A stretch of 64,000 bases of DNA, from positions 24,649,223-24,713,222 of the forward strand of contig NC_092391.1 of the NCBI RefSeq assembly GCF_030028105.1. The letters run 5' to 3'. The translations under genes were made by a program, and so were the position numbers. Shown here in pieces: positions 1-64,000 of this stretch; position 1 is the stretch's first letter, and every line of letters begins with the position of its first letter. Below the pieces are notes generated by a model that was given only the letters and a program-made list of their open reading frames with translations, had not been told where the DNA came from and made no database searches. This DNA is from Mobula birostris (lineage: Eukaryota).

Positions 1-327
1 CATCTGCATCAATAAGATTAACTTCCTTTACTACTTTGAGAAACCAGTAGGTATTTAAAAACATTAATATTATTCTCCATTGTTCATTGAATTATGTATA
101 TGTCTAATGACTCGTGCGTACCTAAATTATTTTTTTTGTAATTTTTCTGAGGAAATGCTGCAGGAAATCCCAGTATATTTGAATGGAGCTGAAGCCATTG
201 TTATTTTCTAGCAAAGTGGGTGGCGAAACATCCTTTATTGACCACGCAATGTGCCCTGAAACTTTATATAAAAAAAGCAAACAGTATGTGTTTGAAATCA
301 CTGAAACTTTAGCTTAATAAAAAGAGA

Positions 328-412
328 AAATGTTGAGTGGGGGAGCTCAGTAGACCAGGCAGCATCCGTGGAAAGAGAAGCAGTCAATGTTTCAGGTCAG
401 AGACCCTTCAGA
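328..412 (-). repeat. Penelope-terminus-derived short repeat, decayed hammerhead motif
   Basis: gctcagtagaccaggcagcatcc...cagtcaatgtttcaggtcagagacccttca resembles the repeat at 4344-4436 and the reverse complement of 52816-52905. Confidence 0.6.
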
Positions 413-699
413 ACTTAGAAAAAGATATGACACATTAATCTAAATGGCAAAGAAGGTGGGGAAGGAGTATAATAGATGGAAATACTTTAGCCATGGTATA
501 GATACACTTATTTGAGTAATGTATTGCTGATGTGATTAGTGATTAATCATAAATCAGAAGTGAACTAAAACATTGTGTAGGAAGGGATTACAAACAGGTG
601 TAGCAGGAGAGTGAGCAGACATGTGAAGAGTAGCCACCAGCTGGCCTCACTGCTCAGTAAGTGAACAAGGAGAAAGATATAAAGGGGATTTGAGGAGCA

Positions 700-890
700 C
701 CAAGGAGTGGTGGGTATATGAAGTAAGCTGCCAGGTGAAGTGCTAGAGGCAGATACAATTACAATATAAAAGATAGGAAATGGAGGGATATGGACCAGAC
801 CTTGGCAAATGGGATCAACTCTTGGAGGCACCCTGGTTGGCATGGTTGAGTTGCATAGATGGACTCGTTCCTGTGTATTGCAACTCTGGC
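700..890 (+). mobile_element. CR1 LINE 3' end fragment
   Basis: Resembles the 3' end of the long CR1 at 59680-59880 (gtggtgggtatatg...ctgccag...ggagggatatgg). Confidence 0.65.
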
Positions 891-1499
891 TTGAATCCTG
901 CAGTAGCAGCTGAATCCATTTCAATCCATTTTGCTGGTCTCCCAGATGCTTGTTCATGTGCTGTCCACAAGTCTAGTTTATAACTCTACCTGCAAAGGGA
1001 GGTAGAGTATCTCTTCAATTTCATCCAAAAAGAACATCTTCACTCAACACACGTCAAAGTTGCTGGTGCATGTGTGTTGCTTGAATTTCCAGCATCTGCA
1101 GAATTCCTGTTGTTGTAGAACATCTTCACTGTTGCATTGGTGAGTCAGGGTATTTGTACTGTGTGGTGTCACTTGGTCCAGCAACTTTGACTCTAAGGCA
1201 ATTGTGATGTACACTGAGTTATCCTTGATGCAACTTTGATATACTTGTTCTTTTTGTATATTGTACCTGCAATAACCTGATGGTATTTTCTGGTTGCTGA
1301 AGTGCATTGAAGCTAAACCATGTGTTATCAAAGAGAAAAAAAACAATTGTGACACCCATTGTATCTTGTTCACCAAAACACTTTTGAAAGTACTTTTGAA
1401 GTGCCCTGTTCTGTTAATGAAGGAAACATGGCTGAGAACTGTATTTTCAGTAAGGTACAACTATTTTAAGTGATGATTGGGAGATAAACTTGAATGTTA

Positions 1500-1720
1500 G
1501 GCTTAATTCCATTTTACCCTCTGTCTTTGAAATTGTGCTGTGAGGCGTTTTACATCCATGTAAGAAGGCAAAGCAGGGCTTCATTCTGTATCTCATTGAA
1601 AAGATTACCTCAAATGGCGTTGCACTCCCATAGTACCAGACTTGTGCTTCAGCCTTGACATGTGCTCAAGTCTTTGAAGTGATAATTATTCCCTCAGCCT
1701 CCTAGTTGAAACACAACTGA
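1500..1720 (-). mobile_element. Deu-domain SINE relic (SacSINE1/AmnSINE1-like)
   Basis: Reverse complement reads acttgagcacatgtcaaggctgaagcac...gggagtgcaacgcc...tttcaatgagatac, resembling the Deu core as I recall it; further decayed copies near 10800, 13920, 21600, 32960, 36500, 47340, 50580 and 63430. Confidence 0.5.
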
Positions 1721-2291
1721 CAGCTTAATATAGCCCTATGGAAGAGCTTGTTAGCTGTGTGTACATTTCTTAAACTTGTGTACATTGTGTACAAGAGACT
1801 CTTGCGTACATTTCTTAAGCTTTATATTTTATATCATAGTTGATGCATCTTAAAGCAGAATATTAACTCAATAATGAAAATTATGAAAGTACAAAATGGG
1901 TTAGACTGAATATATGAAGGGATTTGGTTCCTGATTAGTGGCCGGATTGCAGTGATTCAGTACTTTTTTATTTGCTGCTTAAATAAATAGGAATTCTTTG
2001 TGGGTAGAAGAGAAATGGTAATGCATACCTATTGAATTGTGTGGTGTCAGTTCCTTCCAAAGACCATCTGAATTGCATTCCTGTAAGACTGGCTGAAGTT
2101 GTGTGGGAGGAGGTGGGAGGAAATTTGTTAATACCAACACTGTCCAAAGGCCATGACCTCGTCAAGCATGATCACCTATCCATATAAAAAGCTTATAAAA
2201 ATCTGTGGCCTGAGAGGTTGAGTGAAATAACCCATGTGTCTGCCTGCTTGATATAAGTAGCCATATTAATCTGTGATAGATGGACTTCTGT

Positions 2292-3635
2292 GGTTAGGAA
2301 GATATTGGAGATTATTATTAAAGATGAGGTTTCGGGGTATTTGGGTGCAGGTGATAAAATAGGCTAAAGTCAGCATGATTTCCTTAAAGGGAAATATTGC
2401 CTGACAAATCTGATGGAATTCTTTGAGGAATTAACAGACAGGATAGACAAAAGAGAGTCAGTGGATGTTGTCGACTTGGAATTTCAGAGGACCTTTGACA
2501 GAGTGCCACACATGAGGCTCCTAAACAAGACCAGAGCCCATTGTATTACAAGAAAGAGACTAACATGGATTGAAGATTGGCTGACTGGCAGAAGGCAAAG
2601 AGTGGGGAATAAAGGGGGCCTTTTCTGTTTGGCTGCCATTTTACTGGTGGTGTTCTGCAGGGGTTGGTTTTGGGATCACTTCTTTTCATGTTGTATGTCA
2701 TTGATTGAATGATGGAATTGATGGTTTTTTTGACCAAGTTTACGGACGATACAAAGGTAAGTGGAGGGAAAGGTAGTGTCGAGGAAGCAAGGAGTCTGCC
2801 GAAGGACTGAGACCAATTCGAAGAGTGAGCAAAGAAATGGCAGATGGAATATAGTGCAGGGAAGTGTATGGTCATGCACTTATGGTATAACTTATTCCTT
2901 AACTATTTTCTAAACGGAGAAAATTCAGAAATCATGTATGCAAAGGGACTCAGGAGTCCTTGTGCAGGATCCCTAAAGGTTAACTTGCAGGTTGAGTCAG
3001 TGGTAAGGAAGGCAATTACGATGTTAGCATTCATTTCGACAGGACTCGAAAACAAGGATGTAATGCTGAAGCTTTATAAAGCATTGGTCAGGCCACATTT
3101 GGAGCAGTTTTGGGCCCTTGATCTAAGAAAAGATGTGTTGGCATTGGAGAGTTTCTAGAGGAGGTTCACGAGAATGATTCCAGGAATGAAAGTGTTTACA
3201 TATGAGGATCTTTTGATGGCTCTGGGCCTGTAATTGCTGGAGTTTAGGAGAATGAGGGTGGATCTCATTGAAACATTGAATATTGAAGGGCTTAGGTAAA
3301 GGAGATATGGAGAGGAAGTTTCATATAGTGGGGGGAGTCTAGGACCAGAGAGTACAGCCTCAGAATGCAAGAACATCCTTTTAGAACAGAGATGAGGAAT
3401 TTATTTAGCTAGAGGGTGGTGATTCTGTGGAATTCATTGCCACAGGTGGATGTGGAGGCTAAGTCATTTGGTATATTTAAAGCGGAGGTTGATGGGTTCT
3501 TGGTTAATCAGGGTGTCAGAGGTTATGGGGAGAAGAAAGGAGATTCGGGTTGAGAGGGATAATAAATTGGCCATGATGGAATGGTGGAGCAGACTTGGTG
3601 GGCCAAATGGCCTAATTCTGCTCCTCTGTGTTATG
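2292..3635 (+). mobile_element. 5'-truncated CR1 LINE (RT C-terminal part and 3' end), disrupted
   Basis: ORF pieces EFFEELTDRIDKRESVDVVDLEFQRTFDRVPH, WIEDWLTGRRQRV, LYKALVRPHLE; CR1-type 3' tail gggccaaatggcctaattctgctcc. Confidence 0.9.
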
Positions 3636-4273
3636 AATTCTACCAAAGGCAAAAGGCAAGGGTATGAAGATAATCTTCTAAGGTTATTACAAAGATATTA
3701 TTTCTAACATATACTATAGGGAGAAAAGAGCCTAAGGGTATGTGAATTGTATGGACTGCAAAAGATCACCAGAACTCATCACATTTCCAGTTTGTAATAT
3801 GTTGTACAAGTTTTATGAAAACTTCCGTTGTACAAAATACTTTGAATTGAATTCAAAGTATGGTGTTGCAGTGTAGTTGGGAAGGGCAGGAGGGAAGATT
3901 CTGTTTCTTTCAGGTAGCAGTTGTCACTTGACCTTGGTGTAGGCATCTCTTGGTATTTGTTTCTCGAGAAAAGTTGAGGTACTGAGATATAACGGATGAA
4001 ACGAACAAAGAAAAAAAATGCATTTCTGTTGTGCCTCTCATGTTTCCAGGATGCCCTGAAGCATTTCACCAATCATGATTTTGGTTTACTGTGGTCACTC
4101 CTGTAACATACAAAATCATGCAACCAGATTCTATCAAGCTTGCTGCCAATAGCAGCCATGTATCCAGATAATCTGTTTATTACAGCAATGTAATATCGAT
4201 TAAGGAATGTACTTTAATATGTTATTTAATGCTTAGTGTGTGTTTGTGAGATCTCGTTATTATTCGAGTTGTA

Positions 4274-5190
4274 AGGACCACAAGACATAGCAGAATTAGT
4301 CCATTTGGCCCATCCAGTCTGCTCCGCTATTTGATCATGACTGCACACATCAAAGTTGCTGGTGAACGCAGCAGGCCAGGCAGCATCTCTAGGAAGAGGT
4401 ACAGTCGACGTTTCGGGCCGAGACCCTTCGTCAGGAAGGTCATGGCGTTGATCATGGCTGATTTATTCTCCCTCTCAACCCCATTCTCCTGCCTTCTCCC
4501 CGTAACTTTTGGCACCCTTACTAATCATGGACCTATCAACCTCTGCTTAAAATTTATCCAATGACTTGACTTCCAGAGTCACCCATGACATTGAGTCCAC
4601 AGATTCACCACCCTCTGACCAAAAAAGTTCCTGCTTGTATTTGTTCTGAATGAAGGTCTTTGTGCCCTCTGGTCCTAGACTCTCCCACTATTGGCAATGT
4701 TCTCTCCATGTCCCATCTAACTAGATCCTTCAATGAATTTGGTAGGTTTCAGTAAGCCTCACCCCACATTCCAGGAGGTACAGGTCCAGAAAATATTTCT
4801 CGTGCATTAGCCCTTTCATTCCCAGGATCATTCTCATAAACCACCTCTAGACCCTGTCCATTACCAGTACATCCTTTCTGAGATGTGGGACCCAAAGCTG
4901 CTCTCAATACTCCAAATGTACTCTGACTAATGCCCTACAGAGCCTCAGCATTACATCCTTGCTTTTATATTCTAGTTCTCCCTAAATAAATACTTGTATT
5001 ACATTTGCCTTCCTTACTACCAACTCAGTCCAGATGTTAACCTTTAGGGAATCCTGCAAAAGGATTCAGCAGTTCCTTTGCTGCTCCAATTTCTCAATTT
5101 CCTCCCCATTTTGGAAATAATCGATGCATTTATCCTTCTCTCAAAGTGCATTGTCATACATATTTCCTACATTGTATTCCAACTTCCATA
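4274..5190 (-). mobile_element. 5'-truncated CR1 LINE, same subfamily as 2292-3635, inverted
   Basis: Reverse complement matches about 2850-3635; interrupted at 4344-4447. Confidence 0.85.
4344..4436 (-). mobile_element. Short Penelope-derived insertion with hammerhead core, inside a CR1 tail
   Basis: Minus strand reads CTGACGA-A-GGGTCTCGGCCC-GAAAC-GTC-GACTG; flanked by near-duplicate ttgatcatgRctg (4331-4343 and 4448-4460). Confidence 0.75.
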
Positions 5191-8150
5191 TTCCATCAGA
5201 AGTAGGAATGAAACTTCTCTGTTTTAGAATATAGAATATTACAGCACTGGGCAGGCTACTTGGCCCATGATCTTGTGCCCATAATGCCAATTTGTGTGAA
5301 ATGCCCTCTTCCTGTGTGTAATCCATATTCCTCCCATCCCTTCATATTTATGTGTCTATCTGAAAATCTCAAGCTCCTCCAAACTGCCTGCTTTCTATTT
5401 TGTTTATGTATATCTGATTGCTTAATGTCTTTCTACGGAAGTCAGAAAATTCAGTTCAACATATTGTCAAGTTAAATTATAAATCTAAGACTCTAGTCAG
5501 TGGTCAAATTAATTTTTTCCCACTAGTCATATCTCATCTAGTGCTTTGCAACTTTTCCCAATAAAGCATGTATTCCGAACTGATATGTTGGTGGCTTGAT
5601 TCAGTTGAACAGTGAGGCATGATAAGAGATAATATTGACTTTATTCAGTCAGGACCAAGTAATGTCAGTACTGAAAGATGAGTGCCCAAACCTAAAGTGA
5701 ATTGCAGAATTTAGGCATGTGCAGTCACTTTTTGTATAACATTCTGGTGTTGGGTTTGTTTGTTGAATGTTGCATAAAAGTTGCTGGCTTGAGCAACTGA
5801 GTTCCGTGAATGAGTTGATAGTTAAAGTGGTTTAAAGCAAATAAATTACTTGGGGATTATTTGGATCTTTCCCACTTTTTAATTTAATAACAAATCCAGT
5901 AATTGACCATAAATAGGCAGGGAAGGCAAAGCAAAGGTCAGCCACAAATTTCAAAAACCCAAGATTCTACCATGCAGTCCTCCTCTGCTCCTTCATAATC
6001 AATCATTTAATCAATTTTCTGGGTCATCTTCAATTCAGTTGTCTTTTTTTGGCTTAGTGTCCATTCCTTCTCTGTACCTCCAGGTTTATTTTTGTGTATT
6101 ATTATGTTTACTGCCTCATCTTAGCCCTGAGACGGGATTTGATAGCTTTCTGATACTTCCAGTGTGGTGATATGTCAAGAGTTCTGGGCTCAGCAACCAT
6201 AAAGGAACAGTCTGGTGTGTATTGAAGACTGCATTGTCTGTGACTTGTTTCCACCCCCCCCCCCCCTCCCGCCATTGGTCCTTCTTTCATTGCATTTTCA
6301 TTGTTTTGTCCCTTTGTCAGAAATTGTGAGATAGCAGCAGTGTCACTTAAAATAATCAGATGTTATTATTGATAGTGATTTTGAAATTGGGGTTGAGACT
6401 TGTGAAACTTTTTTTTCTAAGTTTGAAGGCCTAGTGGATCCAGTTTTTCTTTTGAGTTCAGTGAAGTTTGTTTAGGTTCATTTGAAGTTACTGGGAATTT
6501 TGGTCAAAATGAGTCACTGGTGGATATGCCTTTGGAATTTTGGAATAAAAGTGACCTTGTGGGAGTCTACTCAGGATATGTGCTAATTTTGGGGGAGGTG
6601 TGAGACAGTGATATAAGCATTCAAATGGAATGTGGGAAGATTTGGTTCCATCTGTGCAAATATTTAATTATTATATAAATGACAGTCAGCCACTCAAAAT
6701 GAAAGAAGAGGAAAGCACTCCTTTCAGTTGTTTGCTCTCTTTGGGACCCTCTGAGATTAGCTGACTACTGGTTCTGTAAATGCTCCATCCCAACTGTTCA
6801 GGGTGTGGAATGCCTGATAAAATTCTTATCAGGGTGATTGACAGGCATTTGGAGGCTAGTTTGCATGAGAATACAGTCATTCCAAGATGCTGTGTATGCC
6901 AATTCTGACTCCAAACAACATGCCATTCATGGCAGTAAAGCTTCTTTTTCCCCATATAATTTTTTTTTACCATTTCTGTTCCACTCCTTTGTATCTTAAT
7001 AACACCTCCTACAAGAAGGTCAGGATTATGATAGCCTTTGATTGCAGACACAAGGTGGTAAAGTTATTTAAATTAACAAAAATAACATTGACATTCCTAA
7101 TAATAACTTAACAGTTCATTGACTGTTTAAGCAAATGCATAGAGCTTACAACTCATAAGCAGGTAAAATACCTCAATGGGTCAATATGACTGTCTTTTCC
7201 ATCTTAGCCTTCGACTACTCACCATTTCGCTCAGATCTAATTTATCCTTTTGTTCCTTTGTGTACTCATCTGGCTGCAATTTATAAACTGTCCATGTGGA
7301 ATGCAGCATCATGCAGGTTGTGTTTACAGGCAGCGTTGGGGGTAATGTTGCCACCTTGGCATTTTTATCGTGATATTCCATAACGTGAAACTGGGTCAAC
7401 TATGTGTCAAGAAGCATGAGTTGAAAAAAAAATTTACTCCTTTCCACACACATTCCAAACAAGTGCATTTTATTCTGTTTCTCAATTTTTTTTTCATAGT
7501 GATTTGTGAATTCTTTAAGGGTCACTGTCTGTTACCTAAACAGCCATAACATGGAGGTTATCTGCATTATTTTGGTCACCTGATCTGTTTACCTGTTTAC
7601 TGTTTAGTTTTCCAATTAAATATAAACTACAGTAAGTGTTTTGATTTACAACAAAAAAATTATTTTCCATTGTCTAATTCAAAATAATTTCAGGCCTTGT
7701 TTTTGAGTTGGCTGATTGTACTTTCAGGATTTGTTTCTGATGACCTTGGTACAGGTAGACGTGCAAGTTACAGAGCATTTCAGCTGCATTAAATTGGTAG
7801 GCTCAATAGCGATGCCTTTTCTGAGCAGAATTGCACAAGAGCAATGCTGACTACAGTGCTTTTTCAATTTTATTTGCAAAAAAATTACAGAGTCTGGGTG
7901 ATTATTTAGAATGTCATGATTCTTTATAATTCATTGCCTCTGAAGAACTTTAGAATGTCCTAGGATATGAAAAAATTTTTCATAAGAGCATTAGTTGTTG
8001 TTTTGCGATCACACTGACTCTTACCAAGTATTGGTATTCAGGTTTTTGTCCCCACTCAGTTTCTTTATTTCCCCCTGCAATCTATTTCAGGTCACTGAGT
8101 TCACAGGAAATTTTATCTTATTACTTAGTAATATCTTGAAAGTGAATAGA

Positions 8151-9417
8151 TGGTGTGCTTATGATACAGAATTCCTTCCCAGCAGAGGAGATAAAAGATT
8201 TGAATTATGGATAGAAAAAGGTCTTACAACCTACCTCTCATTCGCACATAAAAGTGCATTACAAAGCTTTCAATCCCTGCAGGATAAATCGGCCTAGAAC
8301 GCAATGTTTTTTTTAGGTACCTTCAAGTATGACACTACTTTAACCAGAGTTGTAGATATAGGGACTTATCAACAGCAGAATTAGAATTTTTCAAGATTCT
8401 GAAATTGGCTTACAGCTCAATACCAAGTAAAGCTATTTCTCGATTACATAATGCCCTCTCTCATGCCAAAAATGAAAACACATTGTATATTAAAGAGAAG
8501 TGGGAGAAAGAAGTGAGGTTGGTACTTTCAGAGGAGACTTGGGGGAAAATATGCAGCTTTCAGTGGTCTTCAACTAACTCTTTGATTTGGAGAGAACATT
8601 GCTGGAAAAATATTATAAGATACTTCAAGACCCCATACCAGGAAAAATTATAAAGACACAAACATGGCGTGTTGGAGAAGATATGGCTCCAAGGAGGCAA
8701 ATCATTTCCATATTTTTTAAGATTGCCCTAAATTAAGTTTATATTGGAAAGGTATTCACAGAACATTAGTTAAGGTATTTAAGACTCCAATACCTCTGAA
8801 CTTGGAGACACTCTATTTGGGGCATGTATTGTTTTTGGAACAGAAGAAAGAGATAAAGCTGCCGCGGGCCCTTTTAGCGGCAAGTAAGAAATCGGTCACC
8901 AGAAAGTGGCTAAATCCAGCATCACCTACATTGGAAGATTGGCATGAAATTATTTTGGAAGTATTTAAAATGGAAAAGATGACTTGCTGTCTGAGAATTC
9001 AAAAAGAAAAAAATGTATCAAATTTGGAATAAATGGATTGAATTTATAACCCCAATGCGAGCAGACTTTAGATGACTCTCATAAAGGTTCATACTGCTTT
9101 CCTCATCAACATAGTAATAGTGTTAACGTTAAGTTCCCTTGGTTCAAATGTTCACTGTTTTATTTCTGGAAAACGTGGAATTAATACAAATAAAGAAAAA
9201 GATTTGGGGAAAAAATGATAAAAATGAAGTAAATAAGTAAACAGGGATTGGATAAGTATGTCTGTGGGTGGGAGCAAACATGAATGTGTACTTGTGAATG
9301 TATAAATATGTATAGTTTTATACATATATAAAAAATGGAAAAGGTTTTATATGCTTAAAAAAAAGTTTGTGTAATACTTGCAAATATCTTATCCAAATAA
9401 AAATAAAGTTAAAAAAA
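8151..9417 (+). mobile_element. 5'-truncated L1-clade LINE (ORF2 C-terminus, 3'UTR, A-tail)
   Basis: ORF pieces WIEKGL, KEKWEKE, REHCWKNIIRYFKTP, decayed CCHC knuckle (CWR...HIF*DCPKL), RKWL..PTLEDW..MEK; AATAAA then A-rich tail; 13-bp TSD gaaaRtgaataga at 8138-8150 and 9418-9430. Confidence 0.85.
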
Positions 9418-12284
9418 GAAAATGAATAGAAAGTGTGGCTGTGTAAGCAGTCTGGAAAATGTGCCAGTTTGATATCACCAATATCTGGAATGTGCCAGAT
9501 TATTGGATCTTTAGTGTATTTAAAATGAATGACTATTCAAACTAGCCCTTCAGTGAAGTAGACCTTGAAGACTACTTGTATATGATGTCTGCTGCTACTT
9601 CCTGGGATTCTTCAGTCCATTATGTGGAGGGCTTTCATTTTGTTAAAAAGGATGAAAAATAATTTTTTATACATTTTGTAAAAAAATATATATCTGACCA
9701 GAGATTATCAGTTGAAGCCGACATATATTTTCATGGTTTGAAGGTGACCTTGGAGACAACGATCCAATAACAGCAGTCCTTTCTAAATGTTCTCTTCTAT
9801 GTTGCAATCTATGATACTTATAAATGATACTTGAAAAAAAATCTACTACCTGTATTTCAGTAGTATCATGTTTAATATGATAGTTGGTGTCTTTGCACTT
9901 CTCTCAAAGCTAAATGCATATGGATACCTTTGTACTTCAAATTGCAACATACCAAGTAGGTTGTCTGTAAACTTTCTGGTATATGCTACAATTTGAACTT
10001 TACTTTTTTATTTTCCCCCTTTGGGTCAATACCCTTCTTTGATTCCACCCTTTCACGTTACATAATTTTTCTGCATTAAGTACTTGTTCACTGCCCCTCT
10101 CTTTACTCCTTATCCACTCACTCTCATCTGGCTATACACCAGTCTCCAGCCCCCACTGCTGGCCATACATATGGCCCATGTCCCCGTCTCTTGCTTTTGC
10201 ATATCTGGCTATATTCCCAACCCTTGGCCTTGGACCTTGTTCCAGGCTCTCAGATGCCAAGTGCAGCCAGAGATCAGTAAGCTGAGTGCATGTGCAGCCT
10301 GAGCCAGATGTGTGCTTTTCCACTTCTCTCCTAACTTGTATGTCTAAACTGTTGATCTGTGAATCAGCCCTGTCAATCTCTCCTTCAGCTTGGTATGTAA
10401 CTTCACAAACATTTATGTTAAAGAAAATCCTTCAGTACATGCAGCGCAGTGTTTGTCCAAAACTTAACATTGACTTAAAAAAATGTATTTGCATTGACTG
10501 TAATTTTAAATTATGACTGTAAAAGTTTTATTTTTGATTTCTGTTGCTGTCATCATTGGAGATTGAGACACATTCTTAATGCACGGGGGAGAGAAAATCT
10601 TTTAATATTTGTTGTTCACCCAGACGGAATAGGATATTTGAAGAATTTCCAGTTTTTTCATGGAATTTAAAGAAGATTCGTTGTAGATTAGTTTCCAGCT
10701 CGGCTTCCTTTTGGTTGGATTTCTCCTTGTTCCATCTTGCACTTTCAAGCTTCTACTGTTCTGGACTAGAAAATGTGACCAGAGGCTGAAAGTCTGAATC
10801 CTTCTAAGAGAGTACTGTTTTCAGATGTGCCATCCCTCAAATGAGACAGTAAATCCATAGTGGGGTGCATCTTAATGGCAAATTTGAAGGACACCAGCAA
10901 ATTCTTCATCCTCCTGGTTTTTAATCTCATAGCTTTGGTTTTTTTATCTTTGTACAGCTGCTAAATGTAGCGGCACCTGAATTTTATTGCTGTTATACAG
11001 ATGCATGTTCTCCTTTGAAGTCAATAGGCTGTCAGTAGAGGAGGTATAGATGGCAAAGGCGTTCTACAGAGTTGCTTTTCACAGTGGACACCTGCATTCA
11101 CAAGTGGAGCTGTAAGACTTCGACCGAAATATTTGCGGAATACAAATATCAAAAGTGTTATGAAAGCTGCAGAAAACCTTATGACTAGCATTGTCGTGTT
11201 TAGTACATTTACTCAATTCAATAAAGCCTGCCACCGATCTGATGTTATGCTGTGTTGTGGCTTCTGGTCACATTAGGGCTTCTGGAGTCATTAGCTGAAC
11301 CAAAATGGGTCCTGTGAACTAATTTTCCTTGCACCCTTTGATATGCAAAAGTTCAGTTTAATCCATCTGTCTATCCTGCTGCAAGTTATTTCTAGGTTTA
11401 ATACACTGACAAAATAATTTACCATCAATTTATTTTTTCTTTCTCTAGTTCTTTTGAGGGGAAGTCGAGGGAACACACACCAGTCCTCATCGAGAGATGA
11501 GCAGTGGAAAGTTGATGCTTTTCACAACTGAAATACTCTTGAAGTAGTCATTTCTAGTTATGCCGAAAATGTGGCAGCCAATTTGGGGTTAATGAGCTTC
11601 CCACAAAGGCAAATAAAATAACTAATGAAATAATCAGCTTCACATGTTTCAGGAAGACACTATCCAGCCTGTTTGTGTCAGTATCTAATGATTTGCAGTT
11701 GTTATTACTCTTCCTGAACAATTCCTTCTCCAAACTAATCCTTTAAAAAAAAATCTGATTACTAAAATTATTATAAATGGTTTTTCTACTGTATGATTCA
11801 TTGTTCTGGGCAAGACCCTAGCAAGAAGACATCTTGCAAGATAATCTGTAATAAATTTCAGAGAAGCTATAACCAGAATGGTTGGGATATAGGACTTGGC
11901 AGATACAAGAAGTTTTTTTTGTATGGAATCAAGAAGTTTTAAGATGAACTTGATAAACAGGTGGAAGAAGAAGCAACACAAGGATATGTTGATGTAACAG
12001 TTTGCATCAGCTGTACTGTCTGGCATAATAGAACATCAGAGTTTGTCGTGAGTGTGCTGTTAAAGGAATTCTGTAAGTTGGAAATATAAAGAATAGAAAA
12101 ACAGCTTGTATAGAGTAAATAAATGCTGGATTTAATAAGTTGGATTGAAAGAACTGTGGGCTAGAAATACCTTATAACAGATCATATTGATAAATGAAAG
12201 CATTTTATTTACACGTCCAGTTTAAGATAATAGGGTGTTAATGATTTTAGGTTGCAAGTGTTAACTCAACTGTAATTGCTCCTG

Positions 12285-12860
12285 ATGAACCTTGCCCTCA
12301 ACATCAATAAAACCAAGGAATTAACTGTCGACTTCAGTTAGGGGAAGTCGAGAGATCAGCAGTGGAAAGGGTGAGCAGTTTCAAGTTCCTGGGTGTCAGC
12401 CTATCTGAAGATCTATCTTGGACCCTACAGTAATGATGCAATTACAAACAAGGCACAACAGGAACTATATATCATTTGGAGTTTGAGGAGTCTTGGTATG
12501 TCAGCAAAGACTTACAAATTTCTACAGATGTACCACGGAGAGTACTCTAACTGGTTGCATCACCATCTGGTATGGCAGAGACACTGCACAGCATCGAAAA
12601 AGACTACAGAAGGCTGCAAACTCAGCCAGCTCCCTTGTGGGCACTAACTTCCCCAGCATTAAGTACACCTTCAAAAGGTGATGCCTCAAAAAGGCAGCAT
12701 CCGTCATTCAGGACCCCCTCACCCAAGATATGCCCTTTTCTCATTGCTGGCATTGTGGAGACAGTACAGGTTCTTTATGATGCACAATTAACTCTTTAGG
12801 AACGGCTTCTTCCCTTCTGTCATCAGATCAGGGCAATGAACCAACTCGTGAACACTCCCT
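12285..12860 (+). mobile_element. Rex1/Babar-type LINE fragment
   Basis: Decayed LNINKTKEL, ERVSSFKFLGV, NFYRCTTESTLTGCITIWYG, RNGFFPSVIR motifs. Confidence 0.8.
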
Positions 12861-13147
12861 CACTGTTTCATTCCCTTTCCACCTTTTTAAAGTACTTTTA
12901 AAGCCGCCTTGATATAAGTGTCTCAGAAAATTTAACAAAAGATTACCATTAGGTGAAAGAATTTTGTAATTGAATTAAGACTGAAGATTTCAGGAGCTAC
13001 TTGAAATCAATTTTGGAACAGGGCAAGGTAGAGAACAGACACGGTATACCCAGGGTGTAAGGGAACTTAAAGGAATATGAAGCAAGGTTACTTCAATTTT
13101 TTTTCTATATTTAATGAAAATCTTCATGTTATTTTGAATACTATTGA

Positions 13148-13444
<297 letters not shown>

Positions 13445-14056
13445 TGATAGTTTTTTTTCATGACCCTTTCTCAGAGGTGGATGGAATCTGACTGCTGGGC
13501 AGGCTTAAGGTTTCTTGTGATGAAATTCCAATTTGCATAATTCAGACTCATGCAAGTTCTCAGAGTACCAAAATCTTGCATTGTTGACTCTGGGTTGCTC
13601 ATGCTTCTGTATCAGAAGATTATTGAGCACATTCACTCTAAAGCAGAGTTTAACGAGCTGTTCTTAAAATTAAAACCCCACTTGGTCACCCATCCTAGAA
13701 TATTCACTTCATCCCCTTGAAGGTGCCAGGTGATTTTTGAGTTTAGGCCTTTTTAGGAATTGGGATTGTTCCAGGGCTGTTAGCAGCTCTTAATCAGTAA
13801 CACAGTTAATGGGCCAGATGTGTTTGTATTTATTTATTACTTGTGAGTTTTCAGATTAAGTTAACTCAATATTAAAATATGTAATGGATGCCCTGTTATC
13901 TCTAGGCTACTTTCAACTGAGGTTTCAGTGCACAGTCCATGCCTACATTTGTGGGTACATTTGAGTACTGCTGCCTTTGACGTGAGATGGTAAATTGGAG
14001 CCTTGTCTGAGGTGGATGCAAAAAGTCCCTTGGAGAGTTGGAGAATTGTCTGGAGC

Positions 14057-14295
14057 TGAATTCGGCCATTCCACCATTCGATCATGACTGACTTATTTTC
14101 CCTTTCAGTTTCATTCTCCTGCCTTCTCCCAGTAACCCTTGCTAATCCATAACTTATCAACCTCCACTTTAAATATACACAATTACTTAGCTTCCTCATC
14201 TGTCTGGGGCAATGAATTCCACAGATTCACCACCCTCTTACCAAGTAAATCCCTCCTCATCTCTGTTCTAAAGGGATCCCCTTCTATTCTGAGTC
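14057..14295 (-). mobile_element. CR1 3' end fragment
   Basis: Same-strand match to 4450-4650 (ttctcctgccttctccc...ttccacagattcaccaccct). Confidence 0.75.
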
Positions 14296-15004
14296 TTCAG
14301 CTATCACTTGAATCGCATCCATGAAAAGGACCATTCACTCACATTCACATTACTCTTTGTGAGAGTTATGTGCACTTTGTTTACTACTTTGAATACAATT
14401 TATACATGATTGCTTGTGAAGTGTCTTGGAGTAACTGAATTAATGGAGCAAGAGATGCTCAATTCACATTATGTCCATTTATGCAGAATATTTTTTCTTT
14501 CAGTAAAGTTAGTTCTGAATTAGATTATGTTCAGTGCAAGGCAAAGCTGTCCATGCACATGAAAAGAATTAAGTAGTAACTGTTATTAGGTTATTATTGT
14601 CATGTGTGCTAGATTGCAGTGACAAACTTAGTTTTGTAAGCCATTGATACAGGTTATTCCAAAACATTAAGTACTTTAATGTAGTACAAAGGAAAAGCAG
14701 TAACAGCATGCAAAATGCACTGCAGATAGACAATAAGGTACAGAGGTAGTTTGAGAGAGGTGACTAACTCGCAAGGAGATAAAAGTTCAGTGAACAATTG
14801 TGACCAAACATGAGAAAATATGGAATATTTCATGCTTGCTGAAGTGGCACTTCCGTATAGCTTGTATTAGTAAAGTAAATCAAGTTGAAATAACACCGTG
14901 CAATTTATAGCATATAGCATCTTTAACATAGCAAAATATTCTAGGACTTGAGAAGTACGGCACTGTACAATGGTGTCATATGCATGCAGATGTGCGCGCA
15001 CACG

Positions 15005-16499
15005 TATATCCTATTAAAAAGCATTGAACCCCTCCTCTCCTCCCCCCCCCCCCACCCCTTGGAAGTTTTCATGTTTTATTGTTTGACAACATTCAATCAG
15101 TGGATTTAATTTGGCTTTTTTGGCACAGAGTCTTTCATGTCAAAGTGAAAACAGATCTCTACAAAGTGATCTAAATCAATTACAAATATAAAACATAAAA
15201 TAATTGATGCATAAGTATTCACCCCCTTTAATATGACACACCAAATCATCACTGTGCAGCCGATTGATTTTAGAAGTCGCATAGTTAGTTAAATGGAGAT
15301 CACCTGTGTGCAGTCAAGGTGTTTCAATTGATTGTAGTAAAAAATTTACCTGTATCTGGAAGGTCCATCTGCTGGTGAGTCGGTGTCCTGGCAAAAACCA
15401 CACCATGAAGACAAAAGAACACTCCAAGCAACTCTGCGAAAAAGTTATTGAAAAGCACAAGTCAGGAGATGGATACAATAATATTTCCAAGTCACTGAAT
15501 ATCCTTTGGAGTACAATTAAGTCAATCATCAAGAAATAGAATATGACACAGCTGAAAATCTGCCCAGAGCAGGCTGTCCTCAAAAACTGAGTGACCGTGC
15601 AACAAGGGGACCAGTGAGGAAGGTCACCAAGAGACCAGTGACAACTCTGGAAGTTTCATTGGCTGAGATGGGAGAGACTGCACATACAACAACTGTTGCC
15701 CGGGTGCTTCACCAGTCACAGCTCAATGGGAGAGTCGCAAAGAGAAAGATTTAACAAAAAATCTCATGAAATCACAGCTAGAGTTTGTCAGGAGGCATGT
15801 GGGAGTCTAAACGACATGTTTGGTGTAATCCAAACACTGTACATCATCAAAAACACACCATCCCTACCATGAAGCGTGGTGGTGGCTGCATCAAGCTGTG
15901 GGGATACTTCACTGCAGTAAAATGAATGCAGCAAAATTTCCTGTAGGGTCGCAGTCTGCAAGAGAACTGTGACTTGGGAGATTTGTTTTCCAGCAAGACA
16001 ATGACCCCCAAGCATAAAGCCAAAGCTACACAGGAATGTCTTAAAAACAACAAAGTTAATGTCCTGGAGTGGCCAAATCAGAGTCCAGACCTCAATCCAA
16101 TTGAGAATTTGTGGCTGGACTCACGATCCCCATGCAATCTGACAGAGCTTGAGCAGTTTGGTAAAGACGAATGGGGGAAAAAATGCAGAGTCCAGATGTG
16201 CAAAGCTGATGGAGACCTATCCACTCAGACGGTAGGCTGTAATTGCTGCCAAAGGTGCATCTATTAAATACTGACTTGAAGAGGGTGAGTAATTATGCAA
16301 TCAATTATTTTGAGTTTAAAAACTGTAATACATTTAGACCAATTTGTAGAAATTTGTTTTCACTTTGACATAAAGGGGTCTTTTTCAGTTGATCAGTTTC
16401 AAAAAAGCCAAATTAAATACACTGTGATTCAATGTTGTAAAACAGTAAAACCTGAAAACTTCCGGGGGAGGGGGGAGTGAATACTTTTTATAGGCACTG
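15005..16499 (+). mobile_element. Tc1/mariner DNA transposon, defective
   Basis: About 200-bp TIRs (left ...ggaagttttcatgttttattg, right ...aaaacctgaaaacttcc...tataggcactg); transposase remnants MKTKEHSKQLCEKVIEKHKSGDGY from 15405, [27 protein letters not shown]; stops and deletions. Confidence 0.9.
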
Positions 16500-17938
16500 T
16501 GTGTGTGTATACCCTAGCCATGTAAATGTGCCTAAGACTTCCCCACAGTACTGTATAATAAGAAAAAAATGATTATTTTGTATTCAGCAAATAGTTAATG
16601 CTTACTGCAGAATTCTAAGCAAAAACAGCAGAATTTGTCATGGCAAATGAAATTCTGTATTTCAACTAAAAATTCAATGCTAATTTGCATTGGTTGGTCA
16701 CCTTTGAATCTGTTGATCTTTCCCATTAATTTAAATATTTACCCTTCAACAGTTCCACTGCTGGAATGTTGTTTACCATTGTGACCGATTTGGTATGGTA
16801 GAATACATTCTCAGTTTCGTTGAGTGCTTGTAGAAGTTTTCTATAAAACTGATATGAAAAAGTTCTGTCCTTGCATCCAAAGAATTGGATTTCTTACAGT
16901 TCACCAGAATTGCCCCGTGTCTTCACCCTCCCCCACCCCCGCCCCCCAAACAGCTGTTTGGATTTAGAATACATTACGTTTAGGCACCCTGAGAATGGGT
17001 GTGGAGCTCCAGCATCTTGTTCCTCCATGAATGGGAAGTGGTCCAGGAGAAGTACGGGAAGGTGGGAGATTTGGGGACAAGAAATGAGGGCATAAATTGG
17101 AAAAGTCTGCAGGTGGCAGGAGTGAAAAGGAAATAAGAGTGGAAGAATGAGAGGTCATACCAAGTATGGTACTTAAAATTGTCAAATGTTAGTGATTGGT
17201 CAATGAAAGAGAAATGGCAAAAGAAGGTTTTAATAATTTGACTCTATGTCTTGTAGAATGATGAAAGGAAATTGACTGGGCTGATTAATCAACAAGATGG
17301 GACTTGTCGGGTTATATCATAATTTCTTATTTGTTGGTGTTCCCCAGCAATCAACCTGAATATACAAAAAAGCATAAATTGATGAATAGAAGAATTTGAG
17401 AGAGAAGGTTTTTAATGCATTGATTAAGCTAATATTTTCACTTGAGAATGCTGTGACATATTTTGAAATACTAGCAACTAGGAGCAGGGGAGATGCTAAC
17501 TGGTGTACTCTCACAGATTCATTTGAGTGCAGGAGGCTTGCACAAGACATTAGACTATGTTGTCCCAAAAAGTTCCAACTTCTTGCCTCCATTGTGTTTT
17601 GAATCCTGGCTTTACAATGTTTCTGTTAATTTAATTTTCAATAATTCAATTGCTCTCAAGCTGACCTATCATCCATATTCATGAACCTAAGTTTATTTGA
17701 AAATACATATCCAAATACACCAAGGTTTCCTTATCCATCATGCTTGTCCTTCTGGTCATTGGGTCTTAAAGCCTTATTTTCATTATCTTTCTCATTCTTC
17801 AGCTGTGCAATACTTGTAGAATCTGCAACTCCAAATCTACACGTGCACCCCTTTGTGAATCTGCATCCCAACTGCTAACCATGTTTTTTAAATTTGTGAG
17901 AAAATGAGAAAGAGCCTGCTGAGTTCCTCCAGCATTTT

Positions 17939-17990
17939 GTGTGTGTGTGTGTGTGTGTGTTTGTGCGTGCATGTGGTGTGTTTGTGTGTG
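17939..17990. repeat. (TG)n microsatellite at the end of a Penelope-derived repeat
   Basis: gcctgctgagttcctccagcattttgtgtgtgtg... read directly. Confidence 0.85.
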
Positions 17991-18280
17991 TTGCAAGAAC
18001 TGTATATTAATGGCATTTTCCAACATTCTCAAAATCTAACTGTTTCACATTGAGAAATAAAGGACTGAAACAATTAATCACACCTCTGGATTTTGGGCAG
18101 TCTGTACTGACACAGGAAATTGAATCTGAGCTCTATATGGTGACATATGTGTACTTTGATAATGAAATTTACTTTGAATTTTGAACTTAGGATGTTGGAC
18201 AACAAATCAAAGTTATAAATACTTAAAAACAATGAGAGGAAGGAGAAAAGTTTTGCGCAAGGTTTTTAACAAAGCAAATT

Positions 18281-19458
18281 GACCACGGCAACGGCAGAGG
18301 CAACCTCCATGGCTCTTCGCAGGGCTTTAAACCACCTAGACAACGCAAACACCCACGTCAGGATGCTGTTCATCGTCTATAGCTCAGCATTTAATACCAT
18401 CATTCCCACAATCCTGATTGAGAAGTTGTAGAACCTGGGCCTCTGTACCTCTCTTTGTAATTGGATCCTCAATTTCCTAACCGGAAGACCACAGTCTGTG
18501 CGGATTGGTGATAACATATACTCTTCGCTGACGATCAACACTGGCGCACCTCAGACTGTGTGGCTAGGCATAGCTCAAATACCATCTACCAATTTGCTGA
18601 TGATACAACCATTGTTGGTAGAATCTCAGGGTGTACAGGAGTGAGATATGCCAACTAGTGGAGTGGTGCCGCAGCAACAACCTGGCACTCAATGTCAGTA
18701 AGACGAAAAAGCTGATTGCGGACGTCAGGAAGGGTAAGCTGAAGGAACACATACCAGTCCTCATAGAGGGATCAGAAGTAGAGAGAGTGAGCAGCTTCAA
18801 GTTCCTGGGTGTCAAAATCTCTGAGGATCTAACCTGGTCCAAACATATTAATGTAGTTATAAAGAAAGCAAGACGGTGGCTATACTTTATTAGGAGTTTG
18901 AAGCAATTTGGCATGTCAACAAATACACTCCAAAACTATAGTTGTAACATGGAGAGTATTCGGACAGGCTGCATCACTGTCTGGTATGGAGGGCTACTGC
19001 ACAGGACTGAAAGAAGCTGCAGAAGGTTGTAAATCTGTCAGCATCTTGGGCACTAGCCTACAGGGTACCCAGGACATCTTTAAGAAGCAGTGTCTCAGAA
19101 AGGCAGTGTCCATTATTAAGGACCTCCAGCACCCAGGGCATGCCCTTTTCTCACTGTTACCATCAGGTAGGAGATGCAGAAACCTGAGGTCACACACTCA
19201 GCGATTCAGGAACAGCTTCTTCCCCTCTGCCATCTGATTCGTGAATGGACTTTGAAACTTCGGACACTAACGCACTTTTTTAAATATAAAATATTTCTGT
19301 TTTTGCACATTTTAATAATTATTCGATATATGTAATTGATTTATTATGTTTTATTATTATTTTTCTCTTTCTGCTAGATTATGTATTGAATTGAACTGCT
19401 GCTGCTAAGTTAACAAATTTCACATCACATGCTGGTGATAATAAACCTGATTCTGATT
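18281..19458 (+). mobile_element. Rex1/Babar-type LINE, 5'-truncated RT plus 3' tail
   Basis: [63 protein letters not shown]; tail ends aataaacctgattctgatt. Confidence 0.9.
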
Positions 19459-19779
19459 TGAAATGCCGTTTGGCAATGCTGATTTGTGCCATGCAAAGTG
19501 TGCCATCTACGCCATCTAGTGTTGCACTTAAGCATAGCATGACATTGCTGCATTTGGTCAGCGCAACAACAGATAAGCAAGCGCTAGGCGATAAGTTCTT
19601 CCCAGATATGAGAGCTTTGAATGCCTGAGAGGGAAACGATCAACTTACAGTGAGGTTTTTAGTCTATAGTGAAATTAGTTATGCATCTCAGCAACCCCTC
19701 CTGTGAGATAGCTGAATATATCATGACCTTCTGGATCATTGAAACACAGAACCAGCATACTACAGACATCAGCAAATAA

Positions 19780-19990
19780 GATCCAATTCTGAAAACAATA
19801 CTCTGACTTTGAGAAAACCCTAATCTGCATCCTGGAGGGGGACAAAATGATCTTCCTAAGTGACTTCAATGCCAGGGTCAAAAAAGGTAGAGAGTTGCTT
19901 CAAGGCATAATTGTCAAGCAGTAAGTTTGGACAGCCCACTCCCGTGCAGCTGTCCTCCTGAAATAATGCTTGAATTTGTCATAAACCTCG
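19780..19990 (+). mobile_element. Decayed RTE-clade endonuclease fragment
   Basis: Translates YSDFEKTLICILEGDKMIFLSDFNARV, resembling the RTE motif KxILLGDFNARVG. Confidence 0.5.
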
Positions 19991-20189
19991 AGGCAGTAAA
20001 TACTGTGCAGCCAATGAAGCAATTTTTAAAAATATGGTCAGGTTGCACAGGTAAAGCTTAAACAATACCTTTAAGTGTGGAAAAGAACAGCTGCACTGTT
20101 TTTGATTTTTTTTTCATGTAGCCTAAAGTTATTGGCTGGTGTGTAAGGGGCAGTTCTGTTTTGAATTGACTAGCATTGCTCACTAACTC

Positions 20190-21580
20190 TTCCTATACTA
20201 TACTGACAACTGCATTAGTGCTGCTTCCTGCACCCATGCGGGGCTTGTCAATTTCATCCACTTTGCCTCCAACTTCCAACTTGCCCTCAAATTTACTTGA
20301 TCTATTTGTGACTCTCCTCTCCCCTTTCTCAATCTGTCTCTCTCTCTCTATCTGTCTTCATCACTGGAGACAGTCTGTCTCCAGATATTTCTTTTTAGCC
20401 CACTGACTCGCTCAGCTATCTGGACTGTATCTTTTCCCACCCTGTCACTTGTAAAAATGCCATTCCCTTTTCACAGTTCCTCCATCTCTGCCACATCTGC
20501 TCTCAGGATGAGGCTTTTCTTTCCAGAACAACTGCGATGTTGTCCTCCTTCAAAGAAATGGGCTTCCTTTCCTCCACCATCAATGAATCACCTGAATCTC
20601 ACTTATTTTGTGCACTTCTGTCCTCACCCCACATCCTCCCCCCCCCACCCACTGCACCAGCAATAGGGTTCATAATTTCCGTAACTCTTGCCATCTTCAA
20701 CAGGATCCCACCACCAAACACATCTTTCCCTCCCCCCACCTTCCACTGAAAGTACTCCCTACACAACTCCCCTGTCCACTCGTCCCACCCCACTGATCTC
20801 TCTCCTGGCACATATCCTTGCCAGCAGAGCAAGTACCACACCTGCCCTTACACCGCTGCCTCTATCATTCAGGGCTTCAAACAGTCCTTCCAAGTGAGGT
20901 GACACTTCACCTGTGAGTCTGTTGGCGTCGCCAACTGTATTGGGTGTTCCTGGTGTCACCTCTTGTATATTGGTGAGACCCAATGTAGATTGAGGGACCA
21001 CTTCGTTGAGCACCTTTTCTCCATCCGCCACAAAAAGTGGGATTTCCCACCAGCCACCCATTTCAATTCTTCTTCCTATTCCCATTCCAATATGTCAATC
21101 TACTGTCTACTATCAGGATGAGGCCACACTCAGGTTGGAGGAGCAACATCTTGTATTCCGTCTGGGTAGCCTCCAAACTGATGGTATGAATGTTAATTTT
21201 TTTTTAACTTACGGTAATTCCTCCTCCCCCTCCCTACCATTCCCCTTTTGCATTTCCCTCTCATGCCTTCTCTTCTTGCCTGCCCATCACCTCCCTCTGG
21301 TGCTGCTTACACTTCCTTCCTTCCATGGTTTTCTGTCCTCTCAATCAGATTCCCTCTTCTCCGGCCTTTTACCTCTTTCACCGATCAAGTTCCCAGCTCT
21401 TTACCACCCCCTCCCCCAGATTCACCTATCACCTGCCACCTTGTACTTCTCCCTCCCTGCCCCCAGCTTCTTATTCTGACTTCTCCCATTCCTTTCCAGT
21501 GTTGATGAAAGGTCTCAGCCCAAAACATCGACTATTTACTCTTTTCCAAAGATGCTGCCTGGTCTGCTGAGTTCCTCCGG
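20190..21580 (+). mobile_element. Penelope-like element: RT C-terminus, GIY-YIG endonuclease and terminal repeat, disrupted
   Basis: 20921-21010 reads VGVANCIGCSWCHLLYIGETQCRLRDHFVEH; RLEEQHLVFRLGSLQTDGMN; pyrimidine-rich tail, then decayed hammerhead-bearing terminus at 21497-21575. Confidence 0.85.
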
Positions 21581-22039
21581 GTTTGGTGGGTAAGACGGGG
21601 CAGTGGTTTGATATCTCATCAGAAAGAAGACTGCAGCATTTCCAGTTTTGCACTGTCAGCCAGAGTTTTGACTCTTAAGTGCTACTTGAACCCACAACTT
21701 CTGACTCAGGCCAGAATGCTGTCTGTCTTTTTAGATGCAGATACACCAAGCCTTTCATTACAGGGGGGTTGTATCCTGAAAAAATAGTCTGTATGTGATT
21801 TCTGATAGTGTGACACCAGATTATCTGCGCATGCATTAACAAACATTATTTAGGAAGAATTTTTTTTATTTACAACATAAATTCTGTGAGAGGCAGTTTT
21901 ATTCCATATCTCAAATATTTGGGTAGTGATTTGTAAATTCTAAGTGTGACTTTCTGTTACCCCAGTGGTCTTATTTAAGAGCATTCCTGTAAAGGGATCC
22001 CCAAAGTGCTATTAAGCATTTGAGTGAGTATTCCTACCT

Positions 22040-22550
22040 TAATAGTGCTGGCAATATCCTGGGCCTGAATGTGAGGAAGTACCCAAAGTTTGACTGATTT
22101 AAGTGCCAGGATAAATTGGAAAAGTTGGGTACGAGCCAAATCAAGGCAGCATGCCCTGGGTCAGAGAGCAAGAAACTACCAGAGGTTGGGCCGATTTAAG
22201 CGCCAGGCCAGATTGGAAAGGTCAGGGTATCGGGGGCAGAGGTCAGGGATTTAGCTCACAGCTCCACAAAGTTTACTTGTCTCTGCGCTGAACTGAGGGC
22301 TGTGACCTGCAACAAATGCGCTGCAGCGATGACCAGCTTCATGGCTGTGGACTCACTTCCGTGAATTTCAGTTCTGAATATTATTTGCTTACTTTTATCA
22401 TTTGCACAATTTTTTTTTTGTACATTGGGTATGTTTGATGGTCTTTTTAATGGGTTCTATTGAGTTTCTTTGTTTTGTGGCTACCGGTAAGGAGATGAAT
22501 CTGAAGGTTTTATATAGTATACACACTTTGATCATATACTTTGAACTTTG
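22040..22550 (+). mobile_element. Non-autonomous retroelement with internal repeats and LINE-like tail
   Basis: Two related units (gatttaagYgccagg...attggaaa); tail tgaatctg...actttgat...actttgaactttg also seen at 18100-18190. Confidence 0.5.
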
Positions 22551-24274
22551 TAAAGTAGTAAAGCTGTCTTGTTTGGCTGTATTCATGAGTATTCATATAC
22601 GGTTAAATGACAATGACAAGCTTGAATTGAAATGGCAATTCAACAGTTGCCATATAATTTGCTTTCTGTAGGATTTTATCCCGATTAATTGCCTTCTTCT
22701 GGGGTATCCTTAGGATTTAAAAGTTCTGTTCCAGTGTTCATTTTGTCCTTTTCAATTCTAATACTTTTGTGTCATAATAACTTTAGAAAAAGAAAAGAGA
22801 GCATTTATCAAATCCTTGATATTAACCAAAAAGGGAAAAAACCTGGAATGAAAACAGAATTTTAGAAATTCTGATGAGAGATCATTGAACTAAAACATTA
22901 ACTCTGTTTCTCTTTCGGACACCGCTGAGCATTTTCTGTTTGTATTGCATTTGCCAGCATCTGGAGTTCTCTTTTCCTTTCAGAAAATGTTGTTGCTGCT
23001 CAGTGAGTCAGGGAACAGCTGTGGAGAACTGGAATCAATCATACCGTAGCATTGATGGTATATTTATACAGGGCTGCAGGTCTCTGTCCTAACCATTCTT
23101 GTACCCAAACATTAAAAACTCAGTTAATGATTCATTTTGCAGATCCATAGTAAGGTGTATCTTTTGTGTGTCGGCCCTCTTAAGTGCATGTAACCATTTG
23201 AAATGACTGAGAAGATATTTGATGATTGTATTATAATGTATGGTAATATGCAGCAAGAGTGTTACCTCCACCACTAACACAAAAGCTGAACTCTACTGAA
23301 ATATGCCTTTTGTAGTTTACATTCTGTTTTTGCTCATTCTCTTGCCCTTTGCATGATTTTTGTGCGCAGGAGGGAGGGGGATTTGATGTTTGTTGATGTT
23401 CTTCTTTGAACAAGTTGGCTCCATAGTAGTTCCTTGTTTTGAGACTGTGGGGAAGACTAATTTCAGGATTGTATACTGCAAGTATACTTTAAAAATAAAT
23501 GTATTTTGAAAGAAATCCTTACAGGTTGAAGTTTTAGACTGCTCCCTTAGAACACTGGAGTAAACAGGTTGTCTGATGTTGTGTTCAATCTTAAAATTTT
23601 TCAAAAGAAATATTTTAATTATATTACAATATTTGAAGCCTATTTGCTGAAACCATAAAGCCATTGGTATGTTGATCAATTAAGCTGTTCCAAACAAGTT
23701 ATTCTGAATTCGTGTTGGAACAAAAGATAGTTAGAGACTTGCCTGAATTTCCGAACCCAAGTCACTGGAGCTGTAAGGCAGCAGCTGCAGCCATTCTGCT
23801 AGTTTGCATTATGTTTCAGTTTAATGGGAAATGTATTTTACATATTGAAGCAGAGATTGTTTCAGGGTGATGAGAAAAGAACAAGAAAATTAGTTTGGAA
23901 TTCTCTTGGGAAGACCTGAAATATAAGTGTCAGGAGATGGGCACATGTGTCATAAAAGACCTGAATTTGAAAAATTTCAAACACAAAAATGAACAGCAGT
24001 ATTTTTTTTCTGAAATGTAGTGTATATTACTATTCATTTTTTTTCTTGATTGGAACTCCCTTCACCGAAGAAACTGATTTAAAAGGTCAGCTCATTACTA
24101 TCTTCTCAAGGGGAGTTGGCTATGGGCAATAGATGCCAGAGATGCTCAGAATCCAGAACAAAATTAATCCATTTAAAAAGAGATTTGAAACAACTTGAGG
24201 ATGGGTTTGCTTCGGCTCATGGATAAACATGTGACAAGTCCCTTTATAAAAGCACATTGTTTTCCTTGAGTCTC

Positions 24275-25045
24275 AATAGTTAGGTACATTTAATGTCAGA
24301 GAAATGCATACAATATACATCCTGAAATTCTTTTTCTTCACAGACATCCTAAAAAACAGAGGAGTGCCAAAGAATGACAATTAAAACTTAGAACCCTAAA
24401 GTCCCCCGACCCCTACTAGCACAAAAGCATCTACACCCTCCACCGAGCACTCAAGCGTGCAGCAAGCATCAATAAAGACACAGACTTGCAGTACCCCAAA
24501 AATTACTTGTTCACCCAGTATTCGACAGGCTGTCTCTCCCTAATAAGGGAAAAAGACATGTCCCTGTTTCACAGTGAGAGGGGAGACATAACAGACAACT
24601 CACTGATTTACGACGTTAAAAGTCTGTTGTGTTGCTTTTTCCGAGCTCTGCGCCCAGAGAGTCGGCTTCAGCACCAAAAAGGCGCAGCTGTCTGGACACA
24701 CAACCCCTGGCAGCTAACCCGCTGCTCCCGATGTTATGTGTACTCCCACGACACCAGCCTAAAATCAGCACATCCCCAGAGCCGTGAAATTCTAGAACCT
24801 TGAAGGCGTGCTAGTCTTTCAGGCCACGTCCTTAGGATATCAAAAAGCGGTCATCATGAGGCCCTGAGAGCAGGCCCCATTTCCTGCAAAGAACCAAAGT
24901 CAGAGTGTAACTGCAGGTCAGGGTCTTCAAAAGAACCCTGAAAAAGGAAAAGAAGAGCTATCAAAGATAGACATAGAGCTGTTTCCAAAGATGCAAGCAA
25001 AAGAGTCACCATTTAGCGCCATCTTGACTTGGCTCCACCTCCAGA
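24275..25045 (-). mobile_element. Non-autonomous retroelement (no intact ORF)
   Basis: GC/CpG-richer block; minus strand begins near caagatggcgc and ends in a LINE-like tail (tgtatattgtatgcatttctctgacattaaatgtacc). Confidence 0.45.
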
Positions 25046-25970
25046 CTGTTGGAGTTAGTAGTTCCAGCTATGTTTTCTTCAGTGAATGTATGTGCCTTTG
25101 GAAGGCATTAATTTCTTGTGTCACTCCACATCAATTAAATCAACTGATGATCCATCATAATGACTGCACCGAGTTATAAACTGTTATGCAAATATTCTAC
25201 AATCTTGATGGATAAGAAAGAAATTGGGAATGAGAATAGCAAAGGACTGATGAACAATTAAGGGCTTTGAACCATCCCCACTTCCAATAACCATGAGTAC
25301 ATTAAGGTATATATTTTGTGTGCTTAATAGCCAAGTTTAAATTCTTATGCACAGTGATGCTGGGATGTTATTTTACACAGCCCAGTAATTGTTGTGGTAC
25401 ACTATAAATTCAAGGCAATGAATTTCCTGAGTACATCAGTGCAGGTTGTGACGCTGAGCTGAAAATAAATATGGTAGTGTATGGGCTAGCAGCAGAAATG
25501 ATAATAGTAACATATACTACCACTTTCACCTGGTCAGGCTTGGACACTGGTTTCAAGTTAACCCTGGGATGGACAATAATTGCTGAATTGAAAATGTTGT
25601 CATAATCCTGAGAACAAGTGAACATCAGTAAATTGAGAGAAGTACTGTTACTGCTCTTTTAAAATTTGATTTGTTGCAACCTTAATGCTGTTGTTAATGC
25701 CTCTTAAATTTCAATGTAATCATGTGTATTTTCTTTTTTAAAAAAATATTCTTATTGCAAGTTTACTCCAGTGAACAAGTCAGAAAGGAAAGAAAATGTT
25801 TTCTGCAAGGAAGGGATGAATGTTTATGAACTCCAGGTGATGTTTTCAAGAATCTCAGTGATGCCATTCGTTCTCTCCTCAGTAACCAATGAACTTTGAC
25901 AGAAGGTTGCTTCAGTGTTTCAGTTTTTGTGTATTAGTGCACCCTTAACTCAACTGTAATTCATACTTAA

Positions 25971-26099
<129 letters not shown>

Positions 26100-26594
26100 T
26101 AATACTGCTTTTCAGAAAATTCACCTTGTTGACTTTAATGTCTATTCACAAAATAATTAAAATCAAGAGGGAAAAGCAAGCAGGGTTATCAATAAAAATG
26201 GAGATGAAGTTACAGCAACATTAACTTTACATTGGTACTGGAATGTGGGTTGTTTCTCTGGAAGGTGCAATAGGATTTGAAAGGGAGTTAAGTTAGTGGA
26301 GCACTTGGAAACATTTAAAGTAATCAGAAAAGGTTGACCTGTTTTCTGAAAAGAAAGTCGTGTTTGACTAATTGGAGCTTGAAGAATTACCATGTGTTGT
26401 GAATAAAAGGGAAACAATATATTGCTATCCACCATTTGGCATTTGATAAGCTATCTCCACAATTTATTGTGGAAAATAAAAGCTCCTGGTATAGAAGATA
26501 AGATGTTGGCAAGGATAGATTAACTTGGTTGTCAAAATGTAAAGACAAGTGTGCTACTGGACAAGAGAAAACCAGATGCTGGAAATCCGAACAA

Positions 26595-26660
26595 CACACG
26601 CAAATTGCTGGAGGAACTCAGCAGGCCAGGCTGCTGAGTTCCTCCAGCATTTTGTGTGTG
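26595..26660. repeat. Fold-back (30-bp arms, 6-nt loop) made of the Penelope-derived repeat, within decayed CR1 (about 26190-26760)
   Basis: cacacgcaaattgctggaggaactcagcag-gccagg-ctgctgagttcctccagcattttgtgtgtg; 28 of 30 positions complementary. Confidence 0.9.
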
Positions 26661-27499
26661 CCACTGGACTAGTGTTTGGGGCTTAAGTTTTACAATTTTT
26701 GTATGAAACCTGGATGAAGGAGCCAAATGCATTGTCCCTGAAGGTAGATGTTGAGTTACTATCCGATCGACTGTGATCTTATTAAATAGCTAAACAGGCA
26801 CAGGAATGCTAAATAGCCTAAGCCAGATGCTATTTCAAGTTTATACTTAATTACCAGATGCAGTTAGAGGCATCTGGTGGAGAGACTGTGGAGAAATTAA
26901 ATTTGCTAAATTCTTCTTTGTAGAATATTTGAAGGCTTGGAAGCTTGATCTCAGGTTAATGGTACAAAGAGAAAAAGGAGAAATATTTACAACGTCTATG
27001 TTTTCAATTAAAATGATCTGTTGAAAGTACTCAGCAGGGCAGGGGAGAGAAGTAATAAAGGTTTCAAACTGGTGACCCCTCATCAGAACATGGTATTTTT
27101 AAGGTTTCAATAGAATTGGGTAACATTGAACAATCATATATTATATCTTCTTGTCTTACGTTTTTAAATACTCAAGTCAAAAATATAACAAACACACAAT
27201 AGGATTTTTCTTTTTTTGGTAAAGGAAGTTTTTGTTCCAAAAATGGTTGTGGACTTTTATTCTAAGTCACGGCCAAGAACCCATTGGGAGATGTGGAAGG
27301 ATAAGCAATCTGGAATAGTTCAGCCAAAATCATCACAATGCTGCAATTTCTTTCACACTCTGAAATGTTGAATGCCATTTTGTTAAGAAGTTGGGAACGT
27401 CAATTCTATTCCACAAAATAATTGAATGCTTCAGTGTAGGTTTTTGGACTGAATTCAGCTGAGAAAGCTTGAATACCTGAATATTTTGGAGACTATTAG

Positions 27500-27733
<234 letters not shown>

Positions 27734-28329
27734 TAGAAATTTGTTCAGATATTATTAATTTCTATATATTTGGTGATTTACTGCAGCAAGCTTTCACACT
27801 TATTTTTAAACATCTATTTGCAGAATAGATCACAGCATTGATAATTGCCTTGAACAGTAATCAGTTTGATAGTGCAATGAGTTTTGACCGCACCCTGTCA
27901 CTGATTGAGTTGGAGACGGTGGGATATATGACGGGAATTGTTAATTTTGTTTGGCATAAAATCTAAGTTGTGTGAATATCCGGAATAGAACAAAAGATTC
28001 TCTCTGTGGAGAGAGAAAGAATTAAAATTTCATGTCCAAGGTGCACTGCTGCTGCCTGACCTGCTGCATTTTTCCAGCATTTTATATTTTTATTTAAATA
28101 GTGTGATGTGAGCAGCAAAAAAAATCATTCAATTGAGGCACATTCCTCTGAGAAGCAAAAGAAAAACAGACACATTAAGAACTCCTAAGAATGCCAAATA
28201 CTGAAGGTAAAAATGAAAAATAGGTGCTTATAACAAGTATCAGGCTATAAATGTCTTCGGGAGTGAAGCAGACTTCAAGAGGAACAGAGGGGAAGTGAAA
28301 ATTAAAATGAGAGACAAAGAGGATGCATG

Positions 28330-30200
28330 AGAAAGGGTTAGCTGCCAGTATGGGAAACTCATCATATTTAATAAGTACTTAAATAGTAAAAGAGTAGCAC
28401 ATGGAATGATGGGGCCCATTAAAGACTGAAAATAGGAACTTGCACAAAGATGCTGAGGGCATTGTAAATGTGTACAGGAATCCCCAGGTTATATAATTGT
28501 TCTGCCTGAGAAGTCTGTAAACTGAATTTTTGGTATGTTGGAAATTAACAATTTCTTGCAGAATTGTAGTGTGAAACATTTAGCCTTCACAACTCTTAGG
28601 AACCAATTTACAAAAAGCAGATTGCGTAAGGTCAGTAGATGGTAGGAGTTGTTACCAGCAACTGAACAGTATTGAGTATTTTCACACAGTGTGGATAGAG
28701 TGATGGGGAACTGATCTGGAATTTAACCAAAAACGGTGTGTGGTAACAAAAGGTGGCTTGGGGTCTGAAGAAGAGTTTGGCAAAGATGTTGTCTTTTTCA
28801 CTGAAATCAAATGGGTGATTGCATCTTCCTGGAAAAAAGATTCGAGCAGTATGCTTGACTCTGGAAGAATTTATTTCATTTAGACTTCTGTAAGTCAGGT
28901 CCTCCATTATTGGGATTCCCCTGTACTTTGTTTGTTTTCACTAGGGAAGCAGGATCTTCAAAAATCATAGTGGAGGAGGAGATAGTTCTGATACCAGAGA
29001 CATTAACATTTGATTCCATGGAGGGATTAGAAAAGTGGATAGAACAAGCAATTAAGTCACTAGGGATAAATGGTATGGACATAGATTTTGAAGGAGGTAT
29101 GGGGAAAATTACTGGGTCACTGACCATAAGCTATCAATGTTCTTTGGATATGGGACTGCTTTCTTTAGAAAACAAGCTAAGGGAAGATTTGATAGAAATA
29201 TATAAGATGCTGAGGGCTCTGGAGAACAGCTTGTGAAAAGCTATTCCTTTTGGTAGAGAGACTAGAGCTCACAAGTACAAATGAATGAGAAGAGAGTTAT
29301 TAATAATACATGAAGACAAATATTTTTACACAGCATGTGGTTGGAGTCTGGAAGGCAAAGCTGCAGGTATAGTAGACACCTGTTCCGTTGTGGCCTTCAG
29401 TAGAAAACTGGATAAGTATATAGCGGAGCATAAAAATGAATATATTTGTAATTGACCACCTTCTCTTTGTACATCAGTCCTGCCACTCCAGGAATCAGTC
29501 TAGTAAACATTTGGCCCATTTCCTTCATGACAAACACATACTCCAATAGGGAGGCCTATATTGCACATAAAACAAATGGGCTCTCACCAAGGCTCTGTAC
29601 AGCAGTAGCAAGGCATCTTTGCTCGTACACAGAAATCCTGAAGAAATGTTGAAGGTTGGTATGCCATGGGCCTTCCTAACTGCAGCGCTAGAGCATGTGA
29701 TTTCAGCAACTGGTATGCAAGGGCACCCAGATCTTATCACACTTTCCAATCTATCTCCATTTAGAAATTTGAGCTCAGGTGGACACCCTAATTTATCTGT
29801 GCTCTATTAAGTATGCTATCCATTTACCTAGTCCCCTAACTTGTCTAAGTCACATTTGAATCTCATTGAATCCTCCACCCTGCAATACCTCCTCCCTCCA
29901 CAGGATTTGTTTCATCTGCAAACTTGGAAATGTAACATCTAATACACGGATCCAAAATATTAATAAATATTATGAATAGCTGAGGCCTGCCAGGTTTTTT
30001 CTCTACTGTTTCCTTTGTATCTAACCATTCTCAGCCAATGTCAGTACGTTACACCCAATGCTATGTGCTTTTATTTTGCACACTAACGTCTTGTGTATGA
30101 CATCTCAAAAGTTTTCTGAAAATTTAAACACACAATCACAACTTTTTTATCTTATTATATCCTCACTCCAGTAGATTATGATTACCCTTTAATAAATTCA
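28330..30200. mobile_element. Cluster of highly decayed CR1 fragments (plus strand to about 29430, then minus)
   Basis: LLSLENKLREDLIEIYKML at 29150-29210; minus-strand SKDALLLLYRALVRAHL. Confidence 0.6.
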
Positions 30201-30504
30201 TGCTGAGATTTTGATGATTTTTTGTGCACGTAAACATTTTATTCATAAAATGACTTGTGTTTTATTATACATTTGTTACATTTATGATGTCTGGAGTTTG
30301 ATTTCTTTCATACAGTTTTATTTAATTTCTGTAACGGATATGGAATTATCATTTTAAAGGTGCTTGACTCTCAGTCCTTGGTCTGTACGCATTCATTAAC
30401 ACATTCACATTCCATTCTTCATAGATAATTTTCACTATTTGAACTTTACTTCGCTTTCAATTCCAGTTGTTTCTTCAGTTCCTTACAACTTTATGATTGA
30501 ATTG

Positions 30505-31800
30505 TTCTTAGAATCAGGTCTAATGTCACTGGCATATGTCATGAAATTTGTTATTTTGCAGAAGCAGTGCATTGTAATATATAATATCAAAGGTAAAATT
30601 ACAATGAAAATATACATATATGCAAAAAGAGAGCAAAAATAAAAAAAAATAGAGGTAGTGTGCATGAGTTCATTGTGGATTCAGAAATCTGATGGCAGAG
30701 AAGTAGTTGTTCCTAAAACATTTAGTGTGTGTCTTCAGGTTCCTGTACCGTACCATCACCTTGATGGTAAGAGAGAGAAGAGGCCATGTCCTAGGTGATG
30801 GGTTTCCGTAATGGAGGCATTGCCTTTTGAAGGCGTTTTCAGTGCTGGGGAGGCTAGTGCCAATGATGGAGCTTGCTGAGTTTACAACTTTCTGCAGCTT
30901 TTTATGATCCTGTGCGGTGGCCCCTCTATACCAGACAGTGATGCAGCCAGTTAGAATGCCCTCCATGATACATCTGTAGAAATTTGCAAGAGCCTTTGGT
31001 GGTATACCAAATCTCCTCAAACTCCCAATGAAATTTAGCTGCTGGTGTGACTTTGTAATTGCATCACCTTGTTGAGCCCAGGATAGCTCTTCAGGGATGT
31101 TGATATCCAGTAACTTGAAACTGCTCACCCTTTCCACTGCCGATTCCTCGAAGAGGGTTGACTGGTGTGTGTTCCCTCGACTTCCTCTTCCTGAAGTCCA
31201 CAATCAGTTCCTTGGTCTTACTGATGTTGAGTGCAAGGCTGTTGCTGTGACAGCACTCACCCAGCTGATCTATCTCACTCCTATATGCCTCCTTGTCACC
31301 ACCTGTGTTGTTGGTAAATTTATCAATGGCACTTGAGCTGTGCCTAGCCACACACTCGTGGGTGTAGAGAGAGAAGAGCAGTGATCTAAGCACGCATCCT
31401 TGGGGTGCACCAGTGTTGACTGTCAAGTGAGGAGGAAATTTTTTCCCAGTCCACACTGACTGGTCTGCTGATGAGGGAATGAAGGATCCAATTCGAAAAG
31501 GAGCTACAGAGGCTCAGGTTTTGAAGCTTCTTGATTAGAACCGAAGGTATGACTGTATTGAACACTGAGCTGTAATCAATAAAAGAGCAGCCTGATGTAG
31601 GTGTTGCTGTTGTTCAAGTGAGCCAAGGACAAGTGGCGAGCCAGTGAGATTGCATCCACTTTACACCTATTATGGCGATGTCCAAACTGCAGTGGATGCA
31701 GGTCCTCCTTTAGGCAGGAGTTGATTCTGGCCGTGACCAACCTCTCACAGTAGATGTGAGTGTAACTGGCTGACGTTGTTGAGGCACCTCACCCTTTCCT
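30505..31800 (-). mobile_element. Rex1/Babar-type LINE, 5'-truncated
   Basis: Minus ORFs NTGAPQGCVLRSLLFSLYTHECVA, LNISKTKELIVDFRK, VERVSSFKLL, NFYRCIMEGILTGCITVWY. Confidence 0.9.
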
Positions 31801-31912
31801 TGGACAATGAAATTTGAAGTTTCATCAAATTCTAACTCATGTTTTTCTGGAGATTTAGCTGTTCCTTCCTTTTTCCTGCAGATCTCGTTATTTCTGTTCT
31901 CACTAAACCTAA

Positions 31913-32155
<243 letters not shown>

Positions 32156-32492
32156 TGATTCATGGGCATTGGTTCAGGGAAGATTCTTCATTTTGGAAAA
32201 AGTTATCTTAACGTCACATCACCTACTTTATCTCCCGAACATTCATCCTATTTATGTTGTGTTTTCTAACATTTGATTTCAATTCTAGTGATATATTTTA
32301 AATTTCACAGTTAACCAGAGGTGATTAGCTTTGTGTGTTCATTTAACTTTCCAAGATATTTTCCGCCACTTTCCACAGAGCCACAACTCCCTTTCCGATA
32401 CTATCTTTAATCATTATTGAAAGGGTAGATATAGTGAGGGAAACTTTAAAGGATATCCATCTTGACTGGGTTTTGAATATAATACACAGTAG

Positions 32493-32825
<333 letters not shown>

Positions 32826-34054
32826 TAGGAATTAATTCACTGACACACTTATGCTCTATGTTATACGTGATGTTACTTCAGCAGCATTTTCCAATGAACA
32901 TGGGAGCGAGGGAAACAGTATGTTGCCATTTTATTCATTTAATCAAATAGGTTGCACTTGTCATCAGTGGCTTAGTCAGCAGCACACCTCAGTCCAAATT
33001 TAAAAACGAGAGGGTCCAAGCCCCAAATCAGAACACAGTAATCAAGGCTGGAGATGCAGTTCCGCACTGTGGGACTGACCACCTTTTGGATTTGGTATTA
33101 ACCTTTTAAGGGATGTCCTTAACAGTCTCTGCTTCTACTTCAAAGAAACGGGGGTTGGAATTGGAGTGCCTAAGGTAGTTTAACCAGATCTTTTGAAAAA
33201 AGCCATAGAGACTATTTGACTGATTAATTTTCTAACATGTTAAATACAGAATTGTGTTTTATTCCCATTTAAAGCTCATGGTCTGTAATTCCATCATAAC
33301 TGATGGTGTAAAACTGAACAGGATGTATTGACAATGTGCAAGGTTGATTTTAAAGCATGTCTGCAAGTCATGGCCCTTAGTAAGTAATTTTAATGATATG
33401 AAGATAATTGAAAGTGTGCCATGCTGAAAAGGACAAGTTCACAAATAACCTGCACCCTATTTGGCTCAGCAGGCTCATGGCAGTTTGTTTTCCCTGCTAC
33501 ATTTCATCCTTCCTTGTGCCTTGCAGAATTTTAAATGTAAATTGCTGCTTGTTGCCTTTGTGCTGCCTTTTCAAACCAGCAGAACAATTTCATTCCTAAC
33601 CTACCCTTCAAATCTTTTTCCACATAATTCTACAAATTAGCCTTCTTCAGGTACACCCTATGGACTTTTCGGTCGCTGTAGAAATCACCATCTTTTATTG
33701 CAATTCATTATCTGTGAATAAATTTCTCACTTTCCCTCTATTTACTCATACAAATAGCAGAGTAGATCTTTCCCCTCATTTAACATGTTACTGGAGTGGT
33801 TGAGCCTTCTCATTAGTTTAGAGTATTAATTTTAGATCTCTGGAATGAGAACAATTTCAGCTTCTCCAGTCTCTCCAGATAACTAAATTCCCTTGGTTCT
33901 AATCCTGAAATGAGAAAAGTTTGATCGCATCATGGGTAAAGGTGGTCACTTACTAAATCAATAATGCATTGACTTGAGAATGGGAATGGACAACAAAATG
34001 TGAAATGGAGGTTTGATATCCATCAACGGTTCTTAAGACTGAATGAAATGCCAT

Positions 34055-35250
34055 AGATTGAGAAATACAACATGGAAGCAAGCCATTTGAATCAACTCAT
34101 CCATGCCAACCAAGATCTAAGCCATTCTATTTGGAGGCACTTAGCCCATAGCCTCTGAATATTTCTTGCCAAATAACTTATAAATGTTCTTGTATTACCT
34201 ACTCAACCATCCCTCTGGCAACTTGTTCCTGATATGCACCACCCTCCGTGTGAAGTTGTCACTTAAATTTCTTTTAAATCTTTCCCCCGTCACCTTAAAC
34301 CCATGTCTTCTAGTTTTTGATTCCTTTTCCCTGGGAAAAAAGGCAGGGTGAAATCACACAATCTTAGCCCTTCATGATTTTGTACACCTCTCTAAGGTTG
34401 TCCCTCGGGCTCCTACACTCCAAGGAAAAAGGTTCTAGCCTGCTGAACCACTCCCTGTAACTCAGGCCCCTCAAGTCTAGAAACACTTTCAGAATCAGGT
34501 TTAATATCACCGGCATATGTCGTGAAATTTGTTGTCTTTGTAGAAGCAGTACATCCCTATGTAATAAATATAGTAAAGTGTATGTAAAAATAGTTAAGTA
34601 TTGCAAAAAAAAGTAATGAGGTCGTATTCATGGGTTCACTGATCATTCAGAAATCTGATAGCAGAAGGGAAGAAGCTGTTCCTGAATCATTGAGTGTGTG
34701 CCTTCAGTCTCCTGTACCACCTTCCTGATGGTAGCGATGAGAAGAGGGCATGTCCTGGGTGATGGGGGTCCTTAATGATGGATGCTGCCTTTCTGTGGCA
34801 TCACTCATTGAGGATGTCCGTGATGCTATAGAGGCTAGTGCCCATGAGTGACTGAGTTCATAACTTCCTGCTTCTTTCAGTCCTATGCAGTAGTCCCGCA
34901 CCATACCAAATGGTGATACAGCCAGTTAGAATGCTCTCCATGGTACATCTGCAGAAATTTGCACTCTGTCCAGCTTAATAACATCTTTCCTATTAACAAG
35001 GTAACCAAAGTCATGCACAATACCCCATATGCAGCTCCATCAACATCTTGTACAACTCAACATAACATCCCAACTCTTTTATACTCAATACCATGACTGA
35101 TGGAAGGCCAGCTTACCAGACTCCTTTCCTGAACTCATTTCCCTACCTATGAAACTACTTTCAGAGAACTACATACTTGTACTTCTAGGTCCCTCTGTTC
35201 TACAGCACTCCCTGGGACCCTTCTGCTTGCTGTGCAAGTGCTACCCTGGT
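34055..35250 (-). mobile_element. CR1 fragment split by a Rex1-type insertion
   Basis: LRGLSYREWFSRLEPFSLECRSPRDNLREVYKIMKG on minus; CR1-like sequence resumes at 34961 (gcactctgtccagcttaataacatc). Confidence 0.75.
34489..34960 (-). mobile_element. Rex1/Babar-type 3' fragment nested in CR1
   Basis: Begins tcagaatcaggtttaatatcaccggcat, the reverse complement of the tail at 19420-19458; matches 30505-30990. Confidence 0.85.
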
Positions 35251-35482
35251 TTGATTTCCCAAAATAGGTGCACCGTTTTACTAGAACCAGAGGAATCTTC
35301 CACTGAAAACATTAACTCTCTTTTCAGAGATGCTACCTGGCCTGTTCTGCATTTTCTATTTTTACTTCAGCTTTCTAGAACCAATATTTTTTATTAATGC
35401 TAAGAAATACACAGGCAAGCAATTGAATGGCAATAATGTTCATTGTTTTACAAACTTCAAAATGTGCTGCTTGTATCTCTAG

Positions 35483-35572
35483 GCTGGAAGTGGAACCCAG
35501 GGGATCGGCCATCATTTGCAGATGTCCATCGAGCATTCGATACCATGTTTCAGGAATCAAGTATTTCAGAAG
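35483..35572 (+). CDS. ABL1: ABL1 exon 9 (end of kinase, alphaI)
   Basis: ctctag|GC acceptor, G|gtgagt donor; 90 nt; [30 protein letters not shown]. Confidence 0.96.
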
Positions 35573-36071
35573 GTGAGTCGTGGTGTAGAACAAATTGGGG
35601 TTCTTGGGTGACTTGGTGTAATTCCCTTTAAGCTGTAAATTGCCTTGAACAAAGGCAAATTCCATATTTATAGATTACTTGTTCTTTATTTTCATGTAGT
35701 AGTCTCATGCCTGTGGAACTCCGCTAGTGCTTTTAGTTGGCATGGTTATAGGATTTCTTTCTTTCTTTCTTTCTTTTCTTTCTTTTTGTTGTTTTTTTTT
35801 TTTTTGGAGAACCCTCCAAATGTGAGTCCAGTACTTGCAGGGAGCGGATGAGACCCTGCCCAGTACATAGAGTACTTGAGCAGTTGCAAGTATCTTCTGT
35901 ACTAAATGTATTGTGGATAAGATGCAATTGTAGTCTAAGTTTTGTGGGTGAAATGTGGCATTAGCATGTAGGTCAAATCTATGTCATTAAGCATTAAGTA
36001 TCTTCCATTGTTAAATTACATTGTATGTTTCTAGACATTGTCTGGTCATAGAGGTGAGCTGATTATCTTCT

Positions 36072-36278
36072 CACAAACGAGAAAATCTGCAGATGCTGGA
36101 AATCCAAGTAACACACACAAAATGCTGGAGGAACTCAGCAGGCCAGGTAGCATCCATGGAAAAGAGTTCATGTTTTGGACAGAGACCAAGTTCCTGATGA
36201 AGGGTATCAGCCCAGAACATCAACTATACTCTTTTCGTAGATGCTGCCTAGCCTGCTGAGTTCCTCCAGTATTTTGTG
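36072..36278. repeat. Inverted pair of Penelope-terminus repeats (fold-back element) in ABL1 intron 9
   Basis: cacaaaatgctggaggaactcagcaggccaggtagcatccatggaaaagag ... ctcttttcgtagatgctgcctagcctgctgagttcctccagtattttgtg; decayed CTGATGA core at 36194. Confidence 0.85.
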
Positions 36279-36748
36279 ATCATCTTCTCACCTCCTGGAC
36301 CCTGCTGCCTCGTTGACCTGACAAGCTACAAATGCGCATGTTGGTTTCAGTTAGACTTTTCTGAATAATTGTTGGTTGCAAAGCTTGGGTTCGACTGAGT
36401 CAGGCTTGCAGCCACCACTCCTTTATAAATGAATGTGAAACAGCATGAAACTGAGTTTTTAAAAATTGGCACATTGACATGGGGCTGGAGTACCTCAGTG
36501 CTGTTTCGAGTGGGCCAGGATGGGAGCCTTTACAAGAGGCTAGTCACGTTATACAACAATTGCAGGTTTTTGGGCACAGGACATGTTGAAGCATCTCTGG
36601 TCGTCCCAGGTTATAGTTGAGCATTAATTTTGTATCCAAACTGTCTTCTGTCCTCTTCTCCATTCATATTTGGAAGTCTTGCTTTGCTTGAAAGGGAAGT
36701 GCAACAGTGTCATCTAATAGTCATGGTGATCTTTGTCATCCTTTGCAG

Positions 36749-36919
36749 AGGTCGAAAAGGAACTGGGAAAGAAAGGAGGGAAGTGTTGTGGCACAAGTAA
36801 GCCACAAGCACCAGAACTGCCAACCAAAACACGTACCCTCCGCAGAACCGCTGAGAACAAAGAACCAAATGAGCTACAGGAGGCACCTCATTCGATATTT
36901 AAAATCTCAAGTGATCTTG
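36749..36919 (+). CDS. ABL1: ABL1 exon 10 (first PxxP/Crk-binding motif)
   Basis: ttgcag|AG acceptor, TTG|gtatgt donor; 171 nt keeps the frame into exon 11; EVEKELGKKGGKCCGTSKPQAPELPTKTRTLRR...; donor chosen by frame and consensus. Confidence 0.9.
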
Positions 36920-37765
36920 GTATGTTCACATTAGATCAGGTGGTGACATGGAGGTTTGAAAGTGTAATCGCTAGTGCTTTACAGACAACCCCGCCCCAAC
37001 ATCACAACAGTTTGGATGAGAGAAATTCACCCTTACAAGTTGTGACTGTAAATCTGAGATATGGAATATAAACTCATTCATATAAAAATTTACATTGGAG
37101 AAAAGTAAATACAAACTTCTGTCTTCAACTGTCACGTCTTGATGCGTGAACAAGGTTCATGTTATGGAAAATAATGACATTATTTTCCAGGAATACAACC
37201 AGTCACCCCCATTAACATCAGAGTCATCTATGCTGATCATATAATGTGCACCAACATGAATTTCTAGCTAAATTGAGTGGATTTGAACTCATTTCATACA
37301 GGACACTGCATCTCAATAATGATTGGTATTCAGCCTTTCACACACTCTCATCAGACTCGCCTTGCACTTCCGCAGTTCAGTGGCACATCAACCTGAACAT
37401 AAATGTGCATTTCTTCCCCACCACCCCCAGTGCAAACATGTCCAAAACACAGGCTGGATCCACCAACTTTCTGCACTCCCCACTGACATCCTTCTCATTG
37501 CCTGCATTTCTTCCATCAACAGCACAGACCTGTCACACTGTAACAAACCTGTAGGCATGTCCAACAGCTTGACCACCCTCCATTACTCATGGCTGCTTCC
37601 CCAGTCACGTGCCCATGAACAAGCTGAAAGGCCATCTTCATACCACTGAAGGCACTCTGATCCATGTTATCACTTGTTTGGGCTGTAGGAGTAGCACTTG
37701 CCCAGAGATTCAGGGAATTGTAATGTGTAAGACATACAGGTGCTTACATTTGCTTCTACCTACAG

Positions 37766-39516
37766 ATTCTGGGGACCATGAAATGGCCATTTCTCCGATG
37801 CTGCCGCGGAAAGACAAAGACACAGACAGCGCCTTGGATGATGATCGTTTACAGTCTTCTACTAAAGAGAAAGGCAAATCCAGTTCAATCTTCAGCTCGT
37901 TCATCAAGAAAAAGAAAAAGACGGCACCCACCCCACCGAAGCGCAGCAGTTCTTTCCGTGACATGGATGGGCAGGCGGAAAAGAAAGAAACAGTGGAAGA
38001 TGTCATCACAGTGACGAAAGATGCTAACAATGGATCTTGTGTGAATAATGTAACACCTCTTGACACAATGGACCCATCAAAATTTCAGCATTCTTCTAAC
38101 ACTGGGGCACAAAGTACTAACAATGGAGGTGGAGGGGTTGCCAATGGCAGCTTCTTGGGAACAACAGGGTTCTTTCTGCATTCTAGGAAGTCCAGTACAT
38201 TAGCTGCGGGAAAGCCAGTTGGGAATGAAGAAGAGTTGCTCACAAATTCAAAGCGATTCTTGAGATCTTGCTCTGCATCAACAATGCCTCCTGGAAGCAA
38301 GGACCAAGACAGGAAAGCACTGACCCTTCCTCGTGACCTCCAGTCTGCAGGGAAGCAATCTGATCCGGCCGGCATCTTGGGTTGTGACAAGAATGAGAAG
38401 CCAGCCTTGCCTCGAAAGAGGACAAATGAAACTAAAGTGGACACTGTTCCTCGTGGAAACTTAACCACATCATCTCGGCTGCCAAAAAAGACTGATGAGT
38501 TAAATGATGATGTTTTTAACAACCAGGAGTCCAGTCCAAGCTCAAGCCCACCATCATCCACTCCAAAGATTGTTCGAAGGCAGCCGACAGTAATCACATC
38601 AATCAATCTCGTCTCCAGGGACAAGGACAAGGATGAGGGGGGGAAGACTTGTGCCTTAAGTTCTGCTTCCCAACAAGACCATAACTCCTCTAGTGCCTCT
38701 GCTTGCACATCAAAGCAGAGCTCCACCTCGGTCCTGGGTGGGGTAAAGCTGCTGAACGACGACCCCAAGGTACGAAGGTTCAGGCAGCCTCCTGAGCAGC
38801 ATCGGTCGTCCTCCATAAAGGACCGGGCCAAGATGCAAAAATCGAAACCAGCCCCTCCTCCTCCTCCCGGCGTGAAATCTGTACGACCACCTCGAAGCCC
38901 GACCCAAGAGACTGCGGCTGAGACTGCCATGAGCATCAAGCCCAAGCAGTCCACTCAGGTCCCAGACACTATGAACAGTGAGATCTTGAAGCCAGGTCAT
39001 CTGGGGGAGAAGAGGCCTTCTTTCCATTCAACAACGAAGTCCCAGTCCTCCACCAAGGCCTCAAGCACCAATTCAACTGCACCCTCTGCCTCTGCACAGT
39101 CTGCCTTATCAGCTGCTGGTGGTGACCAGCAGCCCTCAGCGACCACAGCCTTCATCCCACTCATCTCTACCAGAGTATCCTTACGCAAGACACGACAGCA
39201 GCCAGAGAAGATCACCAGTGCCAACATCACTAAGGACACCGTTTTAGAGAGCACAGAAGCATTACGTGTGGCCATTGGGAAGAACTCCGAGCAGATGGCT
39301 AGCCACAGTGTGGTGCTGGAGGCAGGCAAGAACCTTATCACCTTCTGTGTCAGCTACGTGGACTCCATCCAGCAAATGCGTAATAAGTTTGCCTTTAGGG
39401 AGGCCATCAACAAGCTGGAGAGCAACTTACGGCAGTTACAGATCTGCTCGGCCAGCCAGGACTTTACCAAACTTCTCTCATCTGTGAAAGAAATCAGTGA
39501 CATCGTCCAGAGGTAG
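37766..39516 (+). CDS. ABL1: ABL1 last coding exon 11 (NLSs, PxxP motifs, F-actin-binding domain, stop)
   Basis: ctacag|AT acceptor in frame with ORF 37609-39516; IKKKKKTAPTPPKRSSSFR, SKRFLRSCSAS, TLPRDLQS, KPALPRKR, PPPPP, NKFAFREAINKLESNLRQLQI (NES), ends LLSSVKEISDIVQR-TAG like ABL1. Confidence 0.96.
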
Positions 39517-42500
39517 CAAAGGCTCAGGGGGTGGGGGTGCAAGGGAAACAAATATGGTCAAAATGCTGCTCCCTGACTCCAAAACAGTGTGATAGAATCG
39601 GGGGGAGACTTGAGTTTGGCTGATTACCAGGGGTGTATGTGGCAGCATGGCTTTCATTGCTCGGTAGCCTTCTAGTTCCCCATGTCTGCTTCAGTTTCCT
39701 CTCCTTGGAGTCGGTTATTACATCAAATTCTCCAGCGCAGAAAAAGGACAGGCAGCCCATCAGGTCTGAGCCAGTGTTTATGCTTCACACAAGCCTCTTC
39801 CAACCTTCCTGCATCTTAGTCATTAGCTTACTCCTCTGTTAATTTCTCACTCGTGTTTGTTCACGTCACTTTGGGCTGTAGGAATTGATAGTTCCTTGAT
39901 AATGGGCATCCTTGATACTTAGTGTAAATTCTGAGAAGGCAGTCTGGTCACTTGCCTGTCATTGTGGCTTAGAAGCTAATAATTAACCTTCTCACCTTTG
40001 TTGGTACAATACAGCTTCCATACTTACGAACTGCATTAATTTCACATGGTTACACCAGTTCCACTTGGAAGTAGCTCTGATGGATAAGATGAAGTGTCAA
40101 TGCTGCTCTTCGAATGTGCTCCCACCTCCTTGAAAACTGCCGAAAAGTGAGAAAGTTTTTTGGAAAATTTATTCCATGAACTAATTAGTCACTAGAAATC
40201 TTGAACAAGTTTCTGTTATCTCATATCCTTCACCATTCATCACCTGTGTGGAATATGTCTTTTATCCTTGTTTTGCACCCCACCCCCTCTTTTCCTAGTC
40301 TATATCAAACATCTCCTTTAATCATTCTATCTGAATATTGTAGATCTGGCTTTTCTATCCTGCTAGTTGTAAGACAGAATAATATCAGGAATAAGATTAA
40401 GCTAAGCCAGAAACTTCTCAACAATTTGTCACAGTGACTCACCATCTAGATTGAAGACTTTGAGGGTGGAGGACAGTGAAAGGTAGGGGCAGCAGACATT
40501 ATAAAGTTTAGGTCCATGTAAACCATTGTGCTCCAGGTATTATTGTTAATTTTATCCCATTAATTGGAAGTTGTTGATTGGATGTTATTGGTAAGTTTTT
40601 CATCTGTCTTTAAAACCAGAACACTGAAGTGTAAGCAATTAAACCCGCAGATATGTTAACAATATTTAATTGAAAATTGATTCTGAGGGTCTGTGGCATT
40701 ACTGAATCTTTTGTGCAAGTTAGTGAGTTGGAGAAAGGGCAGGACTTGCAGAAACAAATTTTCACTGAAAATATTTTATTTAAGGAATAGCCTATGGCAA
40801 ACTATAGCTGCTTTTCTCATTAGAATAGGCTACCTTATCCAAAAAAACTGAGTGAAGGATAATTGCATATAAATTATGTGCATAACATCAAACTGTCACT
40901 TAATAGTAATGCGGGCCATTGGGTTTGTTGAATGGGAATTATCCAATCATCTGTGTCTGGAAGAGTGTTAGCACTTTATGCAGCTGTACTGGTGATCTGG
41001 CTACAATCCCATTGCTGTCTGAGGGAATTGGCCACATTCTCTGAAATGCAAAAGTACTCATTTGGCTCCAGGATGCAAAGGAATCTCTTGAGGATCTGAA
41101 AGGCACTATATTAATGCATGTTATTTTACAATGAAAACACCTCTTCTTTTTCTCTCAATTTTGTGGCAAGATGAGTGTGATCCTAACACTAATTTTAAAT
41201 GTGTTCTAAGGAAATAAAGCCTTAATCTCAGTTGAAGATTATATATTCCTAGCCAAGTAAATATTACTGACATTCAGCAATTTGAGAGTTGACTTTATGA
41301 ATATTTTAATCACTGTCAAAATAATTGGTTCTGAGAACTGTAGATAATGTTAACTTTGGTAACTGAAGCAAATATGGGGACATGACCCATCGTTTTAATA
41401 TTTTACATGTTGTCTCAGTCCTGCCAAAACTGAGATCTAATCACGGGGCTTGAATGCAATAATTCTCATAAGTGGTAAAGTTTTTGTATTCTCCTCTGCA
41501 ATTAAAATTGCTACCAGAAGAAAAAGTTATTTGCCAATCACTAAACTCACTCAAGCAAGCAAAGCCAAGTCATTTGAAACAAATGGAAAACTTCAACTTA
41601 ACCTGTGAATTCCACCAGCCAGAACCTTGCTAAAGACTGCAGAACTTGCTCCAAAAACTGAAGATTTTGCAAGTATTTCAGGTTAAGTCAAGACCTTATA
41701 TCGAGGCATCCATTGATATTCTCCTTCCAGGTGACAGTGTGAACTAGCAATTTAAGGAGTCTGTTCTGGGGTTGGGATGAGGTGGGAGGGTGGGCTGGGT
41801 GGTTCCAGTGGAGAAGGAAAGAATACTGTTTTGATGGCATCACACAGCAGCCTGTAATAAAGCTGGTAAACATATGCTATGTACTGCTTCTGGGGCAGTC
41901 GGGTTTCTTATGATAGCTGGCTTAAATACACCATTAGCATATGTGACACTTCTCACTCTGAATCATTAAGGGCTTGGAAAATAGACTCGTAGAAGCACAA
42001 TGTGAAATATCAAGATGGTCTAGATGTGAAGTTTATCTTTACATTATAGTTTTATTAAGTAATGCCTTAACTTCCTTCGCACAGCAGTCAAAGATTAATT
42101 CAGCCAAACATGTTCTTTCCGAGTTTGTTAACCAGTTGTGTAATGACTTCAGCATCCACCAAACTCTTGAATTACAAAGTGTTTTTTGTTGGTTATTAGA
42201 ATGAGATTTTTTTGTGTTATAATTGTAGAACTGCACTGCCTTGAAATCTGGAGAAGGAAGGCTAAATGTAAGTCATCAGAGTCAGACTGCATGTGGATCT
42301 TAGAAGTTGCTACTTTATTTTAATTCTACTTATTGATCTGAAAAGACTTGAAAGAAATTGAATACTTGTATATTTTCTATGCTGAGGTCTAGCTTCGTTG
42401 CTAAAGCTCATGTAAAAACAGTTCAGAACTGTTCTCTTGTGATTCCCTCATCACAGTGATAATCACTGAAGATATAATAGTCTCTGAAATAACATGTCAG

Positions 42501-45500
42501 GATCTCCTGATTCCACTGAGAAAGGTTGGATTTCCAAAGCTGCACTATTTTCATTCTGTATGTTATAGCAGTATTTGTTTTGTAAAAAGAGAATTCAGTT
42601 TCCAAATATGATGCAACAGGTAAGAAGGCACAACTTGGCAAGTTTAGAGTCTGTTACTTCATTTTCCCAACCAGTACCATAAATGCCCTTCAGTAAAGCT
42701 GTTCACTATTGTGTTGGTAGCTCCCTCCCTGGCATCTGAATTGGAGATTTGTTTATAAAACATTCCTGTAAACTGATATAAGGCTCTCCAGATCTTTGAC
42801 AGCTTCTGGGGCATGGATTTGCATGAAAACCAGTAATCTTTTTGTAAATTTTTGCCAGATTACAAAAAGACATTGTGAATGCAGCTTGTTTGTAATTGGC
42901 AAACAAGGGTTATTACGTGGAAGCAGATTATTTGAGCCAACCTGTCCACATTGACATTGTCCCTGTGATCTTACCTGGATTTGGACTATAAGGGACAAGC
43001 CCATTTGTCCATTCATTTTGGATTTGGCTAATCTGTACTTCAACATCTTTTACCATCTTTGTTCCATATTCCTTCATATTCTCAAACAACAAAAATCTAT
43101 TGATCTGAGTTTTGAAAGTTGCAGTTACCTTTCTCCCCCTAGCACCTGCAACCTTTTGTGAGGATGAGGCAATGATTTTCCTCTATCCTTTACATGAGAA
43201 GATACTTCCAGTTTCACTCATTGCTCGCCTATCTAATATTCTGGATCGGCACCAGTTGCTCTTATCAATCTCTTATCATTTTAAACACCTTTTAGCTTTC
43301 ACTTTTTGAACTTGAGAGAATAAATTTTGTGAACCCTGTCCTGACATTTAATCTCATAAAACATAATATATTTGTCAAAACCTGAGAAATTTGGGTGAAT
43401 AGAATTTTTCTAAGGCTAATCCCTGAGATACGGTGCCCAAAACTGCACGTTTTTGTACAGTATTCTTGAGGAATGAGGCTAGTTGAAAAGTGTCAGACAT
43501 GTTATGTCTGTCTCGAAGTTTTGTGCTCATTTCTTTGATGTCTGAAATCATCTCGTGTCAAGACAGTAATAGCAGACCAACTGCAACCTTTGTGTTCTTG
43601 TTGGTGCGCATCAGATTTTAACAACTCTGCGCTGTACGACTGAGTATTAGTTTTTAAAACAGTTTATCAATTGTTACCAATCAATCAGCACCAGTAAGAT
43701 ATTTGAACAAGTGGGTAGAATATATTGTTTTTTCTGCATATGCCTTCAACTTAAATATTTTGGTGATCCAGAGGGAAGTACTTTGTTTCCTAAACAGTGA
43801 AGTTGATTTGCATACAGAACTGGCCCAAGTCGTTTTATTCTGCAGAACTGGTTTTATAACTTCCAGCCACACTGGTACATTTCATCATATTTGCGTAACT
43901 TTATTTCCTCCTGTTCATCTAGTTTTTCTTAATCCTGTCATCTTTCTGTATCATCACAATCAACTCATGTCAAATGCTCAAGGAAAACCATCATGTTCTG
44001 ACCACTGTCCCTGGAGTCTGGGTTTCCCAGTGTTTTGGGACCAAACGTGTAAACTCACACATCTTCCCTTCACAATGTTTTTGGACCTGTTATGTGCAGT
44101 GGTGGTGAGATAGGTGTTTTAAAACAATATGACTAGTGTGTGATTCATACCAGTATTTCTCCCAGATGTTAAGTATTACCTTTATGACATACAGAACAAT
44201 CAATTGCCTATTGAGTGTTAACCAAAGAAGGATATTTTTCTTTCAGTATGCTGAGGTAGAAAATTAAGATTCCTATCTGAAAAGTCTTTAATTGGCAGGT
44301 TGCTTGTTGCTTCACTGGAGGTTAGTGAAGTTGCACTGTTGATTCTGAGCAGAGATTTATGTGACATCATGTACAATTTATCTGTAGTAAACACTAGATT
44401 CAGCCAGTGCAATCAGATGAGACAAGCCAATTGCACTTAGGAACTTTTACCAAAATCACAGTATGACAGAAAAATGGGACAAATTTGGTTCTTTCATTAA
44501 GAGCTTGGCTGCGAGGCTGATAATGAGGTTAATTAGCCCCTCCACTTTCAGAAAGAATCAAAGGAACAGACTAAGAACTCAACCACTTTTTATTGTGTCC
44601 TCCCTGTATTCTGGTTATAAAATGTCGGTCGGTTTGCGACATTTCAGTAACTGAAGAGAGCTCCTCTGAGCCTGCTCTCAGTTACTAGAGCAGGACTTGT
44701 CTACACTAGGTCCTGATGAGTTCCAATCGTCTGCAGGTGATCAAAATCCAGATTTAAAACTGAAGTTATGTTCGTCCATCGTCAGTGTCGATGAGGACCT
44801 CGTCACCATTATGATGGTGTTGAGACAAGCGTGTGATTTGGATTTAAGTGAGGGAGAGTTGGGCAGCATCAGCCTCACTCTTCCCAATTCCCATCTGGAT
44901 CCAGTGGCAAGACAGAGTTGAGACGGCTGGAGATGGGACTAGGCGCAGTGGATGGCCAAGATGTCTTCTGTGTCTTGTCCTGCTCTACAAGTTCCACGAC
45001 ACTTGCAGAGACTGCCTTCTTGACCGTTGGACCTTCCATTGGTCTCGTCCACTCAATCCGCCAGAGTCTGTCGTCACATGCTGGGATAGACAGACTGAAA
45101 ACTGAAGTAGTGAGTGAGCCAAGCACAATGTGGTTAATTAATGGAGACTGGCTTAAGAACTACCACTTAAATCATTGGATGTGAATGTAAAAGTACTTGA
45201 CAGGCTGACATACATTGTGCCACAGCAGTGTCTAAGGATCTTAGGAATTACTCTCTTTGTACTTTATTAAATCAGTTGACTCAATTGCAGTTTACTTTGA
45301 GTGATATCAAATTGTTGGTCTAGAAAAGGCAGTGAAAGAAATTTATTCCATTCGCTGGTTGACATATATTTAACACATACCTCCATCCCACTTTTGGCTG
45401 TTGTACATTAAACAGGTCATCTCTGCTTTCAGGAAACCATCCATATAATTTTATTAATTTCTCATTGTGTTCAAAGTTATCCCACGTTAAAGAAAAACTC

Positions 45501-47230
45501 TGAAAACTAATTCCACAGTTTTCTGCCCCAGCGATTTAACTGTGTAGAATTTACTGTAATAGCATTGTGAAAAAAAGGTGGCTAGCATTATTGCAAAATA
45601 CTGCACGATATTTTTTTTAAATTAAAGCACTTGAAGTGAAATTAAGATGTTCTTTTTCTTTGGTTAGGGAGTTGGGGCTGTGATTTGGAACAATTTCTGG
45701 CTTCACAGCCTGGAGAATACTGCAGGTTAGAGCAAGATTAGTTTTACTGGGAGCTGTTGAATGAGGTTGGAACTTATTTCTAGCCTGAAAATGTGGAAGA
45801 GATCAATATCCTTTAGTCAAAATCGGCTTTTAAAAAATAAAGCATATTGACTTTTAATGATTAATCCAGCACAGCTACTGAGTTCTTCCAGCAGTTTTAG
45901 CTTTTGAGGTCATGGCCGTGAATTACCCTTTGCACCCAATTTGTGTGCTCCGACCAATGTATATTGGGTGTGTACATTGAGCACGTTAGGGTGGCCCTTT
46001 ATTTATTTATTTATTTGTCTCAGGTTTTACATTCAGTTTTTATTTTCCCCTTTCCTCTCCTTCCCATTATTGCTCACTTGCACATTTTGGTCTAACGAGC
46101 TGTAGGCTCTCTCAGACTATAAATGCGATGTACCTGGTGACTGATGTTTTAGATGCAAGTATCCCCCAAGAATACCATGCCTTATTTACAAATATTTTGA
46201 GAATTGGTATCCTTTGACCAACGTAGGCACATCAAAGTGTTTGAACCTCCTCAATCTGGGATTCCTCAATCCAGAAAGAACTTGCTGAGTAGTTTTGAAA
46301 TGATTACAATGTGATGTTTTTTATGAGTACTGCAGAACATCTGATGGGTGCGGGCTTTAACCTCAGTGAAGAGGTGGTGCTTGGCTGTATCACTCTCACA
46401 ACAGGGTGCTGCGTTGTGGCTACACTACCTCTTCAAAAGGTTAGTCCTAAGTTACTCACCCTTCCTGACCCATTGGCATGTTTTTGCTCTGTAAAGTGCT
46501 TCTGCTACCCTTCACACTTCAAGCTTGGAAGTTATTGATCCATTTCTAGAAACAAACATGTCCAATATCAAGTTCAACAAACTTGATTCTGCCTGTGCTC
46601 AGCATGATCAAAGTTCTGTCAATTCTCAAACTGTTCCTTGACATGAAGTAGAATGTGGAGTTTTTACTGTTTGACTATCCTGCACACCTCTAGGGCCTTT
46701 TTAAAGCAAAGAAAGGTAGCATTGACTCGATCTTGAGCTTGTATTGCTTATCACCAAGCTCCTGGGCCAGCAGACACTCGACAATATTGTGGGACAGATA
46801 TTTCCTCCGAAGCCTGCTTAGAACACTCTTGGCAAATAAACCCCACAAAATAAAACCTTTCTGCAATCTGTGTGTATGGTATCATTGTTAATTTCATTGG
46901 ATCAATGTTAGTTTTAATCATTTTTAGTATTAGTATCATGTTCTGACCTCGTATCACCCTCGGCATTACTGACTGCTGTGAGTTGGAAATGAAAAATAGC
47001 ACGCAAGTTGCCTTTTGTTAAGAACAGATCTATTCTTTTTGCCAAGGTACTGTTTTATTTTATTTGGACAACATATTGTGCCACTATTACCTTTGATATT
47101 TCTTGATATTACCAGCAATGTGTAGGGTGATTAATGTATTCCTTTTACGTGTGTCTTTTTGTATCTGTAACATCTATGGTGCAATTTTAATTTTTTTCTG
47201 GTCAAATACAGTTTGTGTTTATGTACGTGA
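39517..47230 (+). other. ABL1: Candidate long ABL1 3'UTR (3' end uncertain)
   Basis: Follows the stop codon; few recognisable young repeats compared with the introns; AATAAA at about 41213, 41855, 45836, 46835 and 46849, AATACA at 47205 in U/GU-rich context. Confidence 0.4.
44770..45092 (-). mobile_element. RTE-related non-autonomous element within the candidate 3'UTR
   Basis: gttcgtcc...gaggacc...ttggatttaagtgagggagag...tcagcctcactc...tccagtggcaagac...ccgttgga...cacatgctgggatagac; from memory this resembles marsupial RTE-derived short elements. Confidence 0.55.
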
Positions 47231-48445
47231 TGATTGATGCCTTTTTCTTAAGCACTCAAGTGTTCCATCACTCCAGCTATGCCATTGCACAATGACCGTC
47301 CGGTTCTTCCGTTAAATAAGAGAGATCAGCCAGAACTCAATGAGTGGCTCGCCTTAGAGCCCAAAAGCCGATTGTTCTAGTGTCACTTCACAGAGCAGAT
47401 AATGCAAGATCTGATCAGGTTTGGTTCTGAGGGGATTACTATGCATCCTTTCTGATGAGATGTAAAACCAAGGTCCCGTCTCGTGTGAATGTAACTAACA
47501 GTTGCATTAACTATTTTGAAGAGGTGCCAACGGGCTTCTTCCTTATATATTGCCCAATATAATTTCAACCATTAGATAAACTGAGCATTAATTGCTTTGT
47601 AAACTCTTGCTGAGTGCAAGTTTCCTATGTTTTTATTGACTGGAATGCACTTTTAGATGTCCTGAGAGGATCCCATAGAAATCGAAATCATCCTCTCAAT
47701 TCCCCTACAATTATTGAGTCGAACTAAAATGATGTTTTGTGTTGAAGCTTATTGACCATTACTGTAATAGCAGAAAGAGCAGCTAATTCTGGATCTCTGC
47801 TGCAATCAGTAAATCAGTCGAAGCAATTAAAGCATGTTTAGGTTTGAGTTGCTGTCTAATAAAATAGAGGCATGGCCCAGTTTTTATGGGGCTAGATGGC
47901 AGGAACTCGGGGGGGGGGGGGATATGACGATAGAGGATAAATGCACACTGCATTAACTGGAGTTTGGAAGGTTTACTGTTAGAATTATTTGACAGGAAGA
48001 ATAGAATTCCAATGAGGAGGGAATCGGGAATGAAGGGACATTAATGTTGGGTCACCCATTGTGAAGTTCATTTTACGTTGTGTTGTGACAAAAATGAATT
48101 ACTTTCCACAAAAGAGGTGCTTGAGATTAATTGAAGTTTCAAAGTTTGAAATTTGCCAGAGTTTTGTTGAACAAGGAATATAGGGGAGAAAGTACATGAA
48201 TGGAAATTTGGATTGGCCCACCTCTGACTAAAAGGGAGACCTGACATGAGGGATGTATGCTCTCCTGTTTACATAGTTTTCATCTATGTTGATCCTCTCC
48301 CAAGATTGCATGAGTGCAATGCTATATAATATGGAACAGCTGTCTGGTCCAGTATCTTCCAAGATCCTATGTCACAATTAAAACAGGGATTTCAAGAGTC
48401 ATTGTTTTGGTGTTCATTTAAAAATTACTACCCATTCATCCAAAA

Positions 48446-48755
48446 GTGTGACACAGTAATGTAGCAGTTAGTGCTACTGCCATACATCTTAAGGTTAGAT
48501 CTTGACCCCAGATTATCTCTGTGGAGTTTGGGCATTCTGCCATGTCTACATGGGTTTCTCCAGGGTGCTCTTGATTTCCAATGTGTAAAGGTAGGTTTAT
48601 TACCGTAAATTGCCCCATAGTGTCGGCAAAAGAATCGATCTTTGATGGCCGTGTGAGTGAAAATAAATTGGACTAGCAAATAAGGGGAAAGGGATTGAGG
48701 TTTCTCTGATGGAAGCTGGCAGGGACTCAATGGGTCGAAAGAGTATTTCCATATT
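48446..48755 (+). mobile_element. V-SINE (HE1-like) relic
   Basis: tRNA-like head, V-domain tgtggagttt...catgggtttctccagggtgctc, taaattgcccc, CR1-like tail gactcaatgggtcgaa. Confidence 0.65.
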
Positions 48756-51700
48756 CACCAAATCTTGCAGTAGTTCACTGTGCAGGAAGTACCTTGAAGA
48801 ACCATGAGACACCCACAACAGACAATAAAGATTTGCGTAAATGTTTCATCTGAAATTACCTACCTTCAGTAGCTAGAATTAAAACTCAATTTGTCCAAAG
48901 AGACTGTTTCTCTCTATTTCGATGTATGCTGTCATTGGGCACTAAAAGCATATGTTCCTCATGTCCAGGTTATATTCCTCTATTTATATTTCAGTTCTAT
49001 CCCTTTAGGAATAAACTCTGGAATTCTTTGGTTATTTAAAGTATAGATACCTCTTCATATTAATGTACTACTTGAATTCAAGTGTAAAAATTCACGTGCC
49101 AATTATGTTCTTTGCACAGCAAGACTATTATTTTTAATTATTGCTTACTTACACAAATTGGGGGAAATGAAAATCTTGTTTTACAGATTATTTAAAAGAC
49201 AAATTGATTGAATGCAATGCCCAAGCAGTGTTACTCAGTGCCCATAAACAAAGTAAATTTTCAAATAGCCACTTCAGATGAATACTTTAAGATAATAGAA
49301 TTACTTTAAACTTACCTTCTGCATTATGCACAAGAGCAAAGCAACTTTAGAAATTAATCACATGTGGACTAAGATATATAAACATGCATTCTTCCTAAAG
49401 TAGAAATCCCACCCATCTCTTTTGTGAATGGAGAATTCTTTGCATTTCTGAATACTGCTAAGTAAGGACAATGCAAGCTTCATCCCAGGGAGATCCCTTC
49501 CAATCTGTTCATCATCTCAGAAGTTCAACTCTTGAAATATCTTAGCTGGTCACTGAAAGACTCAAAGTTTTTAGAAAATAACCAGCTGTAAAACTTGTGG
49601 GGAGAAAAATATTTTATAGAAACTTTCTATTCCTTGTTTTAAAGCCTGTTGATAAAGGTTGATAAATTAATTCATGTTGAATTAATATCAGGTCAAAATT
49701 CACCTGTAGTTAAATTTTTTACACTATAGAATTGTTATAGAATATCAAAGCCATAGGAAGCAAATGGGATTTATCAAAATCATACCATGGGTGATAGATT
49801 TAAATTATACAGAAATATTTAAGAAGCTAGTTCTTCGAGCAAATAATGTTAGGAGGAGGGGGGATTTAATGCTATTCCAAATTATGAAATGTTTGAATGA
49901 TTAGGGAGAAATAGTTTCCCGGATGGAGAAGGGAGACTTATTTAAGGAGCCAAAGTGGAAAGAGGGCTTTTTGAAGAGTTGTTATGAATTCTATAATGCT
50001 CTGTCAGAAAATGTGGAAGAAAACTTGTAACTTACAAAAAAAGGAATTGAATAAGTACTTGCGTACAAAAAGAAAAGGAGGCTGAGTGAAATAGTCTGAA
50101 GATTTTCCACAAAGCACTCAAAATAATACAGCCCAAAGGTCGCCTCCTGTGCTCTAATCTTCTGTAATTACTATTTGAGTTAAAGGAACCTTTCAAAGTT
50201 TCTGCTAGATAAAAATATTTCACTGCTCCCTGCTCAGTACCGTTAGTTACAAGAAAGTGTTTCTTGGTCACCCGTGCAATGCTTCACTTGCAATCTATTA
50301 GATCTTTGTATCATCTAATTCGGATTCTTGCCAAAAATGGAATAACTACAAACTGAGCTGCTGATTGTTGTAGAATTTCCCACTTGCCTGATGTCCCTGA
50401 AGTGACAGTTTAATCAGTCATGTTGAGCTTGGTTTTCCTATTAAGGGACTATTCAGGATTCCAAGAAATACCGATTGCTTTGAATCATGGTACCACTAGG
50501 ATATCTTTAGCTTCATTCTTCTGTTGTTGGACAAATTCATAAACCCCAACAAGCAGCTTTTTTTTTCAAAAGTCAATTGACCAATTCTCAACAGGAGGCC
50601 TGAGATGAAAATCGACTACTGGTACTAGGGGAGAGCTATACAATCAGAAGCACTATCTTCTAGATTGAATTTTAAATCAAAGCTCTGTCTGTCCCCTCGG
50701 CTGGATGCAGGGGAAAGAGGGGAGAGGATGACAGACTGGAGCAAGATATTCCACCGTATTCTCCCCACCCCCCAAACTTCACCAAAACAAGGATAACATA
50801 ACAAGGATGCGCTTATTGTGCCTCTATAAAAACAGTCACATTTAAATTCCTCTAAGGCCCTGTGTAAGTGTGAAAGACCCGTATCACAACTTGTAGAGCT
50901 TGGAAATACTTGTTTTGTACATCCGAATAAAGTACGTATTTAACTGCACAATGCTTTTTAAATATTATACCTGATGTAAACAAAATACGACATAAGCTGA
51001 AAATACTCAGCAGGTCAGACTGCAAATTACATCAGCATGTACTTAGTTAACATTAAGTCACAAATTGTCTAAAATTTCTTTTTTTTAATACTTTGAAGGC
51101 CATAGTCTGGATTTAATTAAAGCAGAGTCTTTGTATGTATTAGAAAAGAAAGCCTAAAAGCACTTCAGGAAGAGAAAATCCTAGAACTGCACATCACTGA
51201 CACACAGCAAAAATCTTCACCCAGGGTTGAAATGAATTCAGTTTACTTAATATTTGGACTTTCTAACTCCATATTCACACTCTGATATATTGTTCTAAAA
51301 TTCTATATTCTTTAACTTTCTTCGGGTTTTCATTTTAGCTAAATACTTTGAAATAGGGCTTTAGGTCATGAATGTTTCATTTACTATTACAGTTGAACTT
51401 GTTCATATGAAAATTAAGAAAGGTGTACACAAACAGATCATGTTTGCCTATTTAAAATAAACCTGCTTAACGAGAACAGATGGGGCATCGTTAGCAAAGG
51501 AGTGTGTATTTACTGAGCTGCTTCAAGGGAGGTGTAACACTCAAATATGCATTAAGCCACAATGGAGATTTTTGGCCAAATGATTAAAAACTAGGCTAGG
51601 AATAAACATTGGATAATGAAAATCTTGTGCTAGCACCAATTTTACTTAGTAATTCTTACCTTTTGATTACATAATCACTGCATTACACAAATTAATGCAC

Positions 51701-51899
51701 GAGGTATTATTCTGCTGCTAAAGTGAAGTTCCATTTGAAATTACGTCTTTAAACCAAGAAGGAAAAAGCAAAAAATAAAATGCAGATGCTGTAAGTCTGG
51801 AATAAAAATAAAACTGTGGAAACACTCAGCATGTTTTCCAGCAGCTGTAGCTTTTTTGTTTTCCATTTTTCCAGTGTCTTCATTTCATTTTTGTCTTTC

Positions 51900-52250
51900 A
51901 GTCCTTTAATGGGACTCGGCTACCACATCTTTATGTCATTCCCTCCTCGCTCTGCTCTTTCAGCACTCCAAGTGGACTGTTCCCACTCTTCGTGCGGCCC
52001 GCACTTCCATCTCCATCAGTCGTTCTCTTCTTTTAGCACCTCCTCATGCAGCTGCAGAAGATGCAACACCTTTATCCTTTCGCCCCTTCCCTTCCCACCA
52101 TTCAGGTGAAGCAGCAGTTCACCTGCATTTCCAAATGTGGTGGATTGCATCTGGGGCTCACAGTATGGTCTCCTCCATAATGGAGAAATCAAATACAGAT
52201 TGGATAACTATGTTGCTGAACACTTCCATTCAGTCCCTTGGGATGATCCT
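51900..52250 (+). mobile_element. Decayed Penelope GIY-YIG fragment
   Basis: Colinear with 20700-21030 (ttcaggtgaagcagcagttcacctgc...ggagaaatcaaatacagattgg...gctgaacac). Confidence 0.6.
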
Positions 52251-52815
52251 CCGCTGGCATACGTTGATGTTAATGTATTAGAGCTTTTGCAAACATTTAG
52301 ATATGCACCCTGAGCCAGAGGGGATATAGCCCAGGTTGTTACAGGAAGCAAAGAACAAAATTGCTGCGCCTTTGGCGATTAATTTAGAAATTATAAATTA
52401 CATGAAACTTACCTATGCCTCTCACCCGACACTTATGTTGAAATTTGTTCAGGGTCATTGATCCAATTTAAATCAGACTACATTTATTTCACTTGCCCAC
52501 AATAGAGTTTTGGATTGCCAATCTGGCAAAAAAAAAGTTGTATGCTATCGTTTTAGGCCACATTCCACAGCTCTGGACTCAAAATGCTTGTTTCTCTCCT
52601 CACCAGTAGTTTCGTTTGACACGGTGGTTAAATCACTCCCCCAAAATACCAAGAAATGCAACCCTTATTATAATCTCATTGGACTTTAAAGTTTTGGAGA
52701 GTAGCATCATTCTGATAAATCCAAGTCGTGCTCTCTCCATAATCGCAATTTGCTAGGATGCAATGTGCCCAAAGTTTCACGATACTCCAGCTTTGGCTTC
52801 TTCCCCGTTTCTTGC

Positions 52816-52853
52816 CAGTCCTGATGAAGGGTCTCAGCCCGAAACGTCAACTG
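52816..52853 (+). ncRNA. Minimal type I hammerhead ribozyme motif in a Penelope-derived terminal repeat (repeat spans about 52790-52915)
   Basis: CAGUC-CUGAUGA-A-GGGU(CUCA)GCCC-GAAAC-GUC^AACUG: intact core boxes, helix II, palindromic ACGU helix III, helix I with 4 of 5 pairs. Confidence 0.65.
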
Positions 52854-53759
52854 TTTATTCCGCTCCATAGATGCCGCCCGACCACCCGAGTTCCTCCAGC
52901 ATTTTATGCATGTTATTCATGGTACTCCAGATATAGTCTAATAGGAGTGCTGTAGAATATATTTTATTCCCTTAAACTTGAAGTCCTTTATATTAGTCCT
53001 TCCAATTATTTGCCATGTTTGTTCAAGATGTTTTAATGATCTGTTCTCTTAGATTCTAACCTGCACAGCCGCCAAACCCTCCATAGGTCTCTGCTGCTGC
53101 TACATTTCTCACTTAGAAATTTCTGGATCCTAAGTCGGTGAGTTCACGTTGCCTAAACTGAATTTTATTTTCTCCAATTCTATTCATTCACCCAGCCATT
53201 TCATGATTTGAGCCTTACTGGCAAGGTCATTACTAACTACCCTGAACATCATGCTTGCTCATTTCAAAAGTTCCATTTCCGTGCTTTTGGAGTCACAAAT
53301 TAACCAATAAGAATTGCTAAATTCCTCTGCAGCACTTTAGTGAATCAGATTTTTTAATGATTTTTATTACTTCCCATCATAGGATTTCAACTTAGCTCTG
53401 TCCAAGCTGCTGGGTTAGTTGTGTGATAAACCAAAACTACTGCACTGCCACTATACCCATTTAATACTTACATCAATATATTTTGTTGACAATTATTGTG
53501 TCATCAGCAAACTCATATCTATGCCTTTCTATTCCCTAATACAGATCTGTAATTTAAAAATGAAGAATAGTGGATTCCCCCACACACAAAAATCATCTCT
53601 CCTAATTTCAGTGCCTGTCTATTCTACCACGTAGACTATTTAACAATTTGCCTTCAAGTCAATAAGTTTCTGTTTTGACCATCTCTATGTGGATTTTATT
53701 CAATAGTCTGAACACTTACCACATTCAGGGCTGTTCCACTGCCCACTACTGCAAGTCAC

Positions 53760-54098
53760 CATCATCATTATGTACCATGGCATATGACGTGGCCAATCAT
53801 GGTCACCACACAAGTGAGTTGCCATTGCCTTCTGGGCAGGGTCTTTACCACACAGCTGACACCAGCCATTATCAATACTCTCCAGTGATTGTCTCCTTGG
53901 TGTCAGTGGTCACATAATCGGGTCTTGTGATATGCACCAGCTGTTCATACGACCATCCACCACCTGCACTCATGGCTTCATGTGACCCCGTATGGGAGGC
54001 TAAGCAAATGCTACACCTTGCCCAAGGGTGACCTGCAGGCTAGTGGAGGGAAGGAGTGCCTTACACCTTCTTTGGTACACATGTATCTCCACCCCAGT
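53760..54098 (-). mobile_element. Second RTE-related non-autonomous element
   Basis: (cat)n tail at left, ttgccattgccttct typical of RTE 3' ends, and ctacaccttgcccaagggtgacctgcaggctagtggagggaagg at the 5' side. Confidence 0.5.
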
Positions 54099-54459
54099 GG
54101 CTGTTCAAAAAGAGTCAGTGAGCTTAATCAGGTAATGATCTACCTTTTCTAAACCCACGTTCTCTCTCTGATCAACTAAACATTTCAAAGTTGTTGAGTC
54201 AACACTTCCTTGATTATAAACTTCAGTAATTTCCCAAACACAGTTGTTAGGCTAATTGGTCTATAATTTCCTGCTTTCCCAATTTTTAACCACAAATACA
54301 TAAGCTACAAGATTTTCCTGCAGTGAAGAACTCACCTCCTGCCACTAAGGAGCCTTTCCACAATCTGCAAAGCATGTTAGAAATATGATGCAATTTTGTC
54401 CACTAGCCTGGAAGAGTACATCCCTAATGCTGTTCAAAACCCAAAACTATCCCAGACCA

Positions 54460-54548
54460 AACAACACATACAAAATGCTGGAGGAACTCAGCAGGCTAGG
54501 CAGCATCTATGGAAAAAAGTACAGTCGAGACCCTTCGGCAGGAATGGA
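54460..54548 (-). repeat. Penelope-terminus-derived repeat with internally deleted hammerhead
   Basis: caaaatgctggaggaactcagcaggctaggcagcatctatggaaaaaagtacagtcga[deletion]gacccttcggcagga. Confidence 0.8.
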
Positions 54549-55959
54549 GATAAGAAGATCCAAGACCAAGCAACCCACTTGGTGGGTATCTGAAATATTT
54601 ATAAAGTGTACATTAAAGTGTACAAAAAGTGCACTACAGTTTCAAATGCAAGTGCAGCAGACCACTCACTATAGTTTCCCTTCAACCATGCTGACTAGAA
54701 ATATATCACCAGTTCAACATTGTTGGGTCCAAGTTCTGGAACTCCCTATTCAACTGCACTTTTAACTTGAAGGATTGCAGTGCTTCAAGGATCACCAGCA
54801 CCTTATCAAGGACAACTAGAAATGAACAATAAATGTGAGTTGTGCCAGATATCCCAAAAACATTTAAAATGTGCTATGTGTAATTTTACAATCAAAAGGA
54901 ATGGTTGCCAGGCTAAGTCAACTTCGGAAAATGATCTGGAATGTTTTCATCAAGGTTAAAACTAGGGGTGGAAATCATTTGCTCTTAGGAATTTGTCATC
55001 TTTGATAATTTTGTTGAGTTCCCTTCCCATATAAAATTTTACCTTAATTGGGGTGTCCACAATTTGCTATGTTGATATTAAGATATTAATTAATTTAAAT
55101 TCCATGGCCCTAATTTTGACATTCCCTTTCCACACTTCCTTTCACTCACATCTTAAAACGTCTAACTTTATCCAAATATATTTATTGATGTCTTGGTGTC
55201 AAAGGCTGCATAGTAATATTCCAGTGAAATGTCTCTTGCAGCATTAATGGTGCAAAAATGCAAGTTATGGGAAGATGTCTTAAAATCAAGATTATTTTGA
55301 CATTCAAGATAAAATCTTTATATTCTTAGTGGTTGTCCTACACTTTCAAAGGAAAATAGTTGCAAGAAAACATTTGTGAACCCTTTGCAATTACCCAATT
55401 TTCTGCATTAATTGCTCATAAAATGTGGTCTGATCATCACCTAAGTCACTATAATAGAGAAACACAATCTGCCTAAACCACTAACACAAAAACAATTGTA
55501 CTTCATCTCGTCAGTACTTTGAGTACACCATTTAAACAATCACAGTCTGGGTTAAAAAAAGTATGTGAACCTCTGGGGTAACGCCTTCTACAAAAGCTAT
55601 TTGGAGTCGGGTGTTCCAATCATGAGATGAGATTGGAGGTGTGAGTTGTAGGGGTGCCCTGCCCTATAACAAAGAAACAAAGTTTCAGTCGAAGCAAGCA
55701 GCTGAGAAGAAAAGAGTGAAGAAATGGGGTAGAAAAAGTCATTTTTTTAAAACACTGCTCGGGGAGAAGGGTCTGCACTGCATAGACGCATGATGTAGCG
55801 CGCCAAGGTTTAAAAGCAGACCACCATGTACAGCGGCCATCGTCGGAGTGGACTGAGTCAGAGTGGGACGGCTTTGGCTCAACAGGCTTCGGCGAGAACA
55901 GGCAGAGGCCAGGGTAGGTTCCGGTAAGTTATCTGTCCAGTTTGTTTAGTGCAGTGAGA

Positions 55960-56950
55960 ATGCCAGGCAGGATGTTGGAATGCTCCTCTTGCAGGATGTG
56001 GGAAGTCAGGGAGCCCTCCGGTGTCCCTGACAATGACACCTGCAAGAAGTGCATCCAGCTGCAGCCCCTAACAAACCGTGTTAGGGAACTGGAACAGGAG
56101 CTGGATGACCTGCGGATCATTCGGGAGAATGAGGCGATTATAGATAGTAGCTACAGGGAGGTAGTTACGCCAAAGGAGCAGAGGACAGGAAATTGGGTCA
56201 CTGTCAGGCGAGGGAAGAGGAAAGGGCAGGTAGAGCAAGGTTCCCCTGTGGCCATTCCCCTCAACAACAAGTATACCGCATTGGATACCGTTGGGGGGGG
56301 ATGACTTACCTGGGACAAGCTGCAGTAGCCGGATCTCTGGCACTGAGTCTGGCTCTGCAGTGTAGAAGGGAGGGTGGAAAAAGAGGAGAGCGGTAGTGAT
56401 AGGGGACTCGATGGTTAGAGGTGCAGATAGGAGGTTCTGTGGTCGTGACTGAGAACCCAGGATGGTTTGTTGCCTCCAGGGTGCCAGGGTCAAGGATGTC
56501 TCTGATCACTTGCATGACATTCTGAAGTGGGAGGGTGATCAGCTAGATGTCGTGGTGCACATCGGTACCAATGACGTAGCAAGGAAGAGTGAGGAGGTCC
56601 TGGATAGTGAGTATAGAGAGCTTGGTAGGAAGTTGAAAAGCAGGACCTCAAGGGTGGTAATCTCAGGATTGCTACCTGTGCTAGGTGCTAGTGAGGGTAA
56701 GAATAGGATGCTCTGGAGGAGGAACAAGTGGCTGAGGAACTGGTGTAGGGGGCAGGGTTTCAGATTTCAGGATCATTGGGACCTCTTCTGGGGTAGGTGG
56801 GACCTGTACAAGAGAGACGGGTTACACTTGAACTACAGGGGAACCAATATCCTTTCAGGGAGGTTTGTTAGTGCTATTGGGAAGGCTTTAAACGAGATTT
56901 GCAGGGGGATGGGAACCAGAGTGCCAGAGCTGGCAGAGTGGCTGGGGTGA
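55960..56950 (+). pseudogene. CR1 ORF1: zinc finger/coiled coil plus SGNH esterase, disrupted
   Basis: CSSC...CKKC, LTNRVRELEQELDDL; VIGDSMVRG, GARVKDV, HIGTND, DGLHLN; frameshift at G-run near 56293-56300 and in-frame stops near 56363 and 56449. Confidence 0.9.
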
Positions 56951-59814
56951 AAATAAATGATGTTAAAAGTTCAAGCAAATCCGCTAATAGAAAGGTTGTG
57001 AGTGGTGGTAAAAATCTTCTGAGGTGTATATATTTCAATGCTAGGAGTATTGCAGGGAAGGCGGATGAGTTGAGGGTGTGGATTGATATGTGGAATTATG
57101 ACGTTATAGCAATTAGTGAAACTTGGCTACAGGAGGGGCAGGACTGGCAGCTTAATATTCCAGGGTTCCGATGTTTCAGATGTGATCGAGCTGAGGAATG
57201 AAAGGTGGGGGAGTAGCATTGCTTGTTAGGGAAAATATTACAGCAGTGCTCAGGCAGGACAGATTAGAGGGCTTGTCTACTGAGTCTTTATGGGTGGAGC
57301 TGAGAAACAGGAAAGGTATGGCCACATTAGTGGGATTGTATTACAGACCACCCAATAGTCAACGAGAATTGGAAGAGCAAATCTGCAGAGAGATAGCAGG
57401 CAACTGCAGGAAACATAAAGTTGTGGTGGTAGGGGATTTTAATTTTCCATATATTGATTGGGACTCCCATACTGTTAGGGGTCTAGATGGTTTAGAGTTT
57501 GTAAAATGTGTTCAGGAAAGTTTTCTAAATCAATATATAGAGGGACCAACTAGAGGGGATGCAATATTGGATCTCCTGTTAGGAAACAAGTTAGGACAAG
57601 TGACGGAAGTCTGTGTAGGGGAGAACTTTGGTTCCAGTGATCATAACACCATTAGTTTCAACTTGATCATGGACAAGGATAGATCTGGTCCTAGGGTTGA
57701 GGTTCTGAACTGGAAGAAGGCCAAATTTGAAGAAATGAAAAAGGATCTAAAAAGTGTGGATTGGGACAGGTTGTTCTCTGACAAAGATGTGATCGGTAGG
57801 TGGGAAGCCTTCAAAGGAGAAATTTTGAGAGTGCAGAGTTTGTATGTTCCTGTCAGGATTAAAGGCAAAGTGAATAGGAATAAGGAACCTTGGTTCTCAA
57901 GGGATATTGCAACTCTGATAAAGAAGAAGAGGGAGTTGTATGACATGTATAGGAAACAGGGAGTAAATAAAGTGCTTGAGGAGTATAAGAAGTGCAAGAA
58001 AATACTTAAGAAAGAAATCAGGAGGGCTAAAAGAAGACATGAGGTTGCCTTGGCAGTCAAAGTGAAGGATAATCCAAAGAGCTTTTACAGATATATTAAG
58101 AGCAAAAGGATTGCAAGGGATAAAATTAGTCCTCTTGAAGATCAGAGTGATCGGCTATGTGTGGAACCAAAGGAAATGGGGGAGATCTTAAATAGGTTTT
58201 TTGCGTCTGTATTTACAAAGGAAACTGGCATGAAGTCTATGGAATTAAGGGAAACAACTAGTGAGACCATGGAAACTGTACAGATCGAAGAGGAGGAGGT
58301 GCTTGCTGTCTTGAGGAAAATAAAAGTGGATAAATCCCTGGGAGCTGAAAGGGTGTTCCCTCGGACCTTGAAGGAAACTAGTGTTGAAATTGCAGGGGCC
58401 CTGGCAGAAATATTTAAAATGTCGCTGTCTACAGGTGAGGTGCTGAAGGATTGGAGAGTGGCTCATGTTGTTCCGTTGTTTAAAAAAGGATCGAAAAGTA
58501 ATCCAGGAAATTATAGGTCGGTAAGTTTAATGTCGGTAGTAGGTAAGTTATTGAAGGGAGTACTAAGAGACAGAATCTACAAGCATTTGGATAGACAGGG
58601 ACTTATTAGGGAGAGTCAACATGGCTTTGTGCGTGGTAGGTCATGTTTGACCAATCTATTGGTGTTTTTCGAGGAGGTTACCAGGAAAGTGGATGAAGGG
58701 AAGGCAGTGGATATTGTCTACATGGACTTCAGTAAGGCCTTTGACAAGGTCCCGCGTGGGAGGTTAGTTAGGAAAATTCAGTCGCAAGGTATACATGGAG
58801 AGGTGGTAAATTGGATTAGACATTGGCTCAATGGAAGAAGCCAAAGAGTGGTGGTAGAGAATTGCTTCTCTGAGTAGAGGCCTGTGACTAGTGGTGTGCC
58901 ACAGGGATCAGTGCTGGGTCCATTGTTATTTGTCATCTATATCAATGATCTGGATGATAATGTGGTAAATTGGATCAGCAAATTTGCTGATGATACAAAG
59001 ATTGGAGGTGTAGTAGACAGTGAGGAAGGTTTTCAGAGCCTGCAGAGGGACTTGGACCAGCTGGAAAAATGGCAGATGGAGTTTAATACAGACAAATGTG
59101 AGGTATTGCACGTTGGAAGGACAAACCAAGGTAGAACATACAGGGTTAATGGTAAGGCACTGAGGAGTGTAGTAGAACAGAGGGATCTGAGAATACAGAT
59201 ACAAAATTCCCTAAAAGTGGCATCACAGGTAGATAGGGTCGTAAAGAGAGTTTTTGGTACATTGGCCTTTATTAATCAAAGTATTGAGTATAAGAGCTGG
59301 AATGTTATGATGAGGTTGTATAAGGCATTGGTGAGGCTGAATCTGGAGTACTGTGTTCAGTTTTGGTCACCAAATTACAGGAAGGATATAAATAAGGTTC
59401 AAAGAGTGCAGAGGTTTACAAGGATGTTGCCGGGACTTGAGAAACTCAGTTACAGAGAAAGGTTGAATAGGTTAGGACTTTATTCCCTGGAGCGTAGAAG
59501 AATGAGGGGAGATTTGATAGAGGTATATAAAATTATGATGGGTATAGATAGAGTGAATGCAAGCAGGCTTTTTCCACTGAGGCAAAGGGAGAAAAAAAAC
59601 CAGAGGACATGGGTTAAGGGTGGGGTGAGGGGAGGAAGCTTAAAGGGAACATTGAGGGGGCTTCTTCACACAGAGAGTGGTGGGAGTATGGAATGAGCTG
59701 CCAGACGAGGTGGTAAATGCGGGTTCTTTTTTAACATTTAAGAATAAATTGGACAGATACATGGCTGGGGGGTGTATGGAGGGATATGGTCCGTGTGCAG
59801 GTCAGTGGGACTAG
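56899..59814 (+). pseudogene. CR1 ORF2: APE endonuclease plus reverse transcriptase, disrupted
   Basis: YFNARSI, ISETWL, YYRPP, GDFNFP, SDH; QHGF, DFSKAFDKV, GVPQGSVLGP, FADD; frameshift near 57198, TAG at 58875 (expected TGG), frameshift near 59600. Confidence 0.95.
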
Positions 59815-59949
59815 GCAGAAAATGGTTCGGCACAGCCAAGAAGGGCCAAAAGGCCTGTTTCTGTGCTGTACTTTTTCTATGGTTTCTAATACAGTATCAG
59901 GTTACTGACAGAGCCTGCTCTTCTCAAGAAAGATCTGTTTATGTGCACC

Positions 59950-60930
59950 ATGTCTTGATCAAAACAACTTTCCGAGGACCTTAGAATAGTAGAGATGCAT
60001 AAAGCTGGAAAAAGCTACAAAAGCACTTCTACAGATCTGAGTGTTCATCAGTCCACAGTAAGAGAAACTCTACAAATGGAGGAAATTCAGTACTGTTGCT
60101 ACTCTCTATCAGAGTGGGCATTCTACAACGATCACACCAAGAGCACAATGTGCAATTCTGAAGGAAGTGAACAAGAACCCAAGGGTAACAGCAAAAGACC
60201 TGCTGAAATCTCTAGAACTTGCTAAATTCATGTGTCCACCATAAGAAAAATGCTGAACAAGAATGCTGTTCATGGAAGGATACCATGGAGGAAACCACTA
60301 CTCTCCAAAATAAAAACATTGCTGCACATCTCAAGTTTGCAAAAGACAACCTGGATGTTCCACAACACTTGCAGGACAATGTTCTGTGGCCAGGTGAGAC
60401 AAAAGTTGAACTTTTTGGCAGAAATGCACACCACTATGTTTGGAGGAAAATGGGCACTGCACAGCAACACCAAAACCTCATCCCAACTGTGAAGCATGGT
60501 GGAAGGAGCATCATGGTTTGGGGCTGCTTTGCTTCCTCAGGACCTGGACAGCCTGCATTCATTGAGGAAACAGTGAATTCAAAATTGTATTAAGACATTT
60601 TACAGAGGATTGTCAGTGTAGCAGTCCATCACCTGAAGCTTAATATGAAACAAGACAATGGTCCAAAACACAAGAGTAAATCAACAATGAATGGTTTAAA
60701 GAAAATTCAGGTTTGTGTTTCGTAACGGCCAAGTCAGAGTCCAGCTGTGGCATGACCTGAAGAGAGCTATTCATGCAAGGTATCCCAGAAATATTGATGA
60801 ACTGAAACAGTTTTGTATGGAGGAATGGTCTACAATTCCTTCTTGCCATTGTGCAAGTCTGATCAGCAGGTACAGAAAACATTTGGTGGAGGTTATTGCT
60901 TTTAAAGGAGGTTCTACCAGTTATGAAATA
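59950..60930 (+). pseudogene. Tc1 transposase pseudogene
   Basis: MHKAGKSYKS, HGRIPWRKPLLS, VLWPGETKVELFG, PTVKHGGRSIMVWGCF, KQDNGPKH, LWHDLKRAI; stop at codon 3, frameshifts, third catalytic motif deleted. Confidence 0.9.
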
Positions 60931-61490
60931 CAAGGGTTCACCTACATTCTCCAGCCTGGCCCGTGAATGATTGAACTATGTGTCCAATAAAGACATGAAA
61001 AGTACAATTGTTTGTGTGTTATTTATTTAGGCAGATTGTGTTTGTTTATTTTTGTGACTTAGATGAAGATCAGACCAGGTATTAATGCAGAAAACCAGGT
61101 AACCGCAAACAGTTCACAAACTTTTTCTTGCAACTGTAACTCATTAAAAAGGTCAATGTGAAACTCTGTATAAGGTGTTGTTAAATTGGAATTTTACTAT
61201 ATTAAAGATACTGAATGAATGTTAGTTATTAGTACATAACGATAAACTGTTCTGATATGATCCAGCAACAAATACAATATATTACAAAATTTTACAAAAA
61301 TAAGAAAAATGAAATCGGTGCGTGATATTAGCCCTCCTGATTTATTAACCGTTGCCTTGTCTCCATCACTATTTCTTCCATTATTTCTGGCTTCAGAATA
61401 TCTTTAATCTGAAATCAGAACAGAAACAACTTGGTAAAACTGAAATTTATGTAGTTGATACATTTACAACAGATTTTATAGGTACACTTT

Positions 61491-62000
61491 CATCACTGTA
61501 CAGAAGTCTTAAGCATATATACAGCTAAGGACCTAAGGCTTTTGCACAGTACTGTACTTGTCAACATGGAGCGGAGAGCGAGTTTGTAAATTGGCAGAAG
61601 CAAAGGATATTGGGAATGGCAAGGGTGGTGTGCCGTGGGAGGGGTGTGGGAGAGGATTGCCAAGGGCAGTGGTGGCGTGGGTGCAAACACACCCAGCCCT
61701 GAAACACCAAGCAAGGTCATTTGATTCCAAACAATTGGTTTATTAGTCTGTCTTTCTGGTGCTTCCTGCTCTCTTCCCTCTTCCCCTTTTCCCAACTATG
61801 ATAAACCTCTCTCCCTGCCCCCTTCCCACTCTCAATCCACAATACTGACCCATATAAGAACCGGGTATTACTCACAAATGTCATGAAATTTGTTTTTTAT
61901 TGCAGCAGTAGTACAGTGCTATACATAAAATTACTACGGTACTGTGCAAAAGTCTTAGGCACTCTAACTATATATGTCTTAAAATTTTTGCACAGTATTG
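61491..62000. mobile_element. MITE with about 64-bp TIRs that are themselves palindromic
   Basis: 61491-61554 and 61937-62000 each read about cagtactgtgcaaaagtcttaggcac...gYctaagactttgcacagtactg and are inverted relative to each other; TA follows 62000. Confidence 0.75.
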
Positions 62001-62044
62001 TAGTACACTTAATCATCAGATACTGAAGTCATAAGTGGTGGTAG

Positions 62045-62352
62045 TGTACTCCCATCAGGGAGGAGGCTATGTAGCATCCACACCAGGACCACCAGACTCA
62101 AAAACAGTTACTTTCCCCAAGCAGTACTACTTCATCATTTCCTGTCAGTCACCTTATGTACAGACAGTCCTGTGCCTTGAGTCACTTTATGGACATACAA
62201 TCAATCTACGTATATAAGCTATCCTATGTATTTAATGTGTTTTTTCATTGTGTTCTTTATTTTTTTGTGCTGCATCGGATCTGGGGTTACAATTATTTCG
62301 TGCTTCTTTACATCTGTGTACTGGAAATGACATTAAACAATCTTGAATCTTG
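62045..62352 (+). mobile_element. Rex1-like LINE 3' end (different subfamily)
   Basis: Reads PSGRRLCSIHTRTTRLKNSYFPQAV; tail ends aatcttgaatcttga. Confidence 0.65.
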
Positions 62353-64000
62353 ATAACTGAATACATGATTATTTACTCACTTTTATAGATGCTCAATTTT
62401 CAAAATAATTCAAAACATGTTTTCAAACACTCAGCAATTATTGTGTATTTAATTTGAAATCTTTTAAGATTCTTTTCTCTTAACTGTCGATAAACATTGA
62501 CAGATTATATTCTTGCATGAAATAGGCAGACAGAAAGAAATTGAAAGATCATGCAATTAGTTTCTAAGAGATATAAATCATATAATTATCAACTTTGCTA
62601 AAGTAACAAGCTATTTGGTTCAAAAATAATTACTGGCATTTTTAAGACTGAGAAATCTAGCTAAATGTAGTTTAAAGACATACTGTGCCAAAACCATTCT
62701 GTGTTAGATACGTTACCTGGTGATGCAATGATGCCTCGTAACAATAGAGAACACTGGTGTCGTAAAGCATCATTTTATGACTACTCAGGACTAAGATGCA
62801 ATTGTGGAGTCGTGAGATCACTTCTCTGTCCGATAAAGAAACTGGCTGTAGTTAGAAGGAACAGGAATACGAATACCAGGATTAAGATGGATTAAATTTT
62901 ATTAAATAAAAAATGCTGGAAACATTTAACTGGTCAGGCAGCTGAATTAGCTTTCCCAGGGTGAGAACTAAAAAACAAACCTAGATGAAAGGAGAAAGGA
63001 GATGGTGAGTGGCGGTCTACACAAGGGAAAGCTTGTGACAGAATGGAAGTCTCTCCTTTCATGTTTTGCACCTTTCCTCCCCCTCCAACCTCCCACCACC
63101 ACCCCATTTCTAAAAGGTTCCCTGTTCTGATGAAACATTAACTCCACTGCCTGACCTGCTGAATGTTTCAACATTTACAGTATAATCAGCATTTTTCATC
63201 ATTGAAGTGTTTTTCCTTCGTATATACTCTTATACAGCAGTTGGCTCCATATCAGATTCTGACATGGGAAGAACATTTAAAACTAAAATCAAAGCATCAT
63301 TGTACTAAGTCAGTTCAATACTAAAGCAGTTAAATCTCACTTAATAGATGCATTCTCACCTAGAAGCTGAAAATCCACAATGAATTAGATGGTTAAACTG
63401 ACTGGAATTTAGGAACTGAGTTGACAGATTTTCAATCGCTCAGATTATACTCCTCTGTGCCAGGGACTCAACATTCAAACCTCAGTCAAGATCTAGGCAC
63501 AGATTGTCCTAAAATACTCAACAAAATAGCTAAGGAGTTCTTCAGTGTGAGAGGTGCTGCAGATGGATGAAACCGCAGCCCTACCTGCCCATTATGGAAA
63601 TCATGAAAATCTCATGGCATTATTTTGAAGAGCAAGGAAGTAGTCTCTGATATTTGAGCCAATGGTGAATCACAAGTAACACCATGAGAAACAGGCACCT
63701 GACCATTGTCACACTGCTATTCACAGGATCTCTCCACAAGTAAAATAACAAAGCGCACTCAAGTCTCAGCCTTATGTGTATTTAAAAAGCTCTGATTGTG
63801 GAGCCTGAACCCACAACTTTCTGAATCAAGATTCAAGGGTTAATCTCCCAACTACAGCTGACACTTGAACTAAGTTATGCGAGATGATCAGCTATATTTC
63901 ATACCTTTACTTATTTTCTAAAGTACACAAGGTATGCTGAGTCCACACAGTGTAGCCCTGAAGAATTCTATCAACTATAATATAGTATGTCACACTCCCA

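What the first reader, a model, noticed from the sequence alone, without database searches (positions are those of the whole stretch)
52816..52853. Near-intact minimal hammerhead ribozyme in a Penelope-derived repeat
Seen: CAGUC-CUGAUGA-A-GGGUCUCAGCCC-GAAAC-GUC^AACUG, with both catalytic boxes, a GUC triplet, a 4-bp helix II, and helix I CAGUC/AACUG (GACUG in the copy at 4402, which would pair fully). Helix III is only the palindrome ACGU. Established: Penelope-like elements carry minimal type I hammerheads with palindromic helix III that cleave as dimers, and an extra A after A9 occurs in natural hammerheads (CChMVd plus strand). Inference: this abundant repeat is a self-cleaving RNA module, with predicted cut after 52848.
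Basis: partly seen in the sequence, partly recalled or inferred. Interest (0 to 1): 0.7.

Follow-up and report, generated by a model that had tools for sequence, protein, structure and literature searches.

The report
Decayed Penelope hammerhead in ray genome
This is a mutated, likely inactive copy of the tiny hammerhead RNA motif that Penelope-type jumping genes are already known to carry, one of an estimated 0.9 million such end pieces in what is likely a ray genome, so it is ordinary apart from hints about where the element's RNA starts and whether it is ever cut.

Summary
The motif is real, at the stated coordinates, and far above chance. It lies in a 127-bp solo insertion (52791-52917, 13-bp target duplication) that is the cut-short 3' end of a Neptune/Nematis-type Penelope-like element (PLE). 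One near-full-length copy has the motif in both terminal repeats around an RT plus GIY-YIG frame. The architecture matches the published PLE minimal hammerheads.

The family has about 0.9 million copies; 46,924 match an intact pattern exactly. Subfamily consensuses keep the core, vary N7, and an old branch swaps the 2.1-1.1 pair from C-G to U-A. One branch carries A6C.

This copy is about 12% diverged, has lost the pair next to the cut, folds as an inactive rod and has no intact partner in the window. The 4402 copy lacks its 5' arm, so it does not pair fully.

Young copies start at the motif's 5' edge (34 of 100), not at the cut, which suggests uncut RNA is the template. Rare duplications end at the cut (26 of 90), but also 7 bases further on (21 of 90). 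Cleavage is untested. The scan has already reported this family many times, in this genome and others.

The parts
52791..52917 (+). 127-bp 5'-truncated solo insertion of a Penelope-like element: end of the pyrimidine-rich 3' region, hammerhead motif, and sequence up to the first of two typical 3' ends (69 nt after the cut)
   Evidence: 15 of 127 bases differ from the majority of its 29 closest genomic relatives
52778..52790 (+). 5' target-site duplication (13 bp, 11 identical to the 3' copy)
52918..52930 (+). 3' target-site duplication
52816..52853 (+). Minimal type I hammerhead motif; core intact, pair 2.1-1.1 broken by G>A at 52849, loop G>A at 52836 (both at CpG sites); predicted cut after 52848
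52815..52821 (+). Initiator-like heptamer overlapping the helix I 5' arm; A52817 is the position where young family copies most often begin (inferred RNA start; the initiator consensus YYANWYY is recalled)
4340..4436 (-). Second copy, young subfamily: intact core and GACUG arm, but truncated inside the helix I 5' arm
20222..21580 (+). Longer 5'-truncated, frameshifted copy of the same element: RT C-terminus, linker, GIY-YIG remains, 3' region and a broken hammerhead at about 21497-21534 (start coordinate approximate)
   Evidence: homologous loci L046 and L057 hit Pfam GIY-YIG below the curated cut-off
36077..36278 (.). Head-to-head pair of decayed copies joined inside the motif, the usual inverted PLE arrangement
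54459..54548 (-). Nearest copy that retains part of the core: A6C-type core with an internal deletion, opposite strand; cannot partner the focal copy

Best explanation
The motif is the minimal hammerhead carried in the terminal repeat of a very abundant Penelope-like retroelement, and this copy is an old, truncated solo insertion that is likely catalytically dead. Shown: the 127-bp insert with target duplication; the link to an RT plus GIY-YIG frame; the motif in both repeats of a near-full-length copy 3.7 kb apart; two 3' ends about 35-40 nt apart. Inferred: in the parent element the RNA starts at the first base of helix I, so the hammerhead is the first 37 nt of the transcript, about 170 nt ahead of the likely start codon. 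The monomer folds as an inactive rod. Slow cleavage would need a second motif pairing through ACGU, or the element's own protein as chaperone, and would decap the RNA or release a unit-length RNA. Most inserted copies come from uncut RNA, reverse-transcribed from the internal tail sites.
For: Element link: L095 has the motif at 7384 and 3658 around the frame; RVT_1 and GIY-YIG Pfam hits, all below curated cut-offs (E 1e-5 to 5e-3); DKG, CX4CxxC linker and CxxC inside GIY-YIG are visible in the L092 frame, the Neptune/Nematis signature. Same architecture as the published cichlid, lamprey and Xenopus motifs. Subfamily consensuses differ by 0.10 per site in the motif against 0.36-0.42 upstream and 0.29 in the next 18 nt (the motif figure is inflated by an alignment shift and CpG ties). 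N7 varies T/C/A (67/35/18 of 123). An old branch has U2.1-A1.1 (16 of 19; 5 of 9 independently found copies). Decay of this copy: C.A at 2.1-1.1, rod fold 65% of the ensemble, open helix I+II fold P=0.0008. Of 21 family hits in the window only this one and the truncated 4402 copy keep the core with ACGU. Uncut template: 34 of 100 young copies start at -33..-20 against 4 at 0..+18. Frangieh 2024 found in the anole element that cleavage needs the protein and is not needed for insertion.
Against: No cleavage or transcription data: no run was on record as RNA and only contigs were available. An intact young copy has the same low probability of the open fold (0.0006), so the folding result does not separate this copy from intact ones; the case for decay rests on the broken pair, age and isolation. 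The block 19-65 nt downstream is as conserved as the motif (0.12). The pair count on 10 hand-picked rows, one of them a misaligned other-family motif, did not exceed shuffles (106 of 500 reached the paired fraction). An A6C subfamily amplified widely (23 of 62 in one cluster), so strict selection on catalysis is not shown. The majority of the 29 nearest relatives also has A at 52849 (they were picked by likeness to this copy).
Confidence: 0.85

Rival explanations
1. The motif descends from a hammerhead, but in this lineage it is kept as promoter or protein-binding sequence and no longer cleaves.
For: The helix I 5' arm overlaps the inferred start site. The downstream block is equally conserved. 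The A6C branch spread (1,512 exact non-A6 matches, about half of the first 100 being C). Natural A6C lowers activity to under 0.1 per min in a phage hammerhead (PMC3088659 passage). The young subfamily has G10.1.U11.1 in place of G-C. Naiad PLEs proliferate without hammerheads.
Against: All non-CpG core positions stay fixed while N7 varies, the pattern expected for a hammerhead. The old branch keeps helix I pairing through a double change. A6C is also described as a Mn2+-preferring active variant (PMC7151607 abstract). 26 of 90 short duplications end exactly at C17.
Confidence: 0.25
2. This copy is an active or co-opted ribozyme that cuts read-through RNA downstream of the neighbouring ABL-like gene.
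For: It is the only plus-strand copy in the window with a complete core. It lies in the same orientation as, and 13.3 kb after the stop of, an ABL-like last exon.
Against: About 12% divergence and two CpG hits, one at the core-adjacent pair. With 39 of 112 sampled copies keeping the core, an intact core needs no selection. No partner motif is nearby. Single min-HHRs showed no cleavage in vitro.
Confidence: 0.04
3. The repeat is a separate non-autonomous retrozyme or SINE family that replicates through circular RNA.
For: Very many short solo copies sharing a 5' edge; animal retrozymes derive from PLE repeats and were found in one chondrichthyan.
Against: 5' ends run continuously into the coding region (49 of 100 extend beyond -80). 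3' ends match the PLE tail. Unit ends are not at the cut. Short tandem arrays are rare (90 matches genome-wide to the close-repeat pattern).
Confidence: 0.06

Closest known systems
Minimal hammerheads (min-HHR) in pLTRs of metazoan Penelope-like elements (Cervera and De la Pena 2014, PMC4209133; read parts 1-2 of 4 and passages of supplement 2; supplement 1 could not be searched)
   Same: Type I, no helix III beyond palindromic 15.2-16.2, unpaired base between 9 and 10.1, 4-5 bp helix I, in both pLTRs, mostly solo truncated copies; reported in fish Xena, Poseidon and Neptune elements.
   Different: Helix II is 4 bp rather than 7-8; the young subfamily has G.U at 10.1-11.1; about 47,000 intact copies against 4,000-9,000 in coelacanth and Xenopus; no shark, skate or Callorhinchus entry was found in the searched supplement.
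Poseidon element of Anolis carolinensis (Frangieh et al. 2024, PMC11167929; read parts 1-2 of 4)
   Same: pLTR hammerhead, two internal RT start sites giving a 30-40 bp tail, uncut RNA as the main template, inverted and tandem insertions.
   Different: Different clade (no linker zinc finger); there the motif overlaps the start codon, here it lies well upstream of it; that ribozyme was assayed (protein-assisted), this one was not.
Neptune/Nematis EN+ PLEs (Craig et al. 2021, PMC8557442; passages)
   Same: RT then CX2-5CxxC linker then GIY-YIG with internal CxxC, DKG motif, partial tandems, inverted 5' pieces, tail.
   Different: No tree against named references was built, so Neptune versus Nematis is not resolved.
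Animal non-LTR retrozymes (Li et al., bioRxiv 10.64898/2026.07.22.740005; read parts 1-3 of 5; supplements closed)
   Same: Type I hammerheads derived from PLE repeats; 8 of 9 tested dimers showed no cleavage.
   Different: Retrozymes are tandem non-coding arrays; this is a solo truncated end of a coding element.

Membership tests
PLE min-HHR | Core CUGANGA ... GAAA ... UH | tested here: met
PLE min-HHR | Palindromic 15.1-16.1 with no helix III loop | tested here: met
   ACGU at 52844-47
PLE min-HHR | Unpaired base between A9 and 10.1 | tested here: met
   A in 126 of 128 sampled copies
PLE min-HHR | Helix II with G10.1-C11.1 | tested here: met
   Met in this copy; the young subfamily has G.U
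PLE min-HHR | Helix I of 4-5 bp closed next to the cut | tested here: not met
   This copy has C.A at 2.1-1.1; the family consensus meets it
PLE min-HHR | Located in pLTRs of a PLE | tested here: met
PLE min-HHR | Covariation in helices across families | tested here: inconclusive
   One double change between branches; pair count not above shuffles
PLE min-HHR | Self-cleavage as dimer or with protein | not testable with these tools
   No assay; no raw RNA reads
EN+ PLE, Neptune/Nematis type | Single frame with RT then C-terminal GIY-YIG | tested here: met
   (hits below curated cut-offs); homologs carry PF00078 and PF01541
EN+ PLE, Neptune/Nematis type | CX2-5CxxC linker and CxxC inside GIY-YIG | tested here: met
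   L092 translation
EN+ PLE, Neptune/Nematis type | Partial tandem, inverted 5' pieces, 30-40 bp tail | tested here: met
EN+ PLE, Neptune/Nematis type | Clade placement by RT phylogeny | not tested
   No named reference sequences were on hand
Non-LTR retrozyme | Tandem non-coding units each with a hammerhead | tested here: not met
   Solo insert with target duplication
Rfam hammerhead families | Covariance-model match | tested here: not met
   No hammerhead family among the 8 hits at E<=5

The most novel reading that the evidence does not exclude
The genome holds a fossil record of this ribozyme's RNA life cycle. The capped PLE transcript begins at the first base of helix I (copies pile up there with an extra G), and short duplications ending exactly at C17 are captured 5' cleavage products. 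That would be genomic evidence that a vertebrate PLE hammerhead cuts in the germ line and acts as a decapping switch.
Probability: 0.3. Interest if true: 0.55.

Novelty: new member of a known kind. Interest (0 to 1): 0.2.

Why it matters
The motif class and its host element have been known since 2014, and this copy is likely a fossil. The value lies in the family. With tens of thousands of near-identical young copies, junction statistics can address the open question of what PLE hammerheads do in vivo. Near-intact elements (frames up to 961 aa) supply substrates for the dimer and protein-assisted assays. Earlier notes of this scan already make these points.

Tried and rejected
Rfam scan: no hammerhead hit. 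Pfam on the four window fragments: no relevant hit. Sequence look-up in the scan's notes: nothing. No RNA holder listed, only contigs, so expression and cut ends could not be read. Laying contigs on the focal locus gave no contig bridging the insert and its unique flank, so orthology was not tested. The metagenome pattern scan gave 1 unrelated-looking contig, L327. The formal pair count was not above shuffles. I considered splicing at the CAG inside helix I (a polypyrimidine tract precedes it, and the D. virilis intron ends in helix I). I rejected it as the cause of the 5' pile-up because upstream flanks are target duplications or inverted copies rather than a shared exon; the splice site itself was not tested. 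Lunse et al. 2017 was not held; I saw only its title and a review's summary. The CChMVd extra-A paper was seen as a reference title only. The literature searches I ran (and a find in the Squalomix preprint) showed no description of this ray family, but subscription journals, Repbase/Dfam and bioRxiv supplements were not searchable.

Full report
Observation. The sequence at 52816-52853 is as written: CUGAUGA, an extra A, a 4-bp helix II, GAAA, the ACGU palindrome, GUC with C17 at 52848, and helix I CAGUC/AACUG. The mismatch is the pair next to the cut. The 4402 copy (minus strand) has GACUG but is truncated in its 5' arm, so it does not pair fully. Rfam has no hammerhead hit. A family-blind descriptor found 16 motifs in 800 kb of the genome (80 stretches of 10 kb at round coordinates on 16 contigs) against 0-1 in 10 shuffles; 15 of the 16 belong to this family.

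What the repeat is. The window lies in a 4.0-Gb assembly. The motif sits in a 127-bp insert (52791-52917) between 13-bp duplications that match at 11 positions. A longer copy at about 20222-21580 joins the same motif to GIY-YIG remains. A protein search found relatives with open frames up to 961 aa. Of 20 such regions fetched, all carry the motif downstream of the frame, many also an inverted copy upstream, and L095 has two same-strand copies 3.7 kb apart around the frame. The frames hit RVT_1 (4 of 5 tested) and GIY-YIG (2 of 5), below curated cut-offs, and show the CX2-5CxxC linker of Neptune/Nematis PLEs. The closest named proteins are from Mobula (92-94%), Hypanus (77-81%) and sharks (67-70%), so the host is likely a myliobatiform ray.

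Abundance and decay. An iterated profile found 180 copies in 800 kb and none in reversed sequence, which extrapolates to about 0.9 million. Of 112 copies spanning the motif, 39 keep the core, 30 also the 15.2-16.2 pair, and 10 all pairs. Exact genome counts: 46,924 for an intact pattern (control 0) and 78,434 for the core boxes with GUC (control 2,570). This copy differs at 15 of 127 bases from the majority of its 29 nearest relatives, plus two CpG changes against the family majority.

Selection on the motif. Subfamilies clustered on columns outside the motif range from 0.71 to 0.96 identity to their own majority. They share the motif except at N7, 11.1 (C to U), the outer helix I pair and, in one branch, A6C. 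Mean difference between subfamily majorities is 0.10 in the motif, 0.36-0.42 upstream, 0.29 just downstream and 0.12 in the next block. In contigs from four runs of four organisms, differences at 10% or more inside the motif were at N7, 11.1, CpG-type sites and position 1.4, while the flanks had many near-fixed changes (biased by the 80% likeness filter). An old branch has U2.1-A1.1, GUU and a longer helix II (16 of 19; 5 of 9 independently found copies): one compensatory event. A pair count on 10 rows did not beat shuffles. The A6C branch shows that a weakened core did not stop amplification.

Folding. The monomer prefers a rod in which the 5' core pairs with CGUC (65% of the ensemble). The G>A change adds a U4-A1.1 pair to that rod and removes 2.1-1.1. 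The open fold is rare in both this copy and an intact one (0.0008 and 0.0006), and the ACGU duplex is worth only -1.7 kcal/mol. Of 21 family hits in the window, no other plus-strand copy keeps the core.

Clues to mechanism. I took the first 100 listed matches (of 51,719) to a 37-mer downstream of the cut. Of 100 distinct copies mapped, 34 start at -33..-20, 5 at -19..-1, 4 at 0..+18, 8 at -80..-34 and 49 further upstream, some of these last being alignment stops rather than true ends. One starts at the cut, at an inversion joint. 3' ends fall at +63-70 and +94-107, matching the PLE tail. Copies starting at AGTCC are preceded by G in 62 of 100 against 28 of 100 at a control position (hand counts; 51:25 against 28:40 after removing inversion-microhomology classes, p=0.002). 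In the 5 of 30 loci with a clear duplication and extra bases, 4 end in G. This fits a capped RNA starting at helix I (inference; the cap-G effect and initiator consensus are recalled). Following a lead from earlier notes, I listed all 90 short direct duplications of the motif. By hand, 26 end at C17 (22 of 81 after merging arrays), 21 at +6, 9 at +2 and 7 are ambiguous. A script on the first 30 loci (29 joints) gave 4 at C17 and 9 at +4..+6. The C17 peak fits capture of cleavage products, but C17 is also the centre of a GTCGAC palindrome and the +6 peak has no catalytic explanation, so cleavage is suggested, not shown.

Comparison. Cervera and De la Pena describe this architecture in PLE repeats, including fish Neptune elements, with no monomer activity and low dimer activity. 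Frangieh et al. found protein-assisted cleavage that is dispensable for insertion, and no RNA-seq reads ending at the cut. The scan's own notes list 51 findings in at least 17 genomes with these words and 183 fitting notes in this genome; they are unchecked and not independent support.

Verdict. A real motif and a new member of a known kind; this copy is likely inert. Interest 0.2.

Noticed in passing
window 37573-39516 +: Last coding exon of an ABL-family kinase gene (F_actin_bind, E 8e-29; ABL identity recalled from the sequence). The copies upstream of it probably lie in its introns.
   Followed up: partly
window 56453-59696 +: Nearly intact CR1-type LINE: esterase-like ORF1 and endonuclease-RT ORF2 with a stop at 58875-58877.
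   Followed up: partly
L186:6755-6812 + (G000 C13): A different minimal hammerhead (longer helix II, ACGUC, UGC/GCA-type helix I) not of this family, likely a second PLE lineage.
   Followed up: no
window 54459-54548 -; L166, L078, L126 and others: A whole subfamily with the A6C core change (CUGCYGA), a variant reported as Mn2+-preferring in a phage hammerhead.
   Followed up: partly
window 52791-52818 and all subfamilies: A branch-point-like motif, polypyrimidine tract and CAG precede helix I, resembling a 3' splice site; Mobula and Hypanus gene models include element-derived isoforms.
   Followed up: partly
L337-L339 (G000 C4:178772324-178772522): Short tandem array of 40-nt hammerhead units, a retrozyme-like arrangement that could form dimers in cis.
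   Followed up: no
window 26573-26664: Fold-back insertion of two element tails with the hammerhead deleted; gives spurious miRNA-like Rfam hits.
   Followed up: no
C1:4190010, 4215550, 4560835; L176: A further subfamily with loop II variant UCCG (GGGTTCCGGCCC) and a different downstream spacer.
   Followed up: no
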